This document shows positions 1 through 7,184 of a stretch of 7,184 nucleotides of DNA, piece by piece. Both the position numbers and the translations under genes were made by a program. Numbering within the stretch: the stretch's first letter is position 1; each line of letters starts with the position of its first letter. The stretch is taken from the IMG/VR virus record IMGVR_UViG_2617270940_000007, positions 1-7,184 of that record; one strand, given 5' to 3'. The stretch comes from a virus (lineage: Duplodnaviria; Heunggongvirae; Uroviricota; Caudoviricetes). The notes under the pieces were generated by a model that was given only the letters and a program-made list of their open reading frames with translations, was not told where the DNA came from and did no database searches.

Positions 1-65
1 AACCAATATCACTTAAATAAGTGATAGTCTTAATACTAGTTTTTAGACTAGTCATTGGAGAGCAG

Positions 66-431
66 ATGATTGATGTCTTAGGACCGGAGAAACGCAGACG
101 GCGTACTACACAGGAAAAGATCGCTATTGTTCAGCAGAGTTTTGAACCGGGAATGACGGTCTCCCTTGTTGCCCGGCAACACGGTGTGGCAGCCAGCCAG
201 TTATTTCTCTGGCGCAAGCAATACCAGGAGGGAAGTCTTACTGCTGTGGCCGCAGGAGAGCAGGTCGTTCCTGCCTCTGAACTTGCTGCTGCCATGAAGC
301 AGATTAAAGAACTCCAGCGCCTGCTCGGCAAAAAAACGATGGAAAATGAACTCCTTAAAGAAGCCGTTGAATACGGGCGTGCAAAAAAGTGGATAGCGCA
401 CGCGCCCTTATTGCCCGGGGATGGGGAGTAA
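66..431 (+). CDS. insC: IS2 transposase OrfA (InsC), 121 aa, helix-turn-helix DNA-binding subunit
   Basis: ORF-track protein [40 protein letters not shown]... matches IS2 InsC as I recall it; chosen start is the ATG at 66 rather than the ORF-track upstream extension at 21. Confidence 0.9.
383..389 (+). other. Programmed -1 ribosomal frameshift motif A_AAA_AAG of IS2 (orfA to orfB)
   Basis: Heptamer aaaaaag at 383-389 in the insC frame (A-K-K-W) exactly where the insD frame opens; A6G slippery sites are the established mechanism in IS3-family elements. Confidence 0.75.
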
Positions 432-1294
432 GCTTAGTCAGCCGTTGTCTCCGGGTGTCGCGTGCGCAGTTGCACGTAATTCTCAGACGAACCGATGACT
501 GGAAAGATGGTCGCCGCAGCCGTCACTCAGATGATACGGATGTGCTTCTCCGTATACACCATGTTATCGGAGAGCTGCCCACGTATGGTTATCGTCGGGT
601 ATGGGCGCTGCTTCGCAGACAGGCCGAACTTGATGGTATGCCTGCGATCAATGCCAAACGTGTTTACCGGATCATGCGCCAGAATGCGCTGTTGCTTGAG
701 CGAAAACCCGCTGTACCGCCATCGAAACGGGCACATACTGGCAAAGTGGCCGTGAAAGAAAGCAATCAACGATGGTGCTCTGACGGGTTCGAGTTCCGCT
801 GTGATAACGGAGAAAAACTGCGAGTCACGTTCGCGCTGGACTGCTGTGACCGTGAGGCACTGCACTGGGCAGTCACTACGGGCGGCTTCGACAGTGAAAC
901 AGTACAGGACGTAATGCTGGGAGCGGTGGAACGCCGCTTCGGCAACGAGCTTCCGGCGTCTCCAGTAGAGTGGCTGACGGATAATGGTTCATGCTACCGG
1001 GCTAATGAAACACGGCAGTTTGCCCGGATGTTGGGGCTTGAACCGAAGAACACGGCGGTGCGGAGTCCGGAGAGTAACGGCATAGCAGAGAGCTTCGTGA
1101 AAACGATAAAGCGTGACTACATCAGTATCATGCCTAAACCAGACGGGTTAACGGCAGCAAAGAACCTTGCAGAGGCGTTCGAGCATTATAACGAATGGCA
1201 TCCGCATAGTGCACTGGGTTATCGCTCGCCACGGGAATATCTGCGGCAGCAGGCCAGTAATGGGTTAAGTGATAACAGGTGTCTGGAAATATAG
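389..1294 (+). CDS. insD: IS2 transposase OrfB (InsD), DDE catalytic domain; expressed as InsCD fusion by -1 frameshift
   Basis: 301-aa ORF in the -1 frame relative to insC, overlapping its 3' end; GTG start at 389 lies inside the slippery heptamer; stop TAG at 1292-1294 inside the right inverted repeat. Confidence 0.9.
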
Positions 1295-1305
1295 GGGCAA
1301 ATCCA
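1265..1305. repeat. IS2 right terminal inverted repeat (IRR)
   Basis: Terminal ~41 bp ending ...tggaaatataggggcaaatcca; the matching left repeat lies outside the window, so pairing cannot be verified here. Confidence 0.6.
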
Positions 1306-1679
1306 CCTACTGCCATTACCCACACTTTCATCATTTCACGTAAACGAAGAGAAAAGCGCACCTGCCATTACTCCATACACGGAGAAGAACAATCACCAAA
1401 ACGACGGGAACAACCCAGACGAAAACACAGAGAAGAACCACCTCAAGAAGAACGAAACCACATACGCCGGTAGAGAGTACAAACCACCCATTTCACCCAC
1501 AGGAATAGTCGCCGTATTGAGCGTTATCAGAGAGAAGGTTTATGCCCACATAAGAGAGAAAATTCGAGGGAGGTATAAGTGGGAAGGGGAAGAGGGGTAT
1601 CGCTACTTTTTCCGTATAAATTCAAGCCATAGTTTTCGTCCCCCGTAACGTCCCTATCCACCCCTTCGGTCAGCCTTCG

Positions 1680-1830
1680 GGCCATCCAGGGAAAAGGCCA
1701 TGTCCCTTTTCAGGAACGGGAGCGTCGCCGCAGGGAAAAGGCTGGAGGTTTTCAGGGAAACGGTGGGAATCCCGCTGTACGAACCGGGAAAAGGCTGGCT
1801 GCCGGTCGGGAAACGGGTACATCCCGGTAC
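1680..1830. repeat. GC-rich array of ~6 degenerate direct repeats (core GGGAAA(A/C)GG, ~22-bp period); iteron-like or protein-binding array
   Basis: Units cagggaaaaggc (~1687), caggaacggg (~1711), cagggaaaaggc (~1731), cagggaaacgg (~1753), ccgggaaaaggc (~1784), cgggaaacggg (~1807); no credible ORF across it. Confidence 0.5.
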
Positions 1831-2134
1831 AGAGTGAGGGACGACTGCGGGAGCGGTGCGGGAAATCTTCGGGAGTGCGCCTTACTCTTCACTCGCCTGA
1901 AAATCGCGGGGGAGTGTCATTCCCTCTCGTGCAGCTACTGGACTCCAGTCTGCCAGACCATCATCGGGTCTCAAGCGATTTCAGTAGGTTTTCGGGGAGA
2001 AGAAAATTCTGCCCACCAGCCCCGCGGCGCGCGTAGAGCAGAATATCGTAAATACTGGCTCCCGTGTCGTTCCCGGATATTCACTGCCCAGCCTGGCTTT
2101 CCCGACATAAAATCCTTTTTCGCCTTTGTCTTAT

Positions 2135-2170
2135 TGCGATAATAACACCAATAAGTAAACAACATATTTA
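2135..2170 (+). promoter_or_regulatory. Promoter module A: extended -10 (TGcGATAAT) followed by degenerate AAACAA-N-ATTTA operator-like element
   Basis: ttgcgataataacaccaataagtaaacaacatattta aligns with modules D (4651-4686) and E (5135-5170); lies ~30 bp upstream of RBS gagga and ATG 2202. Confidence 0.4.
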
Positions 2171-2201
2171 GACGTTATAGAAACGAAGTGAGGATGAAGA
2201 G

Positions 2202-2418
2202 ATGATTAAGATGCCTGTGACGGTTGAGGTGTGGGGCGTGGATTCCCTGGCTGAGTGTCTGGATGCAGTGGGGCCGGAGTTGTACCGCAAGTTGTGGTCG
2301 TTCGTCCCGCAGAAGGGGAATCGCCCAAAGGGAAGGATATCTGGCATCTGCTGAGTGAAGATGAAAAGCGGGAGCTGGTGGACGCGGTACACAGCGAGTT
2401 CCCGGAGGACGAAGATTA
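2202..2418 (+). pseudogene. Small ORF (~72 aa if repaired) split by an apparent frameshift near 2331-2336; hypothetical protein
   Basis: RBS gagga 8 nt before ATG 2202; frame 0 gives MIKMPVTVEVWGVDSLAECLDAVGPELYRKLWSFVPQKGNRPKG then stops at 2352-2354; the -1 frame continues KDIWHLLSEDEKRELVDAVHSEFPEDED to TAA ~2416-2418. Both halves look protein-like. Below the ORF-track length cutoff. Confidence 0.3.
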
Positions 2419-2510
2419 AGAGTGAGGTCACCAGCACGGTGGCTTTTGTCGCTATTAACCTCCGGGGCAGCGCAGCACCGTAACGATATACTCTGTGGCC
2501 GTTTTCTTAC

Positions 2511-2548
2511 TGGTATTGTTTACGCAATTCAGAAAACAACATGTTTAA
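2511..2548 (+). promoter_or_regulatory. Promoter module B: extended -10 (TGgTATTGT) plus AAACA-aca-TGTTT palindrome in the 5' UTR
   Basis: ctggtattgtttacgcaattcagaaaacaacatgtttaagga; near-identical in layout to module C (2992-3037); immediately precedes RBS aagga and ATG 2559. Confidence 0.5.
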
Positions 2549-2558
2549 GGATTGCTTT

Positions 2559-2888
2559 ATGTTTGCAAATATCGACATCAACCAAATCAAGAAAATGACT
2601 CAAAAAGAGTTTGACCAGTTTTATGAGTTAGAAGGTTGGTCTTCCACGCTGATCAATTCGCGCTGGGTGCTTGAGCTGATGACTCGTGATGATGCTCCTG
2701 CTTTGATTATTTGCGACATGGGTGAAGATGCTGACTTTATGGATATGAGCGAATTTTGTGTGGACACATACAACCGCAGCCAGAAGTACTACTTCACATG
2801 CGATAGCGAGAATGACGTGATTTCTAAGCTCTATCTTCACCTTGTCCAGCATTGGGACGTGCAGGAATTCCTTGAGTTATTCGCGTAA
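2559..2888 (+). CDS. Hypothetical small acidic protein, 109 aa (cassette gene 1)
   Basis: ORF-track 2541..2888; start moved to ATG 2559 because 2541 lies inside the operator palindrome and 2559 has an aagga RBS at suitable spacing; followed by a hairpin at 2898-2920. No recognisable family. Confidence 0.6.
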   Translation: MFANIDINQIKKMTQKEFDQFYELEGWSSTLINSRWVLELMTRDDAPALIICDMGEDADFMDMSEFCVDTYNRSQKYYFTCDSENDVISKLYLHLVQHWDVQEFLELFA

Positions 2889-2897
2889 GCCCAACCA

Positions 2898-2925
2898 AAG
2901 CCAGCACCGCCTGCTGGCTTAACTT
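2898..2925 (+). terminator. Hairpin (aagccagc-accgcct-gctggctt) with weak U-tract; putative terminator of gene 1
   Basis: 8-bp inverted repeat 10 nt after the stop codon; downstream tract ttaacttctc is only moderately T-rich. Confidence 0.4.
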
Positions 2926-2991
2926 CTCTGTAGCCGTAGGGAAGAACCACCTTTAGATAATTCATGTGCCTGAGCAATATGCTTTGTAGCC

Positions 2992-3037
2992 GTTTTTACA
3001 CTGGTATTATTTACGCCATTGAGAAAACAATTTGTTT
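2992..3037 (+). promoter_or_regulatory. Promoter module C: extended -10 (TGgTATTAT) plus AAACAA-t-TTGTTT palindrome in the 5' UTR
   Basis: gccgtttttacactggtattatttacgccattgagaaaacaatttgtttacgg; homologous to module B over ~50 bp; precedes RBS ggag and ATG 3049. Confidence 0.5.
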
Positions 3038-3048
3038 ACGGAGTAGTG

Positions 3049-3360
3049 ATGAATACTTCATTGGTGCTGGGTCTTGCTGAAGGCCAGGAGAGAAAAGAAA
3101 AACCAACCTTAATGGGGCATCTCACATTGCTGGATATCGTAGCGAATGGGACTTCTATCCGTCTGTTTCGTGAAAAAGCCATTACCTTCGACGCGGGCAA
3201 TTTTACGCGCTATGTGATGGTAGTTCGTCGCCGGCGTGGAAGAGGGTGGATGTCGGTCCAGAAAATGTGGCCAGAGGACCAGCTTGAACTGGCGCTGATG
3301 GAAGCTAACCGTGTCGCCCAACAAGAGATCCAACGAGCGTCTGTTCAGGCGGTAGCTTAA
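3049..3360 (+). CDS. Hypothetical protein, 103 aa (cassette gene 2)
   Basis: ORF-track 3019..3360 begins at a TTG inside the operator; ATG 3049 preceded by ggag is the likelier start; Rho-independent terminator follows. No recognisable family. Confidence 0.55.
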   Translation: MNTSLVLGLAEGQERKEKPTLMGHLTLLDIVANGTSIRLFREKAITFDAGNFTRYVMVVRRRRGRGWMSVQKMWPEDQLELALMEANRVAQQEIQRASVQAVA

Positions 3361-3394
3361 ACATGTGCAAGCAGTAGTTAGTCGAATGTACGAC

Positions 3395-3424
3395 AGCCCC
3401 GCCAATCCTTCGGGGCTTTTTTGT
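3395..3424 (+). terminator. Rho-independent terminator (agccccg - loop - cggggct + TTTTTT)
   Basis: GC-rich 7-bp stem with ccttcgg-type loop followed directly by a six-T run, 35 nt after the gene 2 stop. Confidence 0.7.
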
Positions 3425-3449
3425 ATTGTAAGTACTTACTTATGATAAT
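3421..3449 (+). promoter_or_regulatory. Sigma70-like promoter (TTGTAT - 17 bp - GATAAT) with a perfect 12-bp palindrome GTAAGTACTTAC in the spacer
   Basis: -35 TTGTAT at 3421-3426, -10 GATAAT at 3444-3449, spacer 17 bp; palindrome at 3428-3439 overlaps the spacer (operator-like); AT-rich leader then strong RBS aggag 6 nt before ATG 3482. Confidence 0.5.
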
Positions 3450-3481
3450 AAAATTAAAAATTAAACAATAAGGAGAGTGAA

Positions 3482-3877
3482 ATGACCGTTAAACGCGAAA
3501 ATCTGACCCTGGATATGTATTATGCATCAGAGACGGAAAATGGAGACAAAGTTGCAAAAATTACAATTGTGCTACGCGATAATGCCTCCGGCGAAGAAGT
3601 TCACACCAGTACCTTAACTCGCACCGGCGAGGCGACAAAGGGGAAATATTCGGTGCGTTACCAAAGCATCAGTAATGCTTCTGACCCTTTACTGATAAAA
3701 CTGGAAACTCATTTCCGTGGCGCGGATCAGACGTTGTTTGAAAATTTGATGAAAAAGGTCGATACGGTTTATACATCGAGTTTAAATACCAATAGTACCT
3801 GGATGGGACAACACGGTCTGCGAATAATCTCCGGCGAAAAGATCGACACCATTGTCCCTGAAAGCGTATTCGCTTAA
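3482..3877 (+). CDS. Hypothetical protein, 131 aa (cassette gene 3)
   Basis: Strong RBS aggag at 3471-3475, 6 nt before the ATG; own promoter and own terminator; no recognisable family. Confidence 0.65.
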   Translation: MTVKRENLTLDMYYASETENGDKVAKITIVLRDNASGEEVHTSTLTRTGEATKGKYSVRYQSISNASDPLLIKLETHFRGADQTLFENLMKKVDTVYTSSLNTNSTWMGQHGLRIISGEKIDTIVPESVFA

Positions 3878-3886
3878 TCCTCTTTG

Positions 3887-3916
3887 AATGGCGCGTAAAC
3901 CGCGCCATTTTCTTAT
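3887..3916 (+). terminator. Rho-independent terminator (aatggcgcg-taaac-cgcgccatt + T-rich tract)
   Basis: Perfect 9-bp inverted repeat 10 nt after the gene 3 stop, followed by ttttcttatg. Confidence 0.65.
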
Positions 3917-3921
3917 GTCCG

Positions 3922-3936
3922 ATAACAATTTGTTTT
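3922..3936 (+). promoter_or_regulatory. Operator-like palindrome AACAA-t-TTGTT (copy F of the conserved motif) upstream of gene 4
   Basis: gataacaatttgttttctg matches the core palindrome of modules B-E; the -10 context differs (GATAAC abuts the palindrome), so the promoter assignment is less certain. Confidence 0.35.
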
Positions 3937-3994
3937 CTGCCTTATCTGATTTGTGAAAATGATTTCACTGAAGCAACTTAATAAGGAAACCATC

Positions 3995-4369
3995 ATGGGA
4001 CTTGATATATATATCGAGACGCAGCCTAAAAACGATCTGAATAACGAGGCATCCAGAAAGCAGGTTGCTTACTTCCGTAAGTTCAATGCGCTCGTTGGGT
4101 GGATGGAGCGCAACGTAGGTGAAGTCGAAAATTGTGAGCTTTTAGAATTAACGATGAATGACATTTGTTTTCTGAAGGCTCATTTGATGCACATAAACGA
4201 AAGTAATTGCGAAGAGTACTTGCCTACCCAGGAAGGTTCTTTCTTCGGCAGTCAGGAGTACGATGAAGGTTACTGGCATGATGTGGGGGAGTTGAAAGAG
4301 ATTGTGGAAGATCTGATTAAGAACCACGACTTTCACAATAATAGACTGACCTTCTGCGCCTGGTGGTAA
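3995..4369 (+). CDS. Hypothetical acidic protein, 124 aa (cassette gene 4)
   Basis: ORF-track 3953..4369 starts at GTG with no RBS; ATG 3995 has aagga 7 nt upstream; stop TAA overlaps the start of the next small ORF (taaatATG). Confidence 0.55.
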   Translation: MGLDIYIETQPKNDLNNEASRKQVAYFRKFNALVGWMERNVGEVENCELLELTMNDICFLKAHLMHINESNCEEYLPTQEGSFFGSQEYDEGYWHDVGELKEIVEDLIKNHDFHNNRLTFCAWW

Positions 4370-4371
4370 AT

Positions 4372-4515
4372 ATGGGCGATTTCAAGAAACGCCTGAAGGA
4401 GAGAGCCGAGATGGTCAGAAAGCGAAACGCCTCTTCTGTCATAAGATACGCAAGGCAGTTTAGTCGCAACAACAAATCAGTTGAGGAAAAGATCCTTAGC
4501 GTAATCGGGCGATAA
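4372..4515 (+). CDS. Small basic ORF, 47 aa (or 34 aa from internal ATG 4411 with strong RBS aaggagag); possible coupled partner of gene 4
   Basis: MGDFKKRLKERAEMVRKRNASSVIRYARQFSRNNKSVEEKILSVIGR; start overlaps the upstream stop; internal ATG at 4411 has a strong SD at 7-nt spacing; Lys/Arg-rich; followed by hairpin 4521-4544. Below ORF-track cutoff. Confidence 0.3.
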   Translation: MGDFKKRLKERAEMVRKRNASSVIRYARQFSRNNKSVEEKILSVIGR

Positions 4516-4520
4516 TTATT

Positions 4521-4544
4521 AAGGCCACCAGCATTGGTGGTCTT
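4521..4544. repeat. Hairpin repeat copy 1 (aaggccacca-gcat-tggtggtctt) carrying a Chi octamer on the minus strand
   Basis: 10-bp arms with one G:T position, 4-nt loop; flanked by ttaaatgac; near-identical element at 4992-5015 with inverted loop; ccaccagc (complement of Chi GCTGGTGG) at 4525-4532. Confidence 0.6.
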
Positions 4545-4650
4545 AAATGACTTTTAATAACCGAAGGTTAGTTTGAAACCTGGCTATCAACTTCCAGAAC
4601 CTTTCTTGTGTATTCAGCCTGTATTAACTTCTTTTATGTCTTATCTACAC

Positions 4651-4686
4651 TGCGATAATTACACCAACAAGAAAACAATATGTTTA
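4651..4686 (+). promoter_or_regulatory. Promoter module D: extended -10 (TGcGATAAT) plus AAACA-ata-TGTTT palindrome in the 5' UTR
   Basis: tgcgataattacaccaacaagaaaacaatatgtttacgc; homologous to modules A and E; followed by RBS gagga (4693-4697) and ATG 4705. Confidence 0.5.
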
Positions 4687-4704
4687 CGCAGTGAGGATAT
4701 GCTC

Positions 4705-4986
4705 ATGACTGATTTCACCATTACCCCTAAAGCACAAAATGTATTCCTTGAATCATGGCTGGACTTGCCGGAAACAGAACAGCAAGAAATGGATCATGTG
4801 GAATATGACGAGCAGGTAAGCACGCGATTCTTCCACTTTGAGGGCTGCGTTTACGACATTGCCAACTTCATGCGAGATGACCGCTTCCCTGAATGGCACG
4901 CAAGCTATCCACTAAACGCCTTCGCCATGCTGATGATCCGTGTGGATGATTCAGGGGATACCATCGACATCGGTCTGCTCCACTAA
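4705..4986 (+). CDS. Hypothetical small acidic protein, 93 aa (cassette gene 5)
   Basis: ORF-track 4573..4986 would run through the promoter/operator; ATG 4705 lies 7 nt after gagga (ATG 4699 is too close to the SD). Protein MTDFTITPKAQNVFLESWLDLPETEQQEMDHVEYDEQ... is Asp/Glu-rich. No recognisable family. Confidence 0.6.
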   Translation: MTDFTITPKAQNVFLESWLDLPETEQQEMDHVEYDEQVSTRFFHFEGCVYDIANFMRDDRFPEWHASYPLNAFAMLMIRVDDSGDTIDIGLLH

Positions 4987-4991
4987 AGAGT

Positions 4992-5015
4992 AAGGCCACC
5001 AATGCTGGTGGCCTT
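4992..5015. repeat. Hairpin repeat copy 2 (aaggccacca-atgc-tggtggcctt) carrying a Chi octamer on the plus strand
   Basis: Perfect 10-bp arms; loop atgc is the reverse complement of the copy-1 loop gcat; GCTGGTGG at 5004-5011; followed by ttaaatgac as in copy 1. Confidence 0.6.
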
Positions 5016-5116
5016 AAATGACCATCCTGTTTTCTGCAGGCTAAAAACACCAACCTCTTACCTCCAGGCAACCGACAAACCCACCTGTTCCCGTCCGGCT
5101 ACCGCAACTTTCCACT

Positions 5117-5170
5117 TTGACGCCTTATTCGTACAACGATAATTAACACAAACAAGAAAACAATTTGTTA
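5117..5170 (+). promoter_or_regulatory. Promoter module E: TTGACG -35-like, cGATAAT -10, then AAACAA-t-TTGTTA palindrome in the 5' UTR
   Basis: ttgacgccttattcgtacaacgataattaacacaaacaagaaaacaatttgttatttacg; homologous to modules A and D; RBS aagga (5179-5183) 7 nt before ATG 5191. Confidence 0.5.
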
Positions 5171-5190
5171 TTTACGATAAGGAATTAATC

Positions 5191-5673
5191 ATGAATTTTA
5201 TCGCTACTGTAAACGCACCCGCACATGGCAATATCGCTGTAACGTTCTCTGACATTGAAAAACGAGTACTTGGTGCATGGCGCGACAATGAGACGGTAGA
5301 ACTGTCAGCACAAGAAAAATGCATTATTGCACGCGACATCATTGGCAATCGTCGTTACTCGCGGGTATTTGAGAAAGCATATGTGGTAAATTCTGGATTC
5401 GGAACGTTCGTCTTTCCGGTGCGCTCCGGGCGATTCTGCCAGTCCAAGCTGATTGAGTTCGCTACGCAGATTTCTGTCTGGATTAAAACTCAATCGTCGT
5501 TCAAATTTTCCGACGATGAAGCAGTATCGCAGGGGATGCGGATCGCCAACAATGCAATAAAATGCAAAAACATTACGTATGCCGCTGGCGTTGACACATG
5601 GAAACTGTTTTGCGCTAACTTTATGCTGAATGTATACGCAAGCAACCGCATCCACATCCTTGATGGCGTGTAA
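5191..5673 (+). CDS. Hypothetical protein, 160 aa (cassette gene 6)
   Basis: Good RBS, own promoter module, and a hairpin terminator immediately downstream; no recognisable family. Confidence 0.65.
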   Translation: MNFIATVNAPAHGNIAVTFSDIEKRVLGAWRDNETVELSAQEKCIIARDIIGNRRYSRVFEKAYVVNSGFGTFVFPVRSGRFCQSKLIEFATQISVWIKTQSSFKFSDDEAVSQGMRIANNAIKCKNITYAAGVDTWKLFCANFMLNVYASNRIHILDGV

Positions 5674-5676
5674 CTG

Positions 5677-5706
5677 AGAAGAGGGCCAGAAACGGCCCTT
5701 TCTCTA
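5677..5706 (+). terminator. Rho-independent terminator (agggcc-agaaac-ggccct + tttctct)
   Basis: GC-rich stem 4 nt after the stop codon, followed by a T-rich tract. Confidence 0.6.
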
Positions 5707-5716
5707 TAGCCACCAG

Positions 5717-5900
5717 CTGCCGCAGGGAAATTTTCAGAAACGGCGAGGAACGCATTCATGAGCCGAAGGGAAACGACCATGAAATTTTCTGGAAACGGCG
5801 GGGGGCGCCTTTATGTAGAAAACTGAGCGGGAGAAACCCGGAATCGCGCCAGAAATTGCGTAGCGGCGCTGGGGCAGCGCTGGTGGGGTTTCAGCCCCTG
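5717..5900. repeat. Second GC-rich repeat block (GGGAAA / GAAACGG units), homologous to the 1680-1830 array
   Basis: gccgcagggaaa...ttttcagaaacggcg matches gccgcagggaaaaggctggaggttttcagggaaacggtg in array 1, as if with a ~10-bp deletion; shared gggccatccag motif (1677-1687 and ~5892-5902); Chi octamers at both edges (5710-5717 minus strand, 5879-5886 plus strand). Confidence 0.45.
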
Positions 5901-6088
5901 GGCCATCCAGATAGCTTTCGCTATGTGATTATGTGAATCCGTGGGTAAATCACTGTAAGCGCGTACACGTTGCCCAACGTGGCAATCATATGCGAGCGGA
6001 TACAAAACAACACAAAGAGCCGATCCGCGCCGACAAATAAATGCGGATCACATAGCAAGACTAAAAGCCAATGATTAACCATACTCTA

Positions 6089-6109
6089 TAGCGCAATATA
6101 ACGCGTTTT
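6089..6109. repeat. Hairpin (taacgcg-ttttaag-cgcgtta)
   Basis: Perfect 7-bp inverted repeat in an AT-rich intergenic region; member of a local family of GCGC-stem hairpins. Confidence 0.4.
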
Positions 6110-6216
6110 AAGCGCGTTAATGTGTTAAGTAATGGGTATGTACTGACAAGGATATAAAAGCGCGTCTATGGCGTTATTTTGGTGCTTATTTTTATGTTGT
6201 TGGAGCGAGTTAAAGA

Positions 6217-6246
6217 CAATAAAAAACGCGCCAATGATGGCGCGTT
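6217..6246 (-). terminator. Hairpin (aacgcgcc-aatgat-ggcgcgtt) followed by a T-run on the minus strand; second of two tandem minus-strand terminators
   Basis: Perfect 8-bp stem; on the minus strand the stem is followed directly by TTTTTT (plus-strand aaaaaa at 6221-6226). Confidence 0.5.
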
Positions 6247-6265
6247 ATGGTGGGAGTATTGGAAA

Positions 6266-6290
6266 CGAAAAAAGCGCCCATAGTGGGCGC
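6266..6290 (-). terminator. Rho-independent terminator of the 76-aa minus-strand gene (gcgccca-tag-tgggcgc + TTTTTT)
   Basis: Perfect 7-bp stem 6274-6290, followed on the minus strand by six T; lies 7 nt past the stop codon (6297-6299) of the 6297..6527 gene; the same 17-bp palindrome recurs at 6547-6563. Confidence 0.7.
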
Positions 6291-6296
6291 TCGATT

Positions 6297-6527
6297 TTAT
6301 TTGTGTAAACTAATTTTGAATCCCATTTCTACAAACGCTTTTAACATTAAAAATATATCAGCGTCATTCACGTCTGCTTTTTTTCGCTCCTGGTCGTTCA
6401 ATAAGTCAATTTTGCGCGTTGTTTCATTTATAAACTCGACTGCGCGCCCAGCGATCCCAGCGATCCCAGCGATGCGATTAACATAATATTCATTATGGAC
6501 GTTAACGCCAGCGATAAGAACAAACAT
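6297..6527 (-). CDS. Hypothetical small protein, 76 aa, containing an in-frame (IAG)x3 tandem repeat
   Basis: Minus-strand ORF with strong SD aaggag 7 nt before the ATG; bracketed by two identical 17-bp hairpins (6274-6290 and 6547-6563); terminator downstream. No recognisable family. Confidence 0.55.
   Translation of the reverse strand: MFVLIAGVNVHNEYYVNRIAGIAGIAGRAVEFINETTRKIDLLNDQERKKADVNDADIFLMLKAFVEMGFKISLHK
6447..6473. repeat. Perfect 9-bp tandem repeat (cccagcgat)x3 inside the 76-aa gene
   Basis: Three head-to-tail copies; on the coding (minus) strand atcgctggg x3 encodes Ile-Ala-Gly x3, so copy-number change would preserve frame. Confidence 0.8.
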
Positions 6528-6546
6528 GATTAAGCTCCTTAAAACT

Positions 6547-6563
6547 AGCGCCCATAGTGGGCG
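6547..6563. repeat. Second copy of the 17-bp palindrome gcgcccatagtgggcgc, between the two minus-strand genes
   Basis: Identical to 6274-6290; sits between the stop of the upstream minus-strand fragment (6578) and the SD/ATG (6527) of the 76-aa gene. Confidence 0.6.
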
Positions 6564-6577
6564 CTATATCCATCTAA

Positions 6578-6837
6578 TTACGCTTTGAAAGCATCAGCCA
6601 GATAGTTATAAAAATCATTTTTAACGAAGCGATATTGCTGTGATCCGTTTTTCGCTGCACCCATTCCTTTGATTTTTTCGACCAGTCCCAGACGTTCGCA
6701 AAGATTGATAAGCTGGTTGGCTTGAGTGTATCCTGCGTCTAATTTTATTTCGTTGGCTTTTTTCGCTTCATTCATTAAATCGAAAACAGCGCCATTGGTG
6801 AACGTGTCGATCTCGTCGTTAATCATATCGATTAATG
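6578..6837 (-). pseudogene. 3' fragment of a gene truncated at its 5' end by IS1 insertion; hypothetical protein, tentatively phage antirepressor-like C-terminal region
   Basis: Minus-strand frame stays open from the ORF-track Met (6826) up to the IS1 boundary (6837) with no stop, so the ORF runs into the IS; the antirepressor resemblance is an impression from memory only. Confidence 0.45.
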
Positions 6838-6892
6838 GGTGATGCTGCCAACTTACTGATTTAGTGTATGATGGTGTTTTTGAGGTGCTCCA

Positions 6893-7168
6893 GTGGCTTC
6901 TGTTTCTATCAGCTGTCCCTCCTGTTCAGCTACTGACGGGGTGGTGCGTAACGGCAAAAGCACTGCCGGACATCAGCGCTATCTCTGCTCTCATTGCCGT
7001 AAAACATGGCAACTACAGTTCACTTACACCGCCTCTCAGCCCGGTACGCACCAGAAAATCATTGATATGGCCATGAATGGCGTTGGATGCCGGGCAACTG
7101 CCCGCATTATGGGCGTTGGCCTCAACACGATTTTACGTCACTTAAAAAACTCAGGCCGCAGTCGGTAA
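6893..7168 (+). CDS. insA: IS1 InsA (transposition repressor / N-terminal part of the InsAB' transposase), 91 aa
   Basis: [91 protein letters not shown]; GTG start at 6893; zinc-finger-like CxxC...CxxC motif. Confidence 0.92.
7144..7150 (+). other. IS1 A6C -1 frameshift motif (insA to insB', gives InsAB' transposase)
   Basis: aaaaaac near the 3' end of insA, the established IS1 frameshift position; the insB' frame continues beyond the window. Confidence 0.7.
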
Positions 7169-7184
7169 CCTCGCGCATACAACC

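What the first reader, a model, noticed from the sequence alone, without database searches (positions are those of the whole stretch)
1680..1830. Iteron-like array with ~22-bp periodicity next to IS2
Six GGGAAA(A/C)GG-containing units recur at intervals of about 20-31 bp (starts near 1687, 1711, 1731, 1753, 1784, 1807) in a GC-rich stretch with no credible ORF. Two-helical-turn spacing of a short direct repeat is what replication-initiator iterons, centromere (par) sites and some recombinase arm sites look like. A DnaA-box-like ctatccacc sits just upstream (~1644-1652). Several units can also form short hairpins (gaaaagg...ccttttc).
Basis: seen in the sequence. Interest (0 to 1): 0.6.

Follow-up and report, generated by a model that had tools for sequence, protein, structure and literature searches.

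The report
Conserved 22-bp repeat array, phage-plasmid
The repeat is real: it is an undescribed, strongly conserved array of evenly spaced 9-bp boxes, with a twin 4 kb downstream, in SSU5/pHCM2-type phage-plasmids of enteric bacteria. It most likely serves as a docking site on DNA for an unknown protein and is not the plasmid's known replication origin.

Summary
The array is real. GGGAAA(A/C)GG occurs five times exactly and once in degenerate form at 1689-1816, all on the + strand, against 0.03 expected. Spacing is 22 bp with one 31-bp step.

The window is a piece of an SSU5/pHCM2-like phage-plasmid. IS2 is an incidental insertion into a ~1.6 kb gene-free region conserved in over 700 plasmids and phages. 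A homologous second array lies at ~5687-5798. In the 103-kb SSU5 genome the exact box occurs only in these two arrays, which flank a conserved block of small orphan genes.

- **Selection:** boxes are more conserved than spacers, and copy number varies (2-6) by indels of 11-53 nt, mostly about one or two repeat units and mostly not multiples of three, so the region is non-coding.
- **Not RNA:** there is no Rfam hit and no consensus structure on either strand. The region is almost untranscribed in published lysogen RNA-seq.
- **Not the plasmid origin:** the Rep_3 initiator sits 31 kb away, flanked by different 21-bp iterons.
the "DnaA box" and the hairpins are not conserved.

Best reading: paired binding-site arrays on DNA for an unidentified protein. 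The role is probably a centromere or a second origin, but this is unresolved.

The parts
1687..1816 (+). Array 1: six 9-bp boxes, GGGAAA(A/C)GG, starting at 1689, 1711 (degenerate cAGGAACGG), 1733, 1755, 1786 and 1808. Spacings are 22, 22, 22, 31 and 22 bp.
   Evidence: The boxes at 1755 and 1786 are invariant in every lineage that has them.
1681..1689 (+). GCCATCCAG box abutting the first unit. The same 9-mer recurs next to array 2.
   Evidence: four copies in the whole SSU5 genome, two of them at the arrays. Conserved.
5687..5798 (+). Array 2, homologous to array 1. Boxes: CAGAAACGG at 5687 (in the loop of the p160 terminator hairpin 5683-5698), GGGAAAttt at 5725, CAGAAACGG at 5735, gAGGAACGc at 5745, GGGAAACGa at 5768 and tGGAAACGG at 5790.
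   Evidence: In SSU5 the two exact boxes here lie 22 bp apart. One lineage (L011) lacks 18 nt, about one unit.
5902..5910 (+). Second GCCATCCAG box, downstream of array 2.
1306..2201 (.). Right-hand 900 bp of a ~1.6 kb conserved, unannotated region that is nearly untranscribed. It is interrupted here by IS2.
   Evidence: gene-free gaps of 1555-1643 bp in IS-free relatives. (RNA-seq).
1306..1560 (+). A/C-rich, G-poor half of the non-coding region. It carries CCATTAC...ACACGGAGAAGAAC repeats.
   Evidence: This is the most negative GC skew of the whole SSU5 genome (-0.35 over 600 bp).
1579..1639 (+). Conserved TATAAG (1574-1579) followed by a G-rich/T-rich hairpin with inner stem 1586-1612. This is the only consensus structure found near the array.
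   Evidence: The pairs vary between G-U, G-C and A-U, which fits an RNA or + strand hairpin. It lies outside the array.
2202..5673 (+). Block of small orphan genes enclosed by the two arrays. Each gene has its own promoter-like module.
3049..3360 (+). p103, a 103-aa protein kept between the arrays in 50 of 51 loci. It is a weak candidate for the protein that binds the arrays.
5191..5673 (+). p160, a 160-aa protein found in all 51 loci. Array 2 starts in its terminator.
5051..5103 (+). Two copies of a second repeat family, C(C/A)ACCT-N8-9-C(A/C)GGC(T/A)ACC, with a 30-bp period. Its only other copies lie in the 1.6 kb non-coding region.
1..1305 (+). IS2 (insC/insD), an incidental insertion that is not part of the feature.
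   Evidence: IS-free relatives.

Best explanation
The array is a cis-acting site on DNA. It is a row of non-palindromic 9-bp boxes set two helical turns apart, with one step of about three turns. Copies of a sequence-specific protein can therefore sit head-to-tail along one face of the duplex and bind cooperatively.

The same protein would also occupy the homologous second array 3.9 kb downstream. The two arrays, in the same orientation, can then be bridged by looping or pairing. Together they delimit the conserved block of small genes.

The binding protein is encoded by the phage-plasmid and has not been identified. The 103-aa protein p103, encoded between the arrays, is a weak candidate.

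The arrays belong to the DNA-maintenance machinery of SSU5-type phage-plasmids. They are distinct from the Rep_3 plasmid origin. My split among roles is about 0.2 each for a partition centromere for the ParA system, which has no assigned site, and for a second phage-mode origin or cis-replication region. I give 0.1-0.15 to a boundary or looping element that regulates the enclosed genes.

- **Shown:** the array, its twin, their conservation pattern, the absence of RNA structure, and the distinct Rep iterons.
- **Inferred:** protein binding, bridging of the arrays, and the role.
For: - **Enrichment and phasing:** 5 exact boxes against 0.03 expected, with an autocorrelation peak at lag 22 (z = 4.9). 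In 17 lineage representatives the spacings between neighbouring boxes are nearly all 21-24, 31 or 42-44 bp.
- **Genome-wide specificity:** in 103 kb of SSU5 the exact box occurs 6 times. All are on the + strand and all lie in the two arrays.
- **Selection on the boxes:** mean pairwise identity is 0.82 for box columns and 0.63 for spacer columns (Mann-Whitney p = 2e-6). Two boxes are invariant.
- **Copy-number variation:** lineages carry 2-6 units and differ by indels of 11-53 nt, most of them about one or two repeat units. No lineage had zero units.
- **Breadth:** the region is present in 718 PLSDB plasmids and 12 phages of Escherichia, Salmonella, Klebsiella, Enterobacter, Citrobacter and Cronobacter. 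It is never annotated.
- **Not RNA:** there is no Rfam match. There is no consensus structure on either strand, and the single-sequence MFE equals that of shuffles. In LF82/Cyrano RNA-seq the ORF laid over the array (CYRAN_104) stays at log2(FPKM+5) 2.6-4.7 in 10 samples, while its neighbours reach 7.8-9.2 (PMC9928086 S1 Table).
- **Quiet position of array 2:** it lies beyond an intrinsic terminator in a convergent intergenic region.
- **Not the plasmid origin:** SSU5_069 has Rep3_N and Rep3_C domains and is flanked by many copies of CTC(T/A)CTACAGTGG(T/A)TA at a 21-bp period.
- **Unassigned centromere:** ParA has no repeat array nearby.
Against: - **No binding protein identified.**
  - p103 has no sequence-level support.
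  - p160 matches nothing.
- **No origin hallmarks.** No AT-rich unwinding element, conserved DnaA box or IHF site adjoins the array.
- **Distance from rep and par genes.** The rep genes lie 31 kb away and the par genes 60 kb away. That is unusual for iterons or type Ib centromeres.
- **Limits of the RNA-seq.** It covers lysogens and infected macrophages only, at ORF resolution. A transcript made only during lytic growth is not excluded.
- **No co-variation signal.** The candidate partners ParA, the FljA-like protein, p216, the helicase, p103 and p160 are all present in nearly every lineage. Co-occurrence therefore cannot pick the partner.
Confidence: 0.55

Rival explanations
1. Partition centromere. 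The arrays are the binding sites of the centromere-binding partner of the small ParA ATPase (SSU5_033). Paired or oligomerised complexes on them are segregated by ParA. This is a specific case of the best explanation.
For: - ParA is conserved at 84-92% identity in all SSU5-like phages.
- No repeat array lies in or beside the par locus.
- The genome-wide repeat inventory leaves only this 90-96 kb region and the Rep iterons as phased arrays.
- The element is low copy, about 5.5 per cell in LF82 (PMC9928086).
- The array consists of direct repeats with variable copy number, in two clusters, in a transcriptionally quiet site.
- Centromeres dispersed away from the par operon are known in the phage-plasmid N15 (my own knowledge).
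Against: - The arrays lie 60 kb from parA, whereas type Ib centromeres normally adjoin the operon.
- The putative partner SSU5_034 (96 aa) has no recognisable domain.
- No co-variation test was possible.
Confidence: 0.2
2. Second, phage-mode origin or cis-replication region. The arrays are iterons for a lytic-cycle initiator, arranged like P4 ori/crr or the origin and control iterons of P1 and F that flank a gene block. This is a specific case of the best explanation.
For: - Direct repeats of 22 bp are the classical iteron geometry (R6K, pPS10; my own knowledge).
- There are two clusters 3.9 kb apart in the same orientation.
- SSU5 encodes its own replication proteins: a DnaB-like helicase, primase, DNA polymerase, SSB, ligase and RNase H. 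No lytic origin is assigned.
- The array abuts the most strand-asymmetric sequence of the genome.
- The region is silent in lysogens.
Against: - No AT-rich unwinding element, DnaA box or IHF site is conserved nearby.
- No recognisable initiator gene is adjacent.
- The replication genes are 40-55 kb away.
- Genome-wide GC skew shows no switch here that could be attributed to replication.
Confidence: 0.2
3. Regulatory boundary or looping element. A repressor or insulator protein binds both arrays and loops out the enclosed block of small genes, much as lambda CI bridges OL and OR. It could instead block read-through from the variable cargo genes.
For: - The arrays bracket a block of co-oriented genes that share a promoter/operator-like module.
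- The block is induced together in macrophages while the array region stays silent.
- The left border of the non-coding region coincides with the end of the variable cargo region.
Against: - The boxes are direct, non-palindromic repeats.
- Array 1 ends more than 300 bp upstream of the nearest promoter-like module, and array 2 lies after a terminator.
- A different, dispersed element (AAGAAAACAAnnTGTTTA) already looks like the operator of these promoters.
Confidence: 0.12
4. RNA-level element. The boxes act in a transcript, either as a sponge or platform for an RNA-binding protein (CsrA through GGA motifs, or the FljA-like protein encoded nearby) or as part of a structured non-coding RNA.
For: - All boxes lie on one strand.
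- Many boxes contain GGA.
- An FljA homologue (PF03614, E = 3e-70) is encoded about 1.7 kb beyond array 2. FljA acts on fliC mRNA (PMC2652032).
- The E. coli fliC leader contains GGGTGGAAACCC.
- A hairpin rich in G-U pairs lies just upstream of the array.
Against: - There is no Rfam hit at E <= 1.
- There is no consensus structure in the array on either strand, and the MFE equals that of shuffles.
- GGA is lost in several conserved units (CAGAAACGG, GTGAAAGGG), while GAAANGG is kept.
- RNA-seq shows a near-floor signal over the array while flanking genes are expressed.
- Array 2 lies beyond a terminator.
- No sigma-70-like promoter is found in the region.
Confidence: 0.08
5. Iterons of the plasmid replication initiator, meaning the origin or its incompatibility and control array.
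For: The array has 22-bp direct repeats in non-coding DNA on a plasmid typed IncFIB.
Against: - The Rep_3 initiator (SSU5_069) is 31 kb away and is flanked on both sides by its own 21-bp iterons, whose sequence is unrelated (CTACAGTGG core).
- The GGGAAAMGG box is absent from that region.
- Lineages that PLSDB types as IncFIB and as rep_cluster_488 carry the same array.
- The DnaA-like box is not conserved.
Confidence: 0.03
6. Functionless remnant of tandem duplication.
For: The units clearly arose by duplication, and copy number varies.
Against: - The boxes are more conserved than the spacers, and two boxes are invariant across genera.
- No lineage has lost the array.
- An ancient second copy is retained.
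Confidence: 0.03

Closest known systems
Iterons of theta-replicating plasmids (R6K gamma origin with seven 22-bp repeats; P1 oriR/incA and F oriS/incC with arrays on both sides of the rep gene)
   Same: Non-palindromic direct repeats about two helical turns apart, all in one orientation. Copy number is variable, there are two clusters a few kb apart, and the DNA is non-coding.
   Different: No Rep gene lies between or beside the arrays. The element's own Rep_3 initiator has different iterons elsewhere. No AT-rich unwinding element or DnaA box is present.
Satellite phage P4 ori and crr (two clusters of initiator-binding octamers about 4.5 kb apart, both needed in cis)
   Same: Two arrays of the same short box lie about 4 kb apart on a phage-related plasmid, in direct orientation.
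   Different: P4 encodes a recognisable primase-helicase initiator, and nothing of that kind is found here. The comparison rests on my recollection of P4 and was not tested.
Plasmid centromeres made of direct repeats (R1 parC, pB171 parC1/parC2, and the dispersed sop centromeres of phage-plasmid N15)
   Same: Phased direct repeats lie in two clusters in a quiet intergenic position. The ParA system of the element lacks an assigned site.
   Different: The arrays are 60 kb from the par genes. The box, its 22-bp spacing and the putative partner resemble no characterised centromere.
Lambda OL/OR operator triplets bridged by CI
   Same: Three or more sites lie about two turns apart at two places a few kb apart, enclosing a gene block.
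   Different: Lambda operators are near-palindromes that overlap promoters. These boxes are direct repeats that overlap no promoter-like site.

Membership tests
Rep_3-type plasmid origin iterons | The repeats are the binding sites of the element's Rep initiator and normally adjoin the rep gene. | tested here: not met
   The Rep_3 protein SSU5_069 is at 59.4-60.5 kb and is flanked by 21-bp CTACAGTGG-type iterons. The GGGAAAMGG arrays are at 91.5 and 95.1 kb.
Rep_3-type plasmid origin iterons | Direct repeats of about 17-22 bp in helical phase. | tested here: met
   Spacings are 22, 22, 22, 31 and 22 bp, with an autocorrelation peak at lag 22 (z = 4.9).
Rep_3-type plasmid origin iterons | An adjacent AT-rich unwinding element with DnaA and/or IHF sites. 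| tested here: not met
   There is no DnaA box at one mismatch or fewer and no IHF consensus within 300 bp of the array. ctatccacc is not conserved.
Autonomous origin or incompatibility determinant (functional definition) | The cloned fragment replicates or exerts incompatibility. | not testable with these tools
   This needs a wet-lab assay.
Partition centromere (type I/II) | A repeat array bound by the centromere-binding protein of a ParA or ParM system on the same replicon. | tested here: inconclusive
   ParA is present and conserved and has no array of its own. Binding cannot be tested, and the site is 60 kb away.
Recombinase arm-type sites | The sites flank a core crossover site, with a tyrosine recombinase encoded nearby. 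| tested here: not met
Described structured RNA (any Rfam family, including CsrB/RsmY-type sponges) | A match to a covariance model. | tested here: not met
   A scan of the whole window at E <= 1 gave four sub-threshold hits, none within 1300-2200.
Structured non-coding RNA (undescribed) | A conserved secondary structure with compensatory changes, plus a transcript. | tested here: not met
   RNAalifold energy is 0.0 on both strands for the array. There are no pairs inside the array in the 276-column alignment. RNA-seq signal is near the floor.
Protein-coding gene | An ORF whose frame is conserved among relatives. | tested here: not met
   Only 45-50 aa ORFs are present. Indels of 11, 22, 31, 32, 44 and 53 nt occur among lineages. 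No similarity to neighbouring proteins passes E = 1e-3 in six-frame comparison, the best being p152 at E = 0.004 and 23% identity.

The most novel reading that the evidence does not exclude
The two GGGAAAMGG arrays are the missing cis-acting maintenance site of the whole SSU5/pHCM2 phage-plasmid family, either its centromere or its phage-mode origin. They are read by a new family of small beta-sheet DNA-binding proteins (p103) found only in these elements. The silent 1.6 kb region, with its four repeat families, is a multi-function hub for replication, partition and insulation.
Probability: 0.15. Interest if true: 0.6.

Novelty: new member of a known kind. Interest (0 to 1): 0.45.

Why it matters
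SSU5/pHCM2-type phage-plasmids are common in clinical E. coli, Salmonella (including Typhi), Klebsiella and Enterobacter. They carry resistance and virulence cargo.

Apart from the Rep_3 origin, their cis-acting sites are not described in any paper I could find. This applies to the centromere, the lytic origin and the packaging site.

A conserved, genome-unique pair of binding-site arrays in a silent 1.6 kb region is an obvious candidate for one of these sites. It gives a concrete target for:
- stability and incompatibility tests;
- curing strategies;
- finding the partner protein among orphan genes.

It is also a caution for annotation, because several records place spurious ORFs over the region.

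Tried and rejected
- **Rfam:** a scan of the whole window at E <= 1 found nothing in the region.
- **RNA structure:**
  - RNAalifold on 16 lineage representatives found none in the array on either strand.
  - Apparent UNCG-type loops at 1665-1683 gave only 2-bp stems, and I did not pursue them.
- **CsrA sponge:** GGA is not the conserved part of the box.
- **DnaA box:** not conserved.
- **RepA iterons:** a different sequence at a different place.
- **Repeats at the par locus:** none found.
- **Decayed paralogue of the p160 gene module in the non-coding region:** only the repeat modules match and there is no protein similarity.
- **Same array in other elements:** a pattern scan of IMG/VR found SSU5-like contigs plus unrelated chance or tandem-repeat hits. 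A short-query BLAST against plasmids hit only plasmids of about 100-230 kb in the host genera of SSU5-type elements.
- **Function of the neighbouring small proteins:** no Pfam or NCBIfam domains, and PHROGs of unknown function.
- **Structures:**
  - The p103 model gives only weak, mixed matches, with no profile hit to AP2 or integrase domains.
- **Wider homologue searches for p103 and p160:** both stayed inside SSU5-like elements, so no co-variation test was possible.
- **Truncated "mini-plasmid" record:** it turned out to be an incomplete linear contig.
- **Literature searches on SSU5, pHCM2, iterons and packaging:** no description of this region was found.
- **Correction to my notebook:** the step before the last two boxes of array 2 is 33 bp in the window, not 31 bp as I first noted. 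Counting the degenerate box at 5745 gives steps of 10, 10, 23 and 22 bp.

Full report
**What the window is.**
- Positions 1-1305 are IS2 (NCBIfam IS2 TnpA and TnpB).
- Positions ~6830-7184 are the start of IS1.
- Everything between belongs to an SSU5/pHCM2-type phage-plasmid.
  - Window 1300-2200 matches only plasmids in E. coli genomes (239 genomes, none chromosomal).
  - It matches 718 PLSDB plasmids of about 100-120 kb, nearly all 'non-mobilizable', from Klebsiella, Escherichia, Enterobacter, Salmonella, Citrobacter and Cronobacter.
  - It also matches 12 phage records, including Salmonella phage SSU5, Escherichia phages Cyrano and PhiR41_1, and Klebsiella phage pJN2-26.
- In IS-free relatives the sequence lies in a gene-free gap of 1555-1643 bp. 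The gap separates a variable cargo region from a conserved run of small genes.
- The closest relative (99.9% identity) has no IS2 there, so the IS2 neighbourhood is incidental.

- GGGAAA[AC]GG starts at 1689, 1733, 1755, 1786 and 1808. A degenerate cAGGAACGG starts at 1711. All are on the + strand.
- Dinucleotide shuffles give 0.03 copies on average and never more than 2 in 5000. Autocorrelation peaks at lag 22 (z = 4.9).
- The region is non-coding. ORFs are 45-50 aa at most, and lineages differ by indels of 11, 22, 31, 32, 44 and 53 nt.

**There is a second array.**
- A relaxed scan showed a second cluster at 5687-5798. Its boxes are CAGAAACGG at 5687, GGGAAAttt at 5725, CAGAAACGG at 5735, gAGGAACGc at 5745, GGGAAACGa at 5768 and tGGAAACGG at 5790.
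- In the complete 103-kb SSU5 genome the exact box occurs six times. All are on the + strand: four in array 1 and two, 22 bp apart, in array 2. It occurs nowhere else.
- The arrays share flanking strings (ccgCAGGGAAA..TTTTCAG.AAACGG and the 9-mer GCCATCCAG), so they are old duplicates.
- Array 2 begins in the loop of the terminator of the 160-aa gene. It sits in a convergent intergenic region.
- Together the arrays bracket the block 2202-5673. Within it, p160 is present in all 51 loci that have full flanks, and p103 in 50 of them.

**The conservation pattern points to function.**
- I collected about 60 further copies by pattern scans of GTDB genomes and IMG/VR.
- Across 17 lineage representatives the array has 2-6 units. 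Neighbouring boxes are nearly always 21-24, 31 or 42-44 bp apart.
- Box columns are more conserved than spacer columns (0.82 against 0.63 mean pairwise identity, p = 2e-6). The boxes at 1755 and 1786 never vary.
- The conserved core is (C/T)(A/C)GGGAAA(A/C)GG, often followed by CTGG.
- No lineage lacks the array.

**It acts as DNA, not RNA.**
- Rfam finds nothing in the region.
- RNAalifold on 16 representatives predicts no pair inside the array. On the array alone the consensus energy is 0.0 on both strands, and the single-sequence MFE equals that of shuffles.
- The only consensus structure is a G-rich/T-rich hairpin upstream, at 1586-1612.
- Published RNA-seq of E. coli LF82, which carries the phage-plasmid Cyrano, reports values for two ORFs drawn over the non-coding region (PMC9928086 S1 Table).

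| ORF | Position relative to the array | log2(FPKM+5), 10 samples |
|---|---|---|
| CYRAN_102 | upstream gene | 5.6-9.2 |
| CYRAN_103 | over the non-coding region | 2.3-4.3 |
| CYRAN_104 | over the array | 2.6-4.7 |
| CYRAN_105 | downstream gene | up to 7.8 |

- These data cover lysogens and infected macrophages, not lytic growth, and they are at ORF resolution.

**It is not the plasmid origin.**
- SSU5_069 carries Rep3_N and Rep3_C domains. It is flanked on both sides by many copies of a 21-bp iteron, CTC(T/A)CTACAGTGG(T/A)TA. This locus is 31 kb from array 1.
- The DnaA-like ctatccacc is not within one mismatch of the consensus. It is altered or deleted in relatives.
- No IHF consensus and no AT-rich block adjoins the array.

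**What it could be.**
- A repeat inventory of SSU5 shows phased multi-copy arrays only at the Rep locus and in the 90.4-96 kb region.
- The small ParA ATPase (SSU5_033) is conserved at 84-92% in all SSU5-like phages. It has no repeats nearby, so the centromere is unassigned.
- The lytic origin is also unassigned, although the phage encodes its own helicase, primase, polymerase, SSB, ligase and RNase H.
- The geometry suits either role: non-palindromic boxes in one orientation, two turns apart, in two clusters. It suits a classical operator less well.
- I therefore read the arrays as paired protein-binding sites of the maintenance machinery and split the role about evenly between centromere and phage-mode origin. 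A boundary or looping role for the enclosed genes is third.

**The search for the binder failed.**
- The small proteins around the arrays have no Pfam or NCBIfam domains, and their PHROGs have unknown function.
- The p103 and p160 families occur only in SSU5-like elements.
- A full-length FljA homologue is encoded about 1.7 kb beyond array 2 in IS-free relatives. FljA acts on fliC mRNA (PMC2652032).
- The resemblance between the box and the fliC leader is only 6-7 nt.

**Comparison with known systems.**
- The closest analogues are plasmid iterons (R6K; P1 oriR/incA), P4 ori/crr, direct-repeat centromeres (R1, pB171, and the dispersed sites of N15) and lambda OL/OR.
- The array shares their geometry.
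- It fails the membership tests I could run for Rep iterons: wrong place, wrong sequence, and no unwinding element.
- It cannot be tested here for centromere or origin function.
- I found no description of this region in the literature I could search.

**Verdict.** This is a real, conserved and previously undescribed cis element of a medically common phage-plasmid family. It belongs to a familiar general kind, but its partner and role are unknown. It is moderately interesting and directly testable.

Noticed in passing
window ~2128-2170, 2505-2545, 2990-3035, 4640-4690, 5125-5170; SSU5 30445, 56844, 82464, 88366, 90529, 92165-94521: Each small gene is preceded by the same module. It has an extended -10-like TGnGATAAT/TGgTATTAT followed by ..CCAA(C/T)AAGAAAACAAnnTGTTTA just before the ribosome-binding site. 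AAG(A/T)AAACA occurs 11 times in SSU5, always on the + strand; nine copies carry the AAGAAAACAA core in a promoter-like context, including one upstream of parA, and two lie inside genes. It looks like the operator or leader of a genome-wide regulon, comparable to the scattered C1 operators of P1. The FljA-like regulator is one possible partner.
   Followed up: partly
window 1306-1560 (L001 11300-12200): The left part of the non-coding region is A/C-rich and G-poor on the + strand. It has the most negative GC skew of the whole SSU5 genome (-0.35 over 600 bp). It carries CCATTAC..ACACGGAGAAGAAC repeats. As a + strand transcript it would resemble a long Rho-utilisation site. This fits the abrupt loss of RNA-seq signal after the upstream gene.
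   Followed up: partly
window 5051-5103; L001 11712-11802: A second repeat family, C(C/A)ACCT-N8-9-C(A/C)GGC(T/A)ACC, has a period of 30-31 bp. It occurs only in the 1.6 kb non-coding region (three copies) and just upstream of the p160 promoter (two copies). The non-coding region therefore shares two repeat modules with the p160 gene surroundings.
   Followed up: partly
window 2013, 2374, 4525, 5004, 5710, 5879: Six Chi sequences (GCTGGTGG), three on each strand, lie within 3.9 kb. SSU5 has 31 in 103 kb. Two sit in terminator hairpins, one lies directly before array 2 and one after it. Several are conserved in relatives.
   Followed up: partly
L001 18218-18742 (- strand); beyond the IS1 end of the window: A full-length homologue of FljA, the repressor of phase-1 flagellin translation (PF03614, E = 3e-70), is present in all 51 SSU5-like loci examined. 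A phage-plasmid copy could silence host flagellin or regulate the element's own mRNAs.
   Followed up: partly
window 6578-6830 and 6830-7184: IS1 truncates the 216-aa conserved gene (phrog_1513). The phage-plasmid segment in this window is bounded by IS2 on the left and IS1 on the right. It may be a captured fragment rather than an intact phage-plasmid. Locus L147 (IMG/VR UViG 2529293139_000001, a 35.7 kb contig, 7184 bases held) is probably the source of the window.
   Followed up: no
window 2202-2419: The first small gene (72 aa in relatives such as L002) is frameshifted here into two overlapping ORFs (2202-2354 and 2255-2419). The same gene is marked as frameshifted in the 99.9% identical plasmid pYUXYEH3934-1.
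   Followed up: partly
window 5966-5981, 6274-6290, 6548-6564: The convergent intergenic region to the right of array 2 holds a conserved palindrome, CACGTTGcccAACGTG. It also holds two copies of the hairpin GCGCCCATAGTGGGCGC plus AACGCGCCAATGATGGCGCGTT. These score weakly as terminators or sRNA-like elements (Rfam sub-threshold hits at 6217-6291).
   Followed up: no
window 1574-1612: An invariant TATAAG is followed by a hairpin rich in G-U pairs (GGGGAAGAGGGG..TACTTTTTCC). Its pairs switch between G-U, G-C and A-U among lineages. No -35 element is conserved, and no transcript is seen in lysogen RNA-seq.
   Followed up: partly

What the first reader, a model, noticed from the sequence alone, without database searches (positions are those of the whole stretch)
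2135..5170. Conserved promoter/operator module repeated in front of six small same-strand genes
Six intergenic regions (about 2135-2170, 2511-2548, 2992-3037, 3922-3936, 4651-4686, 5117-5170) share the same layout: an extended -10 (TGcGATAAT or TGgTATT(A/G)T), then 10-15 nt later a short palindrome AAACA(A)-N1-3-(T)TGTTT, then RBS and ATG. Modules B and C are homologous over ~50 bp (...gccgtttt..actggtatt.tttacgc.att.agaaaacaa..tgtttacgg), as are A, D and E (cgataat.acacc.aacaag.aaacaa..tgtt). A palindrome at a fixed place between -10 and RBS in every cassette looks like a shared operator for a dimeric regulator, implying a co-regulated regulon of small monocistronic genes. I cannot match the motif to LexA, Fur, FadR or other repressor boxes I know.
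Basis: seen in the sequence. Interest (0 to 1): 0.8.

Follow-up and report, generated by a model that had tools for sequence, protein, structure and literature searches.

The report
Phage-plasmid promoter-operator cassette regulon
Six small genes in this piece of an SSU5/pHCM2-type phage-plasmid each sit behind a copy of one compact promoter carrying a 13-base palindrome; the same palindrome marks about twenty promoters across the whole element and is most likely the docking site of a still unidentified repressor that keeps them silent in the prophage.

Summary
AAACA-N3-TGTTT (at most 1 mismatch) occurs six times in the window against 0.5 expected, always in an intergenic region upstream of a + strand gene.

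Five modules have the layout described: (extended) -10, then 13-14 nt, then the palindrome, then the ribosome-binding site. Module D is different: its palindrome lies 19 nt upstream of its own extended -10.

The window is 5.5 kb of an SSU5/pHCM2-like phage-plasmid caught between IS2 and IS1. The motif, AGAAAACAAnTTGTTT, is a genome-wide feature of this family:
- It has about 19 sites per genome. They precede the helicase, nrdB, parA and terminase genes as well as small genes of unknown function.
- The core is unchanged in lineages only about 68% identical, where the flanks have diverged.
- It sits at about +14, about -38, on both sides of the -10, or abutting it. All are positions from which a repressor can block the promoter.
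- The leaders show no RNA structure.
- In a published lysogen transcriptome the motif genes are at background, except the parA operon.

Best reading: an operator for an element-encoded repressor, carried in mobile promoter/terminator cassettes that also act as recombination junctions, like the PeSLs of T4-type phages. The regulator is not identified. The best candidate is the small protein encoded next to ParA. I found no published description.

The parts
2135..2169 (+). Module A: extended -10 TGCGATAAT (2135-2143), a 13-nt gap, then a degenerate palindrome AAACAACATATTT (2157-2169). It drives gene A (2202-2419), which is frameshifted in this window.
   Evidence: intact 72-aa orthologue in pTB212
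2511..2546 (+). Module B: extended -10 TGGTATTGT (2511-2519), a 14-nt gap, then palindrome AAACAACATGTTT (2534-2546). The ribosome-binding site AAGGA follows directly. Gene B is 2559-2888.
   Evidence: (D4)
3002..3037 (+). Module C: extended -10 TGGTATTAT (3002-3010), a 14-nt gap, then palindrome AAACAATTTGTTT (3025-3037). Gene C is 3049-3360.
   Evidence: (D4)
3425..3468 (+). Promoter of gene X (3482-3877). It carries a different palindrome, ATTGTAAGTACTTACTTA (3425-3442, 'motif 3'), that overlaps the -35/spacer. The -10 is GATAAT (3444-3449). Only a left half-site AAACAA (3463-3468) remains at the usual operator distance.
   Evidence: (D3)
3923..3960 (+). Module D, upstream-operator layout: palindrome TAACAATTTGTTT (3923-3935), extended to TTGTTTTCT, lies 19 nt upstream of the -10 hexamer of TGTGAAAAT (3952-3960). 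It drives gene D (3995-4369) and the coupled 47-aa ORF (4372-4515).
   Evidence: (D1, I2, I3); same layout in Cyrano 85818 and 93114 and in SSU5 L001 490, 3207 and 8550
4623..4685 (+). Module E: a decayed upstream operator remnant (about 4623-4640), extended -10 TGCGATAAT (4651-4659), a 13-nt gap, then palindrome AAACAATATGTTT (4673-4685). Gene E is 4705-4986.
   Evidence: (D1, D6); SSU5 and pMT1 orthologues keep both operators 51 bp apart
5135..5170 (+). Module F: -10 AACGATAAT without TG (5135-5143), a 14-nt gap, then palindrome AAACAATTTGTTA (5158-5170). Gene F is 5191-5673.
2429..2448 (+). Hairpin after gene A (terminator-like, read by eye).
   Evidence: below the threshold of the scan
2901..2920 (+). 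Hairpin after gene B (terminator-like, read by eye).
3397..3423 (+). Hairpin plus T-run after gene C.
3886..3914 (+). Terminator-like hairpin plus T-run after gene X. It lies immediately before the D palindrome.
4519..4546 (+). Terminator-like hairpin after the 47-aa ORF. It is an inverted copy of the hairpin at 4991-5017.
   Evidence: D7, I1
4991..5017 (+). Terminator-like hairpin after gene E. It is an inverted copy of 4519-4546.
   Evidence: I1
5683..5705 (+). Hairpin after gene F.

Best explanation
What it is. The window holds seven copies, six of them with the palindrome, of a compact cassette typical of SSU5/pHCM2/pMT1-type phage-plasmids. Each copy is a terminator hairpin, then a sigma-70 promoter that relies on an extended -10 (TGnGATAAT-like) with no good -35, then a roughly 35-nt leader, then the ribosome-binding site.

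The operator. The 13-bp palindrome AAACAAnTTGTTT, with an AGA extension on the side facing the -10, is a DNA operator. A symmetric, element-encoded repressor that is present in the plasmid-prophage state binds it and keeps RNA polymerase from using the promoter:
- from about +14 (operator O1, modules A, B, C, E, F);
- from about -38 (operator O2, module D);
- or from both, 51 bp apart, in relatives.

The regulon. The same operator controls about 15-20 promoters over the whole element. These include small genes of unknown function, the replicative helicase, nrdB, a cobT-like operon, the parA operon, and two sites before the small terminase gene.

Recombination. Because the cassettes are about 65-85% identical to each other, they also act as sites of homologous recombination. 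Small genes are gained and lost between them.

Shown here: the motif, its enrichment, its positions, its conservation, the mosaic junctions, and (from published data) the silence of the target genes in a lysogen.

Inferred: that the -10 elements are the real promoters, that a protein binds the palindrome, and that it represses.

Most likely regulator (sub-claim, about 0.35): the ~120-aa protein encoded directly after the Walker-type ParA (CYRAN_29 family). Its own operon carries the operator in every lineage and is the only operator-bearing unit expressed in the lysogen.
For: - Enrichment in the window: 6 sites against 0.51 expected.
- Enrichment genome-wide: 26 against 4.1 in pTB212, with about 19 clear sites. 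All 11 perfect matches in Cyrano are intergenic.
- Specific to the family: every IMG/VR contig with several hits is SSU5-like.
- Fixed geometry. Of 79 unique instances, 41 have a -10-like hexamer 9-11 nt before AGA, 29 of those have TG, and 53 have a Shine-Dalgarno-like sequence within 14 nt after the palindrome.
- The site occupies several positions that would all block the promoter (+14, -38, both 51 bp apart, or abutting the -10), with the AGA side always facing the -10.
- Phylogenetic footprint. The helicase and parA promoters keep AGAAAACAnnTTGTTT between lineages whose flanks no longer align.
- Substitutions are one-sided, and the leaders fold no better than shuffled sequence (z from -0.4 to +0.7).
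- Published RNA-seq of the Cyrano lysogen LF82. Operator genes score 5.7-25 against a prophage median of 9.8. The parA operon scores 50-89 and toxin-antitoxin genes 300-600 (PMC9928086 S1 Table).
- Recombination role. Breakpoints with Cyrano (2161|2531) and SSU5 (2561|2978 and 3946|4632) fall inside modules.
- Regulator candidate. The CYRAN_29 family is restricted to these elements and always follows ParA. Its SRTMSxEDE and FTRSDVIRAAI segments are invariant across members about 50% identical.
- A distant Moellerella relative has lost the regulon but keeps AAGAAAACAATATATTT upstream of parA.
Against: - No transcription start site, footprint or binding data exist.
- The -10 assignments come from the consensus only, and a canonical -35/-10 scan misses them.
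- The lysogen transcriptome is one low-coverage data set, and I did not establish whether it is strand-specific. Most prophage genes in it are silent, with or without the motif.
- The palindrome also lies right next to the ribosome-binding site in most L1 modules, so an effect on translation is not excluded.
- Against the regulator candidate. The ribbon-helix-helix fold is not established: no Pfam, PDB or hhalign match, and the AlphaFold monomer has pLDDT 64.
- Known omega/ParG-type centromere-binding proteins use arrays of repeats, not single palindromes.
- pMT1 keeps 8 intact sites although it has no homologue of this protein.
Confidence: 0.65

Rival explanations
1. The palindrome is the site of a lytic-phase switch protein, not of a prophage repressor. 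A regulator made after induction would bind it to shut off early promoters (bound at +14) and to act positively at the terminase operon. The silence of these genes in the lysogen would have another cause. Candidates are the winged-helix-like 88-aa protein encoded just upstream of the terminase sites, or the 70-aa protein divergent from the HTH repressor.
For: Two sites lie upstream of the small terminase gene, followed by a terminator-like hairpin and with no good -10. The gene just before them encodes a small protein with weak winged-helix/LexA-like hits. Its recognition region is conserved in the divergent lineage.
Against: Extended -10 promoters with GATAAT should fire without an activator, yet they are at background in the lysogen. 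The proposed regulators are themselves at background there (7.8 and 20). That fits their role in this model but leaves the silence unexplained. The window modules carry no other operator.
Confidence: 0.12
2. The conservation mainly reflects cassette homology, not an operator. The modules would be PeSL-like promoter/terminator units spread by duplication and kept similar by gene conversion. The palindrome would be a passenger or a recombination signal.
For: Modules are 65-85% alike over 30-66 nt. Mosaic breakpoints fall in them. In Cyrano the junction lies inside the palindrome and the central triplet is inverted. The element encodes T4-like recombination proteins.
Against: In lineages about 68% identical the 16-bp core is exact while the rest of the module has diverged beyond alignment. 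Both half-sites are conserved symmetrically. The site occurs at promoters of core genes (helicase, parA, nrdB) that are not shuffled cassettes.
Confidence: 0.08
3. The element acts in the mRNA. The leader ...ACACCAACAAGAAAACAAnUUGUUU next to the Shine-Dalgarno sequence would be bound by an RNA-binding translational repressor, for instance the element's FljA-family protein.
For: In the main layout the palindrome is predicted to be transcribed and lies 1-4 nt from the Shine-Dalgarno sequence. A protein of the family 'repressor of phase-1 flagellin' (PF03614, E = 1e-80, with Sm/Hfq-like weak hits) is encoded about 1.5 kb beyond the window in relatives. That Salmonella FljA binds the fliC leader is from my own knowledge.
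Against: The upstream operators (module D and the upstream half of each dual-operator promoter) are outside the transcript of their promoter and in the opposite orientation. The leaders have no structure above shuffles and show no compensatory changes. Transcript levels, not only protein levels, are at background in the lysogen. The FljA-like protein is poorly expressed there (18) and only 36% conserved in the lineage that keeps the motif exactly.
Confidence: 0.07
4. A host protein of Enterobacterales, such as an IHF-like or other nucleoid protein, binds the palindrome.
For: The motif is identical in elements from Escherichia, Salmonella, Klebsiella and Yersinia. It loosely resembles the IHF consensus WATCAANNNNTTR with two mismatches (comparison from memory).
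Against: There are about 19 sites per 110 kb, and multi-hit contigs are found only in this phage family. Strict two-fold symmetry is not typical of IHF. I recall no E. coli regulator with this consensus (LexA, Fur, FadR, KdgR, DeoR, Zur, MntR and PhoP boxes compared from memory only). The related Moellerella element lacks the regulon.
Confidence: 0.05

Closest known systems
P1 C1 repressor and its dispersed operators (knowledge of P1 from memory)
   Same: A plasmid-prophage whose lytic and accessory promoters all over the genome carry copies of one operator. The sites overlap or lie just downstream of sigma-70 promoters, so one protein silences many scattered units.
   Different: The P1 operator is an asymmetric 17-mer (ATTGCTCTAATAAATTT). 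Here the site is a 13-bp palindrome. No regulator is identified. The elements are unrelated siphovirus-type phage-plasmids. A second, different dispersed palindrome (motif 3) coexists and is the one found at the HTH repressor gene.
PeSL cassettes (promoter-early stem-loop) of T4-type phages (PMC2839356, PMC4122927)
   Same: Short composite terminator-plus-strong-sigma-70-promoter units repeated in front of small genes of unknown function. Insertions, deletions and replacements between close relatives have their end points in the cassettes.
   Different: PeSLs are described for virulent T4-type myoviruses, and the two abstracts I read mention no operator. Here the host is a temperate phage-plasmid and the cassette carries a conserved palindromic operator-like site. 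The same site also occurs at core-gene promoters outside variable regions. Mini-circle formation was not examined.
Omega of pSM19035 and ParG of TP228: small centromere-binding proteins encoded after a Walker ParA that also repress transcription (from memory)
   Same: The candidate regulator is a small protein encoded directly after a ~220-aa ParA. It has a disordered basic N-terminal part and a strand-helix-helix pattern. The site is in its own operon's promoter and at other promoters. The two half-sites are 7 bp apart centre to centre, as for inverted omega heptads.
   Different: The fold is not established. There is no sequence similarity to ParG or omega as I recalled their sequences. The sites are single palindromes, not arrays of 7-10 repeats. 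A centromere role is untested.
KorB operators (OB) of IncP plasmid RK2 (from memory)
   Same: A 13-bp 6-1-6 palindrome present about a dozen times over a replicon. Through it a partition-system protein acts as a global repressor.
   Different: The OB sequence is TTTAGCSGCTAAA and KorB is a ParB-family HTH protein. The ParB-like proteins of this element are not expressed in the lysogen and are not linked to the motif.
Stoperators of mycobacteriophage L5 (from memory)
   Same: Tens of copies of a repressor site dispersed in short intergenic spaces of a temperate phage.
   Different: Stoperators are asymmetric, oriented with transcription, and block elongation within operons. The present sites are palindromic and tied to promoters. 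Motif 3 of this element, which also lies between late genes, resembles stoperators more.

Membership tests
Repressor operator of a dispersed-operator regulon (functional class) | One sequence motif recurs at many promoters of the replicon, far above chance | tested here: met
   6 against 0.51 in the window. 26 against 4.1 in pTB212. About 19 intergenic sites in Cyrano.
Repressor operator of a dispersed-operator regulon (functional class) | The site lies within the stretch of the promoter covered by RNA polymerase (about -40 to +20) | tested here: inconclusive
   Met relative to the predicted -10 elements: centres at about +14, about -38, or abutting the -10. No transcription start is mapped.
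Repressor operator of a dispersed-operator regulon (functional class) | The site is conserved in orthologous promoters while the flanks diverge | tested here: met
   Helicase and parA promoters across lineages about 68% identical. 79 unique instances.
Repressor operator of a dispersed-operator regulon (functional class) | Target genes are silent when the prophage is repressed | tested here: met
   Published LF82/Cyrano RNA-seq: 5.7-25 against a median of 9.8. The parA operon is at 50-89. This is a single data set.
Repressor operator of a dispersed-operator regulon (functional class) | A specific protein binds the site and represses | not testable with these tools
   Needs EMSA, footprinting, ChIP or genetics.
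P1 C1 operator family | Asymmetric 17-bp consensus ATTGCTCTAATAAATTT | tested here: not met
   The motif is the palindrome AAACAAnTTGTTT. The C1 consensus is from memory.
PeSL cassettes | A strong sigma-70-like promoter joined to a stem-loop terminator, repeated before small genes of unknown function | tested here: met
   Modules plus hairpins. All genes belong to PHROG families of unknown function. Promoter strength and termination were not measured.
PeSL cassettes | Insertion/deletion and replacement end points between close relatives lie in the cassettes | tested here: met
   Breakpoints 2161|2531 (Cyrano), and 2561|2978 and 3946|4632 (SSU5).
PeSL cassettes | Carried by T4-type myoviruses | tested here: not met
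   The element is an SSU5-like siphovirus-type phage-plasmid.
Omega/ParG-type centromere-binding repressors (candidate regulator) | Small protein encoded directly downstream of a Walker-type ParA | tested here: met
   CYRAN_28/29. Also L048 6419-7120 / 6039-6413, the Moellerella element, and metagenome contig L135.
Omega/ParG-type centromere-binding repressors (candidate regulator) | Ribbon-helix-helix fold | tested here: inconclusive
   Residues 1-42 are disordered, with helices at 48-60 and 70-84 (pLDDT 64, monomer). There is a weak hit, below cut-off, to the aCcr1 cell-cycle regulator family, which I recall to be ribbon-helix-helix proteins. A remote member has a KRLTFSLSQ...TRSDVIRAAV pattern. 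There is no Pfam, PDB, Foldseek or hhalign match.
Omega/ParG-type centromere-binding repressors (candidate regulator) | Binding sites in the promoter of its own operon | tested here: inconclusive
   The motif is present at the parA promoter in all lineages, including a half-conserved copy in the Moellerella element. Binding was not tested.
Omega/ParG-type centromere-binding repressors (candidate regulator) | Sites are arrays of many short repeats that also form the centromere | tested here: not met
   The sites are single or paired palindromes. No array lies near the par operon.
KorB OB operators | Consensus TTTAGCSGCTAAA bound by a ParB-family protein | tested here: not met
   The sequence is different. 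The ParB-like genes are at background in the lysogen.
Structured cis-regulatory RNA | Stable or covarying secondary structure, or a match to a known RNA family | tested here: not met
   z-scores from -0.4 to +0.7. Substitutions are one-sided. No Rfam match at E <= 1 in the modules.

The most novel reading that the evidence does not exclude
The plasmid-partition adaptor of SSU5-type phage-plasmids, the small protein encoded after ParA, is also the global silencer of the phage's early and accessory promoters. It would act through about 20 dispersed 13-bp palindromes that may together serve as a dispersed centromere. Plasmid segregation and prophage silencing would then be run by one protein, alongside a separate HTH repressor that uses a second dispersed palindrome (TAGGTAAGTnCTTACCTA).
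Probability: 0.25. Interest if true: 0.8.

Novelty: new member of a known kind. Interest (0 to 1): 0.55.

Why it matters
SSU5/pHCM2/pMT1-type phage-plasmids are widespread. About 780 PLSDB plasmids hold this region. They occur in E. coli, Klebsiella, Enterobacter and Salmonella Typhi, and pMT1 of Yersinia pestis belongs to the group. Published work reports that they carry resistance genes (PMC9600943).

I could find no description of how their lysis/lysogeny and gene expression are controlled. A defined operator with about 20 mapped sites, a second candidate operator, and a short list of candidate regulators make the regulatory circuit directly testable.

The cassettes also explain how small accessory genes are exchanged in these elements. 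They extend the PeSL idea from virulent T4-type phages to a temperate phage-plasmid.

Tried and rejected
- RNA hairpin or riboswitch-like element: rejected. Leaders fold like shuffles, there is no Rfam hit, and there are no compensatory changes.
- Canonical -35/-10 promoters: the scan finds none of the modules, so the promoter call rests on the extended -10.
- CYRAN_117 (ribbon-helix-helix-like, expressed in the lysogen) as regulator: disfavoured. Its predicted DNA-facing strand residues vary (Y/H/S and A/Q/K) among lineages with an identical motif.
- CYRAN_45 (Xre-type HTH 'putative repressor') as regulator: less likely. The conserved region between it and its divergent neighbour carries the other palindrome (GGTAAGTGCTTAC) in five lineages and no AAACAA site.
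- UmuD'-like S24 protein (my reading of its sequence against UmuD, recalled from memory) and the ParB-like pair: set aside.
- Establishing the fold of the ParA-adjacent protein failed:
  - Pfam, NCBIfam and PHROGs;
  - PDB sequence and profile searches;
  - AlphaFold monomer and Foldseek;
  - hhalign to ParG and omega sequences recalled from memory;
  - two database searches that returned only 40 unnamed relatives.
- pMT1 as a natural test: uninformative, because the sites are intact but the plasmid is evolutionarily young.
- A remote metagenomic relative (L135) has a different inverted repeat before parA, so it gave no covariation test.
- De novo search for repeated palindromes in the Moellerella element: nothing.
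- Literature: no paper holds the motif string, and searches on SSU5 found nothing on operators or promoters. Gilcrease & Casjens 2018 and the pMT1 sequence papers could not be read, so a prior description there cannot be excluded.
- Known host boxes (LexA, Fur, FadR, KdgR, DeoR, Zur, MntR, PhoP, IHF) were compared from memory only.

Full report
**Context.** The window is a composite.
- Bases 1-1305 are IS2 and bases from about 6838 to the end are IS1. I recognised both from their ORFs and terminal sequences.
- The 5.5 kb between them is collinear at 98-99.9% identity with many 'non-mobilizable IncFIB' plasmids of E. coli. In all, 783 PLSDB records hold related DNA (Klebsiella, Escherichia, Enterobacter, Yersinia, Salmonella).
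- It is 81-92% identical to phages SSU5, Cyrano, PhiR41_1 and to Klebsiella phage-plasmids.
- The region is therefore a variable, accessory part of an SSU5/pHCM2-type phage-plasmid. In relatives it lies between a block of small genes and the FljA-like/UvsW/ParB-like block.
- All eight + strand genes of the array belong to PHROG families of unknown function or to none, and none has a Pfam match.

**The observation.**
- AAACANNNTGTTT with at most one mismatch occurs six times against 0.51 expected. No shuffle out of 200 reached six. Every site is in an intergenic region upstream of a + strand gene.
- In A, B, C, E and F an (extended) -10 is followed after 13-14 nt by the palindrome, and then by the Shine-Dalgarno sequence and ATG 18-39 nt from the palindrome centre. 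Four of the five have the TGn extension.
- An independent repeat search recovers the same families. B and C share 66 nt at 82%. A and E share 64 nt at 72%. There are five copies of the 24-nt ACACCAACAAGAAAACAAnnTGTT block.
- Module D is mis-described in the finding. Its palindrome (3923-3935) lies directly after the terminator of the preceding gene and 19 nt upstream of its own extended -10, TGTGAAAAT (3952-3960). It matches the other modules in inverted orientation (I2 and I3).
- Comparing the stretch upstream of the -10 in all modules (D1) shows that they are decayed copies of that upstream site. The ancestral cassette was O2 (AAACAAnTTGTTTTCT), 16 nt, TGnGATAAT, 10 nt, O1 (AGAAAACAAnTTGTTT), then the ribosome-binding site.

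**The motif marks the whole element, not only this array.**
- In the close relative pTB212 (110 kb) there are 26 matches against 4.1 ± 2.1 expected. About 19 share the extended consensus and are intergenic.
- In the annotated phage Cyrano the sites precede these genes:
  - the small terminase gene (two sites);
  - parA, the replicative helicase, and a cobT-like operon;
  - nrdB, a tciA-like gene, and several genes of unknown function;
  - the orthologues of window genes B, C, D, E and F.
- SSU5 and pMT1 of Yersinia pestis carry the sites at the corresponding places.
- A scan of IMG/VR for AGAAAACAANTTGTTT returned many single hits in unrelated contigs. Every contig with several hits that I checked is SSU5-like, including a lineage only about 68% identical in DNA.

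**Geometry across instances.**
- Of 79 unique instances, 41 have a -10-like hexamer 9-11 nt before AGA, and 29 of those carry TG. 53 have a Shine-Dalgarno-like sequence within 14 nt after the palindrome.
- The site takes four positions relative to the predicted -10:
  - centred near +14;
  - centred near -38;
  - both, 51 bp apart and flanking the -10 (Cyrano 93114/93165; SSU5 L001 3207/3258 and 8550/8601; pMT1 37955/37904);
  - directly abutting the -10 (helicase promoter).
- The AGA extension always faces the -10.
- Several positions, all inside the region RNA polymerase must occupy, fit a repressor site. They fit neither a core promoter element nor an activator site with a fixed register.

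**DNA site or RNA element.**
- The predicted leaders fold no better than shuffled sequences (z from -0.4 to +0.7).
- The 5-bp A-U hairpin is marginal.
- Variants are one-sided, never compensated.
- There is no Rfam match.
- The upstream sites are not part of the transcript of their promoter.
- I therefore read the palindrome as a site on double-stranded DNA.

**Conservation.** At the helicase and parA promoters, the divergent lineage keeps AGAAAACA(A/T)nTTGTTT and the ribosome-binding site while the rest of the intergenic sequence no longer aligns. In contig L048 the parA promoter is a textbook TTGACC-17-TACCAT promoter, with the operator 10 nt after the -10.

**Expression.** The only transcriptome I found is that of E. 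coli LF82, which carries Cyrano as a plasmid prophage (PMC9928086, S1 Table).
- The median for Cyrano genes is 9.8.
- Genes behind the palindrome score 5.7-25. The window orthologues CYRAN_105, 106, 108, 110 and 111 score 12.8, 12.2, 5.7, 6.7 and 25.5.
- Toxin-antitoxin genes reach 300-600.
- The exception is the parA operon (50, 89, 55).
- Promoters that look constitutive are therefore silent in the prophage. This is what an operator for a prophage-state repressor predicts.
- It is one data set of modest depth, and most prophage genes in it are silent anyway.

**Who binds.** Three small DNA-binding-like proteins are expressed in that lysogen.
- CYRAN_45 is an Xre-type HTH protein, annotated 'putative repressor'. 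The conserved region between it and its divergent neighbour holds no AAACAA site. Instead it holds a perfectly conserved GGTAAGTGCTTAC core in five lineages. That core belongs to a second dispersed palindrome, TAGGTAAGTnCTTACCTA. It has at least 12-25 sites in Cyrano, including sites between late genes, and one in the window at 3425-3442 over the promoter of the seventh gene. I assign CYRAN_45 to that motif.
- CYRAN_117 looks like a ribbon-helix-helix protein, but its predicted DNA-facing residues differ among lineages that share the identical AAACAA motif.
- CYRAN_29 is encoded directly after the small Walker-type ParA.
  - Its family is confined to these elements: 40 members, all unnamed, none with a Pfam match.
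  - It has an invariant MGDLAK N-terminus, a basic QGRPTRGK stretch, an invariant SRTMSxEDE segment and an invariant FTRSDVIRAAI helix.
  - The AlphaFold monomer is weak (pLDDT 64) but shows a disordered first 42 residues followed by helices at 48-60 and 70-84. That is the pattern of a ribbon-helix-helix protein, whose strand forms only in the dimer.
  - A remote member next to a ParA in a metagenome has the classic KRLTFSLSQ...TRSDVIRAAV pattern.
  - Its own operon carries the operator in every lineage examined and is the one operator unit expressed in the lysogen, as expected for negative autoregulation.
  - In a distant Moellerella relative, both dispersed motifs are gone (18 against 7.4 expected, mostly in coding sequence), yet the parA upstream region still holds AAGAAAACAATATATTT.
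- Against this candidate:
  - No fold assignment succeeded.
  - Known proteins of this kind use repeat arrays.
  - pMT1 has eight intact sites but a P1-type ParAB and no homologue. pMT1 is too young for this to count heavily.
- I put this identification at about 0.35.

**Cassettes as recombination junctions.** Alignment breakpoints fall in the modules.
- Cyrano joins window position 2161, inside the A palindrome, to 2531, at the B palindrome. It thus lacks gene A, and the central triplet of the hybrid palindrome is inverted.
- SSU5 lacks gene B through the homologous B and C modules.
- SSU5 also lacks D plus the 47-aa ORF, with a junction at 3946|4632. This leaves the D upstream operator in front of the E promoter at the canonical 51-bp spacing.
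- The terminators on either side of module E and gene E are inverted copies of one hairpin (I1).
- This is the behaviour described for PeSL cassettes of T4-type phages (PMC2839356, PMC4122927). The present element encodes T4-like UvsW, UvsY, gp32-like and RecA-like proteins.

**Verdict.**
- The finding is real, and its core interpretation is the best-supported one. It needed correction on module D, on scope and on context.
- It is a new member of a known kind: a dispersed-operator regulon of a plasmid prophage, carried in mobile promoter/terminator cassettes.
- I found no description of the motif in the searchable literature. One key comparative paper and the pMT1 sequence papers could not be read.

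Noticed in passing
window 3425-3442; Cyrano (L006-L008) for example 22449, 26658, 42604, 67884, 77437, 79652, 84621: A second dispersed palindrome, TAGGTAAGTnCTTACCTA. The core GTAAGnnCTTAC with at most 1 mismatch gives 12 sites against 3.3 expected in Cyrano and 16 against 3.4 in pTB212. In the window it overlaps the promoter of gene X. In relatives it lies before late genes and, perfectly conserved, next to the Xre-HTH 'putative repressor' gene. It is probably that repressor's operator.
   Followed up: partly
window 2202-2419: Gene A is split by a frameshift into ORFs 2202-2354 and 2255-2419, whereas pTB212 has an intact 72-aa gene. Its operator is also the most degenerate of the six (AAACAACATATTT). 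This is either a decaying cassette or a sequencing error.
   Followed up: partly
window 4372-4515: A 47-aa, very basic ORF (MGDFKKRLKERAEMVRKRN...) overlaps the end of gene D by spacing (TAAatATG). Its Cyrano orthologue CYRAN_109 scores 58 in the lysogen while its neighbours are at 6-7. That suggests its own promoter or an antisense or small RNA.
   Followed up: no
window 4519-4545 and 4991-5017: The terminator hairpins before module E and after gene E are inverted copies of each other (27 nt, 96% complementary, loops AGCATT and AATGCT). This looks as if the E cassette had been inserted or inverted through the hairpin.
   Followed up: no
window 1670-1830 and 5710-5910: G+C-rich non-coding stretches with short repeats flank the gene array. 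CAGGGAAA(A/C)GG occurs at least 3 times at 1731-1799. A 38-nt unit occurs twice, 55 nt apart, at 5723-5815. A 20-nt direct repeat TCAGCCnnnGGGCCATCCAG occurs at 1670-1689 and 5891-5910. Their function is unknown (iterons, binding sites or RNA).
   Followed up: no
Cyrano L006 31157-31213; L007 about 28084-28140 (record 78084-78140); record 108342 to 4: A third repeated element: inverted pairs of TATAC(A/G)GAAGCAGG around an A+T-rich spacer at three loci. They lie just after the par operon, before CYRAN_80, and just before the terminase operators. The Moellerella relative has a different sequence (GCCTAGCTCCCATAGTATTTATATA, 8 copies), and the one pair I located lies in the same place after the par operon. 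This may be a centromere, an origin or a late promoter. It is not present in the window.
   Followed up: partly
window 1-1305 and 6838-7184; 6578-6826: The phage-plasmid segment is bracketed by IS2 and IS1. IS1 truncates the phrog_1513 gene: only its last 82 of 216 residues remain. The nearest record is a 188-kb plasmid, larger than typical members, which suggests a cointegrate or rearranged element.
   Followed up: partly
pMT1 of Yersinia pestis CO92 (L129/L130): 28498, 28523, 37412, 37904, 37955, 50067, 89259: pMT1 keeps the AAACAAnTTGTTT sites intact, including the pair before the terminase gene, although it has replaced the ParA/small-protein partition module with a P1-type ParAB.
   Followed up: partly
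Cyrano CYRAN_43 (record 40268-40822, - strand): A 184-aa acidic protein of unknown function is by far the most highly expressed Cyrano gene in the lysogen (7084 against a median of 9.8). It lies next to the integrase and repressor genes.
   Followed up: no
relatives, about 1.5 kb beyond the IS1 end of the window (Cyrano CYRAN_114; SSU5_121): A full-length member of the FljA family ('repressor of phase-1 flagellin', PF03614, E = 1e-80) is a conserved gene of these phage-plasmids. FljA is known, from memory, as an mRNA-binding translational repressor. Its target here is unknown.
   Followed up: partly

Follow-up and report, generated by a model that had tools for sequence, protein, structure and literature searches.

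An array of self-contained small-gene cassettes in an SSU5/pHCM2-type phage-plasmid that probably share one operator with an element-wide regulon

In the phage-plasmid P1, C1 operators are dispersed before ban, dam, lpa and other lytic genes, each operator being an asymmetric 17-mer bound by C1. Small genes can also be arranged as PeSL (promoter-early stem-loop) cassettes, as in T4-type phages, whose hyperplastic regions they populate (Arbiol et al. 2010, PMC2839356; Comeau et al. 2014, PMC4122927). A third point of reference is FljA, whose target is an operator in the 5' leader of fliC (PMC4122451). The locus analysed here lies in a 7,184-nt stretch of viral DNA (the window) and comprises eight small genes, namely g1, g2, g3, g4, g5, g5b, g6 and g7, at window positions 2202-5673. 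The main new result is a control module common to this array and to replication and DNA-methylase genes.

Positions 1306-6837 of the window are a piece of an SSU5/pHCM2-type phage-plasmid. Indeed, this DNA is 97-99.9% identical to E. coli plasmids of about 105-190 kb bearing terminase, portal, capsid and tail genes, and 72-85% identical to phages Cyrano and SSU5 and to Klebsiella relatives; the array segment is a syntenic block kept across these SSU5/pHCM2-like phage-plasmids. The array has a variable restriction-modification/methylase block on one side and ParB, terminase and capsid genes on the other, and is the hyperplastic accessory region of the phage-plasmid. The mobile, horizontally acquired context put forward in the original prediction was borne out, the array lying in a non-structural accessory region of a phage whose structural genes (terminase, portal, capsid, tail) were found beyond the window in relatives. 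A plasmid leading region, also suggested there, was not: across its 110 kb, the relative pTB212 has no annotated oriT, relaxase or T4SS. The array is preceded by the 3' part (1306..2106, + strand) of an ORF-poor conserved region of about 1.6 kb with GGGAAA(A/C)GG repeats, which is 65-72% identical over about 750 nt between lineages and unannotated in RefSeq relatives, and in which neither codon periodicity nor covariation support for RNA structure was found.

The coordinates and common orientation of the ORFs were confirmed, all being on the + strand. In brief, the genes are: (i) g1 (2202..2419), a pseudogene here through a 1-nt deletion and frameshift, whose intact form encodes an acidic protein of 72 aa (phrog_6757), so that the 50-aa ORF at 2202-2354, although correctly located, is a remnant of g1 and not a separate gene; (ii) g2 (2559..2888; 109 aa, acidic, phrog_7645), a variable cassette; (iii) g3 (3049..3360; 103 aa, basic, phrog_5125), present in every complete array; (iv) g4 (3482..3877; 131 aa, phrog_2473); (v) g5 (3995..4369; 124 aa, acidic), whose family is large (1931 cluster representatives at E <= 0.001) and uncharacterised, with the motif MGLD..YWRK.N..W..GFFFG..Y..W; (vi) g5b (4372..4515; 47 aa, basic, pI 11.3); (vii) g6 (4705..4986; 93 aa, acidic, phrog_1845), a variable cassette found only in SSU5-like elements; and (viii) g7 (5191..5673; 160 aa, basic, phrog_1641), present in every complete array. 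The acidity noted earlier was verified for g2, g5 and g6 (net charge -13, -13 and -14, respectively; pI 4.2-4.6; 19-20% D+E); the basic proteins are g3, g5b and g7. The gene g5b starts 2 nt past the g5 stop codon, has no promoter of its own and appears to be translationally coupled to g5; it is missing from the RefSeq annotation, is annotated in phage Cyrano (homologue CYRAN_109) and is absent from some lineages that have g5.

Conservation, dN/dS and PHROG matches indicate that the small ORFs are real genes. Purifying selection acts on every gene (dN/dS 0.10-0.26 in relatives), and all seven annotated genes match PHROG families of unknown function, g5b matching none. The genes are therefore not all ORFans, and the family of g5 is a large one. 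Nearly all complete arrays have g1, g3, g4 and g7 in synteny, g1 being undetected in several, and among relatives gene content is polymorphic by presence/absence and alleles are mosaic. Between lineages g3 shares 55-75% identity, and g4 alleles fall into three classes (99%, 57-64% and 39% identity); both genes diverge fast relative to the neighbouring m216, a 216-aa gene (phrog_1513) whose 5' part lies at 6578..6837 on the - strand.

Each ORF had been credited with its own promoter, Shine-Dalgarno (SD) site and hairpin. An SD site was found for eight of eight genes and a hairpin for seven of seven transcription units, and the promoter claim fails for g5b; individually transcribed cassettes were upheld at the level of predicted elements, and the promoter, operator and terminator roles given below are likewise predictions. 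Copies of the control module in the window were found as repeat families (D1, D2 and D5 for the g1 copy), by sequence and by alignment. Indeed, g1, g2, g3, g6 and g7 each carry a module of about 65 nt, in which a putative extended -10 sigma-70 promoter is followed by the palindrome AAACAAnTTGTTT; a sixth gene, g5, has a rearranged copy with the palindrome over the -35 region. The copies, all listed on the + strand, are those of g1 (2107..2170; extended -10 TGCGATAAT, degenerate palindrome at 2157-2169), g2 (2486..2551; extended -10 TGGTATTGT, palindrome at 2534-2546), g3 (2977..3042; extended -10 TGGTATTAT, palindrome AAACAATTTGTTT at 3025-3037), g5 (3921..3962, inverted orientation; palindrome at 3923-3935 overlapping the -35, extended -10 TGTGAAAAT at 3952-3960), g6 (4623..4686; extended -10 TGCGATAAT, palindrome at 4673-4685) and g7 (5107..5170; TTGACG -35, CGATAAT -10, palindrome at 5158-5170). 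A generic sigma-70 scan of the window called the g4 promoter only, the modules being missed because their -35 elements are weak.

The 13-bp palindrome lies at about +8 to +20 from the inferred start site or, inverted, over the -35, and the inverted copies argue for action on DNA. Over the whole of plasmid pTB212 there are 11 exact palindromes where 0.03 would be expected, and 17 if one mismatch is allowed (0.4 expected); all 17 are intergenic and, except for two with no annotated gene downstream, lie 11-75 nt upstream of start codons. At 7 of 13 aligned sites, including g2, g3, g6 and g7, the spacing from the -10 hexamer to the centre of the palindrome downstream of it is fixed at 20-21 nt. 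In a phylogenetic footprint, promoter and palindrome do not vary between the E. coli, Salmonella and Klebsiella relatives, whereas the flanks are scrambled; when 6-n-6 palindromes are ranked by frequency, AAACAAnTTGTTT comes first in four of the five lineage groups of the SSU5 supergroup and second in the remaining one. In pTB212 the palindrome precedes DnaB, CobT/AAA, two DNA methyltransferase, Rha and other genes, as well as the first gene of the terminase cluster. The array would therefore sit within one element-wide regulon, and the terminase-cluster copy makes the label of early genes alone too simple.

The promoter of g4 (3426..3454, + strand; TTGTAA-17-TAAAAT) is conserved in all relatives examined and contains a different palindrome, GTAAGTACTTAC, at 3428-3439. 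This second palindrome occurs between genes five times in pTB212 (0 expected); besides g4, the portal gene and a gene cluster beside the tail genes have it, as do a few further sites. With its own promoter and GTAAGTACTTAC, g4 may be wired apart from the other cassettes.

All seven transcription units end in a hairpin of -14 to -19 kcal/mol, and for five of these hairpins the stability clearly exceeds that of shuffled sequence (z -2.4 to -5.7). The seven include, on the + strand, a predicted intrinsic terminator of g3 (3395..3423; GCCCCG...CGGGGC then T6), a predicted terminator of g4 (3886..3910; z -5.7), and the hairpin of g7 (5676..5704; -17.7 kcal/mol, z -3.9). A T-tract follows only the g3 and g4 hairpins and, weakly, that of g1; the g5b, g6 and g7 hairpins have none. 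One hairpin sequence, TTAAGGCCACCAGCATTGGTGGTCTTAA, is repeated at 4513..4551 (repeat families D6 and I1) and 4984..5022 (both + strand), forming the left and right boundaries of the g6 cassette. The indels of g2, g5+g5b and g6 have breakpoints that coincide exactly with duplicated modules or hairpins, the g2 indel running from the g2 module to the g3 module and the g5+g5b indel from the g5 module to the g6 module. Repeated modules and terminator hairpins could thus serve as homologous-recombination points for cassette gain, loss and swap.

The best explanation, to which we give a probability of about 0.7, is a phage-plasmid array of self-contained cassettes under one shared operator that belongs to an element-wide regulon. 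Each cassette would consist of a sigma-70 extended -10 promoter, an operator, an SD site, a small ORF and a stem-loop. A dimeric regulator encoded by the element would sit on the palindrome and keep the genes off during plasmid maintenance; upon release at infection or induction, they would be expressed along with replication and DNA-modification functions, giving small cytoplasmic proteins early in the lytic or establishment phase. In RNA-seq of the LF82(Cyrano) lysogen in LB, array homologues are near the detection floor, CYRAN_109 is among the genes expressed 6-fold above background, and ciprofloxacin induces Cyrano 39-fold (PMC9928086).

The FljA-family protein encoded downstream in intact relatives is a candidate for this regulator, as a repressor at the palindrome, on grounds of proximity and weak sequence resemblance. 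Its gene lies about 1.2 kb downstream of the array, just past the IS1 insertion that ends the window, and encodes a full-length PF03614 FljA-family member (E = 1.5e-95). The Salmonella fliC leader has CAAGTTGT adjoining its SD site, matching the palindrome at 8 of 12 positions, with a chance probability of about 0.1 by our own estimate. The palindrome is unchanged in lineages whose FljA-like protein is only 56-58% identical, and a second repressor-like gene (CYRAN_45 homologue) is present elsewhere in the element. FljA itself is documented as an mRNA-binding translational repressor, a mode that suits the copies in 5' leaders and not those upstream of a -10.

Host takeover or anti-defence is the likeliest class of role for the products. 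The more specific reading, that they form an anti-defence/anti-restriction set in which the acidic, DNA-mimic-like g2, g5 and g6 neutralise host immunity on entry, is plausible, at odds somewhat worse than even; it is compatible with the shared-operator reading and adds a specific function. It is favoured by that acidity, by the control element that the array has in common with two DNA methyltransferase genes, by the adjoining variable block of restriction-modification systems, by presence/absence polymorphism together with the fast divergence of g3 and g4 relative to m216, by silence in the lysogen, and by the DUF1380 and DUF5983 genes that carry the array's palindrome in SSU5. Genes of these two families are typical of enterobacterial plasmid leading regions. 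Against it, the homology and structure searches by which the anti-defence idea could be checked gave no anti-defence homologue and, on the other side, a weak fold match of g5 to DMP12. Indeed, Pfam, NCBIfam and PADLOC yielded nothing that explains the array proteins (PADLOC gave one weak match, g6 to Dsr1, E 0.03), no convincing PDB sequence match was obtained, and no array protein matched a known anti-defence protein or solved structure in sequence. The AF2 model of g5 (pLDDT 96.7) is weakly similar in fold to YfbM and to the DNA mimic DMP12, with no significant match in a Foldseek search of the PDB, and the conserved aromatic/basic motifs of g5 (YWRK, GFFFG) are unlike a simple charge mimic. 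Moreover, the acidity is moderate at 19-20% D+E, half of the array proteins are basic, dN/dS of about 0.1 gives no arms-race sign at whole-gene level, and a published DefenseFinder screen reported Rad alone in SSU5-group elements.

Lysogenic-conversion or plasmid-maintenance cargo ('morons' such as fitness, toxin-antitoxin, exclusion or defence genes), which the resident plasmid-prophage would express, is an unlikely reading. A promoter and terminator for each cassette are classic moron architecture, the expression of CYRAN_109 in the lysogen fits, and acidic g5 with its small, basic partner g5b looks superficially like a two-component module; however, g5 occurs without g5b in some lineages, RNA-seq of LB lysogens puts the remaining array genes at its floor or close to it, the operator is common to the array and the DnaB, CobT and terminase-cluster genes, and the single weak PADLOC hit is no convincing defence match.

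The window also contains a partial IS2 (1..1305, + strand; ORFs 21-431 and 389-1294, read as InsC/InsD proteins), with its end sequence visible, inserted in the conserved non-coding region, homology to IS-free relatives beginning at 1306, and a partial IS1 (InsA; 6838..7184, + strand), which truncates m216. These flanks exist where they had been reported, and the meaning attached to them does not stand: the bracket is incidental, relatives being IS-free, and both elements appear to be secondary insertions specific to this copy. An IS2/IS1 composite transposon or integron-like cassette array is very improbable: the two elements do physically bracket the block, but they are unlike and interrupt a conserved non-coding region and m216, dozens of relatives carry the same block without IS and continuous with phage-plasmid sequence on both sides, the IS2 junction recurs in no record of the plasmid and E. 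coli collections, and the intergenic repeats are promoters and terminators, not attC, with no adjacent integron integrase.

The shared-operator array can be set against known systems. Like the anti-defence islands of conjugative-plasmid leading regions, it has same-strand small genes, DUF1380-type genes nearby and, as proposed, expression on entry; unlike them, the element lacks oriT, relaxase and T4SS (pTB212 annotation) as well as ardA, klcA, psiB and ssb, and, instead of single-strand promoters, the array has double-stranded sigma-70 ones with an operator. From the DNA mimics Ocr, ArdA and DMP12 the array proteins differ by absence of sequence homology and lower charge density, g5 having aromatic/basic motifs instead of acidic rows and a non-significant Foldseek match. 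The FljA operator lies near the fliC SD in the 5' leader, as do most palindromes here, and the Salmonella leader and the palindrome have a CAAnTTGT core in common; FljA, however, is a single-target mRNA-binding repressor of the flagellar switch, whereas a multi-target regulator of phage genes is proposed here, and palindromes upstream of the -10 imply DNA binding. With PeSL cassettes the array shares small, mostly function-unknown, non-universal ORFs flanked by a repeated sigma-70-like promoter and stem-loop, and insertions, deletions and replacements between relatives that break inside the repeats; promoter and terminator activity and mini-circles were demonstrated there and the elements here are known from sequence, the hosts are a virulent T4-type myovirus and a temperate siphovirus phage-plasmid, respectively, and only here does the module contain a palindromic operator and occur outside the variable region, before replication, methylase and terminase-cluster genes. 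Finally, the P1 C1 operator differs from the 13-bp palindrome in being asymmetric and unrelated in sequence, and repression here is putative, but both are short operators at many promoters of a phage-plasmid, including those of replicative-helicase and methylase genes, with unit-by-unit control instead of one early operon.

The array of eight small plus-strand genes at 2202-5673 is a hyperplastic region of an SSU5-type phage-plasmid, resembles the promoter-early stem-loop (PeSL) cassettes of T4-type phages, and is tied into a predicted element-wide palindrome regulon. Phage-plasmids of the SSU5/pHCM2 type are frequent in clinical isolates of E. coli, Shigella, Salmonella Typhi and Klebsiella; their gene regulation is, to our knowledge, essentially undescribed. 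Positions 1306-6837, enclosed by a partial IS2 (1-1305) and a partial IS1 (the last 347 bases), share 97-99.9% nucleotide identity with E. coli plasmids of ~105-190 kb, and 72-85% with the phages Cyrano, CMS-2020a, PhiR41_1 and SSU5 and with several Klebsiella phage-plasmids. The backbone is syntenic at the nucleotide level with SSU5-group genomes, in which phage structural genes occur together with genes for plasmid replication/partition; its relative pTB212, assembled whole (110,417 bp), has RepA, ParB, terminase, portal, capsid and tail genes. The mobile-element context proposed in the original prediction holds.

In the relatives, phage-plasmid sequence runs on unbroken at both ends of the block, with a variable stretch upstream that may contain a type I restriction-modification (R-M) system, orphan methyltransferases, a Rha regulator and an S24 peptidase, and with genes for a FljA-like regulator, a DEAD-box helicase and two ParB proteins downstream, followed by the terminase, portal and capsid genes. 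A swap site upstream of the array is occupied by a complete type I R-M system in pTB212 (L001 2320-8298), by a lone restriction endonuclease in plasmid pYUXYEH3934-1 (L002 3748-4707) and by MinD-like and MetRS genes in Cyrano (L004 771-4062). In the window, the IS2 insertion splits a conserved non-coding region and IS1 truncates a 216-aa gene. No record with the IS2 junction was found in the plasmid or E. coli collections searched; therefore the IS bracket, by which the array had been framed, is a secondary trait private to this copy. The framing as a plasmid leading region does not hold either: the annotation of pTB212 contains no relaxase, no T4SS and no ard, klc, psi or ssb genes.

The array comprises g1 (2202-2419), which a single-base deletion breaks here, g2 (2559-2888; acidic, net -13), g3 (3049-3360; basic), g4 (3482-3877), g5 (3995-4369; acidic, net -13), g5b (4372-4515; basic), g6 (4705-4986; acidic, net -14) and g7 (5191-5673; basic). 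Because their dN/dS values are 0.10-0.26 (8-35 alleles per gene), these are real protein-coding genes; a 50-aa ORF also predicted is a remnant of the frameshifted g1. The acidic character suggested for part of the set stands for g2, g5 and g6, and g3, g5b and g7 are basic. Shine-Dalgarno motifs precede all eight genes, and a hairpin of -14 to -19 kcal/mol closes each of the seven transcription units (well beyond shuffled controls in five of them). Together with the repeated promoter modules described below, the hairpin ending each unit points to individually transcribed cassettes, as had been proposed; g5b, which starts 2 bases past the g5 stop codon, is the exception, having no promoter of its own. 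This unannotated gene encodes a very basic protein of 47 aa, is translationally coupled to the acidic g5 and is under purifying selection, and some Klebsiella-type lineages have g5 without it.

Repeat analysis revealed a direct repeat of ~65 nt before g1, g2, g3, g6 and g7, with a related, rearranged form before g5. This module combines a -35 region that is weak (TTTGTAGCC or TTGACGCC) with an extended -10 (TGnGATAAT or TGGTATTAT), followed by the conserved stretch ACACCAAnAAG and the palindrome AAACAAnTTGTTT, from which 11-30 nt lead to the Shine-Dalgarno site and start codon. A generic promoter scan missed the modules, with a hit count below that of shuffled sequence. In alignments of the regions upstream of g3, g6 and g7 from E. 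coli, Salmonella and Klebsiella relatives, promoter and palindrome are invariant and the flanks unalignable.

The palindrome reaches well beyond the array. In pTB212, it occurs in 11 exact copies (0.03 expected) and in 17 copies at no more than one mismatch (0.4 expected), all 17 being intergenic; 15 of them share the transcriptional strand of the array and stand 11-75 nt ahead of a start codon, and the other two have no annotated gene on their downstream side. Targets outside the array include CobT-like and AAA genes, a DnaB-like helicase, two DNA methyltransferase genes, Rha, a DUF5983 gene and the first gene of the terminase cluster. When all 6-n-6 palindromes were tallied without bias over 37 loci from five lineage groups, AAACAAnTTGTTT was the most frequent in four groups and the runner-up in the other. 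As in a P1 C1-type regulon, one putative operator is thus repeated at many separate promoters genome-wide; the three palindrome variants looked for (n = A, G or T) had no match in the searchable literature. At 7 of 13 aligned sites, including those of g2, g3, g6 and g7, the -10 hexamer is 20-21 nt ahead of the palindrome centre, which places the palindrome at about +8 to +20. An RNA element as the sole mechanism was rejected, since three sites are inverted and upstream of the -10, and is also disfavoured by a stem of only about 5 A-U-rich pairs. At these three sites (g5 and two more), the inverted element overlaps the -35 of an otherwise homologous promoter, an arrangement that argues, at the level of sequence, for recognition of the palindrome on DNA.

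The promoter of g4 is of its own kind: conserved and separate from the module, it reads TTGTAA-17-TAAAAT and contains a different palindrome, GTAAGTACTTAC (3428-3439). This second palindrome, which corresponds to GTAAGTAC(T/A)TAC with the extended form TAGGTAAGTACTTACCTA, occupies five intergenic sites in pTB212 (34032, 38781, 63392, 75950 and 95074 in L005-L007; 0 expected), with a one-mismatch copy near 15685. It precedes g4, the portal gene, a three-gene cluster beside the tail genes (hypothetical, membrane protein, hypothetical) and one further gene, in addition to one orphan site, and the one-mismatch copy lies ~30 nt upstream of a putative repressor gene similar to CYRAN_45 of Cyrano. 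These sites look like a separate regulon, and with g4 under a promoter with this other palindrome, the array would be divided between two control circuits.

The DNA around the array has repeats of its own. Positions 1306-2106 belong to an ORF-poor, GC-rich region of ~1.6 kb, which is split here by IS2 and extends ~800 bp further upstream in relatives (L001 14314-15896). This region retains 65-72% identity across the E. coli, Salmonella and Klebsiella lineages, lacks codon periodicity and contains many GGGAAA(A/C)GG and TTTTCAGRAACGG repeats; relatives have an 'orphan' copy of the promoter-palindrome module facing into this region. Its identity may be that of a non-coding RNA, of an array for protein binding or of an origin. 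For a large structured RNA in 1306-2106, RNAalifold found no covariation (term +0.15), and an Rfam scan of the whole window gave sub-threshold chance matches only. Downstream of g7, a second ORF-poor stretch (5674-6296) has the motifs GCCGCAGGGAAA, TTTTCAGAAACGG and TCAGCCnnnGGGCCATCCAG in common with 1306-2106, so that similar non-coding DNA with repeats lies to either side of the array. On the minus strand, a GC-rich hairpin, AGCGCCCATAGTGGGCGCT, recurs (6225-6292 and 6542-6565), and its copies are predicted tandem terminators after a 76-aa minus-strand gene. The palindrome CGCCCAnnnTGGGCG ranks first, second or third in all SSU5-like lineage groups examined.

With regard to the proteins, none of the ten searched had a match in Pfam or NCBIfam, and the PADLOC defence-protein models gave no match below E 0.03. 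The products are not all ORFans: all array proteins except g5b fall in PHROG families (of unknown function), and g5 is widespread. According to homologue searches, the g4, g6 and g7 families are limited to SSU5-like elements of Enterobacteriaceae, including Yersinia. A PDB sequence search with g2, g5, g6 and g7 retrieved no credible relative, and the acidic proteins g2, g5 and g6 had no Pfam, NCBIfam or PDB match to the known DNA mimics Ocr, ArdA and DMP12. A match of g2 to multicystatin (E 3.7e-5) was treated as spurious, no stretch of it passing alone. The label 'ABC transporter' carried by many homologues of g6 (93 aa) in GenBank and UniRef is backed by no family search; the structure model of g6 is poor (pLDDT 53), a consequence of its shallow family alignment. 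The g5 family counts 1931 cluster representatives (clusters at 50% identity) at E <= 0.001, and g5 is therefore not an ORFan. Its near-invariant features are MGLD, YxRKxN, P-x3-GFFFG, two Y residues and a C-terminal W, with D4, Y26, R28, K29, N31 and W124 among the invariant residues, and its AlphaFold model reaches a pLDDT of 96.7. A profile of 112 g5 relatives gave only noise against the PDB, the Foldseek matches of the model, whose weak resemblance is to YfbM and DMP12, fell short of significance, comparison with a viral library retrieved uncharacterised proteins only, mostly from jumbo phages, and the relatives are unnamed in every source searched. A DMP12/YfbM-like fold of g5 is a lead, short of demonstrating DNA mimicry. 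That at least some array members act in anti-defence, as originally suggested, is possible, although we would put the odds somewhat against it.

Expression data are available for the Cyrano lysogen of E. coli LF82 grown in LB, in which RNA-seq values of CYRAN_105-111 are log2 2.3-5.1 against a floor of 2.32, with the exception of the g5b homologue CYRAN_109 (log2 5.6-6.1), which is among the few expressed genes of the region; ciprofloxacin raises Cyrano virion production 39-fold (PMC9928086). The low array RNA speaks against constitutively expressed lysogenic cargo and fits repression in the plasmid state, and we infer an early timing of the array genes. The array also provides a screening shortlist for anti-defence or host takeover, made up of conserved small proteins under purifying selection, silent in the single lysogen for which expression was assayed. 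Among them is an uncharacterised family that is very widespread and has a confident structural model.

In intact relatives, a FljA-family gene follows the array after ~1.2 kb and reads from the opposite strand; its place is beyond the point of the IS1 and so outside the window. This gene (pTB212 71301-71828 = L001 21246-21773; SSU5_121; CYRAN_114) matches PF03614 over the full profile length (E = 1.5e-95), and all SSU5-like loci that were retrieved by means of it have it conserved. As a member of the family of the 'repressor of phase-1 flagellin', its product may silence host flagellin, regulate the phage or do both. FljA is reported to block translation by binding to an operator within the leader of the fliC mRNA (PMC4122451, PMC2652032). 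Published primers gave the sequence of the Salmonella fliC leader (...AACATCAAGTTGTAATTGATAAGGAAAAGATC-ATG), which has a CAAnTTGT core and a Shine-Dalgarno-adjacent position in common with the palindrome, the match covering 8 of 12 positions with a chance probability of ~0.1 by our own estimate. The fliC leader of E. coli K-12 contains no clear copy of the palindrome. The motif, identical across lineages, shows no variation alongside the FljA-like protein, and another repressor-like gene lies near the integrase of the element. We estimate the chance that the FljA-family protein is the palindrome binder at about one in three.

A broader reading, to which we give a probability of roughly 0.2, is that an undescribed regulon of the SSU5 supergroup is under the control of a phage FljA-family protein, that FljA is a domesticated form of it and that the cassettes include new anti-defence or host-takeover genes. 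This protein would bind AAACAAnTTGTTT both on DNA and in 5' leaders beside the Shine-Dalgarno site, and would switch ~17 units (replication, methylases, terminase, cassettes) between plasmid and lytic states; Salmonella FljA, whose fliC operator has the CAAnTTGT core, would descend from such a phage regulator, and the cassette products would include the DMP12/YfbM-like family of g5. A single short putative operator marks the regulon of the element, and thereby maps the genes that may be controlled together, with a concrete candidate for their regulator.

Across 40 related loci, gene order is constant and content variable: g3 and g7 are present in every complete array, g4 is absent from one (L022), and in several g1 was not detected. 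Presence varies for g2, for g6 and for g5, the last mostly together with g5b, with other cassettes filling the gaps. Alleles recombine independently, those of g4 falling into three classes (99%, 57-64% and 39% identity) beside different neighbours. PhiR41_1, which has no g6, retains precisely one of the two hairpin copies that stand on either side of g6 in the window (4513-4551 and 4984-5022, the sole two copies in the genome); SSU5, which has no g2, has one promoter module in place of the two in the window (2486-2551 and 2977-3042); and g5 with g5b likewise lies between modules (3921-3962 and 4623-4686). Each of g2, g5+g5b and g6 is bounded by duplicated modules or hairpins, of which cassette-less genomes retain a single copy. 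PeSLs are defined by small ORFs of variable occurrence, each with a repeated promoter and stem-loop at its flanks, and by insertions, deletions and replacements that break inside the repeats, and the promoter/stem-loop cassettes of T4-type hyperplastic regions behave likewise (PMC2839356, PMC4122927). However, PeSLs belong to T4-type myoviruses, in which strong early promoter and terminator activity was measured, whereas the present elements are predicted and belong to an SSU5-like siphovirus phage-plasmid. The array works like PeSLs yet falls outside the PeSL family, and the principle of variable small genes exchanged at repeated regulatory sequences is widened from T4-type phages to a temperate phage-plasmid.

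Follow-up and report, generated by a model that had tools for sequence, protein, structure and literature searches.

The window, a stretch of 7,184 bp, carries a real, local and family-wide island of exact Chi octamers (5'-GCTGGTGG-3'), which sit in many unrelated sequence contexts and are patterned in their orientation. Because the same mostly intergenic, two-directional island occurs in all 33 relatives, it is almost certainly a selected feature and not a chance excess. RecBCD acting on linear or incoming DNA appears the most reasonable reading of the excess, the octamers presumably functioning as Chi, and on this sequence evidence we consider it probable, though well short of certain, that the island is a selected two-way RecBCD/Chi station.

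An exact octamer count on both strands of the window finds six Chi, all confined to the 5.5-kb segment flanked by IS2 and IS1, with none in the IS2 part (1-1305) or the IS1 part (6838-7184). The earlier note had proposed such a k-mer count and had itself listed five sites, 2374(+), 4525(-), 5004(+), 5710(-) and 5879(+); all five are exact, with correct coordinates and strands, but its total was one short because the sixth exact site, 2013-2020(-), had been overlooked. In dinucleotide-preserving shuffles of the window the mean was 0.20 Chi and the maximum 2, six or more occurring in 0/200 shuffles, and an order-3 Markov model predicts 0.62 Chi for the 5.5-kb segment. At the density of E. coli K-12 (1008 Chi in 4.6 Mb, as given in PMC12315714), 1.2 would be expected in 5532 bp (Poisson P(>=6)=0.0015). 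The few-fold excess claimed in that note is borne out, at ~5-fold relative to E. coli and ~10-30-fold relative to composition. The Chi sites, hairpins, repeats and insertion sequences of the window are as follows.

1-1305 (+): IS2 (NCBIfam), cut by the window start, within the 1.6-kb non-coding region of the phage-plasmid
1688-1830 (+): second, diverged GGGAAA(A/C)GG repeat copy, at the left edge of the Chi island
2013-2020 (-): exact Chi, top strand CCACCAGC, intergenic, in the orientation active for RecBCD moving left to right
2374-2381 (+): exact Chi, in frame (GAG CTG GTG GAC), near the 3' end of the frameshifted small gene 2202-2419
2428-2435 (-): decayed Chi TCACCAGC, one mismatch, in a hairpin downstream of gene 2202-2419
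4519-4546 (+): hairpin with 12-bp stem, TTAAGGCCACC-AGCATT-GGTGGTCTTAA, holding Chi(-) 4525-4532; dG -17.4 kcal/mol, z -5.0
4991-5017 (+): hairpin TAAGGCCACC-AATGCT-GGTGGCCTTA, holding Chi(+) 5004-5011; dG -19.2 kcal/mol, z -4.2
5710-5717 (-): exact Chi, 10 nt past the terminator hairpin of gene 5191-5673, left bracket of the repeat element
5718-5835 (+): highly conserved non-coding element with three (G/A)G(G/A)AAACGGC repeats, between Chi(-) 5710 and Chi(+) 5879
5879-5886 (+): exact Chi, intergenic, right bracket of the repeat element
6838-7184 (+): IS1 (NCBIfam), cut by the window end, interrupting the phage-plasmid gene 6578-6837(-)

Judged by its nucleotide matches, the 5.5-kb IS2-IS1 interval belongs to an SSU5/pHCM2-type phage-plasmid, a temperate siphovirus kept as a ~105-115-kb plasmid in Enterobacterales. 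Positions 1306-6837 match plasmid pYUXYEH3934-1 at 99.9% nucleotide identity, Cyrano at 85% and SSU5 at 79%; the plasmids matched are ~105-115-kb, non-mobilizable and enterobacterial, and the matches, phages SSU5 and Cyrano included, range from 79 to 99.9%. Gene order near the segment is shared with SSU5-type elements, with ParB-like, terminase, portal and capsid genes 9 kb downstream, and in SSU5/Cyrano-type elements the island lies 7.7-12 kb upstream of the terminase genes (terS). A nucleotide homology search returned no single record containing the whole window. The earlier note was right to assume an enterobacterial host: matches to the segment come from plasmids and phages of E. coli, Klebsiella, Enterobacter, Salmonella, Citrobacter and Yersinia, and these relatives, together with the presence of IS1 and IS2, place the segment in a host whose RecBCD recognises this Chi octamer. 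Its description as the cargo of an IS1/IS2-bounded element does not hold. A composite transposon cargo was rejected because the flanks are different insertion sequences and the segment is phage-plasmid backbone, continuous in relatives that lack them; by sequence, IS2 and IS1 are two unrelated insertions.

We compared 33 dereplicated relatives from E. coli, Klebsiella, Enterobacter-type hosts, Salmonella and Yersinia, loci that share descent, so that the counts and p-values below overstate their independence. The homologous 4.4-kb core holds 2-9 Chi per locus (mean 5.5), a density of 1.26/kb (1 per 0.8 kb) against 0.23/kb in the +-10-kb flanks, and core density exceeds flank density in 33/33 loci. 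Chi is the commonest of 21,983 octamers in the core, with 183 matches (89+, 94-); no permutation of the same composition exceeds 34 matches there, and no octamer one mismatch away exceeds 27. Set against all its one-mismatch neighbours combined, exact Chi gives a ratio of 0.97 in the core but 0.18 in the flanks. The core sites have 100 distinct 30-nt flanks, which fall into 27 unrelated context families and reveal no extended motif. Individual sites turn over, several lineages having lost Chi through single substitutions, and the core retains only 2 Chi in the Salmonella pHCM2-like and Y. pestis pMT1 loci.

In both complete genomes, SSU5 and Cyrano, Chi density peaks in the region homologous to the island. 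Their whole-genome Chi densities are host-like, 0.30/kb (1 per 3.3 kb) in SSU5 and 0.23/kb (1 per 4.3 kb) in Cyrano, and Chi ranks first among octamers in SSU5 (31 copies) and third in Cyrano (25 copies). In these two genomes together, Chi is intergenic at 8/9 sites in the island versus 0/47 elsewhere (Fisher p=6e-9); in E. coli, by comparison, non-ORF DNA is 13-fold poorer in Chi.

Counterparts of the window's sites recur to differing extents among the relatives. The homologue of 2013-2020(-), in the context CCGCAGG-Chi-GCAGnAT, is present in 14/33, and 2374(+), the sole coding Chi among the window's six, in 12/33. Many relatives have an exact Chi(-) in place of the decayed site at 2428-2435, 54 nt from the (+) site, and 27 loci have the hairpin loop AGCAC there. 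The 5710(-) Chi is found in 22/33, and in other lineages the (+) Chi to the right of the repeat element occurs in four non-homologous sequence contexts. The element itself (5718-5835), in which no RNA covariation was detected, may be a protein-binding site.

About a third of Chi sites sit inside conserved CCACC...GGTGG hairpins. Among CCACC-N4-10-GGTGG hairpins, 53/57 (93%) have the three extra loop bases that complete Chi, versus ~3% expected, and these bases are dispensable for the stem. On at least three occasions a loop has inverted, which reversed the polarity of Chi but left it intact; hairpins 4519-4546 and 4991-5017 are homologous, with loops that are exact reverse complements of each other. 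Such Chi-bearing hairpins could have a function of their own, a point to be set against a station. Adjacent Chi sites alternate strand in 72% of cases, in the pattern (-)unit(+): (+,-) neighbours lie close together (median 95 nt), but (-,+) neighbours are always >100 nt apart and have a gene or the repeat element between them.

In a two-way station, host RecBCD would enter the element's DNA at a double-strand end, supplied by injected linear virion DNA, by restriction or fork breakage, or by a rolling-circle tail. Travelling through the island in either direction it would meet several correctly oriented Chi, where it would cease degradation, nick and load RecA, and the element would be rescued by recombination, as has been proposed for P1, through terminal redundancy that lets it circularise or through a sister copy that serves for repair. 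Incidentally, exchange would be focused at gene-cassette borders, which would fit the mosaic gene content of the array described below. The likeliest trigger may be that virion DNA ends falling in or near the island are processed as in P1, a suggestion we make tentatively. It hinges on the position of the pac site and the direction of packaging, just as the exact role of the island depends on where the virion DNA ends lie; a search for termini data for SSU5-like phages found none.

Against a station stand the recombination genes with which depositors annotated SSU5 and Cyrano (RecA/UvsX-like, UvsY, gp32-like SSB, SbcCD-like nuclease, UvsW). By a published rule, high Chi goes with phages without a Rec module (PMC12315714, PMC3784561), and on these annotations the two phages do not share the lack of a phage recombination module that marks the P1/LLS class. 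Position also counts against it: the island is upstream of terS, and if pac were in terS and packaging ran from terS to terL, as in P1, virion ends would fall in the structural genes, where Chi density in SSU5 and Cyrano is ordinary. The turnover of individual sites among the relatives is a further point against a station.

The closest precedents for the island are P1 and phage LLS, in whose genomes Chi is reported to rank at or near the top of the octamers, as it does in SSU5 and Cyrano. The Chi-rich genomes of P1, P7 and D6 are used in RecBCD/RecA-dependent circularisation (Subramaniam & Smith, bioRxiv 10.1101/2021.07.08.451572; Zheng et al. 2025, PMC12315714), and in P1, which depends on RecBCD, Chi is dense on both strands in the part of the genome that receives the virion ends. 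P1 and SSU5-like elements are alike in being temperate phages kept as plasmids in enterics, in bearing Chi on both strands, in its non-random distribution with a dense zone of ~1 per kb (23 Chi in the first 22 kb of P1), in Chi being unusually common in non-coding DNA, and in a headful-type terminase (Terminase_6N). They differ in that P1 has a high overall Chi density (1 per 1.9 kb), extending over tens of kb, whereas neither SSU5 nor Cyrano has a genome-wide density well above the host's, combining a host-like 1 per 3.3-4.3 kb with one sharp 4.4-kb island. Inspected P1 sites are mostly genic, whereas island sites are nearly all intergenic and often in hairpins; and RecBCD dependence, demonstrated in P1, is putative in SSU5-like elements, which carry T4-like recombination genes.

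LLS has terminally clustered Chi (Zheng et al. 2025, PMC12315714), and in lambdoid phages Chi is concentrated ahead of the terminase genes. The island resembles this class, of high Chi without a Rec module, in the placement of the cluster in the genome part preceding the terminase genes (PMC12315714, PMC3784561), in a Chi density inverse to G+C content, in site turnover, matching a published remark that Chi sites come and go, and in a putative selection of Chi to exploit host RecBCD. By contrast, Chi in LLS has a ~7:1 strand bias toward one cos end, whereas strands in the island are equal and alternating; the class is without recombination genes, several of which are annotated in SSU5 and Cyrano; and LLS is a ~43-kb cos phage rather than a 105-kb phage-plasmid.

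Most Chi of the island fall between small, separately promoted genes, which form an array laid out in the window as follows.

2145-5170 (+): small-gene array, genes 2202-2419 (frameshifted), 2559-2888, 3049-3360, 3482-3877, 3995-4369, 4372-4515, 4705-4986 and 5191-5673
2155-2168, 4671-4685 and 5156-5170: operator-like boxes of (G/A)AAACAAnnTGTT type, before genes 2202, 4705 and 5191
2532-2546 and 3023-3037: operator boxes of a related promoter module, genes 2559 and 3049
3921-3935: operator box upstream of gene 3995

Genes 2202, 4705 and 5191 are preceded by a TTGAC-like -35 / GATAAT-like -10 module plus the operator-like palindrome; no operator box was found before genes 3482 or 4372. The array genes fall in PHROGs of unknown function only, and their content differs among relatives, the spacers being conserved. 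One promoter module is joined, <=~30 nt from a Chi hairpin, to at least eight different left neighbours, and in the one spacer examined homology breaks off at the Chi hairpin or no more than ~30 nt from it.

These observations bear on a rival reading, in which the spacers of hairpin, promoter and operator act like the PeSLs, promoter-terminator cassettes of T4-type phages (PMC2839356, PMC4122927), and Chi was selected mainly to target RecBCD/RecA exchange to the linkers; a (-)...(+) unit would survive RecBCD from both fragment ends and recombine into a related resident element. The junctions of variable genes with conserved spacers suit it, as do the bracketing of units by (-) on the left and (+) on the right, the tight (+,-) pairs within spacers, and the fact that RecBCD works on both ends of linear DNA entering the cell. 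Like PeSLs, the island has repeated stem-loops with early-type promoters set between small ORFs without assigned function, and close relatives differ in the genes present there; unlike PeSLs, which have no sequence relationship to the island modules and no reported Chi, the modules bear a repressor-type operator palindrome and the host Chi, and shuffling by them is putative only. Since intergenic Chi and cassette borders coincide by construction, however, their co-location is no proof of cause; the orientation grammar fits a simple two-way stop per spacer equally, and the advantage to the element would be indirect (evolvability). We regard shuffling as a rather unlikely main cause.

Less likely again is that the island flanks a lytic or rolling-circle origin, with Chi on both sides halting RecBCD on the double-stranded tail of the sigma form and so giving concatemers without a Gam-like inhibitor. 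Iteron-like repeats do lie in or beside the island (3x GGGAAACGGC and 3x ~30-nt CACCCACCT..CAGGCTACCGA), as does a 1.6-kb non-coding stretch; protection of rolling-circle tails by Chi has been described (Dabert 1992, as related in a citing paper), and in Rec- lambdoid phages Chi concentrates near the origin. But the plasmid RepA is ~35 kb distant, the island has no GC-skew switch, and the repeats are equally explicable as pac, partition or regulatory sites.

A function of the octamer unrelated to RecBCD, whether as part of a sequence bound by a phage protein or as a structural requirement of 3' hairpins in RNA stability or termination, would accommodate the third of sites in conserved hairpins, and the operator and GGGAAACGGC, two further short motifs, are likewise highly repeated in the island. 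We nevertheless think it very unlikely: the motif is identical to the host Chi, tops the octamers of the whole SSU5 genome, lies at no constant distance from promoters, and occurs in its 27 contexts in and out of hairpins, in coding and non-coding DNA and on both strands, and the loop bases that complete it are retained although the stem does not need them. A neutral by-product, through duplication of a Chi-bearing spacer or drift of composition or codons toward the host, could draw on the two of six window sites in duplicated hairpin modules and the whole-genome Chi density equal to that of E. coli, but is strongly disfavoured by intergenic sites that codon usage does not explain, by the unrelated contexts, by the rarity of one-mismatch neighbours, by the low G+C content of the island (0.41-0.48), and by non-homologous replacements that again bear a (+) Chi.

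The 5.5 kb of DNA between IS2 and IS1 is a fragment of an SSU5/pHCM2-type phage-plasmid with two unrelated IS insertions. It matches E. coli plasmid pYUXYEH3934-1 at 99.9%, many non-mobilizable plasmids of ~105-115 kb from E. coli, Klebsiella, Enterobacter, Salmonella, Citrobacter and Y. pestis at 77-99%, and two phages, Escherichia phage Cyrano (85%) and Salmonella phage SSU5 (79%). The earlier note had called this segment a cargo, but it is not the load of a composite transposon: in the matching plasmids and phages it is ordinary backbone, preceded by a long series of + strand genes, with ParB-like genes, small and large terminase subunits, portal and capsid genes ~9 kb beyond it. The window as a whole occurs in no record of the E. 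coli collection. SSU5/pHCM2-like phage-plasmids are common in clinical Enterobacterales and carry resistance genes, and their family includes ancestor-like relatives of Y. pestis pMT1. The insertion sequences and the small genes between them are:

1-1305, IS2
2202-2419, + strand, small gene, frameshifted
2559-2888, + strand, small gene
3049-3360, + strand, small gene
3482-3877, + strand, small gene
3995-4369, + strand, small gene
4372-4515, + strand, small gene
4705-4986, + strand, small gene
5191-5673, + strand, small gene encoding a 160-aa protein, phrog_1641
6838-7184, IS1

These eight + strand genes have no match in Pfam, and their PHROGs matches are to families of unknown function only. 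The conserved 160-aa protein is confined to enterobacterial phage-plasmid contigs of ~100-112 kb; its AlphaFold (AF2) model is confident (pLDDT 88) and finds no fold match at Z>=5 among solved PDB structures, so that the modeled chain may represent a new fold, or at least an unrecognized one.

Pattern search finds six exact copies of Chi, the RecBCD hotspot octamer of E. coli (that of Pseudomonas is different, GCTGGCGC):

2013-2020, - strand, Chi
2374-2381, + strand, Chi, the only one of the six in coding sequence
4525-4532, - strand, Chi
5004-5011, + strand, Chi
5710-5717, - strand, Chi
5879-5886, + strand, Chi

The earlier note had listed five Chi, all of them exact in position and strand, and had overlooked the site at 2013-2020. 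Its proposed excess holds, as the count is not below five and the density is not typical of the host: at the density of E. coli K-12 (1008 sites per 4.6 Mb; PMC12315714), 5532 bp would be expected to hold 1.2 sites (P(>=6)=0.0015). An order-3 Markov model predicts 0.62 for the 5.5-kb segment, and dinucleotide shuffles of the window average 0.20, with none of 200 reaching six. Five of the six sites are intergenic.

A conserved, local and patterned island of exact Chi octamers is present across these phage-plasmids. SSU5 (31 Chi in 103 kb) and Cyrano (25 in 108 kb) have a host-like overall density, and in both the densest 4.4-kb Chi window is the region homologous to the window segment. Taking the ortholog of gene 5191-5673 as anchor, we compared 82 related loci, or 33 after dereplication; because these loci are kin, their Chi counts are not independent events. 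Binned density is 0.7-1.76 Chi per kb between -3 kb and +1 kb relative to the anchor, against ~0.2 per kb over the remaining +-10 kb; the ~4.4-kb core is denser than its flanks at all 33 loci, and a core holds a mean of 5.5 Chi per 4.4 kb (range 2-9). The island is clearly real.

The enrichment is specific to the exact octamer. In the pooled cores Chi is the commonest of 21,983 octamers, with 183 hits, ranking above a repeated operator motif, whereas the best permutation of the same composition has 34 hits and the best one-mismatch neighbor 27. Hits of exact Chi are 0.97 times those of all 24 one-mismatch neighbors combined in cores, and 0.18 times in flanks. The sites occur in 100 distinct 30-nt flanks that fall into 27 unrelated context families. 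No extended consensus around Chi was found in the cores, only a weak preference for CC at +1/+2 that arises because hairpins supply it. To the right of the conserved repeat element at 5718-5835, four lineages carry non-homologous sequence with a (+) Chi in each. Outside the island every Chi of SSU5 and Cyrano lies in an annotated gene (47/47), whereas inside it 8/9 are intergenic (Fisher p=6e-9). For the E. coli genome, Chi has been reported as 13-fold rarer outside ORFs (bioRxiv 10.1101/2021.07.08.451572). Island G+C is 41-48%. Codon usage, G+C content and duplication of one spacer cannot yield this pattern. The exact octamer behaves as if under selection, with individual sites turning over. 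Such sites have been lost through single substitutions in several lineages, and only two core Chi are left in the Salmonella pHCM2-like plasmids (loci L072, L079, L086) and in Y. pestis pMT1 (L011, L080), where the absent ones are represented by the single-substitution variants CCACCAGT, GCCGGTGG and CCACCATC. A possible cause of these losses is relaxed selection, in elements that are defective or have a different way of life.

Orientation follows a grammar. Core strands are balanced (89 (+), 94 (-)), and adjacent Chi alternate in orientation in 72% of cases family-wide, a significant trend; the strict -,+,-,+,-,+ order of the window, taken alone, is not significant (2/20 arrangements). Neighbors in the order (+,-) are closely spaced (median 95 nt; <=100 nt in 29/45), whereas neighbors in the order (-,+) are never within 100 nt (0/63), have a median spacing of 479 nt and enclose a gene or the repeat element. 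In 32 of 33 loci the last Chi at the right of the island is a (+) site. Chi works only on RecBCD arriving from its 3' side (bioRxiv 10.1101/2021.07.08.451572), and under this polarity rule the grammar makes every spacer a two-way stop and brackets each unit by sites active against enzyme coming from outside.

Many of the sites are embedded in hairpins, two of which are strong and mutually homologous in the window:

4519-4546, strong hairpin holding one Chi
4991-5017, strong hairpin holding one Chi

Their six-base loops are exact reverse complements, which places Chi on opposite strands. Among hairpins of the form CCACC-N4-10-GGTGG in the cores, 53/57 contain in the loop the three further bases needed for a full Chi (~3% expected). 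One hairpin ~200 nt upstream of the anchor displays, across loci L008-L089, the reverse-complement loop pairs AATGCT/AGCATT, GATGCT/AGCATC and ACTGCT/AGCAGT; three exact pairs at one site imply at least three independent loop inversions, each of which flipped Chi polarity yet kept Chi.

The highly conserved, non-coding repeat element (~110 nt) contains three GGGAAACGGC-type repeats of the form (G/A)G(G/A)AAACGGC at 5718-5835 and is bracketed by Chi(-) 5710 and Chi(+) 5879. A diverged second copy lies 4 kb leftward, at 1688-1830, and the two copies together are rough bounds of the Chi island. We treat the element as acting at the DNA level because RNAalifold found no covarying pairs in 34 sequences of its 110 nt; Rfam gave no credible RNA family in the window (E<=1) or in 14-21 kb of the related record L001. 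It may be bound by protein, as a pac, origin or partition site. In L001, 1.6 kb at 14295-15896 (equivalent to <1306 to 2201 of the window, whose IS2 is inserted within it) has no annotated gene. This stretch begins with a promoter and operator. Its + strand is strongly rich in C and A (AT skew as high as 0.34), and it contains three tandem ~30-nt repeats, CACCCACCT..CAGGCTACCGA, as well as several CATTACCCA..ACACGGAGAAGAACA repeats. The ~30-nt motif is found once more upstream of gene 5191, between the two members of the (+,-) Chi pair.

That Chi enrichment can be selected in phages is already known, and such enrichment has been argued to mark those reliant on the RecBCD pathway of the host, P1 and the LLS-type lambdoid phages (bioRxiv 10.1101/2021.07.08.451572; PMC12315714). 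The closest precedent is P1, in which Chi is the top octamer, on both strands, is unusually frequent in non-coding DNA and is dense in the zone of the virion DNA ends left by headful packaging; P1 growth requires RecA, RecBCD and Chi recognition, presumably for circularizing injected terminally redundant DNA (bioRxiv 10.1101/2021.07.08.451572). In our analysis, which covered the first 50 kb of P1, the dense zone holds ~1 Chi per kb. Chi is likewise clustered near one end of phage LLS (PMC12315714) and concentrated before the terminase genes of lambdoid phages (PMC3784561). The SSU5-type elements resemble P1 in the rank of the Chi octamer (first in SSU5, third in Cyrano) and in a T4-type, headful-like terminase N-domain, and share with the Chi-rich precedents an island on the side of the genome nearer the terminase genes. 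Four features set the SSU5-type island apart from described cases: sharp limits, with 4.4 kb of dense Chi in a genome that is host-like elsewhere; sites that are nearly all intergenic and often hairpin-embedded; balanced strands with a bracket grammar; and phages annotated with recombination genes of their own. Our literature search found no paper linking Chi with SSU5, pHCM2, pMT1 or phage-plasmids other than P1.

From these precedents and the features common to SSU5-type elements, we infer that the island works through host RecBCD, as a two-way RecBCD/Chi station. On a linear or broken element, degradation would be converted into RecA loading at the island, and recombination would, as a by-product, be focused on cassette borders. 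Two features count against this reading: the T4-like recombination genes in the SSU5 and Cyrano annotations, unlike the published high-Chi class, and an overall Chi density that is merely host-like. A role at virion ends is further disfavored if pac lies in terS and packaging proceeds toward terL, as in P1, since the ends would then fall outside the island; a literature search for data on the virion DNA ends of SSU5-like phages gave none. A shared start at one homologous base is seen in several IMG/VR contigs; as such starts fall on gene boundaries (a stop codon or ATG), they are trimming artefacts rather than termini. The PhiR41_1 record is circular.

Cassette shuffling (PeSL-like) might instead be the primary selected function of the Chi sites, a reading favored by the varying cassette content of the array and by junctions at a Chi hairpin, though we consider it unlikely. 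A further reading, which we offer with similar reserve, is a purpose-built recombination array, with early-gene cassettes and the iteron-like element set in (-)unit(+) outward-in Chi brackets and hairpin loops toggling polarity; RecBCD would trim incoming or broken fragments to cassette borders, and these would be pasted into a related resident element, a natural cassette exchange driven by host enzymes, even though the phage has T4-like recombination machinery of its own. Iteron-like repeats nearby suggest that the island might protect a lytic or rolling-circle origin, which we judge quite improbable; GC skew in SSU5 and Cyrano is transcription-dominated and gives no sign of an origin or terminus at the island. 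A role of the octamer independent of RecBCD is very unlikely given the diversity of contexts and the retention of Chi through loop inversion, and the same two observations make a neutral by-product scarcely credible.

As a RecBCD/Chi station, the island predicts that these elements depend on RecBCD and RecA of the host at one particular step, be it establishment or circularization after infection, or recovery from breaks. It makes the case for selection on Chi itself unusually clean, as the codon-usage confound of the E. coli debate is absent, provides a candidate explanation of how cassettes of the accessory-gene array became mosaic, and points to the adjacent conserved repeats as pac or origin candidates. 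Were the sites inert, the island would be a puzzle, the commonest octamer of the region having no known reader.

The small genes share control sequences. A conserved spacer upstream of genes 2202, 4705 and 5191 comprises a TTGAC-like -35, a GATAAT-like -10 and the palindrome AAACAAnnTGTT; a related spacer is common to genes 2559 and 3049, and an operator-like box also lies ahead of gene 3995. The palindrome, just 3' of a sigma70-like promoter ahead of several small genes, occurs at:

2145-2168, palindrome
2532-2546, palindrome
3023-3037, palindrome
3921-3935, palindrome
4671-4685, palindrome
5156-5170, palindrome

It has ~17 sites in the SSU5 genome (records L002-L004), including upstream of terS and parA, and recurs genome-wide in Cyrano too. 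It probably serves a global or master regulator as operator, comparable to the P1 C1 operators. An FljA-like regulator gene is found ~2 kb downstream in relatives. Gene 2202-2419, whose 3' end holds the sole coding Chi of the island, is also frameshifted in the 99.9%-identical pYUXYEH3934-1 (annotated pseudogene), and its ORF is intact in relatives. Near-identical hairpins AGCGCCCATAGTGGGCGCT at 6268-6291 and 6542-6565 stand on either side of a small - strand gene (6297-6527), within which a 9-nt tandem repeat, GCGATCCCA, is present in three copies at 6442-6473.

Follow-up and report, generated by a model that had tools for sequence, protein, structure and literature searches.

Two regulatory systems of the enterobacterial phage-plasmid P1 are among the closest described relatives of the locus analysed here. 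In the P1 C1 network, as in the element studied here, a plasmid-prophage carries one short operator scattered over its genome; more than a dozen annotated 'C1-controlled operators' cover the -35, the -10 or the +1 of many sigma-70 promoters, and one operator, as may also be so here, sits at the promoter of the regulator's own region. At P1 late promoters (AAGTnACTT) the phage activator Lpa replaces the -35 contact; they share with our site the half-sites AAGT and ACTT, centred about 20 bp upstream of the start, and likewise precede morphogenesis and lysis genes. The KorB OB operators of plasmid RK2 exert global co-ordinate repression through a palindrome that is repeated round the plasmid at variable distance from promoters, as is the site described below. 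Mobile regulatory promoter-stem-loop (PeSL) cassettes from T4-type phages, and phage morons, resemble our locus in being small orphan genes with a conserved promoter and a hairpin or terminator, set in a variable array.

The window, meaning the whole 7,184-nt stretch of viral DNA that was analysed, contains a 5.5-kb segment of an SSU5-like phage-plasmid with IS2 and IS1 at its two ends; it matches E. coli phage-plasmids at 97-99.9% and also the phages Cyrano and SSU5. IS2 and IS1 have cut out the segment in this window, so a regulator of its genes may be absent from this replicon; the two IS junctions occurred together in no record of the plasmid and E. coli collections. Small orphan genes make up the whole region; every one of them has its conserved promoter module and a hairpin, and relatives differ in which genes this array contains. 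The target gene, 3482-3877, is orthologous to CYRAN_107 and SSU5_114, with orthologues in relatives from E. coli, Salmonella, Enterobacter, Cronobacter and Klebsiella. Only 14 homologues of its 131-aa product were found among 5.8 billion proteins, and these we take, judging by their names and contig sizes, to come from such phage-plasmids. Pfam and PADLOC searches with the protein gave no match, and its AlphaFold model (pLDDT 83) has a four-stranded sheet with helices. With a GC content of 0.44, against 0.43-0.51 for its neighbours, the gene shows no compositional anomaly. The features of the locus are collected in Table 1.

Table 1. Features at and around gene 3482-3877 (positions in the window)
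Feature	Position	Strand	Basis or detail
Neighbour-type module GAAAACAATTTGTTT	3023-3037	+	repeat families D2, D4
Further neighbour-type module copies	2532-2546, 3921-3935, 4671-4685, 5156-5170		repeat families D2, D4
3' untranslated block of gene 3049-3360, conserved	3361-3394	+	alignment with relatives
4-bp hairpin GTCG/CGAC inside the 3361-3394 block	3381-3384 / 3391-3394	+	RNA fold
Intrinsic terminator of the upstream gene	3395-3422	+	sequence, RNA fold, conservation
Hexamer pair of the first-pass annotation, TTGTAT, 17-bp spacer, GATAAT	3421-3426 / 3444-3449	+	present in the window
Operator-like dyad TATTGTAAGTACTTACTTAT	3424-3443	.	core GTAAGTACTTAC 3428-3439; family consensus ATAGGTAAGTACTTACCTAT
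-35 hexamer TTGTAA of sigma-70-type promoter	3426-3431	+	promoter scan, conservation, PWM
-10 hexamer TAAAAT	3449-3454	+	conservation; relatives: TAGAAT, TAATAT, TAGTAT, TATATT, TATGAT
Predicted transcription start	3460-3462	+	standard sigma-70 geometry, 6-8 nt after -10
Shine-Dalgarno GGAG, 6 nt ahead of ATG	3472-3475	+	invariant in alignment
Gene for 131-aa protein, PHROG 2473	3482-3877	+	ORF; phrog_2473 E=7.5e-54
Intrinsic terminator past gene 3482-3877	3886-3910	+	scan: 10-bp stem, 6 GC pairs, T-rich tail
Second core match GTATGTACTGAC, weak, 2 mismatches	6136-6147	.	20-mer context 7 mismatches

The preceding gene ends in a conserved 3' untranslated block, in which CATGTGCAA, TTAGTCGA and TACGACAGCCCCG are invariant, followed by its terminator. 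An RNA family or sRNA in this block was considered and rejected: an Rfam search for either matched nothing, and the block folds not significantly better than shuffled sequences (z=-1.7). The terminator has a 7-bp stem (AGCCCCG/CGGGGCT, with 3395-3401 paired to 3411-3417 in the RNA fold), a 9-nt loop and then T6, and across 7 relatives its stem and T-run are invariant and its loop variable; a simple terminator scan missed it because the loop is longer than 8 nt.

At this point the first-pass annotation had placed a promoter, TTGTAT and GATAAT, with a perfect palindrome in the 17-bp spacer. Hexamers, spacer and palindrome are all present as it gave them, but the pair is not conserved as a promoter: the GATAAT position reads GGCGAT in Klebsiella and elsewhere CGGTAT, GTCTAT or GACAAT, and the TTGTAT position is CTGTAT in one Salmonella plasmid. 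That pair may be a minor or lineage-specific second promoter. The conserved register lies 5 bp downstream, TTGTAA-17-TAAAAT, which was picked by a consensus promoter scan (9 of 12 positions match TTGACA/TATAAT) and was the best promoter in a PWM scan (10.5 bits vs a random mean of 4.4); promoter-like hexamer pairs in the window as a whole number 5, against 9.4 expected by chance. None of the 7 aligned relatives departs from TTGTAA, nor does any of 13 distinct orthologous variants taken from viral contigs; all orthologous variants also keep TAnnAT or TAnnnT, at one and the same offset (10-15 nt past the palindromic core). An AT-rich leader had been described as well; the A/T-rich run exists (3451-3470), but it is not conserved and in part overlaps the -10/discriminator region, and the leader is predicted to be about 21 nt.

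Nowhere is the locus better conserved than from terminator to promoter (3379-3453), with 84-97% identity in 6 relatives vs 46-73% in the flanking coding sequences; in Klebsiella the orthologous protein is 39% identical, yet the 90-bp intergenic block is 87-89% identical. These comparisons support a predicted promoter of the gene's own, conserved and directly past the upstream terminator. Terminator 3395-3422, promoter, gene and terminator 3886-3910 follow one another as an autonomous transcription unit should. The conserved block could also be a terminator-promoter linker, a recombination joint at which small genes are swapped as in T4-type PeSL cassettes, and the palindrome would then have no regulatory role of its own here. 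Conservation does cover the terminator, the -35 and the spacer, both flanking genes diverge strongly, and the surrounding array of orphan genes with similar modules and variable content fits such exchange. We nevertheless regard this as quite improbable, because all relatives have an orthologous gene past the joint, with no sign of a swap, and because a joint fails to explain the presence of the 20-mer around the palindrome at about 28 unrelated intergenic positions, also within the conserved structural operon.

The palindrome itself, GTAAGTACTTAC at 3428-3439, begins within the -35 hexamer and runs 8 bp into the spacer; it is thus not wholly inside the spacer, as had been claimed. It is the sole exact copy in the window, where a second core match (6136-6147) is probably not a functional site. 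Judged from the window alone it is at chance level, as 2 perfect 12-bp palindromes occur (3428 and 4004) vs 1.7 expected from shuffles, and its left half is constrained by the -35 anyway; its support as a protein-binding site comes from comparison outside the window. A search for the 12-mer elsewhere in the replicon, suggested by the first-pass annotation, gave many matches: GTAAGTACTTAC forms the centre of a dyad of 20 bp, or perhaps 26 bp, with the consensus ATAGGTAAGTACTTACCTAT from 26 sites, and this dyad recurs about 30 times on pTB212, a related 110-kb replicon. At 0, 1 and 2 mismatches pTB212 has 3, 11 and 30 sites, where Markov simulations gave 0, 0 and 2.6. These numbers (three exact copies of the 12-mer and about 30 near-copies), the fit of the right half and its TTAT flank to the family consensus, and the conservation of spacer bases 3432-3443 across genera make a chance palindrome inside an ordinary constitutive promoter very improbable.

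Members of the dyad family are also conserved in place. SSU5 carries 25 sites at orthologous positions, the 20-mers being 92% identical vs 84% for their flanks; where the surroundings have diverged, the 20-mers form islands of conservation, one with 19/20 identities vs 78/132 around it. Annotated coding sequence excludes 24 of the 26 sites (p=1.6e-16). In IMG/VR the dyad 16-mer is found almost exclusively on SSU5-like contigs, with single chance matches only outside such elements; a loose pattern scan for variants returned mostly chance matches and was filtered by terminator context. The sites precede replication, nucleotide-metabolism, lysis and structural genes, and the target gene would thus belong to a genome-wide regulon, holding one dyad copy of about 25-30.

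A self-complementary sequence might instead work as a nucleic-acid hairpin, in RNA as an element for processing or stability, in DNA as a cruciform, and several copies would indeed be transcribed within operons, such as those at the terL-portal junction and behind the capsid gene. We give this hardly any credence. Among 83 symmetric position pairs that deviate from the consensus only 8 are still complementary, so that the symmetric positions do not co-vary, and the DNA hairpin is worth only -1.4 kcal/mol (z=-1.8), two results that argue for a protein site rather than a hairpin; there was no Rfam match, and the predicted start at this locus lies downstream of the palindrome. At this locus the window's lineage and Klebsiella alone have a perfect palindrome; the other relatives differ in its right half by one or two uncompensated changes (ACATAC, GTTTAC, GCTTAC, AGTTAC). 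Here the core and the right arm, including the TTAT flank, fit the consensus, and the left arm (TATT), which overlaps TTGTAA, is off consensus at 4 of 4 flank positions, making this left arm the poorest in the family. This copy could be a weak site, or one retained mainly as a -35.

Promoter predictions around the dyads bear on what a bound protein would do. The sense-strand promoter score near dyads averages 8.5 bits, vs 4.4±2.0 for random positions and 6.4 for the antisense strand, with the sense score the higher one at 17 of 22 sites (Wilcoxon p=0.003); the dyad flanks resemble -10 hexamers on both sides, and the motif itself feeds part of this enrichment. The dyad's position is variable, lying over the spacer and -35 (-10 offset +14 to +22) or over the +1 (-7 to -21), with a family-wide range of -21 to +27. 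At three sites it fills the 17-bp spacer of a promoter, which is near-consensus at two (TTGAAA-17-TATGAT or TATCAT) and weaker at the third (TTAAAA/TATGCA, not selected by the score scan). The genes downstream of these spacer-filling dyads, CYRAN_4, 48 and 56, show bottom-level expression in the transcriptome of the LF82 lysogen (PMC9928086 Table S1). Such variable operator-promoter geometry favours a repressor over an activator, and the family has what is expected in silico of a dimeric repressor's operator: a 20-bp dyad, half-sites that vary independently, and overlap with the core promoter at varying positions. We therefore lean towards the dyad being an operator for a candidate phage-encoded dimeric regulator, most likely a repressor. 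The first-pass annotation's idea of a repressor or activator site in this palindrome thus survives insofar as the dyad, dispersed, intergenic and conserved, behaves as a protein-binding site would; protein binding, its repressive sign and the transcription start are what we infer from sequence.

An activator box at middle or late promoters, comparable to the -22 box of P1 Lpa, through which the gene would be switched on together with lytic genes, has several points in its favour but seems unlikely. In the P1 annotation late promoters read acAAGT(G/T)ACTT-4 nt-TAnnAT, with the AAGT/ACTT half-sites that also occur in the core here, P1 is likewise a phage-plasmid, and the dyads too stand ahead of structural and lysis genes; most members of the dyad family are missing a TTG-type -35 at the right distance, and a TAT lies one base past the core (two in a few copies). 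The P1 box, however, is 9 bp and its -10 stands exactly 4 bp past it with no -35, whereas the core here, AAGTACTT, is 8 bp without the central base, inside a much longer dyad; the best -10 stands at no constant distance, and a T at -10 position 6 is not commoner on the gene side than on the opposite one. At four sites the dyad precedes the start codon by 17-22 nt and stands ahead of the Shine-Dalgarno, so that a -10 past the box would give a leader too short for a Shine-Dalgarno. The target, with its conserved -35, and three other sites have good -35 elements and would not need an activator. No Lpa homologue was found on pTB212 (tblastn best E=0.31); PF25716/phrog_1704 was identified for Lpa only. 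Box, spacing and Lpa homologue all separate the family from the Lpa promoters.

Dispersed palindromic sites on a plasmid are a hallmark of KorB, and the dyads could accordingly be loading or binding sites of a phage-plasmid ParB-family protein, like RK2 KorB OB or the N15 centromere repeats, with effects on transcription through spreading or sliding. Two proteins with ParB N-terminal domains are encoded beside the packaging genes, and one dyad (pTB212 68913) is situated where the first ParB-like gene and the helicase operon diverge. We think this improbable: the dyad is unlike known parS or OB sequences (OB is TTTAGCSGCTAAA), about 28 sites are many more than in known systems (12 in RK2), and the LF82 lysogen, the state in which silencing would be needed, does not express its ParB-like genes (CYRAN_119-120, log2 2.3-3.5).

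Under the repressor reading, gene 3482-3877 would be a small accessory gene with its own transcription unit on an SSU5-like phage-plasmid. The upstream gene would stop at terminator 3395-3422 and a host sigma-70-type promoter would follow at once, the leader of about 21 nt with its GGAG, the gene and the second terminator completing the unit. A dimeric phage-encoded DNA-binding regulator would bind dyads ahead of lytic-cycle genes, and here would exclude RNA polymerase, because the site covers the -35 and the upstream spacer. As long as the element persisted as a plasmid (in lysogeny) this would keep the gene silent, and its release would come with that of the rest of the dyad regulon. Promoter occlusion is not the whole story across the family, since the dyad at the terL-portal junction has nothing promoter-like nearby (score 3.2) and at some sites the dyad is enclosed by a stop codon and a terminator.

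In gene-level RNA-seq of the LF82 lysogen, CYRAN_107 was near background in LB (log2 about 4.1), at 1.7x background where the study's cutoff is 5x. In macrophages it reached up to 7.2, with its neighbours lower at 5.6-6.1 and 5.2-5.5; it exceeded both neighbours in 3 of 5 conditions, by small differences and on a plasmid that differs from the window's. These values, together with the typical GC content and the orthology across genera, distinguish the gene from a phage moron: it shares the autonomous unit, but falls below the cutoff (~1.7x vs 5x) in this one lysogen transcriptome and has neither atypical composition nor patchy presence. Its orthology across genera means that no recent moron insertion is involved. 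What emerges for the gene itself is modest, an orphan accessory protein that, in contrast to its neighbours, would belong with the lytic-side regulon.

Those neighbours carry a second motif. As the first-pass annotation had stated, gene 3482-3877 lacks the AAACA...TGTTT module that its neighbours possess (Table 1), and no full AAACAA-N-TTGTTT lies upstream of it. On pTB212 this motif has 17 sites with at most 1 mismatch, vs 0.6 expected, and it is placed just 3' of the extended -10 promoters of the neighbouring cassette genes, which would answer to a different regulator through it. The claim that our gene is regulated separately from its neighbours accordingly holds for its own conserved promoter and its different type of operator, but the site is not private to it and would place it under a genome-wide regulon.

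Our best guess for the protein that binds the dyad is a product of the leftward operon of the helicase and an FljA-family regulator, because this operon is expressed in lysogens and has a dyad in its own promoter region. When 20 small candidate proteins were scanned with PHROG and Pfam for DNA-binding domains, only the FljA family, a CYRAN_45-type HTH, Rha/Ant and a HicB-like antitoxin could be recognised, the last by position and size against the Cyrano annotation. The integrase-adjacent HTH repressor of the CYRAN_45 type, which has a dyad at the +1 of its own predicted promoter, was rejected as the binder: SSU5 is without this repressor, the integrase and the small divergent gene, and keeps 25 sites. 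Across 39 viral loci both motifs were unchanged in all identity classes of the FljA-like protein, and no PDB sequence relatives were found for the FljA-like or phrog_1513 proteins. The regulator of the ATAGGTAAGTACTTACCTAT set might be an FljA-family protein; to our knowledge the only characterised relatives in that family act on mRNA.

Taken together, we tentatively propose that two new genome-wide operator sets, ATAGGTAAGTACTTACCTAT (~28 copies) and AAACAA-N-TTGTTT (~17-20), govern SSU5-like phage-plasmids, the first clamping nearly every lytic unit. These elements form a large, clinically common group that carries resistance genes, with SSU5/pSLy3/pKpn-type members widespread in Escherichia, Klebsiella, Salmonella and Enterobacter. 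In the searchable literature the motif appeared in no paper and, by title and abstract, none dealt with regulation of this group, whose quiescence and lytic switch are, as far as that literature shows, undescribed. The operator sequence and the map of ~28 sites offer a handle for a regulator hunt by DNA pull-down or DAP-seq; the map also helps predict which accessory genes are silent in carriage, and supports engineering or curing of such plasmids.

Among described systems, what the dyad family has in common with the P1 C1 network is the dispersed-operator architecture alone. A C1 homologue was found on neither pTB212 nor SSU5 (tblastn best E=0.75), and P1 C1 operators are asymmetric 17-mers of unrelated sequence, whereas the consensus site here is a perfect 20-bp dyad. 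The dyads here also precede late structural genes, which P1 controls indirectly through Lpa. If the proposal is correct, one conserved regulator clamps early and late lytic units, each at its own promoter, and SSU5-like phage-plasmids possess a master switch that is built like the P1 C1 network and is unrelated to it in protein and DNA sequence.

Upstream of gene 3482-3877, the first-pass annotation had described a TTGTAT-17-GATAAT promoter with a perfect 12-bp palindrome, GTAAGTACTTAC, in its spacer. These letters are present, as is the A/T-rich run after the hexamers, and the AAACAA-N-TTGTTT module of the neighboring genes is absent. Within the window alone the palindrome is unremarkable and not beyond chance (two perfect 12-bp palindromes versus 1.7 in shuffles), and promoter-like hexamer pairs showed no enrichment in the window. 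We assembled the whole of pTB212, a related E. coli phage-plasmid (110,417 bp), and searched it with the 12-mer core, which does recur in this replicon: 3, 11 and 30 times at 0, 1 and 2 mismatches, compared to 0, 0 and 2.6 expected from first-order Markov simulations. Alignment of these sites gave the dyad ATAGGTAAGTACTTACCTAT, extended by weaker ATA/TAT ends. On a plasmid annotated as 82.5% coding, 24 of 26 non-overlapping sites fell outside annotated coding sequences (p=1.6e-16; the PLSDB gene table is incomplete).

Every lytic module of pTB212 has genes preceded by dyad sites. Structural and lysis genes behind dyads include those for portal, scaffold-like, Ig-like head, major tail, minor tail L, tail fiber and holin proteins, joined by dam, thymidylate synthase, SbcD, a CobS-like ATPase and a gp32-like SSB; one dyad is located between a ParB-like gene and a helicase operon that diverge from each other. 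SSU5 carries 25 dyad sites at orthologous positions, and in 24 pTB212/SSU5 site pairs identity is 92% for the 20-mer versus 84% for the ±66-bp flanks; the dyad stands out where flanks have diverged (e.g. 19/20 versus 78/132). The 16-mer AGGTAAGTACTTACCT was found in IMG/VR almost only on contigs aligning to pTB212, where each locus has several sites, and the 12-mer was not found in the searchable literature. The palindrome upstream of gene 3482-3877 very likely belongs to this putative protein-binding family.

The intergenic region was aligned from E. coli, Enterobacter, Cronobacter, Salmonella and Klebsiella plasmids, together with 13 distinct variants of the orthologous region found in viral contigs, SSU5 and Cyrano, an SSU5-like phage-plasmid of E. 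coli LF82. Conservation peaks at 3379-3453, where identity to the window is 0.84-0.97 versus 0.46-0.73 in both flanking genes. In Klebsiella, identity reaches 1.00 over 3409-3438, the orthologous protein is 39% identical, and blastn finds the 90-bp intergenic block only. Relatives read GGCGAT, CGGTAT, GTCTAT or GACAAT at the position of GATAAT and keep an invariant TAnnAT hexamer downstream, and thus the conserved predicted promoter is TTGTAA-17-TAAAAT, the same pair reported by a consensus scan; the original register was 5 bp off. The palindrome does occupy the first 8 bp of this spacer and also overlaps the -35, and the site probably overlaps a working promoter, with a predicted transcription start near 3460.

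Coordinates of features in the window, in pTB212 stretches L008 and L009, and of elements invariant in aligned relatives
Feature	Position	Strand	Remark
IS2	1-1305		left border of phage-plasmid segment
G+C-rich non-coding stretch	1620-1900		beside gene array
AAACAA-N-TTGTTT copies	2532-2546, 3023-3037, 3921-3935, 4671-4685, 5156-5170		weak copy 2155-2169
Terminator stem + T-run	3395-3422		invariant
TTGTAT	3421-3426		first-pass -35
Palindrome	3428-3439		12 bp
TGTATTGTAAGT			invariant
TAC	3437-3439		invariant
GATAAT	3444-3449		first-pass -10
TAnnAT hexamer	3449-3454		invariant
GGAG	3472-3475		invariant
47-aa ORF	4372-4515	+	
Hairpin copies	4519-4546, 4991-5017		
G+C-rich non-coding stretch	5700-5910		beside gene array
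phrog_1513 gene remnant	6578-6826	-	truncated by IS1 to last 82 codons
IS1	6838-7184		right border of phage-plasmid segment
Locus with insertion in E. coli members	L008 15469-15724 (pTB212)		integrase, HTH repressor, small divergent gene; absent from SSU5
FljA-family protein, 175 aa	L009 31401-31928 (pTB212 71301-71828)		outside window; PF03614 E=1.5e-95, 'repressor of phase-1 flagellin'

In relatives, changes in the right half of the palindrome (ACATAC, GTTTAC, GCTTAC, AGTTAC) are uncompensated. Across the dyads, 8 of the 83 symmetric position pairs that are off consensus are still complementary, and the palindrome hairpin is marginal (-1.4 kcal/mol), which argues that base pairing is not what is selected; the natural reader of the dyad would be a dimeric DNA-binding protein. 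A sigma-70 position-weight scan of ±45 bp around 22 sites gave mean promoter scores of 8.5 bits on the gene strand and 6.4 on the opposite strand, compared to 4.4±2.0 at random genomic positions, with 17 sites exceeding the random 90th percentile and sense exceeding antisense at 17/22 (p=0.003). Dyad-promoter geometry varies among these sites. At ~9 promoters the dyad is in or near the spacer and -35, and the -10 begins 8 to 22 bp downstream of where the core starts; at ~7 it follows the -10 closely and covers +1, an arrangement that explains dyads only 17-22 nt before the start codons of dam, thyA and one hypothetical gene. The dyad fills a 17-bp spacer at three sites, two of them near-consensus (TTGAAA-17-TATGAT, TTGAAA-17-TATCAT) and the third weaker (TTAAAA/TATGCA) and unselected by the score scan. 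Repressor operators overlap core promoter elements variably, and fixed-position activator boxes behave otherwise. We lean slightly toward a repressor as the dyad regulator.

One lysogen transcriptome, that of E. coli LF82 carrying Cyrano, places the genes behind spacer-filling promoters at its floor (PMC9928086, Table S1). In LB, CYRAN_107, the orthologue of gene 3482-3877, is near background (log2 3.98/4.18), and in macrophages it climbs to 7.31/7.13, higher than both neighbors (5.64/6.12 and 5.20/5.53) (PMC9928086), a pattern that weakly fits independent, inducible transcription. The earlier proposal of an operator and separate regulation stands in a broader form, in which the dyads would define a genome-wide regulon that includes this gene and differs from the one its neighbors belong to. 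Its 131-aa product falls in phrog_2473 with 14 homologues, which to judge by their names and contig sizes apparently come from SSU5-like phage-plasmids; the AlphaFold model is confident (pLDDT 83), with no meaningful structural neighbors, and the protein had no defense-system match.

An integrase-linked HTH repressor is expressed in LF82 lysogeny and has a dyad copy, GTAAGCACTTAC, at +1 of its own predicted promoter (TTTACA-16-TAATAT). It was rejected as the reason for the dyads because SSU5, which has a tRNA-Asn near the position of the insertion, keeps the sites without the repressor, integrase or adjacent small gene. Recognizable regulators kept in both pTB212 and SSU5 are an FljA-family protein (97.7% identical), phrog_1513 (96% identical), a Rha/Ant-like protein and a HicB-like antitoxin. 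The FljA-family protein is a core gene product of SSU5-like phage-plasmids, with relatives reported to block fliC mRNA translation (PMC2652032). Its gene shares a leftward operon with that of a UvsW-like helicase. The promoter region of this operon carries a dyad, and the operon is transcribed in the LF82 lysogen (FljA-family gene at log2 about 7-8 in growing cells). Our best guess is that the dyad binder is a product of this operon.

The second motif, the dispersed palindrome AAACAA-N-TTGTTT, occurs at 17 sites with ≤1 mismatch on pTB212 versus 0.6 expected, and at 20 on SSU5; outside the window it stands before parA, dnaB, cobT-like, terS and Rha-like genes. Modules 2532, 3023, 4671 and 5156 lie 11-12 nt downstream of an extended -10 (TGnGATAAT or TGGTATTAT) and 11-20 nt ahead of start codons, which puts them at the very beginning of the 5' UTR; the copy at 3921 instead covers the -35 region of a TGTGAAAAT promoter. 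This motif may act as an operator at the DNA level, or in mRNA with the FljA-family protein as its binder. Both motifs stay the same in every divergence class of the FljA-like protein, so co-variation did not assign either of them.

Positions 1306-6837 are 97-99.9% identical to SSU5-supergroup phage-plasmids of E. coli, the best match being pYUXYEH3934-1 (pTB212, 98.7%), with remoter matches to phages Cyrano and PhiR41_1 (about 91-92%) and SSU5 (82%). No record in plasmid and complete E. coli genome collections has both IS junctions together, and the window may therefore come from a phage-plasmid that is rearranged or degraded. The segment consists of small genes arrayed on one strand, all in PHROGs of unknown function. 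The G+C-rich stretches on either side, where relatives have no annotated gene, contain CAGGGAAAAGGC three times at 44-53-bp spacing, a 38-nt repeat at 5723 and 5778, and a 20-mer common to 1670 and 5891. Directly 3' of gene 3995-4369, the 47-aa ORF matches in position and size CYRAN_109 of Cyrano, which is 6x over background in the LF82 lysogen while its neighbors are not. Gene 4705-4986 has an identical strong hairpin on either side, AAGGCCACCA-nnnn-TGGTGGCCTT (27 nt, 96% complementary), a terminator module that is repeated and delimits one cassette.

From the P1 annotation, late promoters of this phage read acAAGT(G/T)ACTT-4 nt-TAnnAT, and the half-sites AAGT/ACTT of the '-22 box' AAGT(G/T)ACTT are those of the dyad core AAGTACTT, a striking resemblance between two kinds of enterobacterial phage-plasmid. 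The dyad was nonetheless rejected as a P1-type late promoter box, as it is without the central base and has no fixed spacing to a -10, and tblastn found no homologue of Lpa, the P1 late-promoter activator, on pTB212. The P1 repressor C1 has no homologue on pTB212 or SSU5. Convergent evolution, or regulators that are very distantly related, may account for the likeness in the half-sites. In architecture, the dyad family is like the C1 network, in which copies of one operator are spread among many promoters of a plasmid-prophage, and works like the scattered operator of KorB, a ParB-family protein of RK2, although the sequences are unrelated in both cases. The gene array of the window, with its conserved promoter and hairpin modules, resembles the promoter-stem-loop cassettes of T4.

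Follow-up and report, generated by a model that had tools for sequence, protein, structure and literature searches.

A conserved 47-codon gene behind an acidic 124-codon gene in the small-gene array of SSU5-like phage-plasmids

Termination-reinitiation across stop/start junctions is a general phenomenon in bacteria and phages, and differential decay of a polycistronic mRNA can leave a stable promoter-distal segment, as for papBA in E. coli. Both phenomena, together with type II toxin-antitoxin modules and the accessory genes of phages referred to as morons, provide the closest described parallels to the locus that we report on here. The locus lies in a window of 7,184 nucleotides (the whole stretch of DNA that was analysed, from whose first letter all positions are counted), which derives from the small-gene array of an SSU5-like phage-plasmid of E. 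coli; the functions of the array are unassigned. In this array a gene for an acidic protein of 124 amino acids is followed by an ORF for a basic protein of 47 amino acids.

Like termination-reinitiation pairs, the two have a stop, 2 nt and an ATG at their junction and a Shine-Dalgarno (SD)-like GGTGGT within the upstream coding end, whereas RNA-seq data suggest that the distal segment here accumulates on its own. A short distal cistron with a 3' hairpin whose RNA is far above that of the proximal cistron is also what papBA-type decay produces; unlike in that case, an internal promoter or antisense reads would be equally possible sources here. The pair shares with type II toxin-antitoxin modules the arrangement of two small adjacent genes in one operon, with tight spacing and products of opposite charge. 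It departs from them in having no family homology and no DNA-binding domain in the putative antitoxin, in that the upstream gene is widespread alone and has an unrelated partner in Klebsiella, in showing no allele co-variation, and in having an operator that is common to other cassettes.

The likeness to phage morons is that a promoter/operator unit stands at one end of the cassette and a hairpin at the other, that it sits in a slot of varying content among relatives, and that RNA of the 47-aa gene is present in lysogens, the gene having been called a moron (PMC9928086). Unlike morons, the 47-aa gene lacks a separate promoter unit and rides 2 nt behind another gene, the array promoters have a common operator, and the gene has no assigned host benefit. 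Based on the analyses below, we consider that this two-gene cassette of the SSU5-like array probably carries, from ATG 4372, a real 47-codon gene that is an independent accessory of the moron type and not an obligate partner of the 124-aa gene.

Layout and distribution of the cassette

The gene pair is one cassette, made up of a promoter with an operator palindrome, the 124-aa gene, the 47-aa gene and a hairpin. Its upstream edge is marked by a terminator-like hairpin at 3886–3910 (+ strand; 10-bp stem with 6 GC pairs, followed by TCTTATGTCC), which ends the preceding 131-aa gene. The operator-like palindrome GATAACAATTTGTTTTC lies at 3921–3937, with its core AACAATTTGTT at 3924–3934, over the -35 position. 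Downstream of it is a putative extended -10 element, TGtGAAAAT at 3952–3960 (+), which was not called by a strict sigma-70 scan and which aligns with six other intergenic units; TGcGATAAT, TGgTATTAT and TAtGATAAT are found at this position in other units of the array. Indeed, each array gene is preceded by a unit of ~65 nt that has an extended -10 and, mostly, the palindrome.

The palindrome, in the form AACAnnTGTT, precedes most genes of the array. Five AACAANNTGTT sites were counted in the window against 0.14 expected, and none of 200 shuffles reached five. A site ~70 nt in front of the 124-aa gene is kept in Escherichia, in Klebsiella (locus L002) and in the divergent E. coli contig L097, and the palindrome is common to at least four other array cassettes and hence not specific to the 124/47 pair. 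The palindrome would be bound by a repressor, and the array promoters look co-regulated through it, and not autonomous.

No such promoter/operator unit stands in front of the 47-aa ORF, which is the second cistron of the cassette. Scanning of 4250–4372 found no internal sigma-70 promoter; the only TAnnnT candidate there, TAGACT at 4342–4347, was rejected as it reads CAGACT in 7 of 7 aligned comparison loci.

The cassette is ended by a 12-bp hairpin at 4519–4546 (+), which may act as a terminator and/or as an RNA-stabilising 3' end. A hairpin downstream of the small ORF had been reported in the earlier note, which placed it at 4521–4544; the structure stands, with these slightly wider limits. 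Over nine variants 98% of its cells were paired and it has no clean U-tract, while covariation amounted to one compensatory pair, which was not beyond the shuffle control. A copy of the same hairpin occurs at 4991–5017. In the E. albertii, L009 and L097 variants, canonical terminators with a GC stem and a T-run take its place, such that all variants have either the hairpin or a canonical terminator behind the 47-aa ORF.

The acidic gene occupies 3995–4369 (+; ATG 3995, TAA 4367–4369) and encodes a protein with a pI of 4.6 and a net charge of -13, bearing out the earlier description of an acidic 124-codon ORF. The protein matches phrog_7971, a family without known function, with an E value of 1.1e-85 and with residues 1–124 aligned to profile positions 1–124. 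The N-terminus of the family, MGLDIY, is invariant across phyla, from which it follows that the 124-aa protein starting at ATG 3995 is the right product; the alternative starts that would give 136 or 138 aa fall inside the promoter. The start of this gene can thereby be fixed in annotation. The C-terminal WW end is also conserved in the family.

Searches with 701 bases around the gene pair matched plasmids in 215 of 5,426 complete E. coli genomes and none of the chromosomes. The same bases matched 332 PLSDB plasmids, which are ~110 kb in size and mostly non-mobilisable, as well as the phages Cyrano (pLF82), PhiR41_1 and CMS-2020a. All of these are SSU5-like phage-plasmids (PMC9928086). Of the complete E. 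coli genomes, ~4% carry the conserved 47-codon gene, in each case on a phage-plasmid.

The array in the window is interrupted by a copy of IS2 at its left end and a copy of IS1 at its right end. The slot between the genes for 131 and 160 aa is a hotspot whose contents vary between relatives, in which we found cassettes encoding 124+47, 124+47+93, 124+93, 78+93 and 63+99 aa; in E. albertii the slot has the 124+47 cassette with a genuine ParE/RelE pair added. In the window itself the acidic 93-aa gene (phrog_1845, 4705–4986) forms a separate cassette. With cassettes that share promoter/operator units and 3' hairpins, the SSU5-like array makes this locus a tractable example of small-gene shuffling.

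The 47-codon ORF as a coding sequence

The small ORF runs from ATG 4372 to TAA 4513–4515 (4372–4515, +) and encodes a Lys/Arg-rich protein (CYRAN_109 / WP_023145152.1, an orphan family) with a pI of 11.3 and a net charge of +9; both the coordinates and the basic character that the earlier note had given were correct. Among dinucleotide shuffles, 1.3% had an ORF of 47 codons or more whose ATG lay no more than 12 nt past the stop, and so the presence of the ORF by itself is weak evidence. We judge it to be real because of its conservation pattern.

The ORF was full length in all 203 PLSDB plasmids carrying it (80–100% identity by tblastn), in four phages and 26 IMG/VR contigs, and in 40 of 40 fetched loci. 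Alignment of 39 loci identified 15 DNA alleles with no stops and no frameshifts; none paired a frameshifted or stopped small ORF with an intact upstream gene, the outcome that the earlier note had set against a coding role. Variable sites among these loci numbered 11, 15 and 31 at codon positions 1, 2 and 3, respectively. Pairwise dN/dS was 0.03–0.28 in the 47-aa frame and roughly 0.6 to >1, mostly at or above 0.8, in the two shifted frames, and the excess of synonymous changes had binomial p values of 1e-9 to 3e-3. The values for the 124-aa neighbour (0.09–0.29) were comparable. This comparison of synonymous with non-synonymous substitutions in homologous loci, which had been proposed as a check, thus indicated purifying selection specific to the frame, and it ruled out the alternative that the short ORF is non-coding and the region just a 3' UTR.

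Several alleles have been rewritten in part. In E. albertii and L009 the last 16 codons and the entire downstream terminator have been swapped, while the ORF stays at 47 codons with its stop in position, conservative residues are kept and a Ser codon has changed from AGC to TCA. In L008 and L038 it is the first 31 codons that have been rewritten, mostly synonymously. An exhaustive profile search of 1.84 billion representatives also identified a 44-aa orthologue with 63% identity on the E. coli contig L097, in the same place behind the 124-aa gene and with the layout of stop, 2-nt spacer and ATG kept (pS 0.80 versus pN 0.27). One isolate (P0037) has the ORF broken after codon 38, apparently via an insertion. 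Together, the substitution patterns indicate that the 47-aa ORF is a real small protein-coding gene under purifying selection.

The earlier note had described the pair as overlapping, with a stop-start taaATG. The two ORFs and their tight spacing were confirmed, but not the overlap: the junction reads TGG TGG TAA AT ATG, with a spacer of 2 nt, and the genes would overlap only if the 47-aa ORF began at the in-frame GTG at 4363. An internal start at 4411 with a better SD had also been suggested. The window does have AAGGAG at 4396–4401 followed by ATG 4411; however, codon 14 is ATA (Ile) in the L007 group, CAG (Gln) in L008 and L038 and absent in L097, and the AAGGAG is AAGGAA in most alleles. 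The internal start was rejected on the grounds that codon 14 is unconserved. No allele lacks ATG 4372, in contrast to codon 14, and purifying selection also acts on codons 1–13, so that the product has the full 47 aa and its start codon can be fixed.

The SD-like GGTGGT at 4362–4367 (+) consists of the Trp-Trp codons of the 124-aa gene and the T of its stop, 4 nt before ATG 4372. The 2-nt spacer is kept in three junction sequences, TAAatATG, TGAagATG (L009) and TAGccATG (L097). Based on this constant spacer and the position of GGTGGT, the 47-aa gene appears to be set up physically for translation coupled with that of the 124-aa gene by termination-reinitiation. Ribosomes terminating at TAA 4367–4369 would restart 2 nt on, at ATG 4372, and the GGTGGT contributed by the upstream Trp-Trp codons would help reinitiation. 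A programmed frameshift that would fuse the two ORFs was rejected, as the junction has no slippery site, and no fused homologue was present among the homologue sequences read. An antisense ORF at 4317–4475 was likewise rejected, being broken in L035 and under no constraint.

The 47-residue protein and its acidic neighbour

The 47-aa family consists of five 90%-identity clusters (52 member sequences) in 5.8 billion proteins and of one 50%-identity cluster among the 1.84 billion representatives. The 30 members listed for three of the five clusters are all of 47 aa, except the 44-aa orthologue and one insertion-disrupted copy, and in PLSDB the gene is confined to Escherichia and Shigella. The protein is hydrophilic (GRAVY -0.94; best 15-residue window -0.47) and its structural model has helices at residues 2–30 and 35–46 (pLDDT 76), which predicts a hydrophilic two-helix, helix-loop-helix protein. 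PDB sequence and Foldseek searches with the model had no match, and there was no significant match in Pfam, NCBIfam, PADLOC or PHROGs. Two weak hits were rejected: MamL-1 (E 0.037, below threshold) as spurious, and the beta-propeller repeat protein P0031, obtained in the exhaustive profile search, as compositional.

The distribution of the 124-aa gene is quite different from that of the small gene. The phrog_7971 family has homologues in 58 species-representative genomes, which belong to Bacillota, Actinomycetota, Bacteroidota and Pseudomonadota and include some archaeal MAGs. Of these homologues, 24 were inspected for their downstream neighbours, and 23 of the 24, from several phyla, were followed by unrelated genes that also differ from one locus to the next; the only small basic ORF was that of L039, a 99%-identical copy of the same cassette. 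Closer to home, ~119 Klebsiella plasmids carry a 124-aa gene (87% identical) followed by the 93-aa phrog_1845 gene at an identical TAAATATG junction, with no remnants of the 47-aa ORF at blastn sensitivity. Based on these observations, the preferred reading of the 47-aa gene as an independent accessory implies that it would be added to, and losable from, the slot behind the 124-aa gene. Our guess as to its most likely mode of action is that the basic helices of its protein may bind a nucleic acid, or else an acidic surface of the host or the phage.

The 47-aa gene was, at the same time, found behind the 124-aa gene in every record carrying it, and a functional link of the two is thus possible. 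The fold of the 124-aa protein, and of this protein only, resembles those of DMP12, a DNA-mimic protein of Neisseria (PDB 3w1o), and YfbM (PDB 1ryl); our search of the literature on the function of YfbM/DUF1877 found nothing informative. With opposite charges of -13 and +9, the two proteins could form a complex. One could therefore imagine non-toxic partners, with the basic two-helix peptide binding and modulating the acidic protein, for example by masking a DNA-mimic surface. We regard this as unlikely, given that most of the 124-aa family has no such partner and that the 87%-identical Klebsiella orthologues work without the peptide. Moreover, the alleles of the two genes reassort, as L009 has a 70%-identical 124-aa gene and L004 a 94%-identical one with the same small-protein allele, and the RNA levels of the two genes are uncoupled, as described below.

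RNA in lysogens and the remaining alternatives

CYRAN_109 in E. coli LF82 is the identical ORF. It is one of 13 genes of Cyrano listed as “morons”, with expression in LF82 lysogens that exceeds the local background ~6-fold in LB (PMC9928086). In S1 Table of that study, log2(FPKM+5) is reported for duplicates of five conditions, i.e., ten RNA-seq samples, in which CYRAN_109 had values of 6.1/5.6, 5.9/6.3, 8.0/8.2, 6.7/7.0 and 6.9/7.0 and CYRAN_108 (the 124/136-aa gene) values of 2.7/2.3, 3.6/3.6, 3.0/3.1, 4.5/4.3 and 5.2/5.5 (PMC9928086). CYRAN_109 RNA was thus 3- to 80-fold over that of CYRAN_108, on counts that are small (~4 million bacterial reads per sample) and of unstated strandedness.

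This excess is not what simple co-transcription with coupling predicts. It may come from an unrecognised internal promoter or may represent a hairpin-protected 3' decay fragment, and antisense reads are a possible source as well. Save for this unexplained excess of RNA in lysogens, the 47-aa gene is an ordinary accessory gene of the variable array of the phage-plasmid. If the lysogen-specific accumulation of RNA is true, the 47-aa protein would be a candidate lysogenic-conversion factor.

Two readings of the locus give the RNA greater weight. In the first, the 47-codon segment would give rise in lysogens to a separate, abundant transcript of ~175 nt, independently of the 124-aa gene, which would be repressed. 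This transcript would encode a basic micro-protein specific to lysogeny, or would function both as RNA and through its protein, and its target would be either the host or the regulatory circuit of the phage-plasmid. We consider this distinctly unlikely; were it true, it would define a new family of phage-plasmid lysogenic-conversion micro-proteins.

In the second, which we find quite improbable, the main product would be RNA itself, a stable fragment of ~175 nt from ~4370 to the hairpin end at 4546 that serves as a 3'-derived small RNA, with the ORF secondary or dual-function. Such a product would account for the abundance of RNA over 4372–4515 relative to the upstream gene in all ten samples, and RNase E might cleave at UAAAUAU, an AU-rich sequence between the cistrons. 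With the hairpin included, the segment also folds better than shuffles (z -3.2); however, this score is due largely to the terminal hairpin, and the predicted long-range pairing is lost in the E. albertii and L097 variants, which also swap the hairpin for terminators. Furthermore, Rfam had no match in the region, and the concentration of change at synonymous sites shows constraint at the level of the protein, which argues that selection at the 47-aa ORF sees the protein and not RNA structure.

The earlier note had proposed that the pair is a toxin-antitoxin or protein-cognate-inhibitor module, in which one product would be harmful and its oppositely charged partner would neutralise it, with coupling fixing their ratio. 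The adjacency of the genes across a 2-nt spacer, the opposite charges and the fact that the 47-aa gene was never seen without the 124-aa gene are consistent with this proposal. In addition, the host phage-plasmids carry several genuine pairs, with ParDE, RelBE and HicAB type II modules elsewhere on these elements and the ParE/RelE pair in the E. albertii slot. Several lines of evidence stand against it, and we consider it highly unlikely. Neither protein matched toxin, antitoxin or defence models in Pfam, NCBIfam, PADLOC or PHROGs; no recognised toxin fold or family (RelE/ParE, MazF, HicA, VapC, Doc, GNAT and others) and no antitoxin DNA-binding domain (RHH, HTH, AbrB, Phd) was found in either.

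The two genes also do not co-occur as a unit across relatives, the 124-aa gene being without the 47-aa gene in the 119 Klebsiella plasmids and at 23 of the 24 distant loci, where other genes lie downstream. Because the 124-aa gene persists without the 47-aa gene, neutralisation of a toxic 124-aa protein by the 47-aa protein is excluded. Of the toxin-antitoxin readings, that exclusion leaves only the one in which the 47-aa protein is the toxin and the 124-aa protein its antidote. Against this remaining form, the strongly hydrophilic 47-aa peptide is unlike small membrane toxins and does not have the hydrophobic membrane-spanning segment of a type I toxin, and in lysogens the putative toxin has 3- to 80-fold more RNA than the putative antitoxin. 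The swapping of the partner in Klebsiella, the reassortment of alleles and an operator that is common to neighbouring cassettes and not pair-specific further speak against a toxin-antitoxin module. An acidic and a basic product of tightly spaced genes are, then, insufficient for calling a toxin-antitoxin pair.

The possibility that the 47-aa ORF lies open in the 3' UTR by chance and yields no product, as the shuffle frequency and its omission from some annotations might suggest, is hardly credible, as the ORF is intact at every locus over saturated synonymous divergence, has dN/dS far below 1 in its own frame only, and keeps its length and stop through two independent sequence replacements and in the 63%-identical orthologue.

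PGAP leaves the small gene unannotated in NZ_CP110979.1, the one RefSeq record that was checked in full, and the PLSDB gene table, which is incomplete, lists nothing under it in most plasmids. Some records already hold the protein as hypothetical (WP_023145152.1, CYRAN_109 and UniRef E2QDJ3). Clinical E. coli and Shigella carry the gene, with the O104:H4 and LF82 plasmids among the examples.

Variation between the 131-aa and 160-aa genes

The slot flanked by the 131-aa and 160-aa genes (window 3878-5190) is a variable hotspot in the relative loci that we compared (L002, L003, L004, L009, L098 and L099). In relatives it holds either the acidic 124-aa gene (3995-4369, plus strand) and the basic 47-aa gene (4372-4515, plus strand), or both of these followed by the 93-aa gene (4705-4986). 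The combination is 124+93 in Klebsiella, 78+93 in E. marmotae and 63+99 in pEHP91H1-1, and in E. albertii 124+47 has a ParE/RelE pair plus two further genes downstream. The Klebsiella 124/93 junction reads TAAATATGACTGATTTCA, and it could have arisen from the window through deletion of the 333 nt that separate ATGggcGATTTCA (4372) from ATGactGATTTCA (4705). The 93-aa cassette is bracketed by two copies of one hairpin (4519-4545 and 4991-5017) whose loop is inverted between them, and pERB3f3 (L003) has a single hairpin copy and lacks the cassette. Based on these two observations, the arrangement suggests that the cassette was gained or lost via recombination between the hairpin copies.

Start of the 124-aa gene and the repeated promoter/operator unit

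Many RefSeq records give the 124-aa gene as 136 aa, with its start at ATG 3959 (within window 3953-3994), a codon that falls inside the inferred -10/transcript-start region. Since the N-terminus of the 124-aa family, MGLDIY, is invariant across phyla, the true start is ATG 3995.

A promoter/operator unit of approximately 65 nt, composed of an extended -10 (TGnGATAAT-like) and the palindrome AACAnnTGTT, recurs 5' of nearly every array gene in the window (2107-2170, 2486-2551, 2977-3042, 3909-3962, 4623-4686 and 5110-5170). The palindrome occurs at five window sites, versus a chance expectation of 0.14. It lies 3' of the -10 in five units; in the unit of the 124-aa gene it lies over the -35 instead. 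The repetition of this unit before nearly every gene suggests that the whole array would be under one repressor.

RNA signal and integrity of the 47-aa ORF

In all ten RNA-seq samples from lysogens of the phage-plasmid Cyrano (PMC9928086 S1 Table), the 47-aa ORF gave a signal 3- to 80-fold above that of the upstream 124-aa gene; Cyrano OV696614 97,226-97,782 corresponds to window 3959-4515. No internal promoter that would account for this excess was recognisable. In the protein record P0037 (86 aa, partial, from an E. coli contig) the 47-aa ORF turns into unrelated sequence past codon 38, probably through a mobile-element insertion, and this natural allele is the sole disrupted copy among those seen.

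Edges of the window and the gene-free stretch

An IS2 copy encoding TnpA and TnpB, both with full-length NCBIfam matches, occupies the left edge (21-1294), and NZ_CP110979.1, an otherwise identical plasmid, lacks IS2 at this site. The adjoining stretch of approximately 900 nt (1295-2200), which may represent an origin, a regulatory region or an undescribed RNA, has no annotated gene, convincing ORF or Rfam match. Its conservation among SSU5-like plasmids from Escherichia, Enterobacter, Salmonella and Citrobacter is 80-94%. A frameshifted small gene follows (2202-2419, now ORFs 2202-2354 and 2255-2419), preceded by its own promoter/operator unit and annotated as a pseudogene in NZ_CP110979.1.

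At the right edge, an IS1 copy with InsA (6893-7184) truncates the minus-strand phrog_1513 gene, of whose 216 residues the C-terminal 81 remain (6578-6826). The GC-rich hairpin AGCGCCCATAGTGGGCGCT, with an A-run in front, occurs at 6268-6291 and 6542-6565, and the two copies look like minus-strand terminators of genes 6297-6527 and 6578-6826. Within the minus-strand ORF 6297-6527, a perfect tandem repeat of three 9-nt units (CCCAGCGAT, 6447-6473) codes for an IAG-IAG-IAG motif.

Follow-up and report, generated by a model that had tools for sequence, protein, structure and literature searches.

Paired stem-loops with inverted loops and embedded Chi octamers from a variable array of small genes in SSU5-type phage-plasmids

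Introduction

The 7,184-nt stretch of viral DNA analysed here (the window) carries two near-identical hairpins that bracket a single small gene and its promoter, whose loops are inverted relative to one another and whose embedded Chi octamers (GCTGGTGG) lie on opposite strands. This arrangement raises the question of whether the hairpins are REP-like palindromes or terminators and whether their paired, oppositely oriented Chi content bears on RecBCD processing, as an earlier note on this DNA had suggested.

The window belongs to an SSU5/pHCM2/pMT1-type phage-plasmid with inserted copies of IS2 and IS1, and it matches ~100–115 kb plasmids of E. coli, Klebsiella, Yersinia and Salmonella as well as the phages Cyrano and SSU5. 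The hosts of matching replicons are Escherichia and other enterobacteria, and a complete relative possesses tail, capsid, terminase, dnaE and nrdAB genes. SSU5-type phage-plasmids are common in clinical Enterobacteriaceae and carry resistance genes; to our knowledge, the gain and loss of their accessory genes have been poorly described.

Results

A search with the pattern AAGGCCACCANNNNTGGTGGCCTTAAATGAC located two matches in the window, where shuffled sequences lead to an expectation of 0, at 4521–4551 (one mismatch, a G·T in the stem) and 4992–5022 (no mismatches). Folding agrees, with −17.4 kcal/mol (z, −3.8) for the left hairpin and −20.2 kcal/mol (z, −3.4) for the right. Each hairpin is 24 nt long with a 10-bp stem that includes 6 G-C pairs, begins 5 nt past a TAA stop codon (4513–4515 on the left and 4984–4986 on the right) and is followed by the tail TTAAATGAC:

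4521–4544, + strand: left hairpin, aaggccacca-GCAT-tggtggTctt, with 9 Watson-Crick pairs and 1 G·U
4525–4532, − strand: Chi octamer of the left copy, made of CCACCA from the left arm and GC from the loop
4545–4551, + strand: left conserved tail AAATGAC (reading TTAAATGAC together with the two final stem bases), the right end of a ~31-nt shared boundary
4992–5015, + strand: right hairpin, aaggccacca-ATGC-tggtggcctt, with a perfect 10-bp stem
5004–5011, + strand: Chi octamer of the right copy, made of GC from the loop and TGGTGG from the right arm
5016–5022, + strand: right conserved tail AAATGAC, the same as that of the left copy

The near-identity of the stems, the common tail, the mutually reverse-complementary loops (GCAT and ATGC), the opposite strands of the Chi octamers and the bracketing of the gene at 4705–4986 with its promoter are all as the earlier note had described them. 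Six of the eight Chi bases are present on each stem arm and the loop GC completes one octamer, such that the opposite Chi strands follow from the inverted 4-nt loop and the Chi strand tracks the loop. Inverted loops also occur at equivalent sites among related loci, with GCAT following the bracketed gene (gene A) in L061 and ATGC in the others, and with CTGC in L006 versus GCAG in L024 at one and the same site. Every loop variant observed retains a GC adjoining the stem, an invariance that represents only ~3 independent loop changes.

Both hairpins stand at the 3' ends of gene units, the components of which are as follows:

3995–4369, + strand: 124-aa gene (phrog_7971), opening the unit that ends in the left hairpin
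4372–4515, + strand: basic 47-aa ORF, annotated as CYRAN_109 in phage Cyrano
4552–5022, + strand: cassette A (5' region, promoter/operator, gene A, right hairpin and tail), a 471-bp unit present or absent between relatives
4651–4659, + strand: extended −10-like element TGCGATAAT, the putative promoter element of gene A, read from the sequence
4671–4687, + strand: operator-like palindrome GAAAACAATATGTTTAC, downstream of the promoter and ahead of the ribosome-binding site
4705–4986, + strand: gene A, encoding an acidic 93-aa protein (pI 4.2; phrog_1845, function unknown)

In the Escherichia lineage, the 124-aa gene and the 47-aa ORF form a two-gene unit that ends 3' in the left hairpin. The right hairpin is the 3' stem-loop of gene A and appears to be the ancestral copy; it is found 3' of gene A, no more than 10 nt from the stop codon, in at least seven genera (the genera and phages with a hairpin after gene A being Escherichia, Salmonella phage SSU5, Yersinia, Kluyvera, Buttiauxella, Klebsiella and Enterobacter). 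Across relatives the hairpin lies 3–10 nt 3' of stop codons. Two members of a Salmonella/Yersinia/Kluyvera variant group (L023 and L027) have gene A in the position held here by the 47-aa ORF.

Five to six units in the array share promoter/operator repeats and have hairpins at their ends. Repeat families D1–D3 and D6 are common to the gene A promoter region and other units, every downstream gene has a promoter/operator motif of its own, and the operator motif GAWAACAANNTGTTW has 6 matches in the window against 0 expected (~12 sites plasmid-wide). Most of the array genes match PHROG families, every one of them of unknown function, and searches of Pfam, PADLOC and PDB sequences with gene A, with the genes beside it and with those of the alternative cassettes returned no informative match; no gene product of the array units belongs to a Pfam family. 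An AlphaFold2 prediction for gene A without an alignment reached a pLDDT of only 48.9, too low to be of use.

The bracketed gene is present in some related loci and absent from others, with the indel falling exactly at the repeat. Locus L002 corresponds to the window minus exactly 4552–5022 (471 bp) and retains the entire left-type hairpin, which is the sole hairpin wherever the slot is empty (L002 and L051), and slot length across loci is 36 versus 507 nt. The slot is empty, holds cassette A or holds other genes (at least four), all ending in the same hairpin and tail. Of the alternative genes, B (196 aa) and C (310 aa) are inserted behind the TTAAATGAC of the left hairpin; the 101 nt leading to the ATG are near-identical in the two, yet the proteins encoded are different. 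D (232 aa) and E end in the same hairpin variant and tail. Slot breakpoints coincide with the hairpin edges, the sequences of cassettes A, B and C and of the right flank diverge directly past ...AAATGAC, and the clusterings of loci by left flank and by right flank conflict. Further, a second twin pair, consisting of identical Chi-free hairpins at 6273 and 6547, brackets another small gene. The candidate idea that the opposite loops form a 27-nt inverted repeat (I1) that inverts the cassette was rejected, as no relative with an inverted gene A was found.

Substitutions within the hairpin alignment bear on the molecule in which the stem forms. Overall, 94.9% of cells pair and both sides have changed at two pairs. 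Read on the + strand, the 10-bp stem pairs in 97.5% of cells, 13 G·U cells among them, and read on the − strand in 89.4%, with 0 wobbles and 13 A·C mismatches, so that stem substitutions yield G·U pairs on the sense strand only; this asymmetry amounts to ~8 independent changes, and strand-biased C-to-T mutation could contribute to it. A single stem position illustrates the pattern, being G-C in E. coli, G·U in L062 and A-U in L189. These patterns suggest a stem-loop at the 3' end of an RNA, probably a terminator or a stabiliser.

In common with intrinsic terminators, the element is a GC-rich stem-loop situated a few nucleotides past the stop codon with its RNA-level pairing kept. It lies between convergent genes in SSU5, L059, L186 and L188, is accompanied by a T-run in SSU5 and L059, and has TCTTTTA in the SSU5 and Buttiauxella orthologues, where a hairpin between convergent genes followed by a T-run resembles bidirectional intrinsic terminators. 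The two window copies differ from proper intrinsic terminators in that a canonical U-tract directly past the stem on the + strand is absent from both (CUUAAAUGAC), which makes efficient intrinsic termination doubtful; these copies may be only a weak terminator or a stabiliser. A simple terminator scan flagged the left copy only via a T-run (ACTTTTA) starting 5 nt downstream and the right copy on the − strand only. Elsewhere in the window, a related hairpin has the canonical U-tract:

2426–2444, + strand: ggtcacc-agcac-ggtggct followed by TTTTG, the terminator of the first unit (repeat D16)

The version of this hairpin in L002, ggccaccagcacggtggc, has a Chi on the − strand.

The element was found on no chromosome among 5,426 complete E. 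coli genomes, where it occurs on plasmids only, and all 590 of the PLSDB records that match it belong to the SSU5-type family; as a palindrome with a flipped loop matches both strands, the places counted per record in PLSDB and the genomes do not equal hairpin copy number. An 828-nt query (4363–5190) that includes both hairpins and the cassette is covered to at least 80% in 90 PLSDB records. Neither does the element recur within the replicon, with a single copy in a complete 114-kb family plasmid. Rfam returned nothing meaningful for the window at E ≤ 1 and nothing at the gathering score for L002. A metagenome scan with a 17-mer from the right flank recovered 120 stretches, only ~9 of which derive from the SSU5-type family, with the remainder due to chance, and a scan of genome contigs with the 160-aa protein as the query recovered only 6 loci. 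Dispersed host palindromes of the REP/BIME type share the general look of the hairpins (GC-rich, intergenic and past a stop codon), but the absence from E. coli chromosomes, the restriction to one plasmid family, the single copy per 114 kb and the lack of an Rfam match leave virtually no chance that the hairpins are copies of such a repeat. Of the two identities offered in the earlier note, the terminator is the best supported and the host REP repeat is refuted.

Six Chi octamers occur in the window against 0.2 expected. In addition to the two in the hairpins, these are:

2013–2020, − strand: Chi, non-coding, part of a local cluster
2374–2381, + strand: Chi within the first small gene, which is frameshifted in the window
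5710–5717, − strand: Chi, non-coding, just downstream of the 160-aa gene's terminator and on the left of a Chi(−)...Chi(+) pair
5879–5886, + strand: Chi, non-coding, the right member of that pair

The pair at 5710 and 5879 lies around iteron-like repeats and recurs in several relatives. Plasmid-wide, the complete 114-kb relative has 24 Chi (1 per 4.75 kb), ranking Chi at the top of 168 octamers of the same composition (mean, 2.8). Comparison of Chi positions with the gene tables places all 19 of the Chi outside the array within genes; of the 5 inside it, 4 lie in non-coding DNA. Diverged relatives likewise have arrays dense in Chi (7 in 4.2 kb for L186, 8 in 5.2 kb for L187 and 7 in 3 kb for L023), and 2–3 array terminators bear Chi in some relatives.

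Conservation differs among these sites. Downstream of gene A, the right-copy Chi(+) is kept in 25 of 27 distinct sequences and the left arm is variable, whereas the left-copy Chi has been lost (ccaTcaGC or ccaGcaGC) in ~10 of 26 sampled loci. The Chi at 5710 is kept in 6 of 10 relatives, and the other non-coding Chi are conserved no better than neighbouring bases. The invariance of the right-copy Chi is expected of a G/U-rich RNA arm and equally of selection for Chi. The alternating order of the six Chi (−,+,−,+,−,+) was considered as a set of designed protective pairs and rejected, with the alternation not kept in relatives. Cumulative GC skew tracks gene orientation and revealed no replication origin, and Chi orientation can therefore not be related to the direction of replication.

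Discussion

With a probability that we put at roughly 60%, these comparisons of sequence are best explained by a stem-loop specific to SSU5-type elements that stands 3' of promoter-operator-gene units and would act in the sense RNA as a terminator, attenuator or 3'-end protector. The stem-loop would be copied into the 3' ends of transcripts from small units, which together form a variable array of genes without assigned function; the left copy closes the preceding two-gene unit, and the right copy appears to be the ancestral hairpin of gene A. Several unrelated genes share a ~31-nt ending (the stem-loop and TTAAATGAC), and recombination or replication slippage in this ending and in the shared promoter region may insert, delete and replace units, a turnover that would give rise to the occupied, empty and alternative states of the slot. 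Derivation of L002 through deletion from the twin state is problematic because the homology for the crossover is only the 10-nt CTTAAATGAC, which is too short for RecA-dependent recombination of the ordinary kind.

Separately, template switching during replication may invert the 4-nt loop of the perfect palindrome in place, and the Chi strand would flip along with it. Inversion of a 4-nt loop through replication template switching has been documented (Monttinen and Loytynoja 2022, PMC8794818), and the changes seen here are alike in that the loop is reverse-complemented, the stem is unchanged and the event is recurrent at equivalent sites. The documented hairpins are those of rRNA and microRNA, whereas here the inversion also moves a full Chi octamer to the other strand. 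The locus is a clean natural case of recurrent hairpin-loop inversion in which the Chi strand is possibly affected functionally.

An alternative that we regard as unlikely, though possible because the array is a non-coding Chi cluster in a Chi-rich replicon, is that the hairpins are kept for their Chi, as RecBCD control points at unit boundaries that drive cassette exchange. At these points, RecBCD would cease to degrade phage-plasmid DNA that is linear or broken and RecA would be loaded, turning the boundaries into recombination hotspots, and loop inversion would switch the side from which RecBCD is tamed. The excess of Chi in the window, its top rank on the 114-kb plasmid, the non-coding location within the array against the genic location outside it, the dense arrays of diverged relatives and the Chi-bearing terminators are all in keeping with this, as is the precedent of P1 and the lambdoid LLS, phages rich in Chi and dependent on RecBCD (PMC12315714; Bobay et al. 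2013, PMC3784561), with their own Chi excess and local clustering. The Chi of LLS, however, cluster at one genome end with 20 of 23 in the same direction (Zheng et al. 2025, PMC12315714), whereas the cluster here is internal, in a non-coding array and of mixed orientations, with 2–3 sites in terminator stems. The persistence of the right Chi(+) in all but 2 of 27 variants and in at least seven genera, with the loop GC always beside the stem, would also be predicted, but RNA pairing alone accounts for the conservation of UGGUGG, since G-to-A and U-to-C changes break pairs and the C-to-U and A-to-G changes of the other arm do not, and the constancy of the loop GC reflects those few independent changes. 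Additionally, the Chi strand varies at one site (L061; L006 versus L024), the left Chi is frequently destroyed, the remaining non-coding Chi are no better conserved than their surroundings and Chi-free twin hairpins bracket a gene in the same manner. The interpretation in the earlier note is supported in part, with the Chi-rich replicon and its non-coding cluster leaving room for a RecBCD role and the variable Chi strand, the frequent loss of the left Chi and the Chi-free twin pair speaking against a designed pair.

An extended form of this explanation, in which the terminator stems have been shaped to carry Chi, the boundaries serve as RecBCD entry-control points and recombination hotspots and the loop is a two-state switch, appears quite improbable. 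If it were true, a loop flip would alter the side from which RecBCD, at that boundary, turns from nuclease into recombinase and would break the direct-repeat homology of neighbouring hairpins, stabilising the cassette, and the array would be a built-in site of RecBCD-dependent exchange between co-resident phage-plasmids. Activity of the stem Chi would link transcription terminators to recombination hotspots. It is also highly improbable that the 24-bp palindrome acts as DNA, either as the site of a dimeric protein (of the operator or partition type) or as the crossover site of a site-specific recombinase that moves integron-like units. The perfect two-fold 10-bp arms with a 4-bp spacer would suit such a role, an arm-reading protein would be indifferent to the loop flip, and the homology edges are sharp on both sides; pairing preserved in the sense-strand RNA only is unpredicted for a DNA-binding site, and the SSU5-like insertions break at the stem edge instead of one fixed crossover point. 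As with integron attC cassettes, unrelated genes (at least five) each end in a common palindrome, imperfect in attC, and the array varies in presence and absence, yet the element is only 24–31 nt, its perfect stem (AAGGCCACCA-N4-TGGTGGCCTT) has no GTTRRRY/RYYYAAC cores or extrahelical bases of the attC type, and the cassettes have their own promoters. A site-specific integrase is encoded elsewhere in the plasmid family, but the array and its immediate surroundings lack a recombinase gene as well as an integron integrase and attI; an integrase is absent from the window and, in L001, to a distance of 8 kb, and the nearest annotated one is ~52 kb off.

The reading of the hairpins as the RNA 3' ends of exchangeable gene units has parallels in two other systems. 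The promoter-early stem-loop (PeSL) cassettes of T4-type phages, for which mini-circles and terminator activity have been demonstrated (Arbiol et al. 2010, PMC2839356; PMC4122927), similarly have a terminator-like stem-loop and a sigma-70-type promoter that border small genes lacking a known function in variable regions, motif-bounded insertions, deletions and replacements among close relatives, and G·T pairs in the stems. However, PeSL is a compact motif of ~50–60 nt, while the stem-loop and the next promoter are here 100–150 bp apart (~100–125 nt from the hairpin ends at 4544 and 5015 to the −10 elements at 4651–4659 and 5138–5143, respectively). PeSL also belongs to T4-type myoviruses and not to a temperate siphovirus-type phage-plasmid and, unlike PeSL, the promoters here are accompanied by an operator-like palindrome and the stem-loop by Chi. 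On this comparison, the element is PeSL-like in its working but is no member of PeSL.

Morons, reportedly independent promoter-gene-terminator units located between phage genes, are alike in possessing their own promoter and a 3' hairpin, in being present or absent among relatives and in carrying an accessory gene of unknown function. Their flanks are usually unrelated, whereas the cargo genes compared here differ yet lie between near-identical 5' and 3' flanks and, unlike in the usual morons, genes are swapped inside a conserved frame. This reusable frame (promoter/operator, gene and shared hairpin), at the edges of which genes are swapped, inserted and lost, resembles the T4-type PeSL pattern, yet occurs in an unrelated temperate element. 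The variable slot sits between the genes for the 131-aa and 160-aa proteins, a place in which to seek candidate anti-defence or host-interaction genes.

The replicon and its small-gene array

The array of small plus-strand genes lies between an IS2 copy (bases 1 to ~1311) and an IS1 copy (from ~6838), and it matches ~770 plasmids of 100–115 kb, mostly typed non-mobilizable, from Escherichia, Klebsiella, Enterobacter, Yersinia (including pMT1 of CO92) and Salmonella, as well as Escherichia phage Cyrano (98.7%) and Salmonella phage SSU5. Based on these matches and on the tail, capsid, portal, terminase, dnaE, nrdAB and cobT genes of a complete relative, NZ_CP103696.1 (114 kb), the window belongs to the SSU5/pHCM2/pMT1 phage-plasmid group, as has been described previously (PMC7969092). 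The array proteins matched no Pfam or PADLOC family, and the PHROG families that they matched carry no functional assignment.

Upstream of most array genes is an extended -10-like element (TGCGATAAT or TGGTATTAT) with an operator-like palindrome, GAWAACAANNTGTTW, and a hairpin follows each array gene. The palindrome has six matches in the window (0 expected), adjoining the array -10 elements at:

2532-2546
3023-3037
3921-3937
4671-4685
5156-5170

Approximately 12 similar sites occur upstream of genes all round NZ_CP103696.1, which suggests a plasmid-wide regulon of a putative repressor.

The IS2 copy (1-1311) is inserted in a long non-coding region upstream of the array. The IS1 copy (6838-7184) truncates a minus-strand gene (6578-6826); the match of its product to phrog_1513 covers only positions 135-216, and the gene is intact in the closest plasmid, L001. 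The first small gene (2202-2419) is frameshifted in the window by a 1-nt deletion near 2308 that yields ORFs at 2202-2354 and 2255-2419, and its counterpart in L002, a relative with an empty slot (see below), is intact (71 aa).

A terminator-like stem-loop specific to the plasmid family

The features around the twin hairpins are as follows.

4521-4544, left hairpin, loop GCAT, with Chi (GCTGGTGG) on the minus strand at 4525-4532
4705-4986, plus strand, gene A (93 aa; phrog_1845; acidic, pI 4.2), bracketed with its promoter by the two hairpins
4992-5015, right hairpin, loop ATGC, with Chi (GCTGGTGG) on the plus strand at 5004-5011
2426-2444, related hairpin (ggtcacc-agcac-ggtggct, then TTTTG) closing the first small gene

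In a pattern search for AAGGCCACCA-N4-TGGTGGCCTT-AAATGAC, the window matched only at 4521-4551, with one mismatch that forms a G·T in the stem, and at 4992-5022, which is perfect, while shuffled sequence gave no matches. Both copies fold as the stated hairpins, with predicted energies of -17.4 (left) and -20.2 kcal/mol (right) and z-scores of -3.8 and -3.4, and their loops are mutual reverse complements. Pattern search, shuffles and folding thus bear out the hairpin pair with flipped loops and opposite-strand Chi reported in the earlier note as real and non-random.

The earlier note had also raised a REP-like palindrome and, as a refutation of any association with this locus, a ubiquitous host repeat. 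A 43-nt query covering the element matched 590 PLSDB records, all within the SSU5-type plasmid family. In 5,426 complete E. coli genomes it matched 449 places in 238 genomes, with places per record overcounting element copies because the flipped-loop palindrome matches both strands, and none of the places was chromosomal. The complete plasmid NZ_CP103696.1 carries a single copy. The element is not a host repeat, and membership of the REP/BIME dispersed palindromes is rejected.

The same note had offered a terminator as the other interpretation, and this is supported by the pairing pattern, the position after stop codons and the placement of convergent genes, with only the U-tract lacking among the terminator features. 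In the window, the tail after the stem is CUUAAAUGAC, without a real U-tract, and a simple terminator scan flagged the left copy only because of a T-run lying farther downstream, and its only call for the right copy was on the minus strand; we therefore refer to the element as a terminator-like 3' stem-loop.

Standard pairing holds for 94.9% of cells in an alignment of 16 distinct hairpin variants, and both sides have changed in two of the pairs. Read as plus-strand RNA, 97.5% of cells in the 10-bp stem pair, 13 of them as G·U, versus 89.4% as minus-strand RNA, with no wobbles and 13 A·C mismatches. The approximately eight independent stem changes (ggTcacca, ggccaTca, ggccacTc, tggtggTc twice, and three in Klebsiella) are all of a type tolerated only in sense RNA, and one stem position passes from G-C (E. 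coli) to G·U (L062) to A-U (L189). Based on these patterns, the element probably works in sense-strand RNA, where it may terminate or attenuate transcription or shield transcripts from 3' exonucleases. A small gene of either the DUF7706 or the helix-turn-helix type faces gene A across the hairpin in convergent orientation in SSU5, Buttiauxella, a Klebsiella phage and an Enterobacter plasmid; in SSU5-like relatives it is inserted exactly at the stem edge. The convergent genes that fill the slot and directly abut the hairpin include:

L184 (SSU5), 5385-5657, helix-turn-helix-like, annotated 'putative repressor-like'
L186, 1889-2077, and L188, 3118-3306 (Klebsiella and Enterobacter relatives), DUF7706 protein

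In SSU5 and Buttiauxella the hairpin is followed by TCTTTTA, which is a predicted bidirectional-terminator arrangement.

Across 27 distinct sequences from Escherichia, SSU5, Yersinia, Kluyvera, Buttiauxella, Klebsiella and Enterobacter, the hairpin occurs ≤10 nt past the gene A stop codon, the sole exception being L187, which is the most diverged relative and has a different ORF there instead. The region upstream of gene A varies: most relatives have its own promoter, L023 and L027 have it translationally coupled to a 124/126-aa gene, and L008 and L061 have it coupled to other genes. The right hairpin thus appears to belong to gene A and to stay attached always, whatever the upstream context. 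The coupled position is held in the Escherichia lineage by a basic 47-aa ORF, after which comes another copy of this hairpin, the left element. The RefSeq name 'ABC transporter' for some gene A orthologues (e.g., WP_200146197.1) had no Pfam, PADLOC or PDB match in support.

Cassette exchange at a hairpin-bounded slot

The comparison of relatives proposed in the earlier note found the bracketed gene present in some and absent from others. In L002 and 13 other sampled loci, the slot between the 47-aa ORF and the 160-aa gene is empty, with one hairpin and TTAAATGAC followed directly by CATCCTG..., and L002 corresponds to the window with precisely 4552-5022 missing (471 bp; cassette A). An 828-nt query (4363-5190) spanning both hairpins and the cassette was ≥80% covered in 90 PLSDB records; by subtraction, roughly 77 records are in the empty state. 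Other genes occupy or replace parts of the slot region.

Other cassette genes at the slot
B, 196 aa, L003
C, 310 aa, L026; in tandem with A in L008
D, 232 aa, L016; replaces the unit of the 124-aa gene and 47-aa ORF
E, L035; ends, as does D, in a shared hairpin variant directly before the common right flank

Unrelated slot genes all end in the hairpin and TTAAATGAC, and homology breakpoints fall within a few nt of the stem on the left; on the right they fall immediately past ...GAC or at the edge of the stem. Cassettes B and C have near-identical 101-nt 5' regions (promoter and ribosome-binding) up to the ATG (L003 4190-4290; slot of L026 and L008) and a similar 3' hairpin, enclosing unrelated AT-rich genes, so that genes were swapped inside a conserved frame; this frame was confined to 10 PLSDB records, seven of them Escherichia albertii plasmids of ~62 kb. 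Slot states are scattered across flank haplotypes, and left-flank and right-flank clusterings disagree, which indicates repeated recombination around the slot, of which the hairpin is the cassette boundary.

A second identical hairpin pair, AGCGCCCATAGTGGGCGCT, occurs in the window, with loops in the same orientation and no Chi:

6273-6291 and 6547-6565, second hairpin pair
6297-6527, minus strand, 76-aa gene (phrog_1585), bracketed by the pair

A neighbouring gene in this region is present or absent between relatives, and twin shared hairpins are therefore general in the region and not tied to Chi. In L002, AGCTCCTT(T)AAA repeats flank an extra 67-aa gene that sits between the 76-aa gene and the second hairpin.

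The closest functional analogue is the promoter-early stem-loop (PeSL) cassettes of T4-type phages, in which genes of unassigned function are flanked by repeated stem-loop and promoter motifs that serve as terminators and promoters and bring about modular shuffling (PMC2839356). The array system may work alike without being a member, differing in a hairpin-promoter spacing of ~100–125 nt and in its host element, an unrelated temperate phage-plasmid. The array units also fit the concept of phage 'morons', with the shared frame as an added feature. The element fails as an integron attC site. New here are the hairpin-bounded slot exchanging genes of unassigned function in SSU5-type phage-plasmids and a local non-coding Chi cluster in the array.

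Loop flips and the Chi sites

Loop orientation differs among relatives at one and the same site. The loop after gene A is ATGC almost everywhere and GCAT in L061, while that after the 47-aa ORF is GCAT in most loci, CTGC in L006, L007, L014 and L165, and GCAG in L024. Each change converts all four bases to the reverse complement, with the stem and asymmetric tail unmoved, a pattern not accounted for by four point mutations. Replication template switching can invert a loop in place, as documented mainly for 4-nt loops (PMC8794818); the flips bear the signature of this process, the likely mechanism here. Six of the Chi bases are present in each arm (CCACCA or TGGTGG), and the GC of the loop makes up a full octamer on one strand; flipping the loop therefore directly reverses the Chi orientation, and the paired, opposite Chi sites of the two copies are explained as its by-product. 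Selection for Chi as such in the hairpin is weakly indicated: the right arm is invariant, but this G/U-rich arm is already constrained by RNA pairing, the loop GC is kept in all variants across only ~3 independent loop changes, and many relatives lack an intact Chi in the left copy.

The replicon is nonetheless Chi-rich, and diverged relatives retain a Chi-dense array (up to 8 in 5.2 kb, with individual sites that come and go). The array may have a RecBCD-related role, although this is unlikely. Chi orientations in the array are mixed and not conserved among relatives. The window has six Chi sites versus 0.2 expected. NZ_CP103696.1 has 24 in 114 kb (1 per 4.75 kb), ranking Chi first of 168 same-composition octamers (mean, 2.8), a richness that resembles that of the RecBCD-dependent phages P1 and LLS (PMC12315714); by its gene tables, all 19 sites outside the array are in genes and four of the five within it are non-coding. 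That Chi-bearing terminators would act as switchable recombination hotspots is improbable. The Chi density of NZ_CP103696.1 matches that of the E. coli chromosome.

Iteron-like repeats (CAGGGAAAMGG and GGGAAACGGC), spaced roughly 22 to 50 nt, flank the array at 1687-1820 and 5723-5860. The stretch after the 160-aa gene is non-coding DNA conserved across genera and usually bracketed by Chi(-)/Chi(+) 124–170 bp apart; it may be an origin, partition site or packaging site. Between the right hairpin and the next promoter (5036-5125), two to three copies of a 30-nt periodic repeat (CAGGCTA...CCAACCTCTT...) are present, and in L002 (672-761) the same repeat has three tandem copies in an A/C-rich non-coding region (~1.6 kb) upstream of the array.

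Follow-up and report, generated by a model that had tools for sequence, protein, structure and literature searches.

The locus analyzed here raises the question of what two GC-rich blocks of non-coding DNA are doing on either side of an array of small genes, and whether these blocks are related to each other at all. For the window, that is, the whole stretch of 7,184 nucleotides that was analyzed, a first-pass annotation made from the sequence alone described the blocks as homologous, directly repeated elements, and the shared words on which this description was based are all present: gccgcagggaaa at 1727-1738 and 5719-5730, ttttcag(gg)aaacgg at 1749-1765 and 5731-5743, and gggccatccag at 1679-1689 and 5900-5910. 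The direct orientation of the blocks, and their position on the two flanks of the plus-strand small-gene array (2202-5673), likewise proved to be as described.

The window contains a piece of an SSU5-type phage-plasmid, with an IS2 element on the left (1-1305) and an IS1 element on the right (6838 to the end). The 5.5 kb between the two insertion sequences match 783 plasmid records, the majority being non-mobilizable IncFIB plasmids (100-120 kb) of Klebsiella, Escherichia, Enterobacter, Yersinia and Salmonella, as well as SSU5-type phages, including SSU5 and Cyrano; the phage-plasmid family is that of Salmonella phage SSU5, S. Typhi pHCM2 and Y. pestis pMT1. As the uninterrupted reference relative, we used the E. 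coli plasmid pTB212 (NZ_CP033252, 110,417 bp), which encompasses phage structural and terminase genes along with a RepA replicon, a UvsW-like helicase and a FljA-family regulator (assigned with Pfam). IS2 splits the long non-coding region upstream of block 1, with the phage-plasmid homology picking up again at about 1306-1333, and IS1 truncates the gene for a 216-aa protein (phrog_1513), such that, in comparison with the intact 216-aa gene of pTB212, the ORF at 6578-6826 corresponds to the C-terminal part alone. In the orientation of the window, the locus consists of the long non-coding region (about 1.6 kb in pTB212; cut by IS2 here, with 1343-2170 left), the plus-strand small genes (2202-5673), a 620-nt non-coding gap (5674-6296) and a set of minus-strand genes that head towards this gap. 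Block 1 (approximately 1670-1830) lies inside the first non-coding region and block 2 (approximately 5706-5910) inside the 620-nt gap. The features that define this layout are:

1-1305, plus strand: IS2-type insertion sequence, cut at the window start, with ORFs at 21-431 and 389-1294; identity read from the terminal sequence
1343-2170, plus strand: about 830 nt of conserved non-coding sequence ahead of the first cassette promoter, with block 1 inside it
2202-5673, plus strand: small-gene array, with the 160-aa gene (5191-5673, phrog_1641) as its last and sole constant member
5683-5705, plus strand: terminator-like hairpin belonging to the 160-aa gene, with GGGCC-AGAAAC-GGCCC and then TTTCTCT; read from the sequence
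6225-6292, minus strand: two terminators (6292-6272 and 6246-6225) ending the convergent minus-strand genes
6838-7184, plus strand: IS1, cut at the window end; identity read from the terminal sequence

Most of the genes in the array have their own promoter (a TGnGATAAT-type -10 element together with a AAACAAnnTTGTTT palindrome) and their own terminator. The region 1343-2170 is retained in nearly all related loci at 67-98% identity and with its length kept; given that it accommodates indels of 1, 11, 12, 23 and 44 nt and has no annotated genes (no PGAP annotation), this region is probably not coding. The hairpin at 5683-5705 is conserved across the relatives, with compensating changes in the stem, and block 2 is located in the gap between this plus-strand terminator and the minus-strand terminators at 6292-6272 and 6246-6225. 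The proposal that the blocks are placed before divergent gene sets is not supported: block 2 is downstream of two convergent transcription units, the minus-strand genes ending towards it.

Both blocks are built of co-oriented copies of one motif of 10-13 bp, GGGAAA[A/C]GG(C)(Y)(R)G, with six copies in block 1 (1689-1816) and four in block 2 (5725-5798); every copy is on the plus strand. TTTTC precedes the motif in half of the copies, and the unit common to both blocks can be written approximately as TTTTCAG(R)AACGG ... (A/C)AGGGAAA(A/C)G(G/A)C ... TTTTCnGG(G)AAACGG(Y)GGG. Two further boxes, denoted X and Y, are also found in two copies each, the Y box beginning with the complement of Chi, the RecBCD hotspot octamer of E. 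coli. In the order of their coordinates, these elements are:

1670-1689, plus strand: X box copy 1, TCAGCCTTCGGGCCATCCAG; agrees with 5891-5910 at 17 of 20 nt, conserved family-wide
1689-1697, plus strand: motif copy 1 of block 1, GGGAAAAGG; position weight matrix (PWM) score 17.9 bits
1712-1720, plus strand: weak motif copy of block 1, AGGAACGGG, 23 and 21 bp from its neighbours; read from the sequence
1733-1741, plus strand: motif copy of block 1, GGGAAAAGG; PWM 24.3 bits
1755-1763, plus strand: motif copy of block 1, GGGAAACGG, with TTTTCA in front; PWM 21.5 bits
1786-1794, plus strand: motif copy of block 1, GGGAAAAGG; PWM 17.2 bits
1808-1816, plus strand: motif copy of block 1, GGGAAACGG; PWM 18.9 bits
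2013-2029, plus strand: Y box copy 1, CCACCAGCCCCGCGGCG; opens with the 8 nt of a minus-strand Chi
5710-5726, plus strand: Y box copy 2, CCACCAGCTGCCGCAGG; opens with the 8 nt of a minus-strand Chi
5725-5733, plus strand: weak motif copy of block 2, GGGAAATTT; read from the sequence, CAGGGAA invariant in the family
5736-5744, plus strand: motif copy of block 2, AGAAACGGC, with TTTTC in front; CAG(A/G)AACGG in all relatives
5768-5776, plus strand: motif copy of block 2, GGGAAACGA (most relatives have GGGAAACGG); PWM 15.7 bits
5790-5798, plus strand: motif copy of block 2, TGGAAACGG (most relatives have GGGAAACGG), with TTTTC in front; PWM 22.3 bits
5879-5886, plus strand: Chi at the right edge of block 2, GCTGGTGG; exact octamer
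5891-5910, plus strand: X box copy 2, TCAGCCCCTGGGCCATCCAG; from sequence comparison with copy 1

Successive copies of the motif are separated by 23, 21, 22, 31 and 22 bp in block 1 and by 11, 32 and 22 bp in block 2, all these spacings being at most 2 bp off a multiple of 10.5. The phase coherence at 10.5 bp is 0.85, which is equalled by 0.1% of random placements (p about 0.001). Spacings of 11, 21-23 and 31-32 bp put the copies on one face of the DNA helix, as is the case in iterons and operator arrays. The boxes are not collinear between the blocks: the X box (TCAGCC..GGGCCATCCAG) comes before the repeats in block 1 and after the repeats in block 2, and the Y box (CCACCAGCnnCCGC; at 2013 and 5710) shows the reverse order, after the repeats in block 1 and before them in block 2. 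The GCCCACCAGC portion of Y box copy 1 is invariant in 11 diverse relatives.

The relationship between the blocks becomes apparent at the level of the motif. The pairwise comparison that had been suggested along with the claim of homology, a local alignment of 1620-1840 with 5690-5910, yields a score of 27, above the 17.8 +/- 2.6 obtained for dinucleotide shuffles, but the same score is reached in 7 of 1000 shuffles. The alignment is thus only modestly above chance, so the blocks are not alignable duplicates; the longest stretch that they have in common is 20 nt long, with 85% identity. Across a whole genome, the relationship is evident: in a search of pTB212 with a hidden Markov model (HMM) of the family block 2, block 1 was the best non-self match (E = 1.6e-5, about 65-77 nt, same strand), and the reciprocal search of pTB212 with the block 1 profile recovered block 2 (E = 0.0016), making the two profiles reciprocal best hits. 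Furthermore, the exact core GGGAAAMGG occurs 7 times in pTB212, and 6 of these 7 occurrences are inside the two blocks, on one strand; with a PWM derived from the family sites, 7 of the 8 matches scoring at least 12 bits in pTB212 are in the blocks, whereas shuffled genomes produce 0-8 matches that are scattered. The similarity of the blocks is, then, beyond chance, at the motif level rather than at the level of the whole block, and the description of the blocks as homologous stands for the motif, on the evidence of the profiles and the genome-wide counts, and fails for the blocks as units, which are not alignable and have their boxes permuted. A chance resemblance between two GC-rich stretches, for which the weak raw alignment, matched by a few of the shuffles, could be cited, is extremely improbable: the reciprocal profiles and the restriction of the motif genome-wide show a similarity greater than that expected from GC composition, and, in addition, the blocks are conserved in hundreds of elements and in a distant relative.

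This conservation was traced through the 160-aa gene preceding block 2, via which 76 loci were taken from IMG/VR. Block 2 is present in every one of these approximately 76 viral loci, even with the neighbouring 160-aa protein down to 67% identity, and the search of other genomes, which had been proposed as a check, also found it in 768 plasmid records, normally once per record, including 55 Yersinia records, Y. pestis plasmids among them. The strong copies of block 2 are found 90-98 and 112-120 nt past the stop codon of the 160-aa gene, 22-23 bp apart, except for two loci in which only the second strong copy scores. In nearly all loci with enough upstream sequence, block 1 is present as well, at a distance of 1.4 to 4.5 kb from block 2, and contains 3-5 strong copies in the relatives, with spacings of 44/22/31/22 or, in another sequence type, 22/22/22. 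Three sequence types (L052, L070 and L077) lack block 1 within 6 kb, L070 and L077 showing no strong block 1 site over this distance; in L052, the one case compared with a close relative (L055), the 99.9% identity stops shortly before the first cassette promoter, and the apparent absence is read as a rearrangement. Some variants are shorter by entire repeat units, L028 by 44 nt and L005 by 23 nt.

The interval between the blocks is variable, ranging from the single constant 160-aa gene (L074 and L078) to seven or more cassettes. A distant relative, L202, detected via a remote homologue of the 216-aa neighbour, shows the same layout as the window, with GGAAACGG clusters at both ends of the cassette array, co-oriented with the cassettes, in flanking sequence that no longer aligns. 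A scan of IMG/VR for GGGAAAMGG-N-GGGAAACGG returned, outside the SSU5 family, only unrelated tandem repeats and collagen-like coding repeats.

The arrays are accompanied by a cluster of Chi sites. The window contains 6 exact Chi octamers (GCTGGTGG) against 0.20 expected, and none of the 200 shuffles reaches six. The sites alternate between the strands, at 2013(-), 2374(+), 4525(-), 5004(+), 5710(-) and 5879(+); the Y box holds CCACCAGC, the complement of Chi, two Chi sites bracket the repeat core of block 2, and two others are situated in cassette terminator hairpins. All block 2 sequence types keep a GCTGGTGG in the right half, its position in the alignment varying. pTB212 has 30 Chi sites where about 3.4 are expected from length alone, and 7 of the 30 are located within 4 kb including the blocks (binomial p = 8e-5). 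The clustering of Chi at this locus is real. The octamers beside the arrays, at 2013(-), 5710(-) and 5879(+), with three more in the small-gene array, are the same exact octamers as E. coli Chi, and Chi and the repeat core are separate motifs. The cluster may serve in the protection of DNA ends, in cassette exchange or in both.

Several functional readings can be set against these observations. The boundaries of an excisable or att-type element, one of the meanings initially proposed, are not what the blocks are: they share no long identical repeats, there is no recombinase in the window (in pTB212, about 57 kb separate the integrase from this locus), and no fused blocks were found among the approximately 76 loci, in which the smallest interval, about 1.4 kb, still contains the 160-aa gene. 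Excision or recombination between the repeats is accordingly not supported. A structured RNA element, proposed at the same time, fares no better. With a permissive threshold, no Rfam family matched the region 1600-1900 at E <= 10, and the sole Rfam overlap with block 2, H19_3 on the minus strand, is at the chance level (19.4 bits vs the gathering threshold of 46, E = 3.4). RNAalifold applied to 17 diverse block 2 sequences (about 230 nt) gave -10.2 kcal/mol for the plus strand and -18.6 kcal/mol for the minus strand, with almost no covariation (terms of -0.63, -0.47 and +0.16 kcal/mol), the conserved spacer 1835-2112 included, and single-sequence folding yields z-scores of -0.86 (block 2) and +0.48 (block 1). 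The weak folds, the near absence of covariation and the lack of an Rfam family match rule against a structured RNA.

A duplicated origin, another of the meanings first suggested, may apply, but the RepA iteron was rejected: the RepA iterons of pTB212 are A(A/T)CCACTGTAGAGAG (AACCACTGTAGAGAG) with a 21-bp spacing, and the motif of the blocks differs. With respect to other hallmarks of origins and centromeres, the six plus four plus-strand copies are co-oriented direct repeats in helical register, as iterons are. Searches of Pfam, PHROGs and NCBIfam found no Rep family among the neighbours, and no partition NTPase of the ParA, ParM or TubZ type is encoded by the immediate neighbours. No clear AT-rich unwinding element or DnaA box was seen abutting the arrays, the nearest AT-rich stretch (approximately 6040-6220, 38-41% GC) being at least 250 bp from block 2, and the GC skew of the whole of pTB212 tracks gene orientation only, with no origin signal.

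The reading that fits best is the "binding array" that was among the meanings first suggested, as indicated by the short core, co-orientation, phasing, restriction to two places and deep conservation. We hold with about even confidence that the blocks are iteron-like arrays for one putative sequence-specific DNA-binding protein, fixed cis elements of SSU5-supergroup phage-plasmids that would act at the DNA level. This reading follows from the conserved core of 10-13 bp, the single orientation and phasing of its copies, the loss and gain of units in register, the occurrence in two places and the non-promoter position; the DNA-level role is suggested by the conservation of an element in a gap that neither of the flanking transcription units is expected to cross. 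Block 1 is located in the long non-coding region upstream of the variable cassette locus and block 2 in the downstream gap between the convergent terminators; under the proposed scheme, the putative binder would coat each array on one face of the helix. By analogy with known iteron systems, the coated arrays would probably pair by looping or handcuffing, and the paired arrays might act as a second (phage-mode) origin, as a copy-control region or as a boundary complex of the cassette locus.

The alternatives differ mostly in what they make of the orientation, the phasing and the cargo. It is unlikely that the repeats act in RNA, as unstructured sites for an RNA-binding protein, either in a sponge of the CsrB/RsmZ kind or as an antitermination signal, with block 1 as part of a long 5' leader and block 2 as part of a read-through or independent RNA. 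Every copy does point the same way as the cassette genes, and no plus-strand terminator was found in the intact relative between the upstream promoter-like elements and block 1, so that block 1 could be transcribed as part of a long leader. GGA or GGGA is contained in the motif, and the presence of many GGA-containing repeats within 150-200 nt is shared with the CsrB and RsmZ sponge RNAs; a FljA-family regulator (PF03614) is encoded 2 kb away, and FljA acts on mRNA; and most cassette genes are followed by a terminator, which antitermination could override. However, Rfam, fold stability and covariation are all negative on either strand, and there are no hairpins that would present GGA as in CsrB/RsmZ; the conserved part of the motif is AAACGG(C), a conserved tail that differs from the A(N)GGA-in-a-loop recognized by CsrA; block 2 starts just after a terminator, in the gap between convergent terminators; and helical spacing of 10.5 bp is meaningless for RNA. 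There is also a small chance that the blocks, together with Chi, are mainly recombination anchors, that is, homology arms for cassette swaps by RecBCD and RecA, the motif repeats being incidental. The presence of 1 to 7 or more cassettes between constant flanks is in line with such a function, and so are the enrichment of Chi on alternating strands in the window and in pTB212 and the location of Chi sites close to block 1 and on both edges of block 2, but homology arms have no need for a specific 10-mer repeated inside them with a 22-bp phase, the core is retained in a distant relative with otherwise unalignable flanks, and repeat units are gained and lost in register. The anchor and binding-array readings are compatible, and the former need not replace the latter.

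A role in DNA packaging, with the repeats as sites for the small terminase subunit, is very unlikely. In lambda, the R elements of cosB have the heptamer CGTTTCC in common (GGAAACG on the complementary strand), and the protein that binds them is of the winged-helix type; the core of the repeats, GGAAACG, equals the core of the R elements, several copies are found within about 100 bp, as in cosB, and GAAGGGAAACGACCATG at 5765-5781 presumably resembles lambda R2. A Chi cluster would, moreover, protect DNA ends created nearby. These similarities are offset by the distance of the arrays from the terminase genes, which in pTB212 do not adjoin them (terL at 63,393-64,649, block 2 near 73,450-73,680, about 9 kb apart), by the presence of two arrays 1.4-4.5 kb apart with all sites direct, unlike in cosB, and by the lack of an identified cosN-like or IHF element. 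None of the deposited phage records begins at this locus, and the contig ends near the locus coincide with gene boundaries, which makes them uninformative about DNA termini.

Among the known systems, the iteron clusters of P1 (incC/incA) and F (ori2/incC), where two clusters split by a coding sequence are paired by the bound protein, are the closest counterparts of the putative binding arrays: here, too, there are short co-oriented direct repeats about two helical turns apart, in two clusters on one replicon. Unlike the P1 and F clusters, the arrays have no Rep-family gene between or beside them, the motif is unrelated to the RepA iterons of the element itself, the arrays are 1.4-4.5 kb apart with variable cargo, and an AT-rich unwinding region and DnaA boxes are not evident. 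The arrays also differ from the centromere repeats that flank partition operons, such as parC1/parC2 of pB171, parC of R1 and the TubR-bound tubC in that a partition NTPase is not adjacent and the winged-helix match is generic.

This match is in the 216-aa neighbour (phrog_1513), which has a C-terminal winged-helix domain with equal scores for PerR, ArsR, MarR and Cdc6. The family of this protein is tiny (23 representatives in a set of 1.84 billion proteins), and the recognition region of the winged helix is invariant across the family. In L077, both strong copies of block 2 have changed together to GGGGAAAGG with the recognition helix unchanged, and there is accordingly no co-variation to support the 216-aa protein as the binder; still, it is a reasonable candidate. 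No known fold was found for the 160-aa protein. The putative binder may also be a host factor, given that the core is the same across host genera.

A more elaborate scenario, to which we assign a low probability, is that the arrays are the paired cis sites of an undescribed, SSU5-specific nucleoprotein system that would provide a phage-mode origin or control region, or else an insulated loop with a slot for exchangeable cargo. The bridging protein, either the orphan 216-aa winged-helix protein or the 160-aa protein with its orphan fold, would link the two borders of the cassette locus, and the insulated loop, together with the flanking Chi cluster, would define an integron-like exchangeable slot that takes up small early genes, possibly with anti-defence functions.

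In Enterobacterales, the SSU5 type, which includes Y. pestis pMT1 and S. Typhi pHCM2, ranks among the commonest phage-plasmids, and the cis-acting sites of this family other than the RepA origin appear to be uncharted in the literature that we searched, where neither these arrays nor an SSU5 lytic origin or SSU5 termini were found described. Phased direct-repeat binding arrays are well known as a kind; the pair analyzed here differs in its motif, in being placed on either side of a variable cassette locus, in the Chi sites associated with it and in the lack of a recognisable partner gene. The two arrays are widespread and deeply conserved, and have a predicted function only. As conserved phased arrays, they offer mutable targets for studying phage-mode replication or its control, the regulation or exchange of the early-gene locus, and orphan DNA binders. 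Should they turn out to be ordinary operator clusters, knowing them would still be of use in annotating hundreds of plasmids that are blank at this site; in a sample of 30 plasmid records taken across the ranking, 22 have no annotation over block 2.

Most genes of the cassette locus, the plus-strand array of small genes between blocks 1 and 2 (two related arrays of a short co-oriented motif), are preceded by a recurrent promoter/operator module. This module comprises an extended -10 element of the TGnGATAAT or TGGTATTAT type followed, 10-20 nt on, by the palindrome (G)AAAACAAnnTTGTTT, which is inverted in the copy at 3918-3938 and is probably the operator of the phage-plasmid's own repressor.

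Promoter/operator modules in the window
2107-2170, promoter/operator module
2486-2551, promoter/operator module
2977-3042, promoter/operator module
3909-3938, promoter/operator module
4623-4686, promoter/operator module
5115-5184, promoter/operator module

In the uninterrupted relative, the Escherichia coli plasmid pTB212, a gene annotated as "transcriptional regulator" (L001 18219-18746; L001 being the pTB212 locus) is located about 2 kb to the right of block 2 and encodes a protein that matches Pfam PF03614 over its full length (E = 1.5e-95). That family, the one of the phase-1 flagellin repressor FljA, is not where a phage repressor usually belongs. Repeats of the form ACCCACCT-N8-10-CAGGC(T/A)ACCGA are found upstream of cassette promoters (window 5041-5110; L001 11680-11775), with pTB212 carrying three copies in its long non-coding region and the window two ahead of its last cassette.

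Across the whole window, the Chi octamer GCTGGTGG is represented by six exact copies on alternating strands, against 0.2 expected, and two of the six are contained in the terminator hairpins of cassettes. Of the 30 Chi sites in pTB212, 7 lie in the 4 kb surrounding the cassette locus (p = 8e-5).

Chi octamers in the window
2013-2020, minus strand, Chi octamer
2374-2381, plus strand, Chi octamer
4525-4532, minus strand, Chi octamer
5004-5011, plus strand, Chi octamer
5710-5717, minus strand, Chi octamer
5879-5886, plus strand, Chi octamer

In L077, a divergent relative, the block 2 equivalent (6574-6605) shows a joint change of both strong copies: each reads GGGGAAAGG instead of GGGAAACGG, whereas the upstream copy CAGAAACGG stays as is; this pattern of substitution suggests that the block 2 repeats undergo concerted evolution. 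More conserved elements lie to the right of block 2 (5955-5975 and 5990-6300), including a 17-bp palindrome (CACGTTGCCCAACGTG in the window versus CACGTTGCGCCAACGTG in most relatives). The gap also holds several hairpins, among them bidirectional terminators at 6225-6246 and 6272-6292; its sRNA-like Rfam matches were weak, all far below gathering scores.

Upstream of block 1, a T-poor, A/C-rich stretch (window 1343-1520; L001 11800-12130; GC skew -0.36, AT skew +0.5) carries CCATTAC(Y)C(M)ATAYRCGGAGAAGAACA repeats. Intact relatives have about five of them; in the window, IS2 is inserted between copies 4 and 5. At the same position, L202, a distant relative, also shows a T-poor stretch of similar character.

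The first cassette gene (2202-2420, phrog_6757; 72 aa in pTB212) is frameshifted by a 1-nt deletion at 2309, and the 216-aa gene (phrog_1513) is cut short by IS1 (remnant 6578-6837; IS1 6838-7184). In its intact form the phrog_1513 protein carries a winged-helix domain at the C-terminal end, and the orphan family to which it belongs is very small, with 23 representatives in a set of 1.84 billion proteins. The 76-aa minus-strand gene (6297-6527) contains three tandem 9-nt units GCGATCCCA at 6442-6473, encoding a repeated IAG tripeptide.

Follow-up and report, generated by a model that had tools for sequence, protein, structure and literature searches.

Analyzed here is a stretch of 7,184 nucleotides, in the following called the window, whose positions 5900-6837 match E. 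coli plasmids of about 110 kb at 98-100% identity, and the phage-plasmids Cyrano, CMS-2020a and SSU5 as well as Klebsiella relatives at 81-92% identity. In the records of these relatives, phage genes (helicase, ParB-like proteins, terminase, tail genes, repA) adjoin the matched region, so that the window is assigned to the SSU5/pHCM2 type and, judged by this comparison, is part of an SSU5/pHCM2/pMT1-type phage-plasmid with insertions of IS2 and IS1. Its minus strand encodes the 3' part of a 216-aa protein followed by a 76-aa protein (gene A1), the latter bracketed, exactly as an earlier note on this DNA had claimed, by two copies of one hairpin (HP1), with a second hairpin (HP2) lying beyond (Table 1). 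In minus-strand order, the stop codon of the 216-aa gene (6578-6580) is followed by 12 nt, the internal HP1 copy (6 nt ahead of the ribosome-binding site of A1), GTTTTAAGGAGCTTAATC and the A1 start codon ATG, and the A1 stop codon by 5 nt, the terminal HP1 copy with T6, a spacer of about 20 nt, HP2 with a T-rich tail and two units that appear decayed. Beyond these, a 620-bp non-coding stretch faces the end of a convergent 160-aa gene possessing its own terminator (about 5683-5700). A small hydrophobic ORF on the minus strand (5921-6082) was rejected as a conserved gene, as this stretch is swapped for unrelated sequence in close relatives. The match to the relatives stops at 6837 and that to IS1 begins at 6838, IS1 parting the gene block of the window from its native upstream region. 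Since the upstream part of the operon has been taken away by IS1, expression of A1 is uncertain in the window.

Table 1. Genes, insertion elements and hairpins of the window (strand as + or -; a point marks palindromes without assigned strand).
Feature	Position	Strand	Remarks
IS2-like element	~1-1300		
Weak palindrome TAACGCG-ttttaag-CGCGTTA	6099-6119	.	z -0.7 on the minus and -2.4 on the plus strand; both strands free of a T-tract
Degenerate palindrome, probably a decayed hairpin unit	6159-6175	.	minus-strand fold -2 kcal/mol, z +0.07
HP2, AACGCGCCA-(minus-strand loop tcat)-TGGCGCGTT, then T-rich TTTTATTG	6225-6246	-	predicted backup terminator
HP1, terminal copy, AGCGCCCA/loop/TGGGCGCT	6273-6291	-	T6 behind the stem (A-run 6268-6273 of the plus strand); predicted intrinsic terminator at the operon end
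76-aa gene A1 (PHROG 1585)	6297-6527	-	ORF; ATG at 6527, stop codon 6297-6299
AAGGAG ribosome-binding site of A1 (plus strand ctcctt)	6535-6540	-	read from the sequence
HP1, internal copy, identical 19-mer, stem extendable to 6546-6566	6547-6565	-	no proper U-tract
216-aa gene (PHROG 1513), 3' part, cut by IS1	6578-6837	-	intact 651-bp gene in loci L001 and L002
IS1, left end with insA	6838-7184	+	99-100% identity to IS1 of phage P1; ORF list

Both HP1 copies consist of the identical 19-mer AGCGCCCATAGTGGGCGCT (AGCGCCCA-tag-TGGGCGCT), for which the chance expectation is 0.00 (200 shuffles); previously listed as a 17-mer, the pair was placed correctly to within one base. Matches to GCGCC-N3-9-GGCGC number three in the window versus 0.12 expected, a count that was reached by none of the shuffles, and the third match (6228-6243) lies within HP2, which on the plus strand reads AACGCGCCA-atga-TGGCGCGTT. 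As minus-strand RNA, the terminal HP1 with a stem of 8-9 bp and a 3-nt loop folds at -15.5 kcal/mol (z -4.5), HP2 with a 9-bp stem and a 4-nt loop at -15.7 kcal/mol (z -5.4) and the internal HP1 at -18.1 kcal/mol, with z-scores between -4.5 and -5.4 across these three strong hairpins. Of the family of five palindromes originally proposed, these three stand, but the other two are weak or decayed and not comparable. One of them had been noted at 6089-6109 and really lies at 6099-6119, and for both the minus-strand fold is no better than that of shuffled sequence (z -0.7 and about +0.1). They resemble the strong hairpins only in the right arm and flank. Because of this shared part, and since SSU5 possesses an intact AAACGCG...CGCGTTT hairpin at the position of 6159-6175, the two palindromes look like decayed units of the strong-hairpin series. 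The palindrome at 6099-6119 is kept in E. coli-type relatives.

Consensus scan, folds and T-scores agree in predicting two consecutive strong terminators on the minus strand, as had been suggested from the letters of the window. In the scan, 6292-6272 and 6246-6225 are terminator-like on this strand, with T6 after each stem, and the internal copy is not called. The terminal HP1 and HP2 have the stem, loop and stability of intrinsic terminators and are both followed by a U-tract, which is missing at the internal copy. Scoring of the U-tracts by a T-tract score of the d'Aubenton-Carafa type gave 3.7-4.2 for the terminal HP1 and 4.2-5.1 for HP2, the latter sitting 46 nt beyond HP1 in the direction of transcription (44-47 nt across the family). 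Because a U-tract is absent from the internal copy (tail GTTTTAAGG, T-score 1.9 versus 3.7-5.1), it is classed as a likely intercistronic stem-loop and not as a terminator; most internal copies in relatives, with scores of 0.06-3.1, have no U-tract either. The strong insulation between the minus-strand genes and the plus-strand array invoked in the earlier note is predicted for the minus-strand direction but not for the opposite one, where the tail is poor (T-score 0.9). If there is any insulation, it would be directional, by a predicted stop of minus-strand transcripts. Promoter-like sites were found neither at or near any hairpin by scanning nor upstream of A1 by eye. In per-gene RNA-seq counts from a Cyrano lysogen of LF82, CYRAN_112 and CYRAN_113, which are homologous to A1 and to the 216-aa gene, respectively, do not rise above background, and the convergent 160-aa gene (CYRAN_111) is about five-fold above it (PMC9928086, S1 table). 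With the operon genes silent and the convergent gene expressed in the lysogen, the terminators would therefore matter mainly once the operon is switched on, and would then be predicted to keep it from antisense entry into genes expressed in the plasmid state. In the literature, neither a description of these hairpins nor 3'-end data for SSU5-like elements were found.

Occurrence of HP1 was surveyed in two ways. A search of IMG/VR with the exact 17-mer as bait, which carries an ascertainment bias, resulted in 103 stretches, about 90 of them homologous SSU5-like loci; the dozen or so matches elsewhere correspond to a rough chance estimate for an assumed collection of about 10^11 bases. In the second survey, loci were picked by homology to the neighboring 216-aa protein alone, giving 84 usable loci that cover 96-61% amino-acid identity and include a 108-kb contig of Yersinia pestis, Kluyvera and Buttiauxella. 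The earlier note had named absence of the palindromes from related loci retaining the flanking genes among the refuting findings, and by this check it is not refuted: in 83 of the 84 loci, GCGCCCA-NNN-TGGGCGC is present 16-26 nt past the 216-aa gene's stop codon, the lone exception (L136) having point changes in all three hairpins. Scanning of species-representative genomes gave five loci only. The relative pNT1F34-108k, complete with 108.7 kb, contains three copies of the 17-mer, always at this locus and in one orientation, and the other hairpins of the replicon have unrelated stems. This confinement is in line with the local amplification suggested previously, as are head-to-tail hairpin arrays of 44-47 nt in distant relatives. 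At about 48% identity, relatives carry exact copies beside slightly damaged ones, these relatives being ascertained in that they were found via the 17-mer.

Among 26 distinct terminal regions, the loop and the spacer between HP1 and HP2 vary, and the seven HP1 core pairs as well as the T-tract behind them do not; the HP1 core is unchanged in about 140 copies. The covariation score was attained in 99 of 500 shuffles, and of the eight stem pairs of HP1 seven never vary and are hence uninformative. One-sided changes are G-U wobbles on the sense strand (one in HP1, four in HP2). HP2 also shows one double change from A-U to G-C and several mismatches, and in HP1 one compensatory double change was seen by eye at the outermost pair of locus L064. 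A compensatory change, from AGGGCC/GGCCCT to AGGGGC/GCCCCT, is found in these genomes at the terminator belonging to the 160-aa gene. HP1 is conserved more strictly than these two adjoining terminator-like hairpins and beyond the need of a generic terminator; candidate causes are a very strong requirement for stability, homogenization by recombination between copies or elements, and a factor recognizing the sequence. Phage-plasmids of the SSU5/pHCM2/pMT1 type, which are widely found among E. coli, Klebsiella, Salmonella and Yersinia, have non-coding signals that are essentially uncharacterized. For this family the locus offers a predicted pair of strong terminators and, with the exact 17-mer after a conserved gene, a family-wide landmark.

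The hairpin copies bound a variable gene slot, which the earlier note had overlooked. It holds 0-2 small genes from two unrelated families (B and A1/A2) in the architectures H, H-B-H, H-A1-H, H-A2-H, H-A2-H-A1-H, H-B-A1-H and H-B-A2-H, with B, A2 and A1 always in this order. The slot of SSU5 and Klebsiella elements is occupied by B (67 aa, PHROG 6145), which is unrelated to A1, and A2 encodes a 75-aa paralogue of A1 (about 50% identical); pNT1F34-108k has A2-HP1-A1 with three hairpins. A AAGGAGCTTAATCATG block is common to the A1 and A2 copies, in line with the ribosome-binding site read from the sequence. Hairpin copies stand at the outer border of all seven architectures and at the internal junctions except those of B with A1 or A2, where a T7 run is found instead of a hairpin. 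The empty locus L035 corresponds to the left flank, one hairpin and the right flank of the filled locus L007, the latter having exactly one extra module of ribosome-binding site, gene and hairpin, and slot contents differ between backbones diverged by 1.6-4%. There are also tandem units of hairpin and 25-nt spacer with a 44-nt period and no gene in between (three copies in L066, two in L032), and in L038 and L077 a further exact HP1 copy fills the position of HP2. From this variation, the bracketing of the 76-aa gene is one state of a polymorphic array, and the element itself a conserved, predicted operon-end terminator hairpin of which repeated copies delimit a small polymorphic gene slot. 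For the 76-, 75-, 67-, 216- and 173-aa proteins, nothing was obtained from Pfam, NCBIfam and PADLOC, and the only matches in PHROGs were to families without known function (1585, 6145, 1513). The profile of the 216-aa family had no match to PDB sequences. Modeling of the 76-aa protein by AlphaFold2 (13 homologues) reached a mean pLDDT of 43.6, and homologues of this protein are found only in SSU5-like elements of Enterobacterales, none being informatively named.

We consider it rather probable that an operon-end terminator plus backup is present here, the HP1 copies of which are at the same time direct repeats for gain and loss of small-gene modules. Accordingly read, HP1 (AGCGCCCA-NNN-TGGGCGCT) would be the intrinsic terminator closing the minus-strand operon of SSU5-type phage-plasmids, an operon running from a regulator to the 216-aa gene and then to the small genes. 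HP2, 44-47 nt further on, would be the backup, and both hairpins would block antisense entry into the plus-strand gene array. One to three exact HP1 copies may serve as direct repeats of 19-25 bp, by which modules of ribosome-binding site, small gene and hairpin could be duplicated, deleted and exchanged via homologous or slipped recombination, and the same hairpin would flank the 76-aa gene because its copies act in this way. The internal copy, having lost the U-tract, is probably read through as an intercistronic stem-loop and might be a partial attenuator and/or protect the 3' end of the upstream mRNA. Counterpoints to this reading are that only two families are involved, that differential loss from an ancestral B-A2-A1 array would also put breakpoints at hairpins, that recombination within the flanking genes would likewise place them at these conserved sites, and that the B-A junction is without hairpin. 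Taken together as an explanation of their own, namely ordinary per-gene terminators, a single duplication of gene plus terminator, and recombination in flanking genes with differential loss, the hairpins marking breakpoints merely as islands of identity, such processes are unlikely to account for the locus. They would agree with the clear terminator anatomy, the two cargo families in fixed order B, A2, A1 and an upstream flank that often changes with the cargo (for example, ttagacggatat versus ttaattgaatat), but less well with empty and filled forms differing by exactly one repeat-flanked module, with gene-free arrays of 44-nt period, and with internal copies equal to terminal ones despite the lost U-tract and only about 50% identity between A1 and A2.

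Among known systems, tandem intrinsic terminators between convergent genes share the GC-rich stems of 8-9 bp, the loops of 3-4 nt, T6, the arrangement of two in series, here 46 nt apart, and the location behind the last gene, opposite a convergent gene set. Unlike in these, an identical hairpin also stands ahead of the last gene, there without a U-tract, the core is frozen family-wide, and termination is a prediction. The PeSLs of T4-type phages are cassettes of promoter and stem-loop upstream of small orphan genes (PMC2839356; PMC4122927), recombination of which yields indels, replacements and mini-circles (PMC2839356). They have a strong sigma-70 promoter, are dispersed in about 50 copies per genome, and their terminator and promoter activities have been shown experimentally (PMC2839356; PMC4122927). 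As with PeSLs, stem-loops are associated with small variable genes of unknown function, with copies at the borders of insertions, deletions and replacements; in contrast to PeSLs, there is no promoter, one to three copies reside at one locus, the cargo comprises two families, and the case is known from sequence. PeSLs are the closest functional analogue of the bracketing, but the element is not a PeSL, because the promoter is absent and the hairpin is not dispersed (three 17-mers in 108.7 kb, all at one locus). The PeSL idea would herewith extend beyond T4-type phages, and the locus represents a small and clean natural example in which repeated terminator hairpins mark off where accessory genes of a temperate phage are gained and lost.

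Phage morons, reportedly introduced by Juhala et al. in 2000 as extra genes with their own terminator between conserved genes, are similar in that small accessory genes are present or absent between conserved neighbors and each end in a terminator hairpin. They are typically expressed from the prophage, whereas for the genes studied here no own promoter was found and the Cyrano lysogen data set shows them silent. The intercistronic REP/BIME stem-loops of enterobacterial operons, said to have been treated by Newbury et al. in 1987, share with the internal HP1 copy a stable GC-rich stem-loop between cistrons lacking a U-tract, which could shield the upstream mRNA from 3' exonucleases. With a length of about 35 nt, REPs are imperfect palindromes, scattered over the chromosome in hundreds of copies and associated with RAYT transposases; identity with REP/BIME was rejected in view of the single locus, the perfect stem and the missing GTAG-type head. 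Integron attC sites are imperfect folded sites of 57-141 nt with extrahelical bases, with intI and attI beside the array. This identity was also rejected, HP1 being a perfect hairpin of 19 nt with no integrase within 8 kb (the sole one is about 50 kb away). Searching the whole window against Rfam 15 with permissive filters gave nothing but chance matches below threshold, the best ones over the hairpins scoring 19-23 bits (thresholds 38-50) at E-values of 0.5-0.85, so that the element is not one of the Rfam families either. For a role as origin, partition or regulatory region, no support was found in the hairpin cluster, and repA lies elsewhere in the replicon.

The loops of these hairpins occur in both orientations. 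That of HP2 is aatgat in the window, atcatt in pNT1F34-108k and Cyrano, aacaat in SSU5 and attgtt in Klebsiella phage p4727. Among 79 distinct gene-sampled loci, HP1 loops are CTA in 114 and TAG in 17 copies, rarer ones being likewise paired with their reverse complements (TCA/TGA, TTA/TAA, CAA/TTG), and HP2 loops are TTGT (20) versus ACAA (8) and ATGA (12) versus TCAT (7). Because a change from CTA to TAG by point mutation needs three substitutions, inversion is the parsimonious event. Two paralogous plus-strand GGCCACCA hairpins (4519-4546 and 4991-5016) also differ by gcat versus atgc, so that flips are seen in three hairpin types with stems of 8-12 bp and loops of 3-4 nt; the terminator of the 160-aa gene with its 6-bp stem never flips in the 79 loci. 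Current understanding is not overturned by this, the notable pair of features being a stem that never changes and loops that often flip.

This pairing bears on a quite unlikely alternative to terminators used as repeats, according to which the 17-bp dyad GCGCCCA-NNN-TGGGCGC is specifically bound by an element-encoded protein, either as an operator-like site in double-stranded DNA or as an RNA stem-loop for an antiterminator or a translational or stability factor, with the always-adjacent 216-aa protein or the upstream 173-aa regulator as candidate binders. Recognition of the exact sequence would account for a stem fixed in about 140 copies over 96-61% amino-acid identity of the adjoining gene, variation and flips being confined to the central 3 nt, next to an ordinary terminator that covaries and an HP2 that tolerates mismatches, and also the orientation of the loop is skewed in HP1 (114:17) and not in HP2. 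Size and symmetry of the dyad are typical for sites of dimeric helix-turn-helix proteins. On the other hand, promoter-like sites are missing from all copies and their surroundings, the T-tract of the terminal copy, for which an operator would have no use, is as conserved as the stem, HP2 combines this layout with another stem, and the adjacent proteins are without recognizable DNA- or RNA-binding domain. Also quite unlikely is the further-reaching idea that the frozen dyad is a specifically recognized DNA or RNA hairpin site bound or processed by an element protein, the locus being a miniature hairpin-bounded slot for gene exchange; if true, extrusion or processing of the hairpin in vivo would have left the frequent loop inversions as its footprint. 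A system dedicated to cassette exchange or hairpin processing, in which folded single strands are the substrate of a site-specific or HUH-type enzyme and flips are by-products of cleavage and rejoining, would suit the identical folded sites bounding gene slots, the quick turnover of cargo and the high rate of loop inversion, but is very improbable given that no recombinase or nuclease gene adjoins the locus (the sole integrase of the replicon being about 50 kb off), that the short perfect palindrome lacks every asymmetric feature by which attC or REP sites are marked, that the cargo repertoire is tiny, and that flips in the unrelated GGCCACCA stems point to a generic, replication-based cause.

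Under the favored reading, with HP1 as terminator and direct repeat, perfect stems would give rise to intrastrand template switching and by this to exact inversion of the loop. Template switching at perfect stems is known from quasipalindrome mutagenesis and chloroplast hairpins: minute hairpin-loop inversions in non-coding chloroplast DNA were reportedly described by Kelchner and Wendel in 1996, and quasipalindrome template-switch mutations in E. coli are said to have been studied by Ripley and by Lovett. The present flips are like these in the exact reverse-complementing of short loops and in recurring independently in close lineages, and differ in affecting terminators of a phage-plasmid and three hairpin types; given the long perfect stems at which they occur, we infer template switching as a fitting cause. 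The locus may serve as a natural read-out of palindrome-driven loop inversion, the rate of which is about that of a few substitutions per kilobase. Most loop differences between locus pairs diverged by at most 1% over a backbone of about 985 nt are exact inversions, and one such pair shows two substitutions in 985 nt (0.2%) together with one flip.

Among the gene-sampled loci (L126-L210), the loop of the HP1 hairpin (core GCGCCCA-NNN-TGGGCGC) reads CTA in 114 cases and TAG in 17, a strong skew, whereas the loop of the predicted backup hairpin HP2 is nearer balance, a hint that flips are rarer in HP1 or that one orientation is preferred there. Loop inversion is also seen within the window, where two paralogous plus-strand terminator hairpins differ by an exact inversion of the loop, and the flip converts CCACCAGC at 4525 into the Chi octamer GCTGGTGG at 5004. 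The density of Chi octamers is high in the window and in related loci (L004-L006; L009, L010, L066): the 7.2-kb window holds 6 and the 108.7-kb relative 32, where chance would give about 3. Among relatives of Klebsiella type and distant ones, the 3' arm of HP1 (GGGCGCTGGTGG) is overlapped by Chi, and in the tandem array of L066 this overlap occurs three times.

Where gene B, an unrelated 67-aa gene, and the 76-aa gene are adjacent (L028, L050, L074), the junction consists only of TAA-TTTTTTT-AAGGAG and lacks a hairpin. The junction has the look of a precise excision of the palindrome that left the T-tract behind. Among the gene-sampled relatives, damaged hairpins were found in L136 alone (2160-2500), where HP2 and both HP1 copies, internal and terminal, all carry point changes; genuine decay could account for this, or an assembly of low quality.

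An unrelated 78-kb viral contig (L017) carries two hairpins with the common core CCCATAGTGGG, and between them, directly upstream of an ORF, a TGcTATAAT box; this layout is a putative promoter-plus-stem-loop arrangement. Within the window, each small plus-strand ORF is preceded by a conserved element (about 65 nt; ...CTGGTATTGTTTACGCAATTCAGAAAACAACATGTTTA...). Because this pre-ORF element is combined with per-gene terminator hairpins, the plus-strand array looks more like the promoter-early stem-loops of T4-type phages than the minus-strand HP1 and HP2 hairpins do.

Coordinates of features in the window and in contig L017
Feature	Sequence or note	Position	Strand
Terminator hairpin	GGCCACCA-gcat-TGGTGG(T)CC	4519-4546	plus
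Terminator hairpin	GGCCACCA-atgc-TGGTGGCC	4991-5016	plus
Chi octamers		2013, 2374, 4525, 5004, 5710, 5879	
About 65-nt element		2107-2170, 2486-2551, 2977-3042, 4623-4686, 5115-5169	
9-bp tandem repeat	GCGATCCCA	6442-6473	
IS1		6838-7184	
IS2-like element	opposite end from IS1	1 to about 1300	
Motif repeats	GGGAAA / GAAACGG-type	5723-5815, about 1690-1830	
L017 hairpins	ACTGCCCA-tag-TGGGCAGT and GCGCCCA-tag-TGGGCGC	2149-2202	

The 76-aa gene itself contains a 9-bp tandem repeat encoding (IAG)n; homologues are 70, 73, 76 or 79 aa long, and a single 9-bp unit separates loci whose backbones are identical. Insertion elements occupy both window ends. The conserved 216-aa gene is cut short by IS1; the 100%-identical plasmid pYUXYEH3934-1 carries an intact copy. 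The minus-strand block has therefore lost its native upstream region. Both stretches with GGGAAA / GAAACGG-type repeats are non-coding, one lying in the convergent intergenic region just past the minus-strand hairpins.

Follow-up and report, generated by a model that had tools for sequence, protein, structure and literature searches.

Short in-frame variable-number tandem repeats (VNTRs) are found in bacterial, plasmid and prophage genes, and loci of this type with 6-9-bp units serve as markers when Salmonella and E. coli are typed by MLVA. In Moxon-type simple-sequence contingency loci, also described as phase-variable genes, slippage at a coding repeat changes the product. Interruptions are known to stabilise repeats, as do AGG in the CGG tracts of FMR1 and CAT in the CAG tracts of SCA1.

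Here we analysed a stretch of 7,184 nucleotides of phage DNA (hereafter called the window), in which a small gene harbours three in-frame copies of a 9-bp unit. With MLVA-type VNTRs, this locus shares head-to-tail units, whole-unit copy differences, a preserved reading frame and its location on a mobile element, but its array is very short (1-4 units) and little polymorphic, and it encodes the most conserved motif of a protein family rather than a low-complexity linker. Like contingency loci, it has a repeat inside a coding region where slippage would change the product; unlike them, its tract is too short, it entails no frameshift or on/off effect, and one length dominates. As in FMR1 and SCA1, the interrupted allele, which carries GGT-TAC, is unchanged, here in 374 complete records, whereas the pure allele varies; the setting differs, with a bacterial plasmid, a 9-bp unit, only three units, and neither an expansion bias nor a disease-type threshold. 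Our literature search for tandem repeats in SSU5 phage-plasmids found no paper. We consider the tract likely to be a short in-frame VNTR, driven by slippage and stabilised by a three-base interruption, in a real small gene of SSU5/pHCM2-like phage-plasmids that is under purifying selection.

The repeat tract and its gene

The features of the window discussed below are as follows, with the basis of each call in brackets.

6447..6473, minus strand: perfect 9-bp tandem repeat, three copies (Tandem Repeats Finder, sequence, ORF translation, resampling)
6507..6515, minus strand: dispersed near-copy of the unit, gccagcgat (coding strand ATCGCTGGC), 8/9 matches (sequence, translation)
6297..6527, minus strand: 76-aa gene of the orphan family phrog_1585, MFVLIAGVNVHNEYYVNRIAGIAGIAGRAVEF..., MFVLIAGVNVHNEYYVNRIAGIAGIAGRAVEFINETTRK... 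(ORF list)
6535..6540, minus strand: Shine-Dalgarno sequence AAGGAG, 7 nt upstream of the ATG (sequence, alignment of 37 loci)
6272..6292, minus strand: terminator-like site, a hairpin then a T-run, immediately past the small gene's stop codon (terminator scan)
6547..6565, no strand assigned: 19-bp GC-rich hairpin AGCGCCCATAGTGGGCGCT, upstream of the gene (sequence, alignment)
6378..6384, minus strand: A7 homopolymer of the coding strand (ERKKAD; T7 on the plus strand) (truncated clusters, locus L033)
6578..6837, minus strand: C-terminal remnant of a 216-aa phrog_1513 gene (ORF list, intact gene in locus L001)

Tandem Repeats Finder reported a single array in the window, at 6447-6473, with a period of 9, 3.0 copies, 100% matches and the consensus CCCAGCGAT, in agreement with the raw sequence. 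On the minus strand the unit ATCGCTGGG reads ATC-GCT-GGG, three times and in frame with ORF 6297..6527, and the three units encode Ile-Ala-Gly x3, residues 19-27 of the 76-aa protein. Both the three perfect copies of the 9-mer and the three Ile-Ala-Gly triplets had been described exactly in the original prediction. The run of 18 consecutive period-9 matches is the longest repeat signal of the window when periods 4 to 30 are compared, and it was reached in none of 2000 resamples from a first-order Markov model, whose longest runs averaged 6.2 and never exceeded 12. The near-copy at 6507-6515 encodes another IAG at residues 5-7, in strand 1 of the predicted fold (see below). Unit junctions create GATC sequences (Dam sites) at 6453-6456 and 6462-6465, 9 bp apart, such that n perfect units yield n-1 sites with a spacing of 9 bp. 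The common interruption GGTTAC removes the second GATC, and Klebsiella-type alleles (CGG-ATC) have a third site.

The 76-aa ORF appears to be a real gene under purifying selection, because a strong ribosome-binding site, AAGGAG, lies 7 nt before its ATG, the pooled pN/pS is 0.25 (37 distinct CDS; dN/dS about 0.25), and distant homologs exist at 27-45% identity. The AAGGAG is conserved across all homologous loci in an alignment of 37 loci. The same 19-bp hairpin is found on both sides of the gene, at 6273-6291 and 6547-6565, as direct repeats, and its upstream copy probably marks a cassette boundary. In one locus (L032) the hairpin is inverted, and many lineages have an AT-rich spacer in its place.

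Upstream, some SSU5-like plasmids have an additional inserted gene, a 75-aa paralog (DIAGLAGYALS). In pNT1F34-108k (L073 720-1060), where this paralog reads MVIFISGVNINNHTLVYDIAGLAGYALS..., the same hairpin with AAGGAG precedes each gene copy. The gene thus seems to behave as a small hairpin-bounded cassette, and the arrangement looks like a cassette array. In Klebsiella-type alleles (L024/L025/L031 and L070), the first ~10 residues, MVIFISGVNI, are those of the paralog (L073 772-999), unlike in E. coli-type orthologs; this N-terminus suggests that paralog and ortholog have undergone gene conversion.

The A7 tract is a second putative slippage-prone site, whose frameshifted alleles exist but seem rare. 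In a large protein collection, frameshifts in this tract account for many truncated clusters of 45-56 aa (P0065-P0078, of which P0067 has 42 members), and the IMG/VR locus L033 has A6. A role of the A7 tract as a phase-variation site is unsupported, with one A6 and no A8 allele among complete E. coli genomes.

Genomic context

The window is part of an SSU5/pHCM2-like phage-plasmid of Enterobacteriaceae, a group described previously (PMC7969092). Positions 1306-6837 correspond to positions 4207-9738 of locus L001, with 99.93% identity to the E. coli plasmid pYUXYEH3934-1. The homologous region is found on plasmids of ~100-115 kb, nearly all non-mobilizable, that encode a phage terminase, ParB proteins and a helicase; it matched 222 PLSDB plasmids, 216 of them non-mobilizable. 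The region is also present in phages Cyrano, PhiR41_1 and CMS-2020a, and the pHCM2 homolog, from S. Typhi, is protein P0057. A scan of GTDB with one genome per species yielded one locus only, in a probable mis-binned MAG. This 29.6-kb contig (L037; JAEWTL010000044.1, 'MAG: Bacillota bacterium') codes for a protein 100% identical to that of the window, and its DNA is 98.6% identical to the window over 936 bp; it is most likely a mis-binned enterobacterial phage-plasmid contig.

Insertion sequences occupy both ends of the window. The left end, 1-1305, is IS2 (InsC/InsD ORFs; terminal repeat at ~1291-1305), and an IS1 starts at 6838 (IRL GGTGATGCTGCCAACTTACTGAT; InsA ORF 6893-7168) and covers 6838-7184. 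The IS1 cuts the 216-aa gene located upstream of the small gene, leaving its last 82 codons; the gene is intact in L001. The 5.5-kb phage-plasmid segment bracketed by IS2 and IS1 might be mobilised as a composite unit. Positions 1306-2540 form a region of ~1.2 kb without a convincing ORF, whose counterpart in pYUXYEH3934-1 (L001 ~3500-5100) carries no annotated feature. A search of the whole window against Rfam, this region included, gave no family at the gathering threshold.

More distant homologs of the small gene lie in phage early, replication or moron regions. Their sites include positions divergent from a Cro-like gene, after a primase gene, after a DnaB helicase gene, beside ribonucleotide reductase and glutaredoxin genes, and near a portal gene.

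Protein family and predicted fold

The protein is a full-length member of phrog_1585 (PHROGs v4), its residues 1-76 aligning with profile positions 1-75 of 75 at E = 1.5e-36. A profile search of 1.84 billion representative proteins collected homologs of 74-87 aa at 27-45% identity. Conservation in the family alignment peaks at the block IAG-IAG-(Y/F)A-(G/A)-S, with an invariant G24 and almost no change at A20, G21 and A23. Given this conservation, the interrupted form IAG-IAG-YAG is taken to be ancestral, and the perfect triplicate of the window to be derived and homogenised. The derived change in the lineage of the window is Tyr25 to Ile, from GGT-TAC to GGG-ATC. By this comparison the repeat is no recent duplication but an ancient conserved motif that has been homogenised.

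AlphaFold2 run with a diverse alignment yielded a model with a pLDDT of 93.5 and a pTM of 0.79; with a shallow alignment of close homologs it gave no confident model (pLDDT 44), and the confident one was obtained only once the distant homologs of the profile search had been included. The model comprises a strand at residues 2-6, a helix at 13-23, a loop at 24-29, two strands at 30-34 and 37-41, two helices at 45-50 and 55-67, and a last strand at 71-75. The family is thus predicted with high confidence to adopt a ferredoxin-like beta-alpha-beta-beta-alpha-beta fold. According to this model, residues 19-27 make up the last turns of helix 1 and the loop that leads into strand 2. Gain or loss of a unit would alter the end of helix 1 and the length of the loop, which we assume to be tolerated, and the one-unit form, with six residues fewer in helix 1 and the loop, may have lost its function.

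No Pfam match was obtained at E <= 1 for the protein or 32 family members, and none was obtained for its neighbours. In a sequence-profile search of the PDB, the only match was a weak one to methionine aminopeptidase (E = 0.01), which we judged to be due to chance. Foldseek searches of the PDB and BFVD returned nothing below E = 0.02 (E >= 0.025). The predicted fold is shared with small ACT/RAM-like ferredoxin-like domains, but this is a very common fold, and the protein differs from ACT domains (Pfam PF01842 and relatives) in the lack of a sequence-profile match, with no Pfam, PDB or NCBI-type family match, and from ACT/RAM-like domains by Foldseek E values of at least 0.025 and the lack of a known ligand-binding motif. 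A reading of IAGIAG as the GxxG of a KH domain was dropped, given the predicted beta-alpha-beta-beta-alpha-beta arrangement with no helix-GxxG-helix, as was the idea of a transmembrane protein or a toxin, prompted by the hydrophobic N-terminus, because residues 2-6 are predicted to form a beta-strand.

In one homolog, P0080, every Ala is replaced by Val, Arg by Cys, Thr by Ile or Met, and His by Tyr. This pattern corresponds to systematic C-to-T changes, as expected if the assembled DNA had been treated with bisulfite or was heavily deaminated, and not to a natural variant.

Copy-number alleles

Comparison of copy number across relatives, the check proposed with the original prediction, revealed perfect tracts of 1, 2, 3 or 4 units in related plasmids, differing by in-frame 9-bp steps and coding for proteins of 70, 73, 76 and 79 aa; protein clusters likewise include forms of these four lengths. 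The array therefore shows the two hallmarks of a VNTR, short head-to-tail units and whole-unit copy differences among isolates, and the length variation among isolates that had been anticipated does occur. One instance is plasmid ET300, identical to the window over 281 bp except for having 2 units. Inspection of the DNA confirmed a 1-unit allele in 13 contigs, with four different samples behind the four places that were read, and 4 perfect units in K. pneumoniae CP052393 (pC17KP0040-1). In every variant the reading frame and the whole C-terminus are retained.

The commonest tract in relatives is interrupted, ATCGCTGGG-ATCGCTGGT-TACGCTGGG, coding for IAG-IAG-YAG. In a set of 58 loci from IMG/VR, GTDB and metagenomes, 36 have this form, 17 have the perfect three-unit form and 2 a perfect two-unit form. 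The last two belong to an E. coli-type and a Klebsiella-type lineage, respectively, each beside three-unit sisters. Interrupted tracts of other lengths are occasionally found in draft genomes, namely a 2-unit form, ATCGCTGGT-TACGCTGGG (IAG-YAG), in 22 contigs, and a 4-unit form (IAGx3-YAG).

Complete assemblies produced independently of one another, with origins in China, Ecuador, the UK and other places, contain the same two-unit allele, which is also present in Klebsiella; two-unit alleles lie on at least three flank haplotypes. The three sequenced E. coli two-unit alleles have different flank haplotypes, each resembling a different three-unit plasmid, which points to recurrent events or to recombination; a contraction that arose once could be carried onto several flank haplotypes by exchange between alleles and so mimic recurrent slippage. 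We also observed an off-register 9-bp deletion, TGGGCGCGC, between CGC microhomologies at the equivalent of ~6441-6449, that yields IAGIAG-IAVEF. It is present in P0010 and P0048, i.e., in both E. coli-type and Klebsiella-type lineages.

Dependence of length variation on tract perfection

Perfect and interrupted tracts were counted separately, using short queries that can each seed on one tract type only. The 74 perfect tracts of PLSDB comprise 64 with three units, 1 with four and 9 with two, and the 17 of complete RefSeq E. coli genomes comprise 15 with three units and 2 with two. All interrupted tracts have three units, both in PLSDB (171 records) and in complete RefSeq E. coli (203 records). 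Length variants thus represent 10/74 and 2/17 perfect tracts, versus 0/171 and 0/203 interrupted ones, the interrupted tract being unchanged in 374/374 complete records. Fisher tests gave P = 4e-6 for PLSDB and 0.006 for RefSeq; six of the nine PLSDB two-unit records are one 52,356-bp plasmid clone, and P = 0.002 after this six-member clone was collapsed. The records are phylogenetically non-independent, making these P values only indicative, and the support for instability is wholly comparative.

In complete plasmid records, variants make up ~12-14% of the alleles with a perfect tract and ~3-4% when all alleles are counted. The idea that perfect 9-mer copies are prone to copy-number change is borne out for perfect tracts (10/74 and 2/17), but the variation is infrequent and, in complete records, does not extend to interrupted tracts (0/374). 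The polymorphism is real, of low frequency and concentrated in the pure tract, as slipped-strand mispairing predicts, and these counts fit a role of interruptions as tract stabilisers.

Probable homogenisation of the units

Unit turnover may also have left traces over longer times. Across the seven lineages whose genes contain IAG-IAG, 15 of 21 synonymous positions are identical between units 1 and 2. The codons of the units differ between lineages and are shared within them (ATCGCTGGG, ATAGCCGGA, ATTGCAGGT, ATTGCCGGA and others). When units were paired between lineages, the mean was 7.2 matches, and in 1854 derangements the count always stayed below 15; from local codon usage, 7.9 matches would be expected against the 15 observed (P = 0.0013). 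For the Ala codon, the two units agree in every lineage (7/7; P = 3e-4). With the small sample of only 7 lineages, this codon sharing suggests long-term unit turnover by slippage or conversion that homogenises the units.

Discussion

What drives the copy-number differences can be weighed against several other explanations. The tract might be a programmed contingency locus, in which rapid and reversible copy change tunes a phage early protein, e.g., an anti-defence or host-takeover factor. Its location within the most conserved motif of the family, the DNA-level homogenisation of units in seven divergent lineages, the early, replication or moron positions of homologs and the allelic series of 1-4 units speak for such a role. 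However, the tract has three units only and its changes are in frame, with no on/off effect, ~86-88% of perfect-tract alleles (64/74 and 15/17) still have 3 units, and most of the population is interrupted and stable (374/374 complete records). The sequences compared revealed neither an on/off or frame switch nor high-frequency reversible switching, and we regard this explanation as improbable. We are similarly sceptical of a related proposal, that selection across a widespread family of small phage proteins keeps IAG-IAG-(Y/I)AG repetitive at the DNA level so that gain or loss of 3-residue units at the end of helix 1 acts as a 'tuning knob' on a binding surface of an early, possibly anti-defence protein; its support would come from the homogenised units of all lineages examined. 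The length variants might also stem from exchange among alleles or paralogs, by homologous recombination or gene conversion and not by replication slippage, as the mosaic flanks, the tandem paralog cassette of some plasmids and the paralog-like N-terminus of the Klebsiella type would suggest. Nevertheless, recombining alleles that are equal in length cannot yield new lengths, an unequal exchange inside 27 bp would resemble slippage in its mechanism, and the dependence on tract perfection fits both mechanisms; we regard this explanation, too, as improbable.

It is very improbable that the repeat is primarily a DNA element, such as a protein-binding iteron or a cluster of Dam/GATC sites, in an incidental ORF. 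The junction GATCs, n-1 for n units, of which GGTTAC removes one, would be in keeping with such an element, but the ORF is under purifying selection, its product has a high-confidence predicted fold, no Rfam match was found in the window, and distant homologs keep the motif as protein with other codons and no GATC (ATAGCCGGA, ATTGCAGGT and others). Least credible of all is that the copy-number differences are assembly or sequencing artefacts. Some variants of the large protein collection do come from draft or metagenome assemblies, and the frameshifted A-tract variants frequent in that collection are nearly absent from complete genomes. Yet every read is long enough to span a 27-bp tract by a wide margin, every change is an exact multiple of 9 bp, the same 2-unit allele was assembled independently in complete sequences from several countries and in Klebsiella, and the four places read among the 13 contigs with the 1-unit allele represent four different samples.

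The reading we favour, a slippage-driven VNTR in a genuine small gene, would involve the following steps. The ancestral IAG-IAG-(Y/F)A would sit at the C-terminal end of helix 1 in a ferredoxin-like domain. In the lineage of the window, the third unit would have been homogenised (GGT-TAC to GGG-ATC), giving a perfect repeat of 27 bp. Such perfect tracts change by whole 9-bp units, which yields the 70-, 73-, 76- and 79-aa isoforms, most likely by slipped-strand mispairing at replication, a step that we infer. The interrupted tract, found in most of the population, is much more stable. As a best guess, we take the length variants to be neutral to mildly harmful changes in an accessory phage early-region protein, with no programmed switch.

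We conclude that the tract is an ordinary low-frequency slippage polymorphism, a fresh case of the familiar short in-frame VNTR that leaves the understanding of repeat instability unchanged. It offers a natural comparison of pure and interrupted repeats at one site, with about 1 in 8 pure tracts changed versus 0/374 interrupted ones. SSU5-like phage-plasmids are common in clinical E. coli and Klebsiella, sometimes with resistance genes, and the locus is a possible sub-typing marker for them. As for the protein itself, the orphan family phrog_1585 gains a confident predicted fold and a defined conserved motif.
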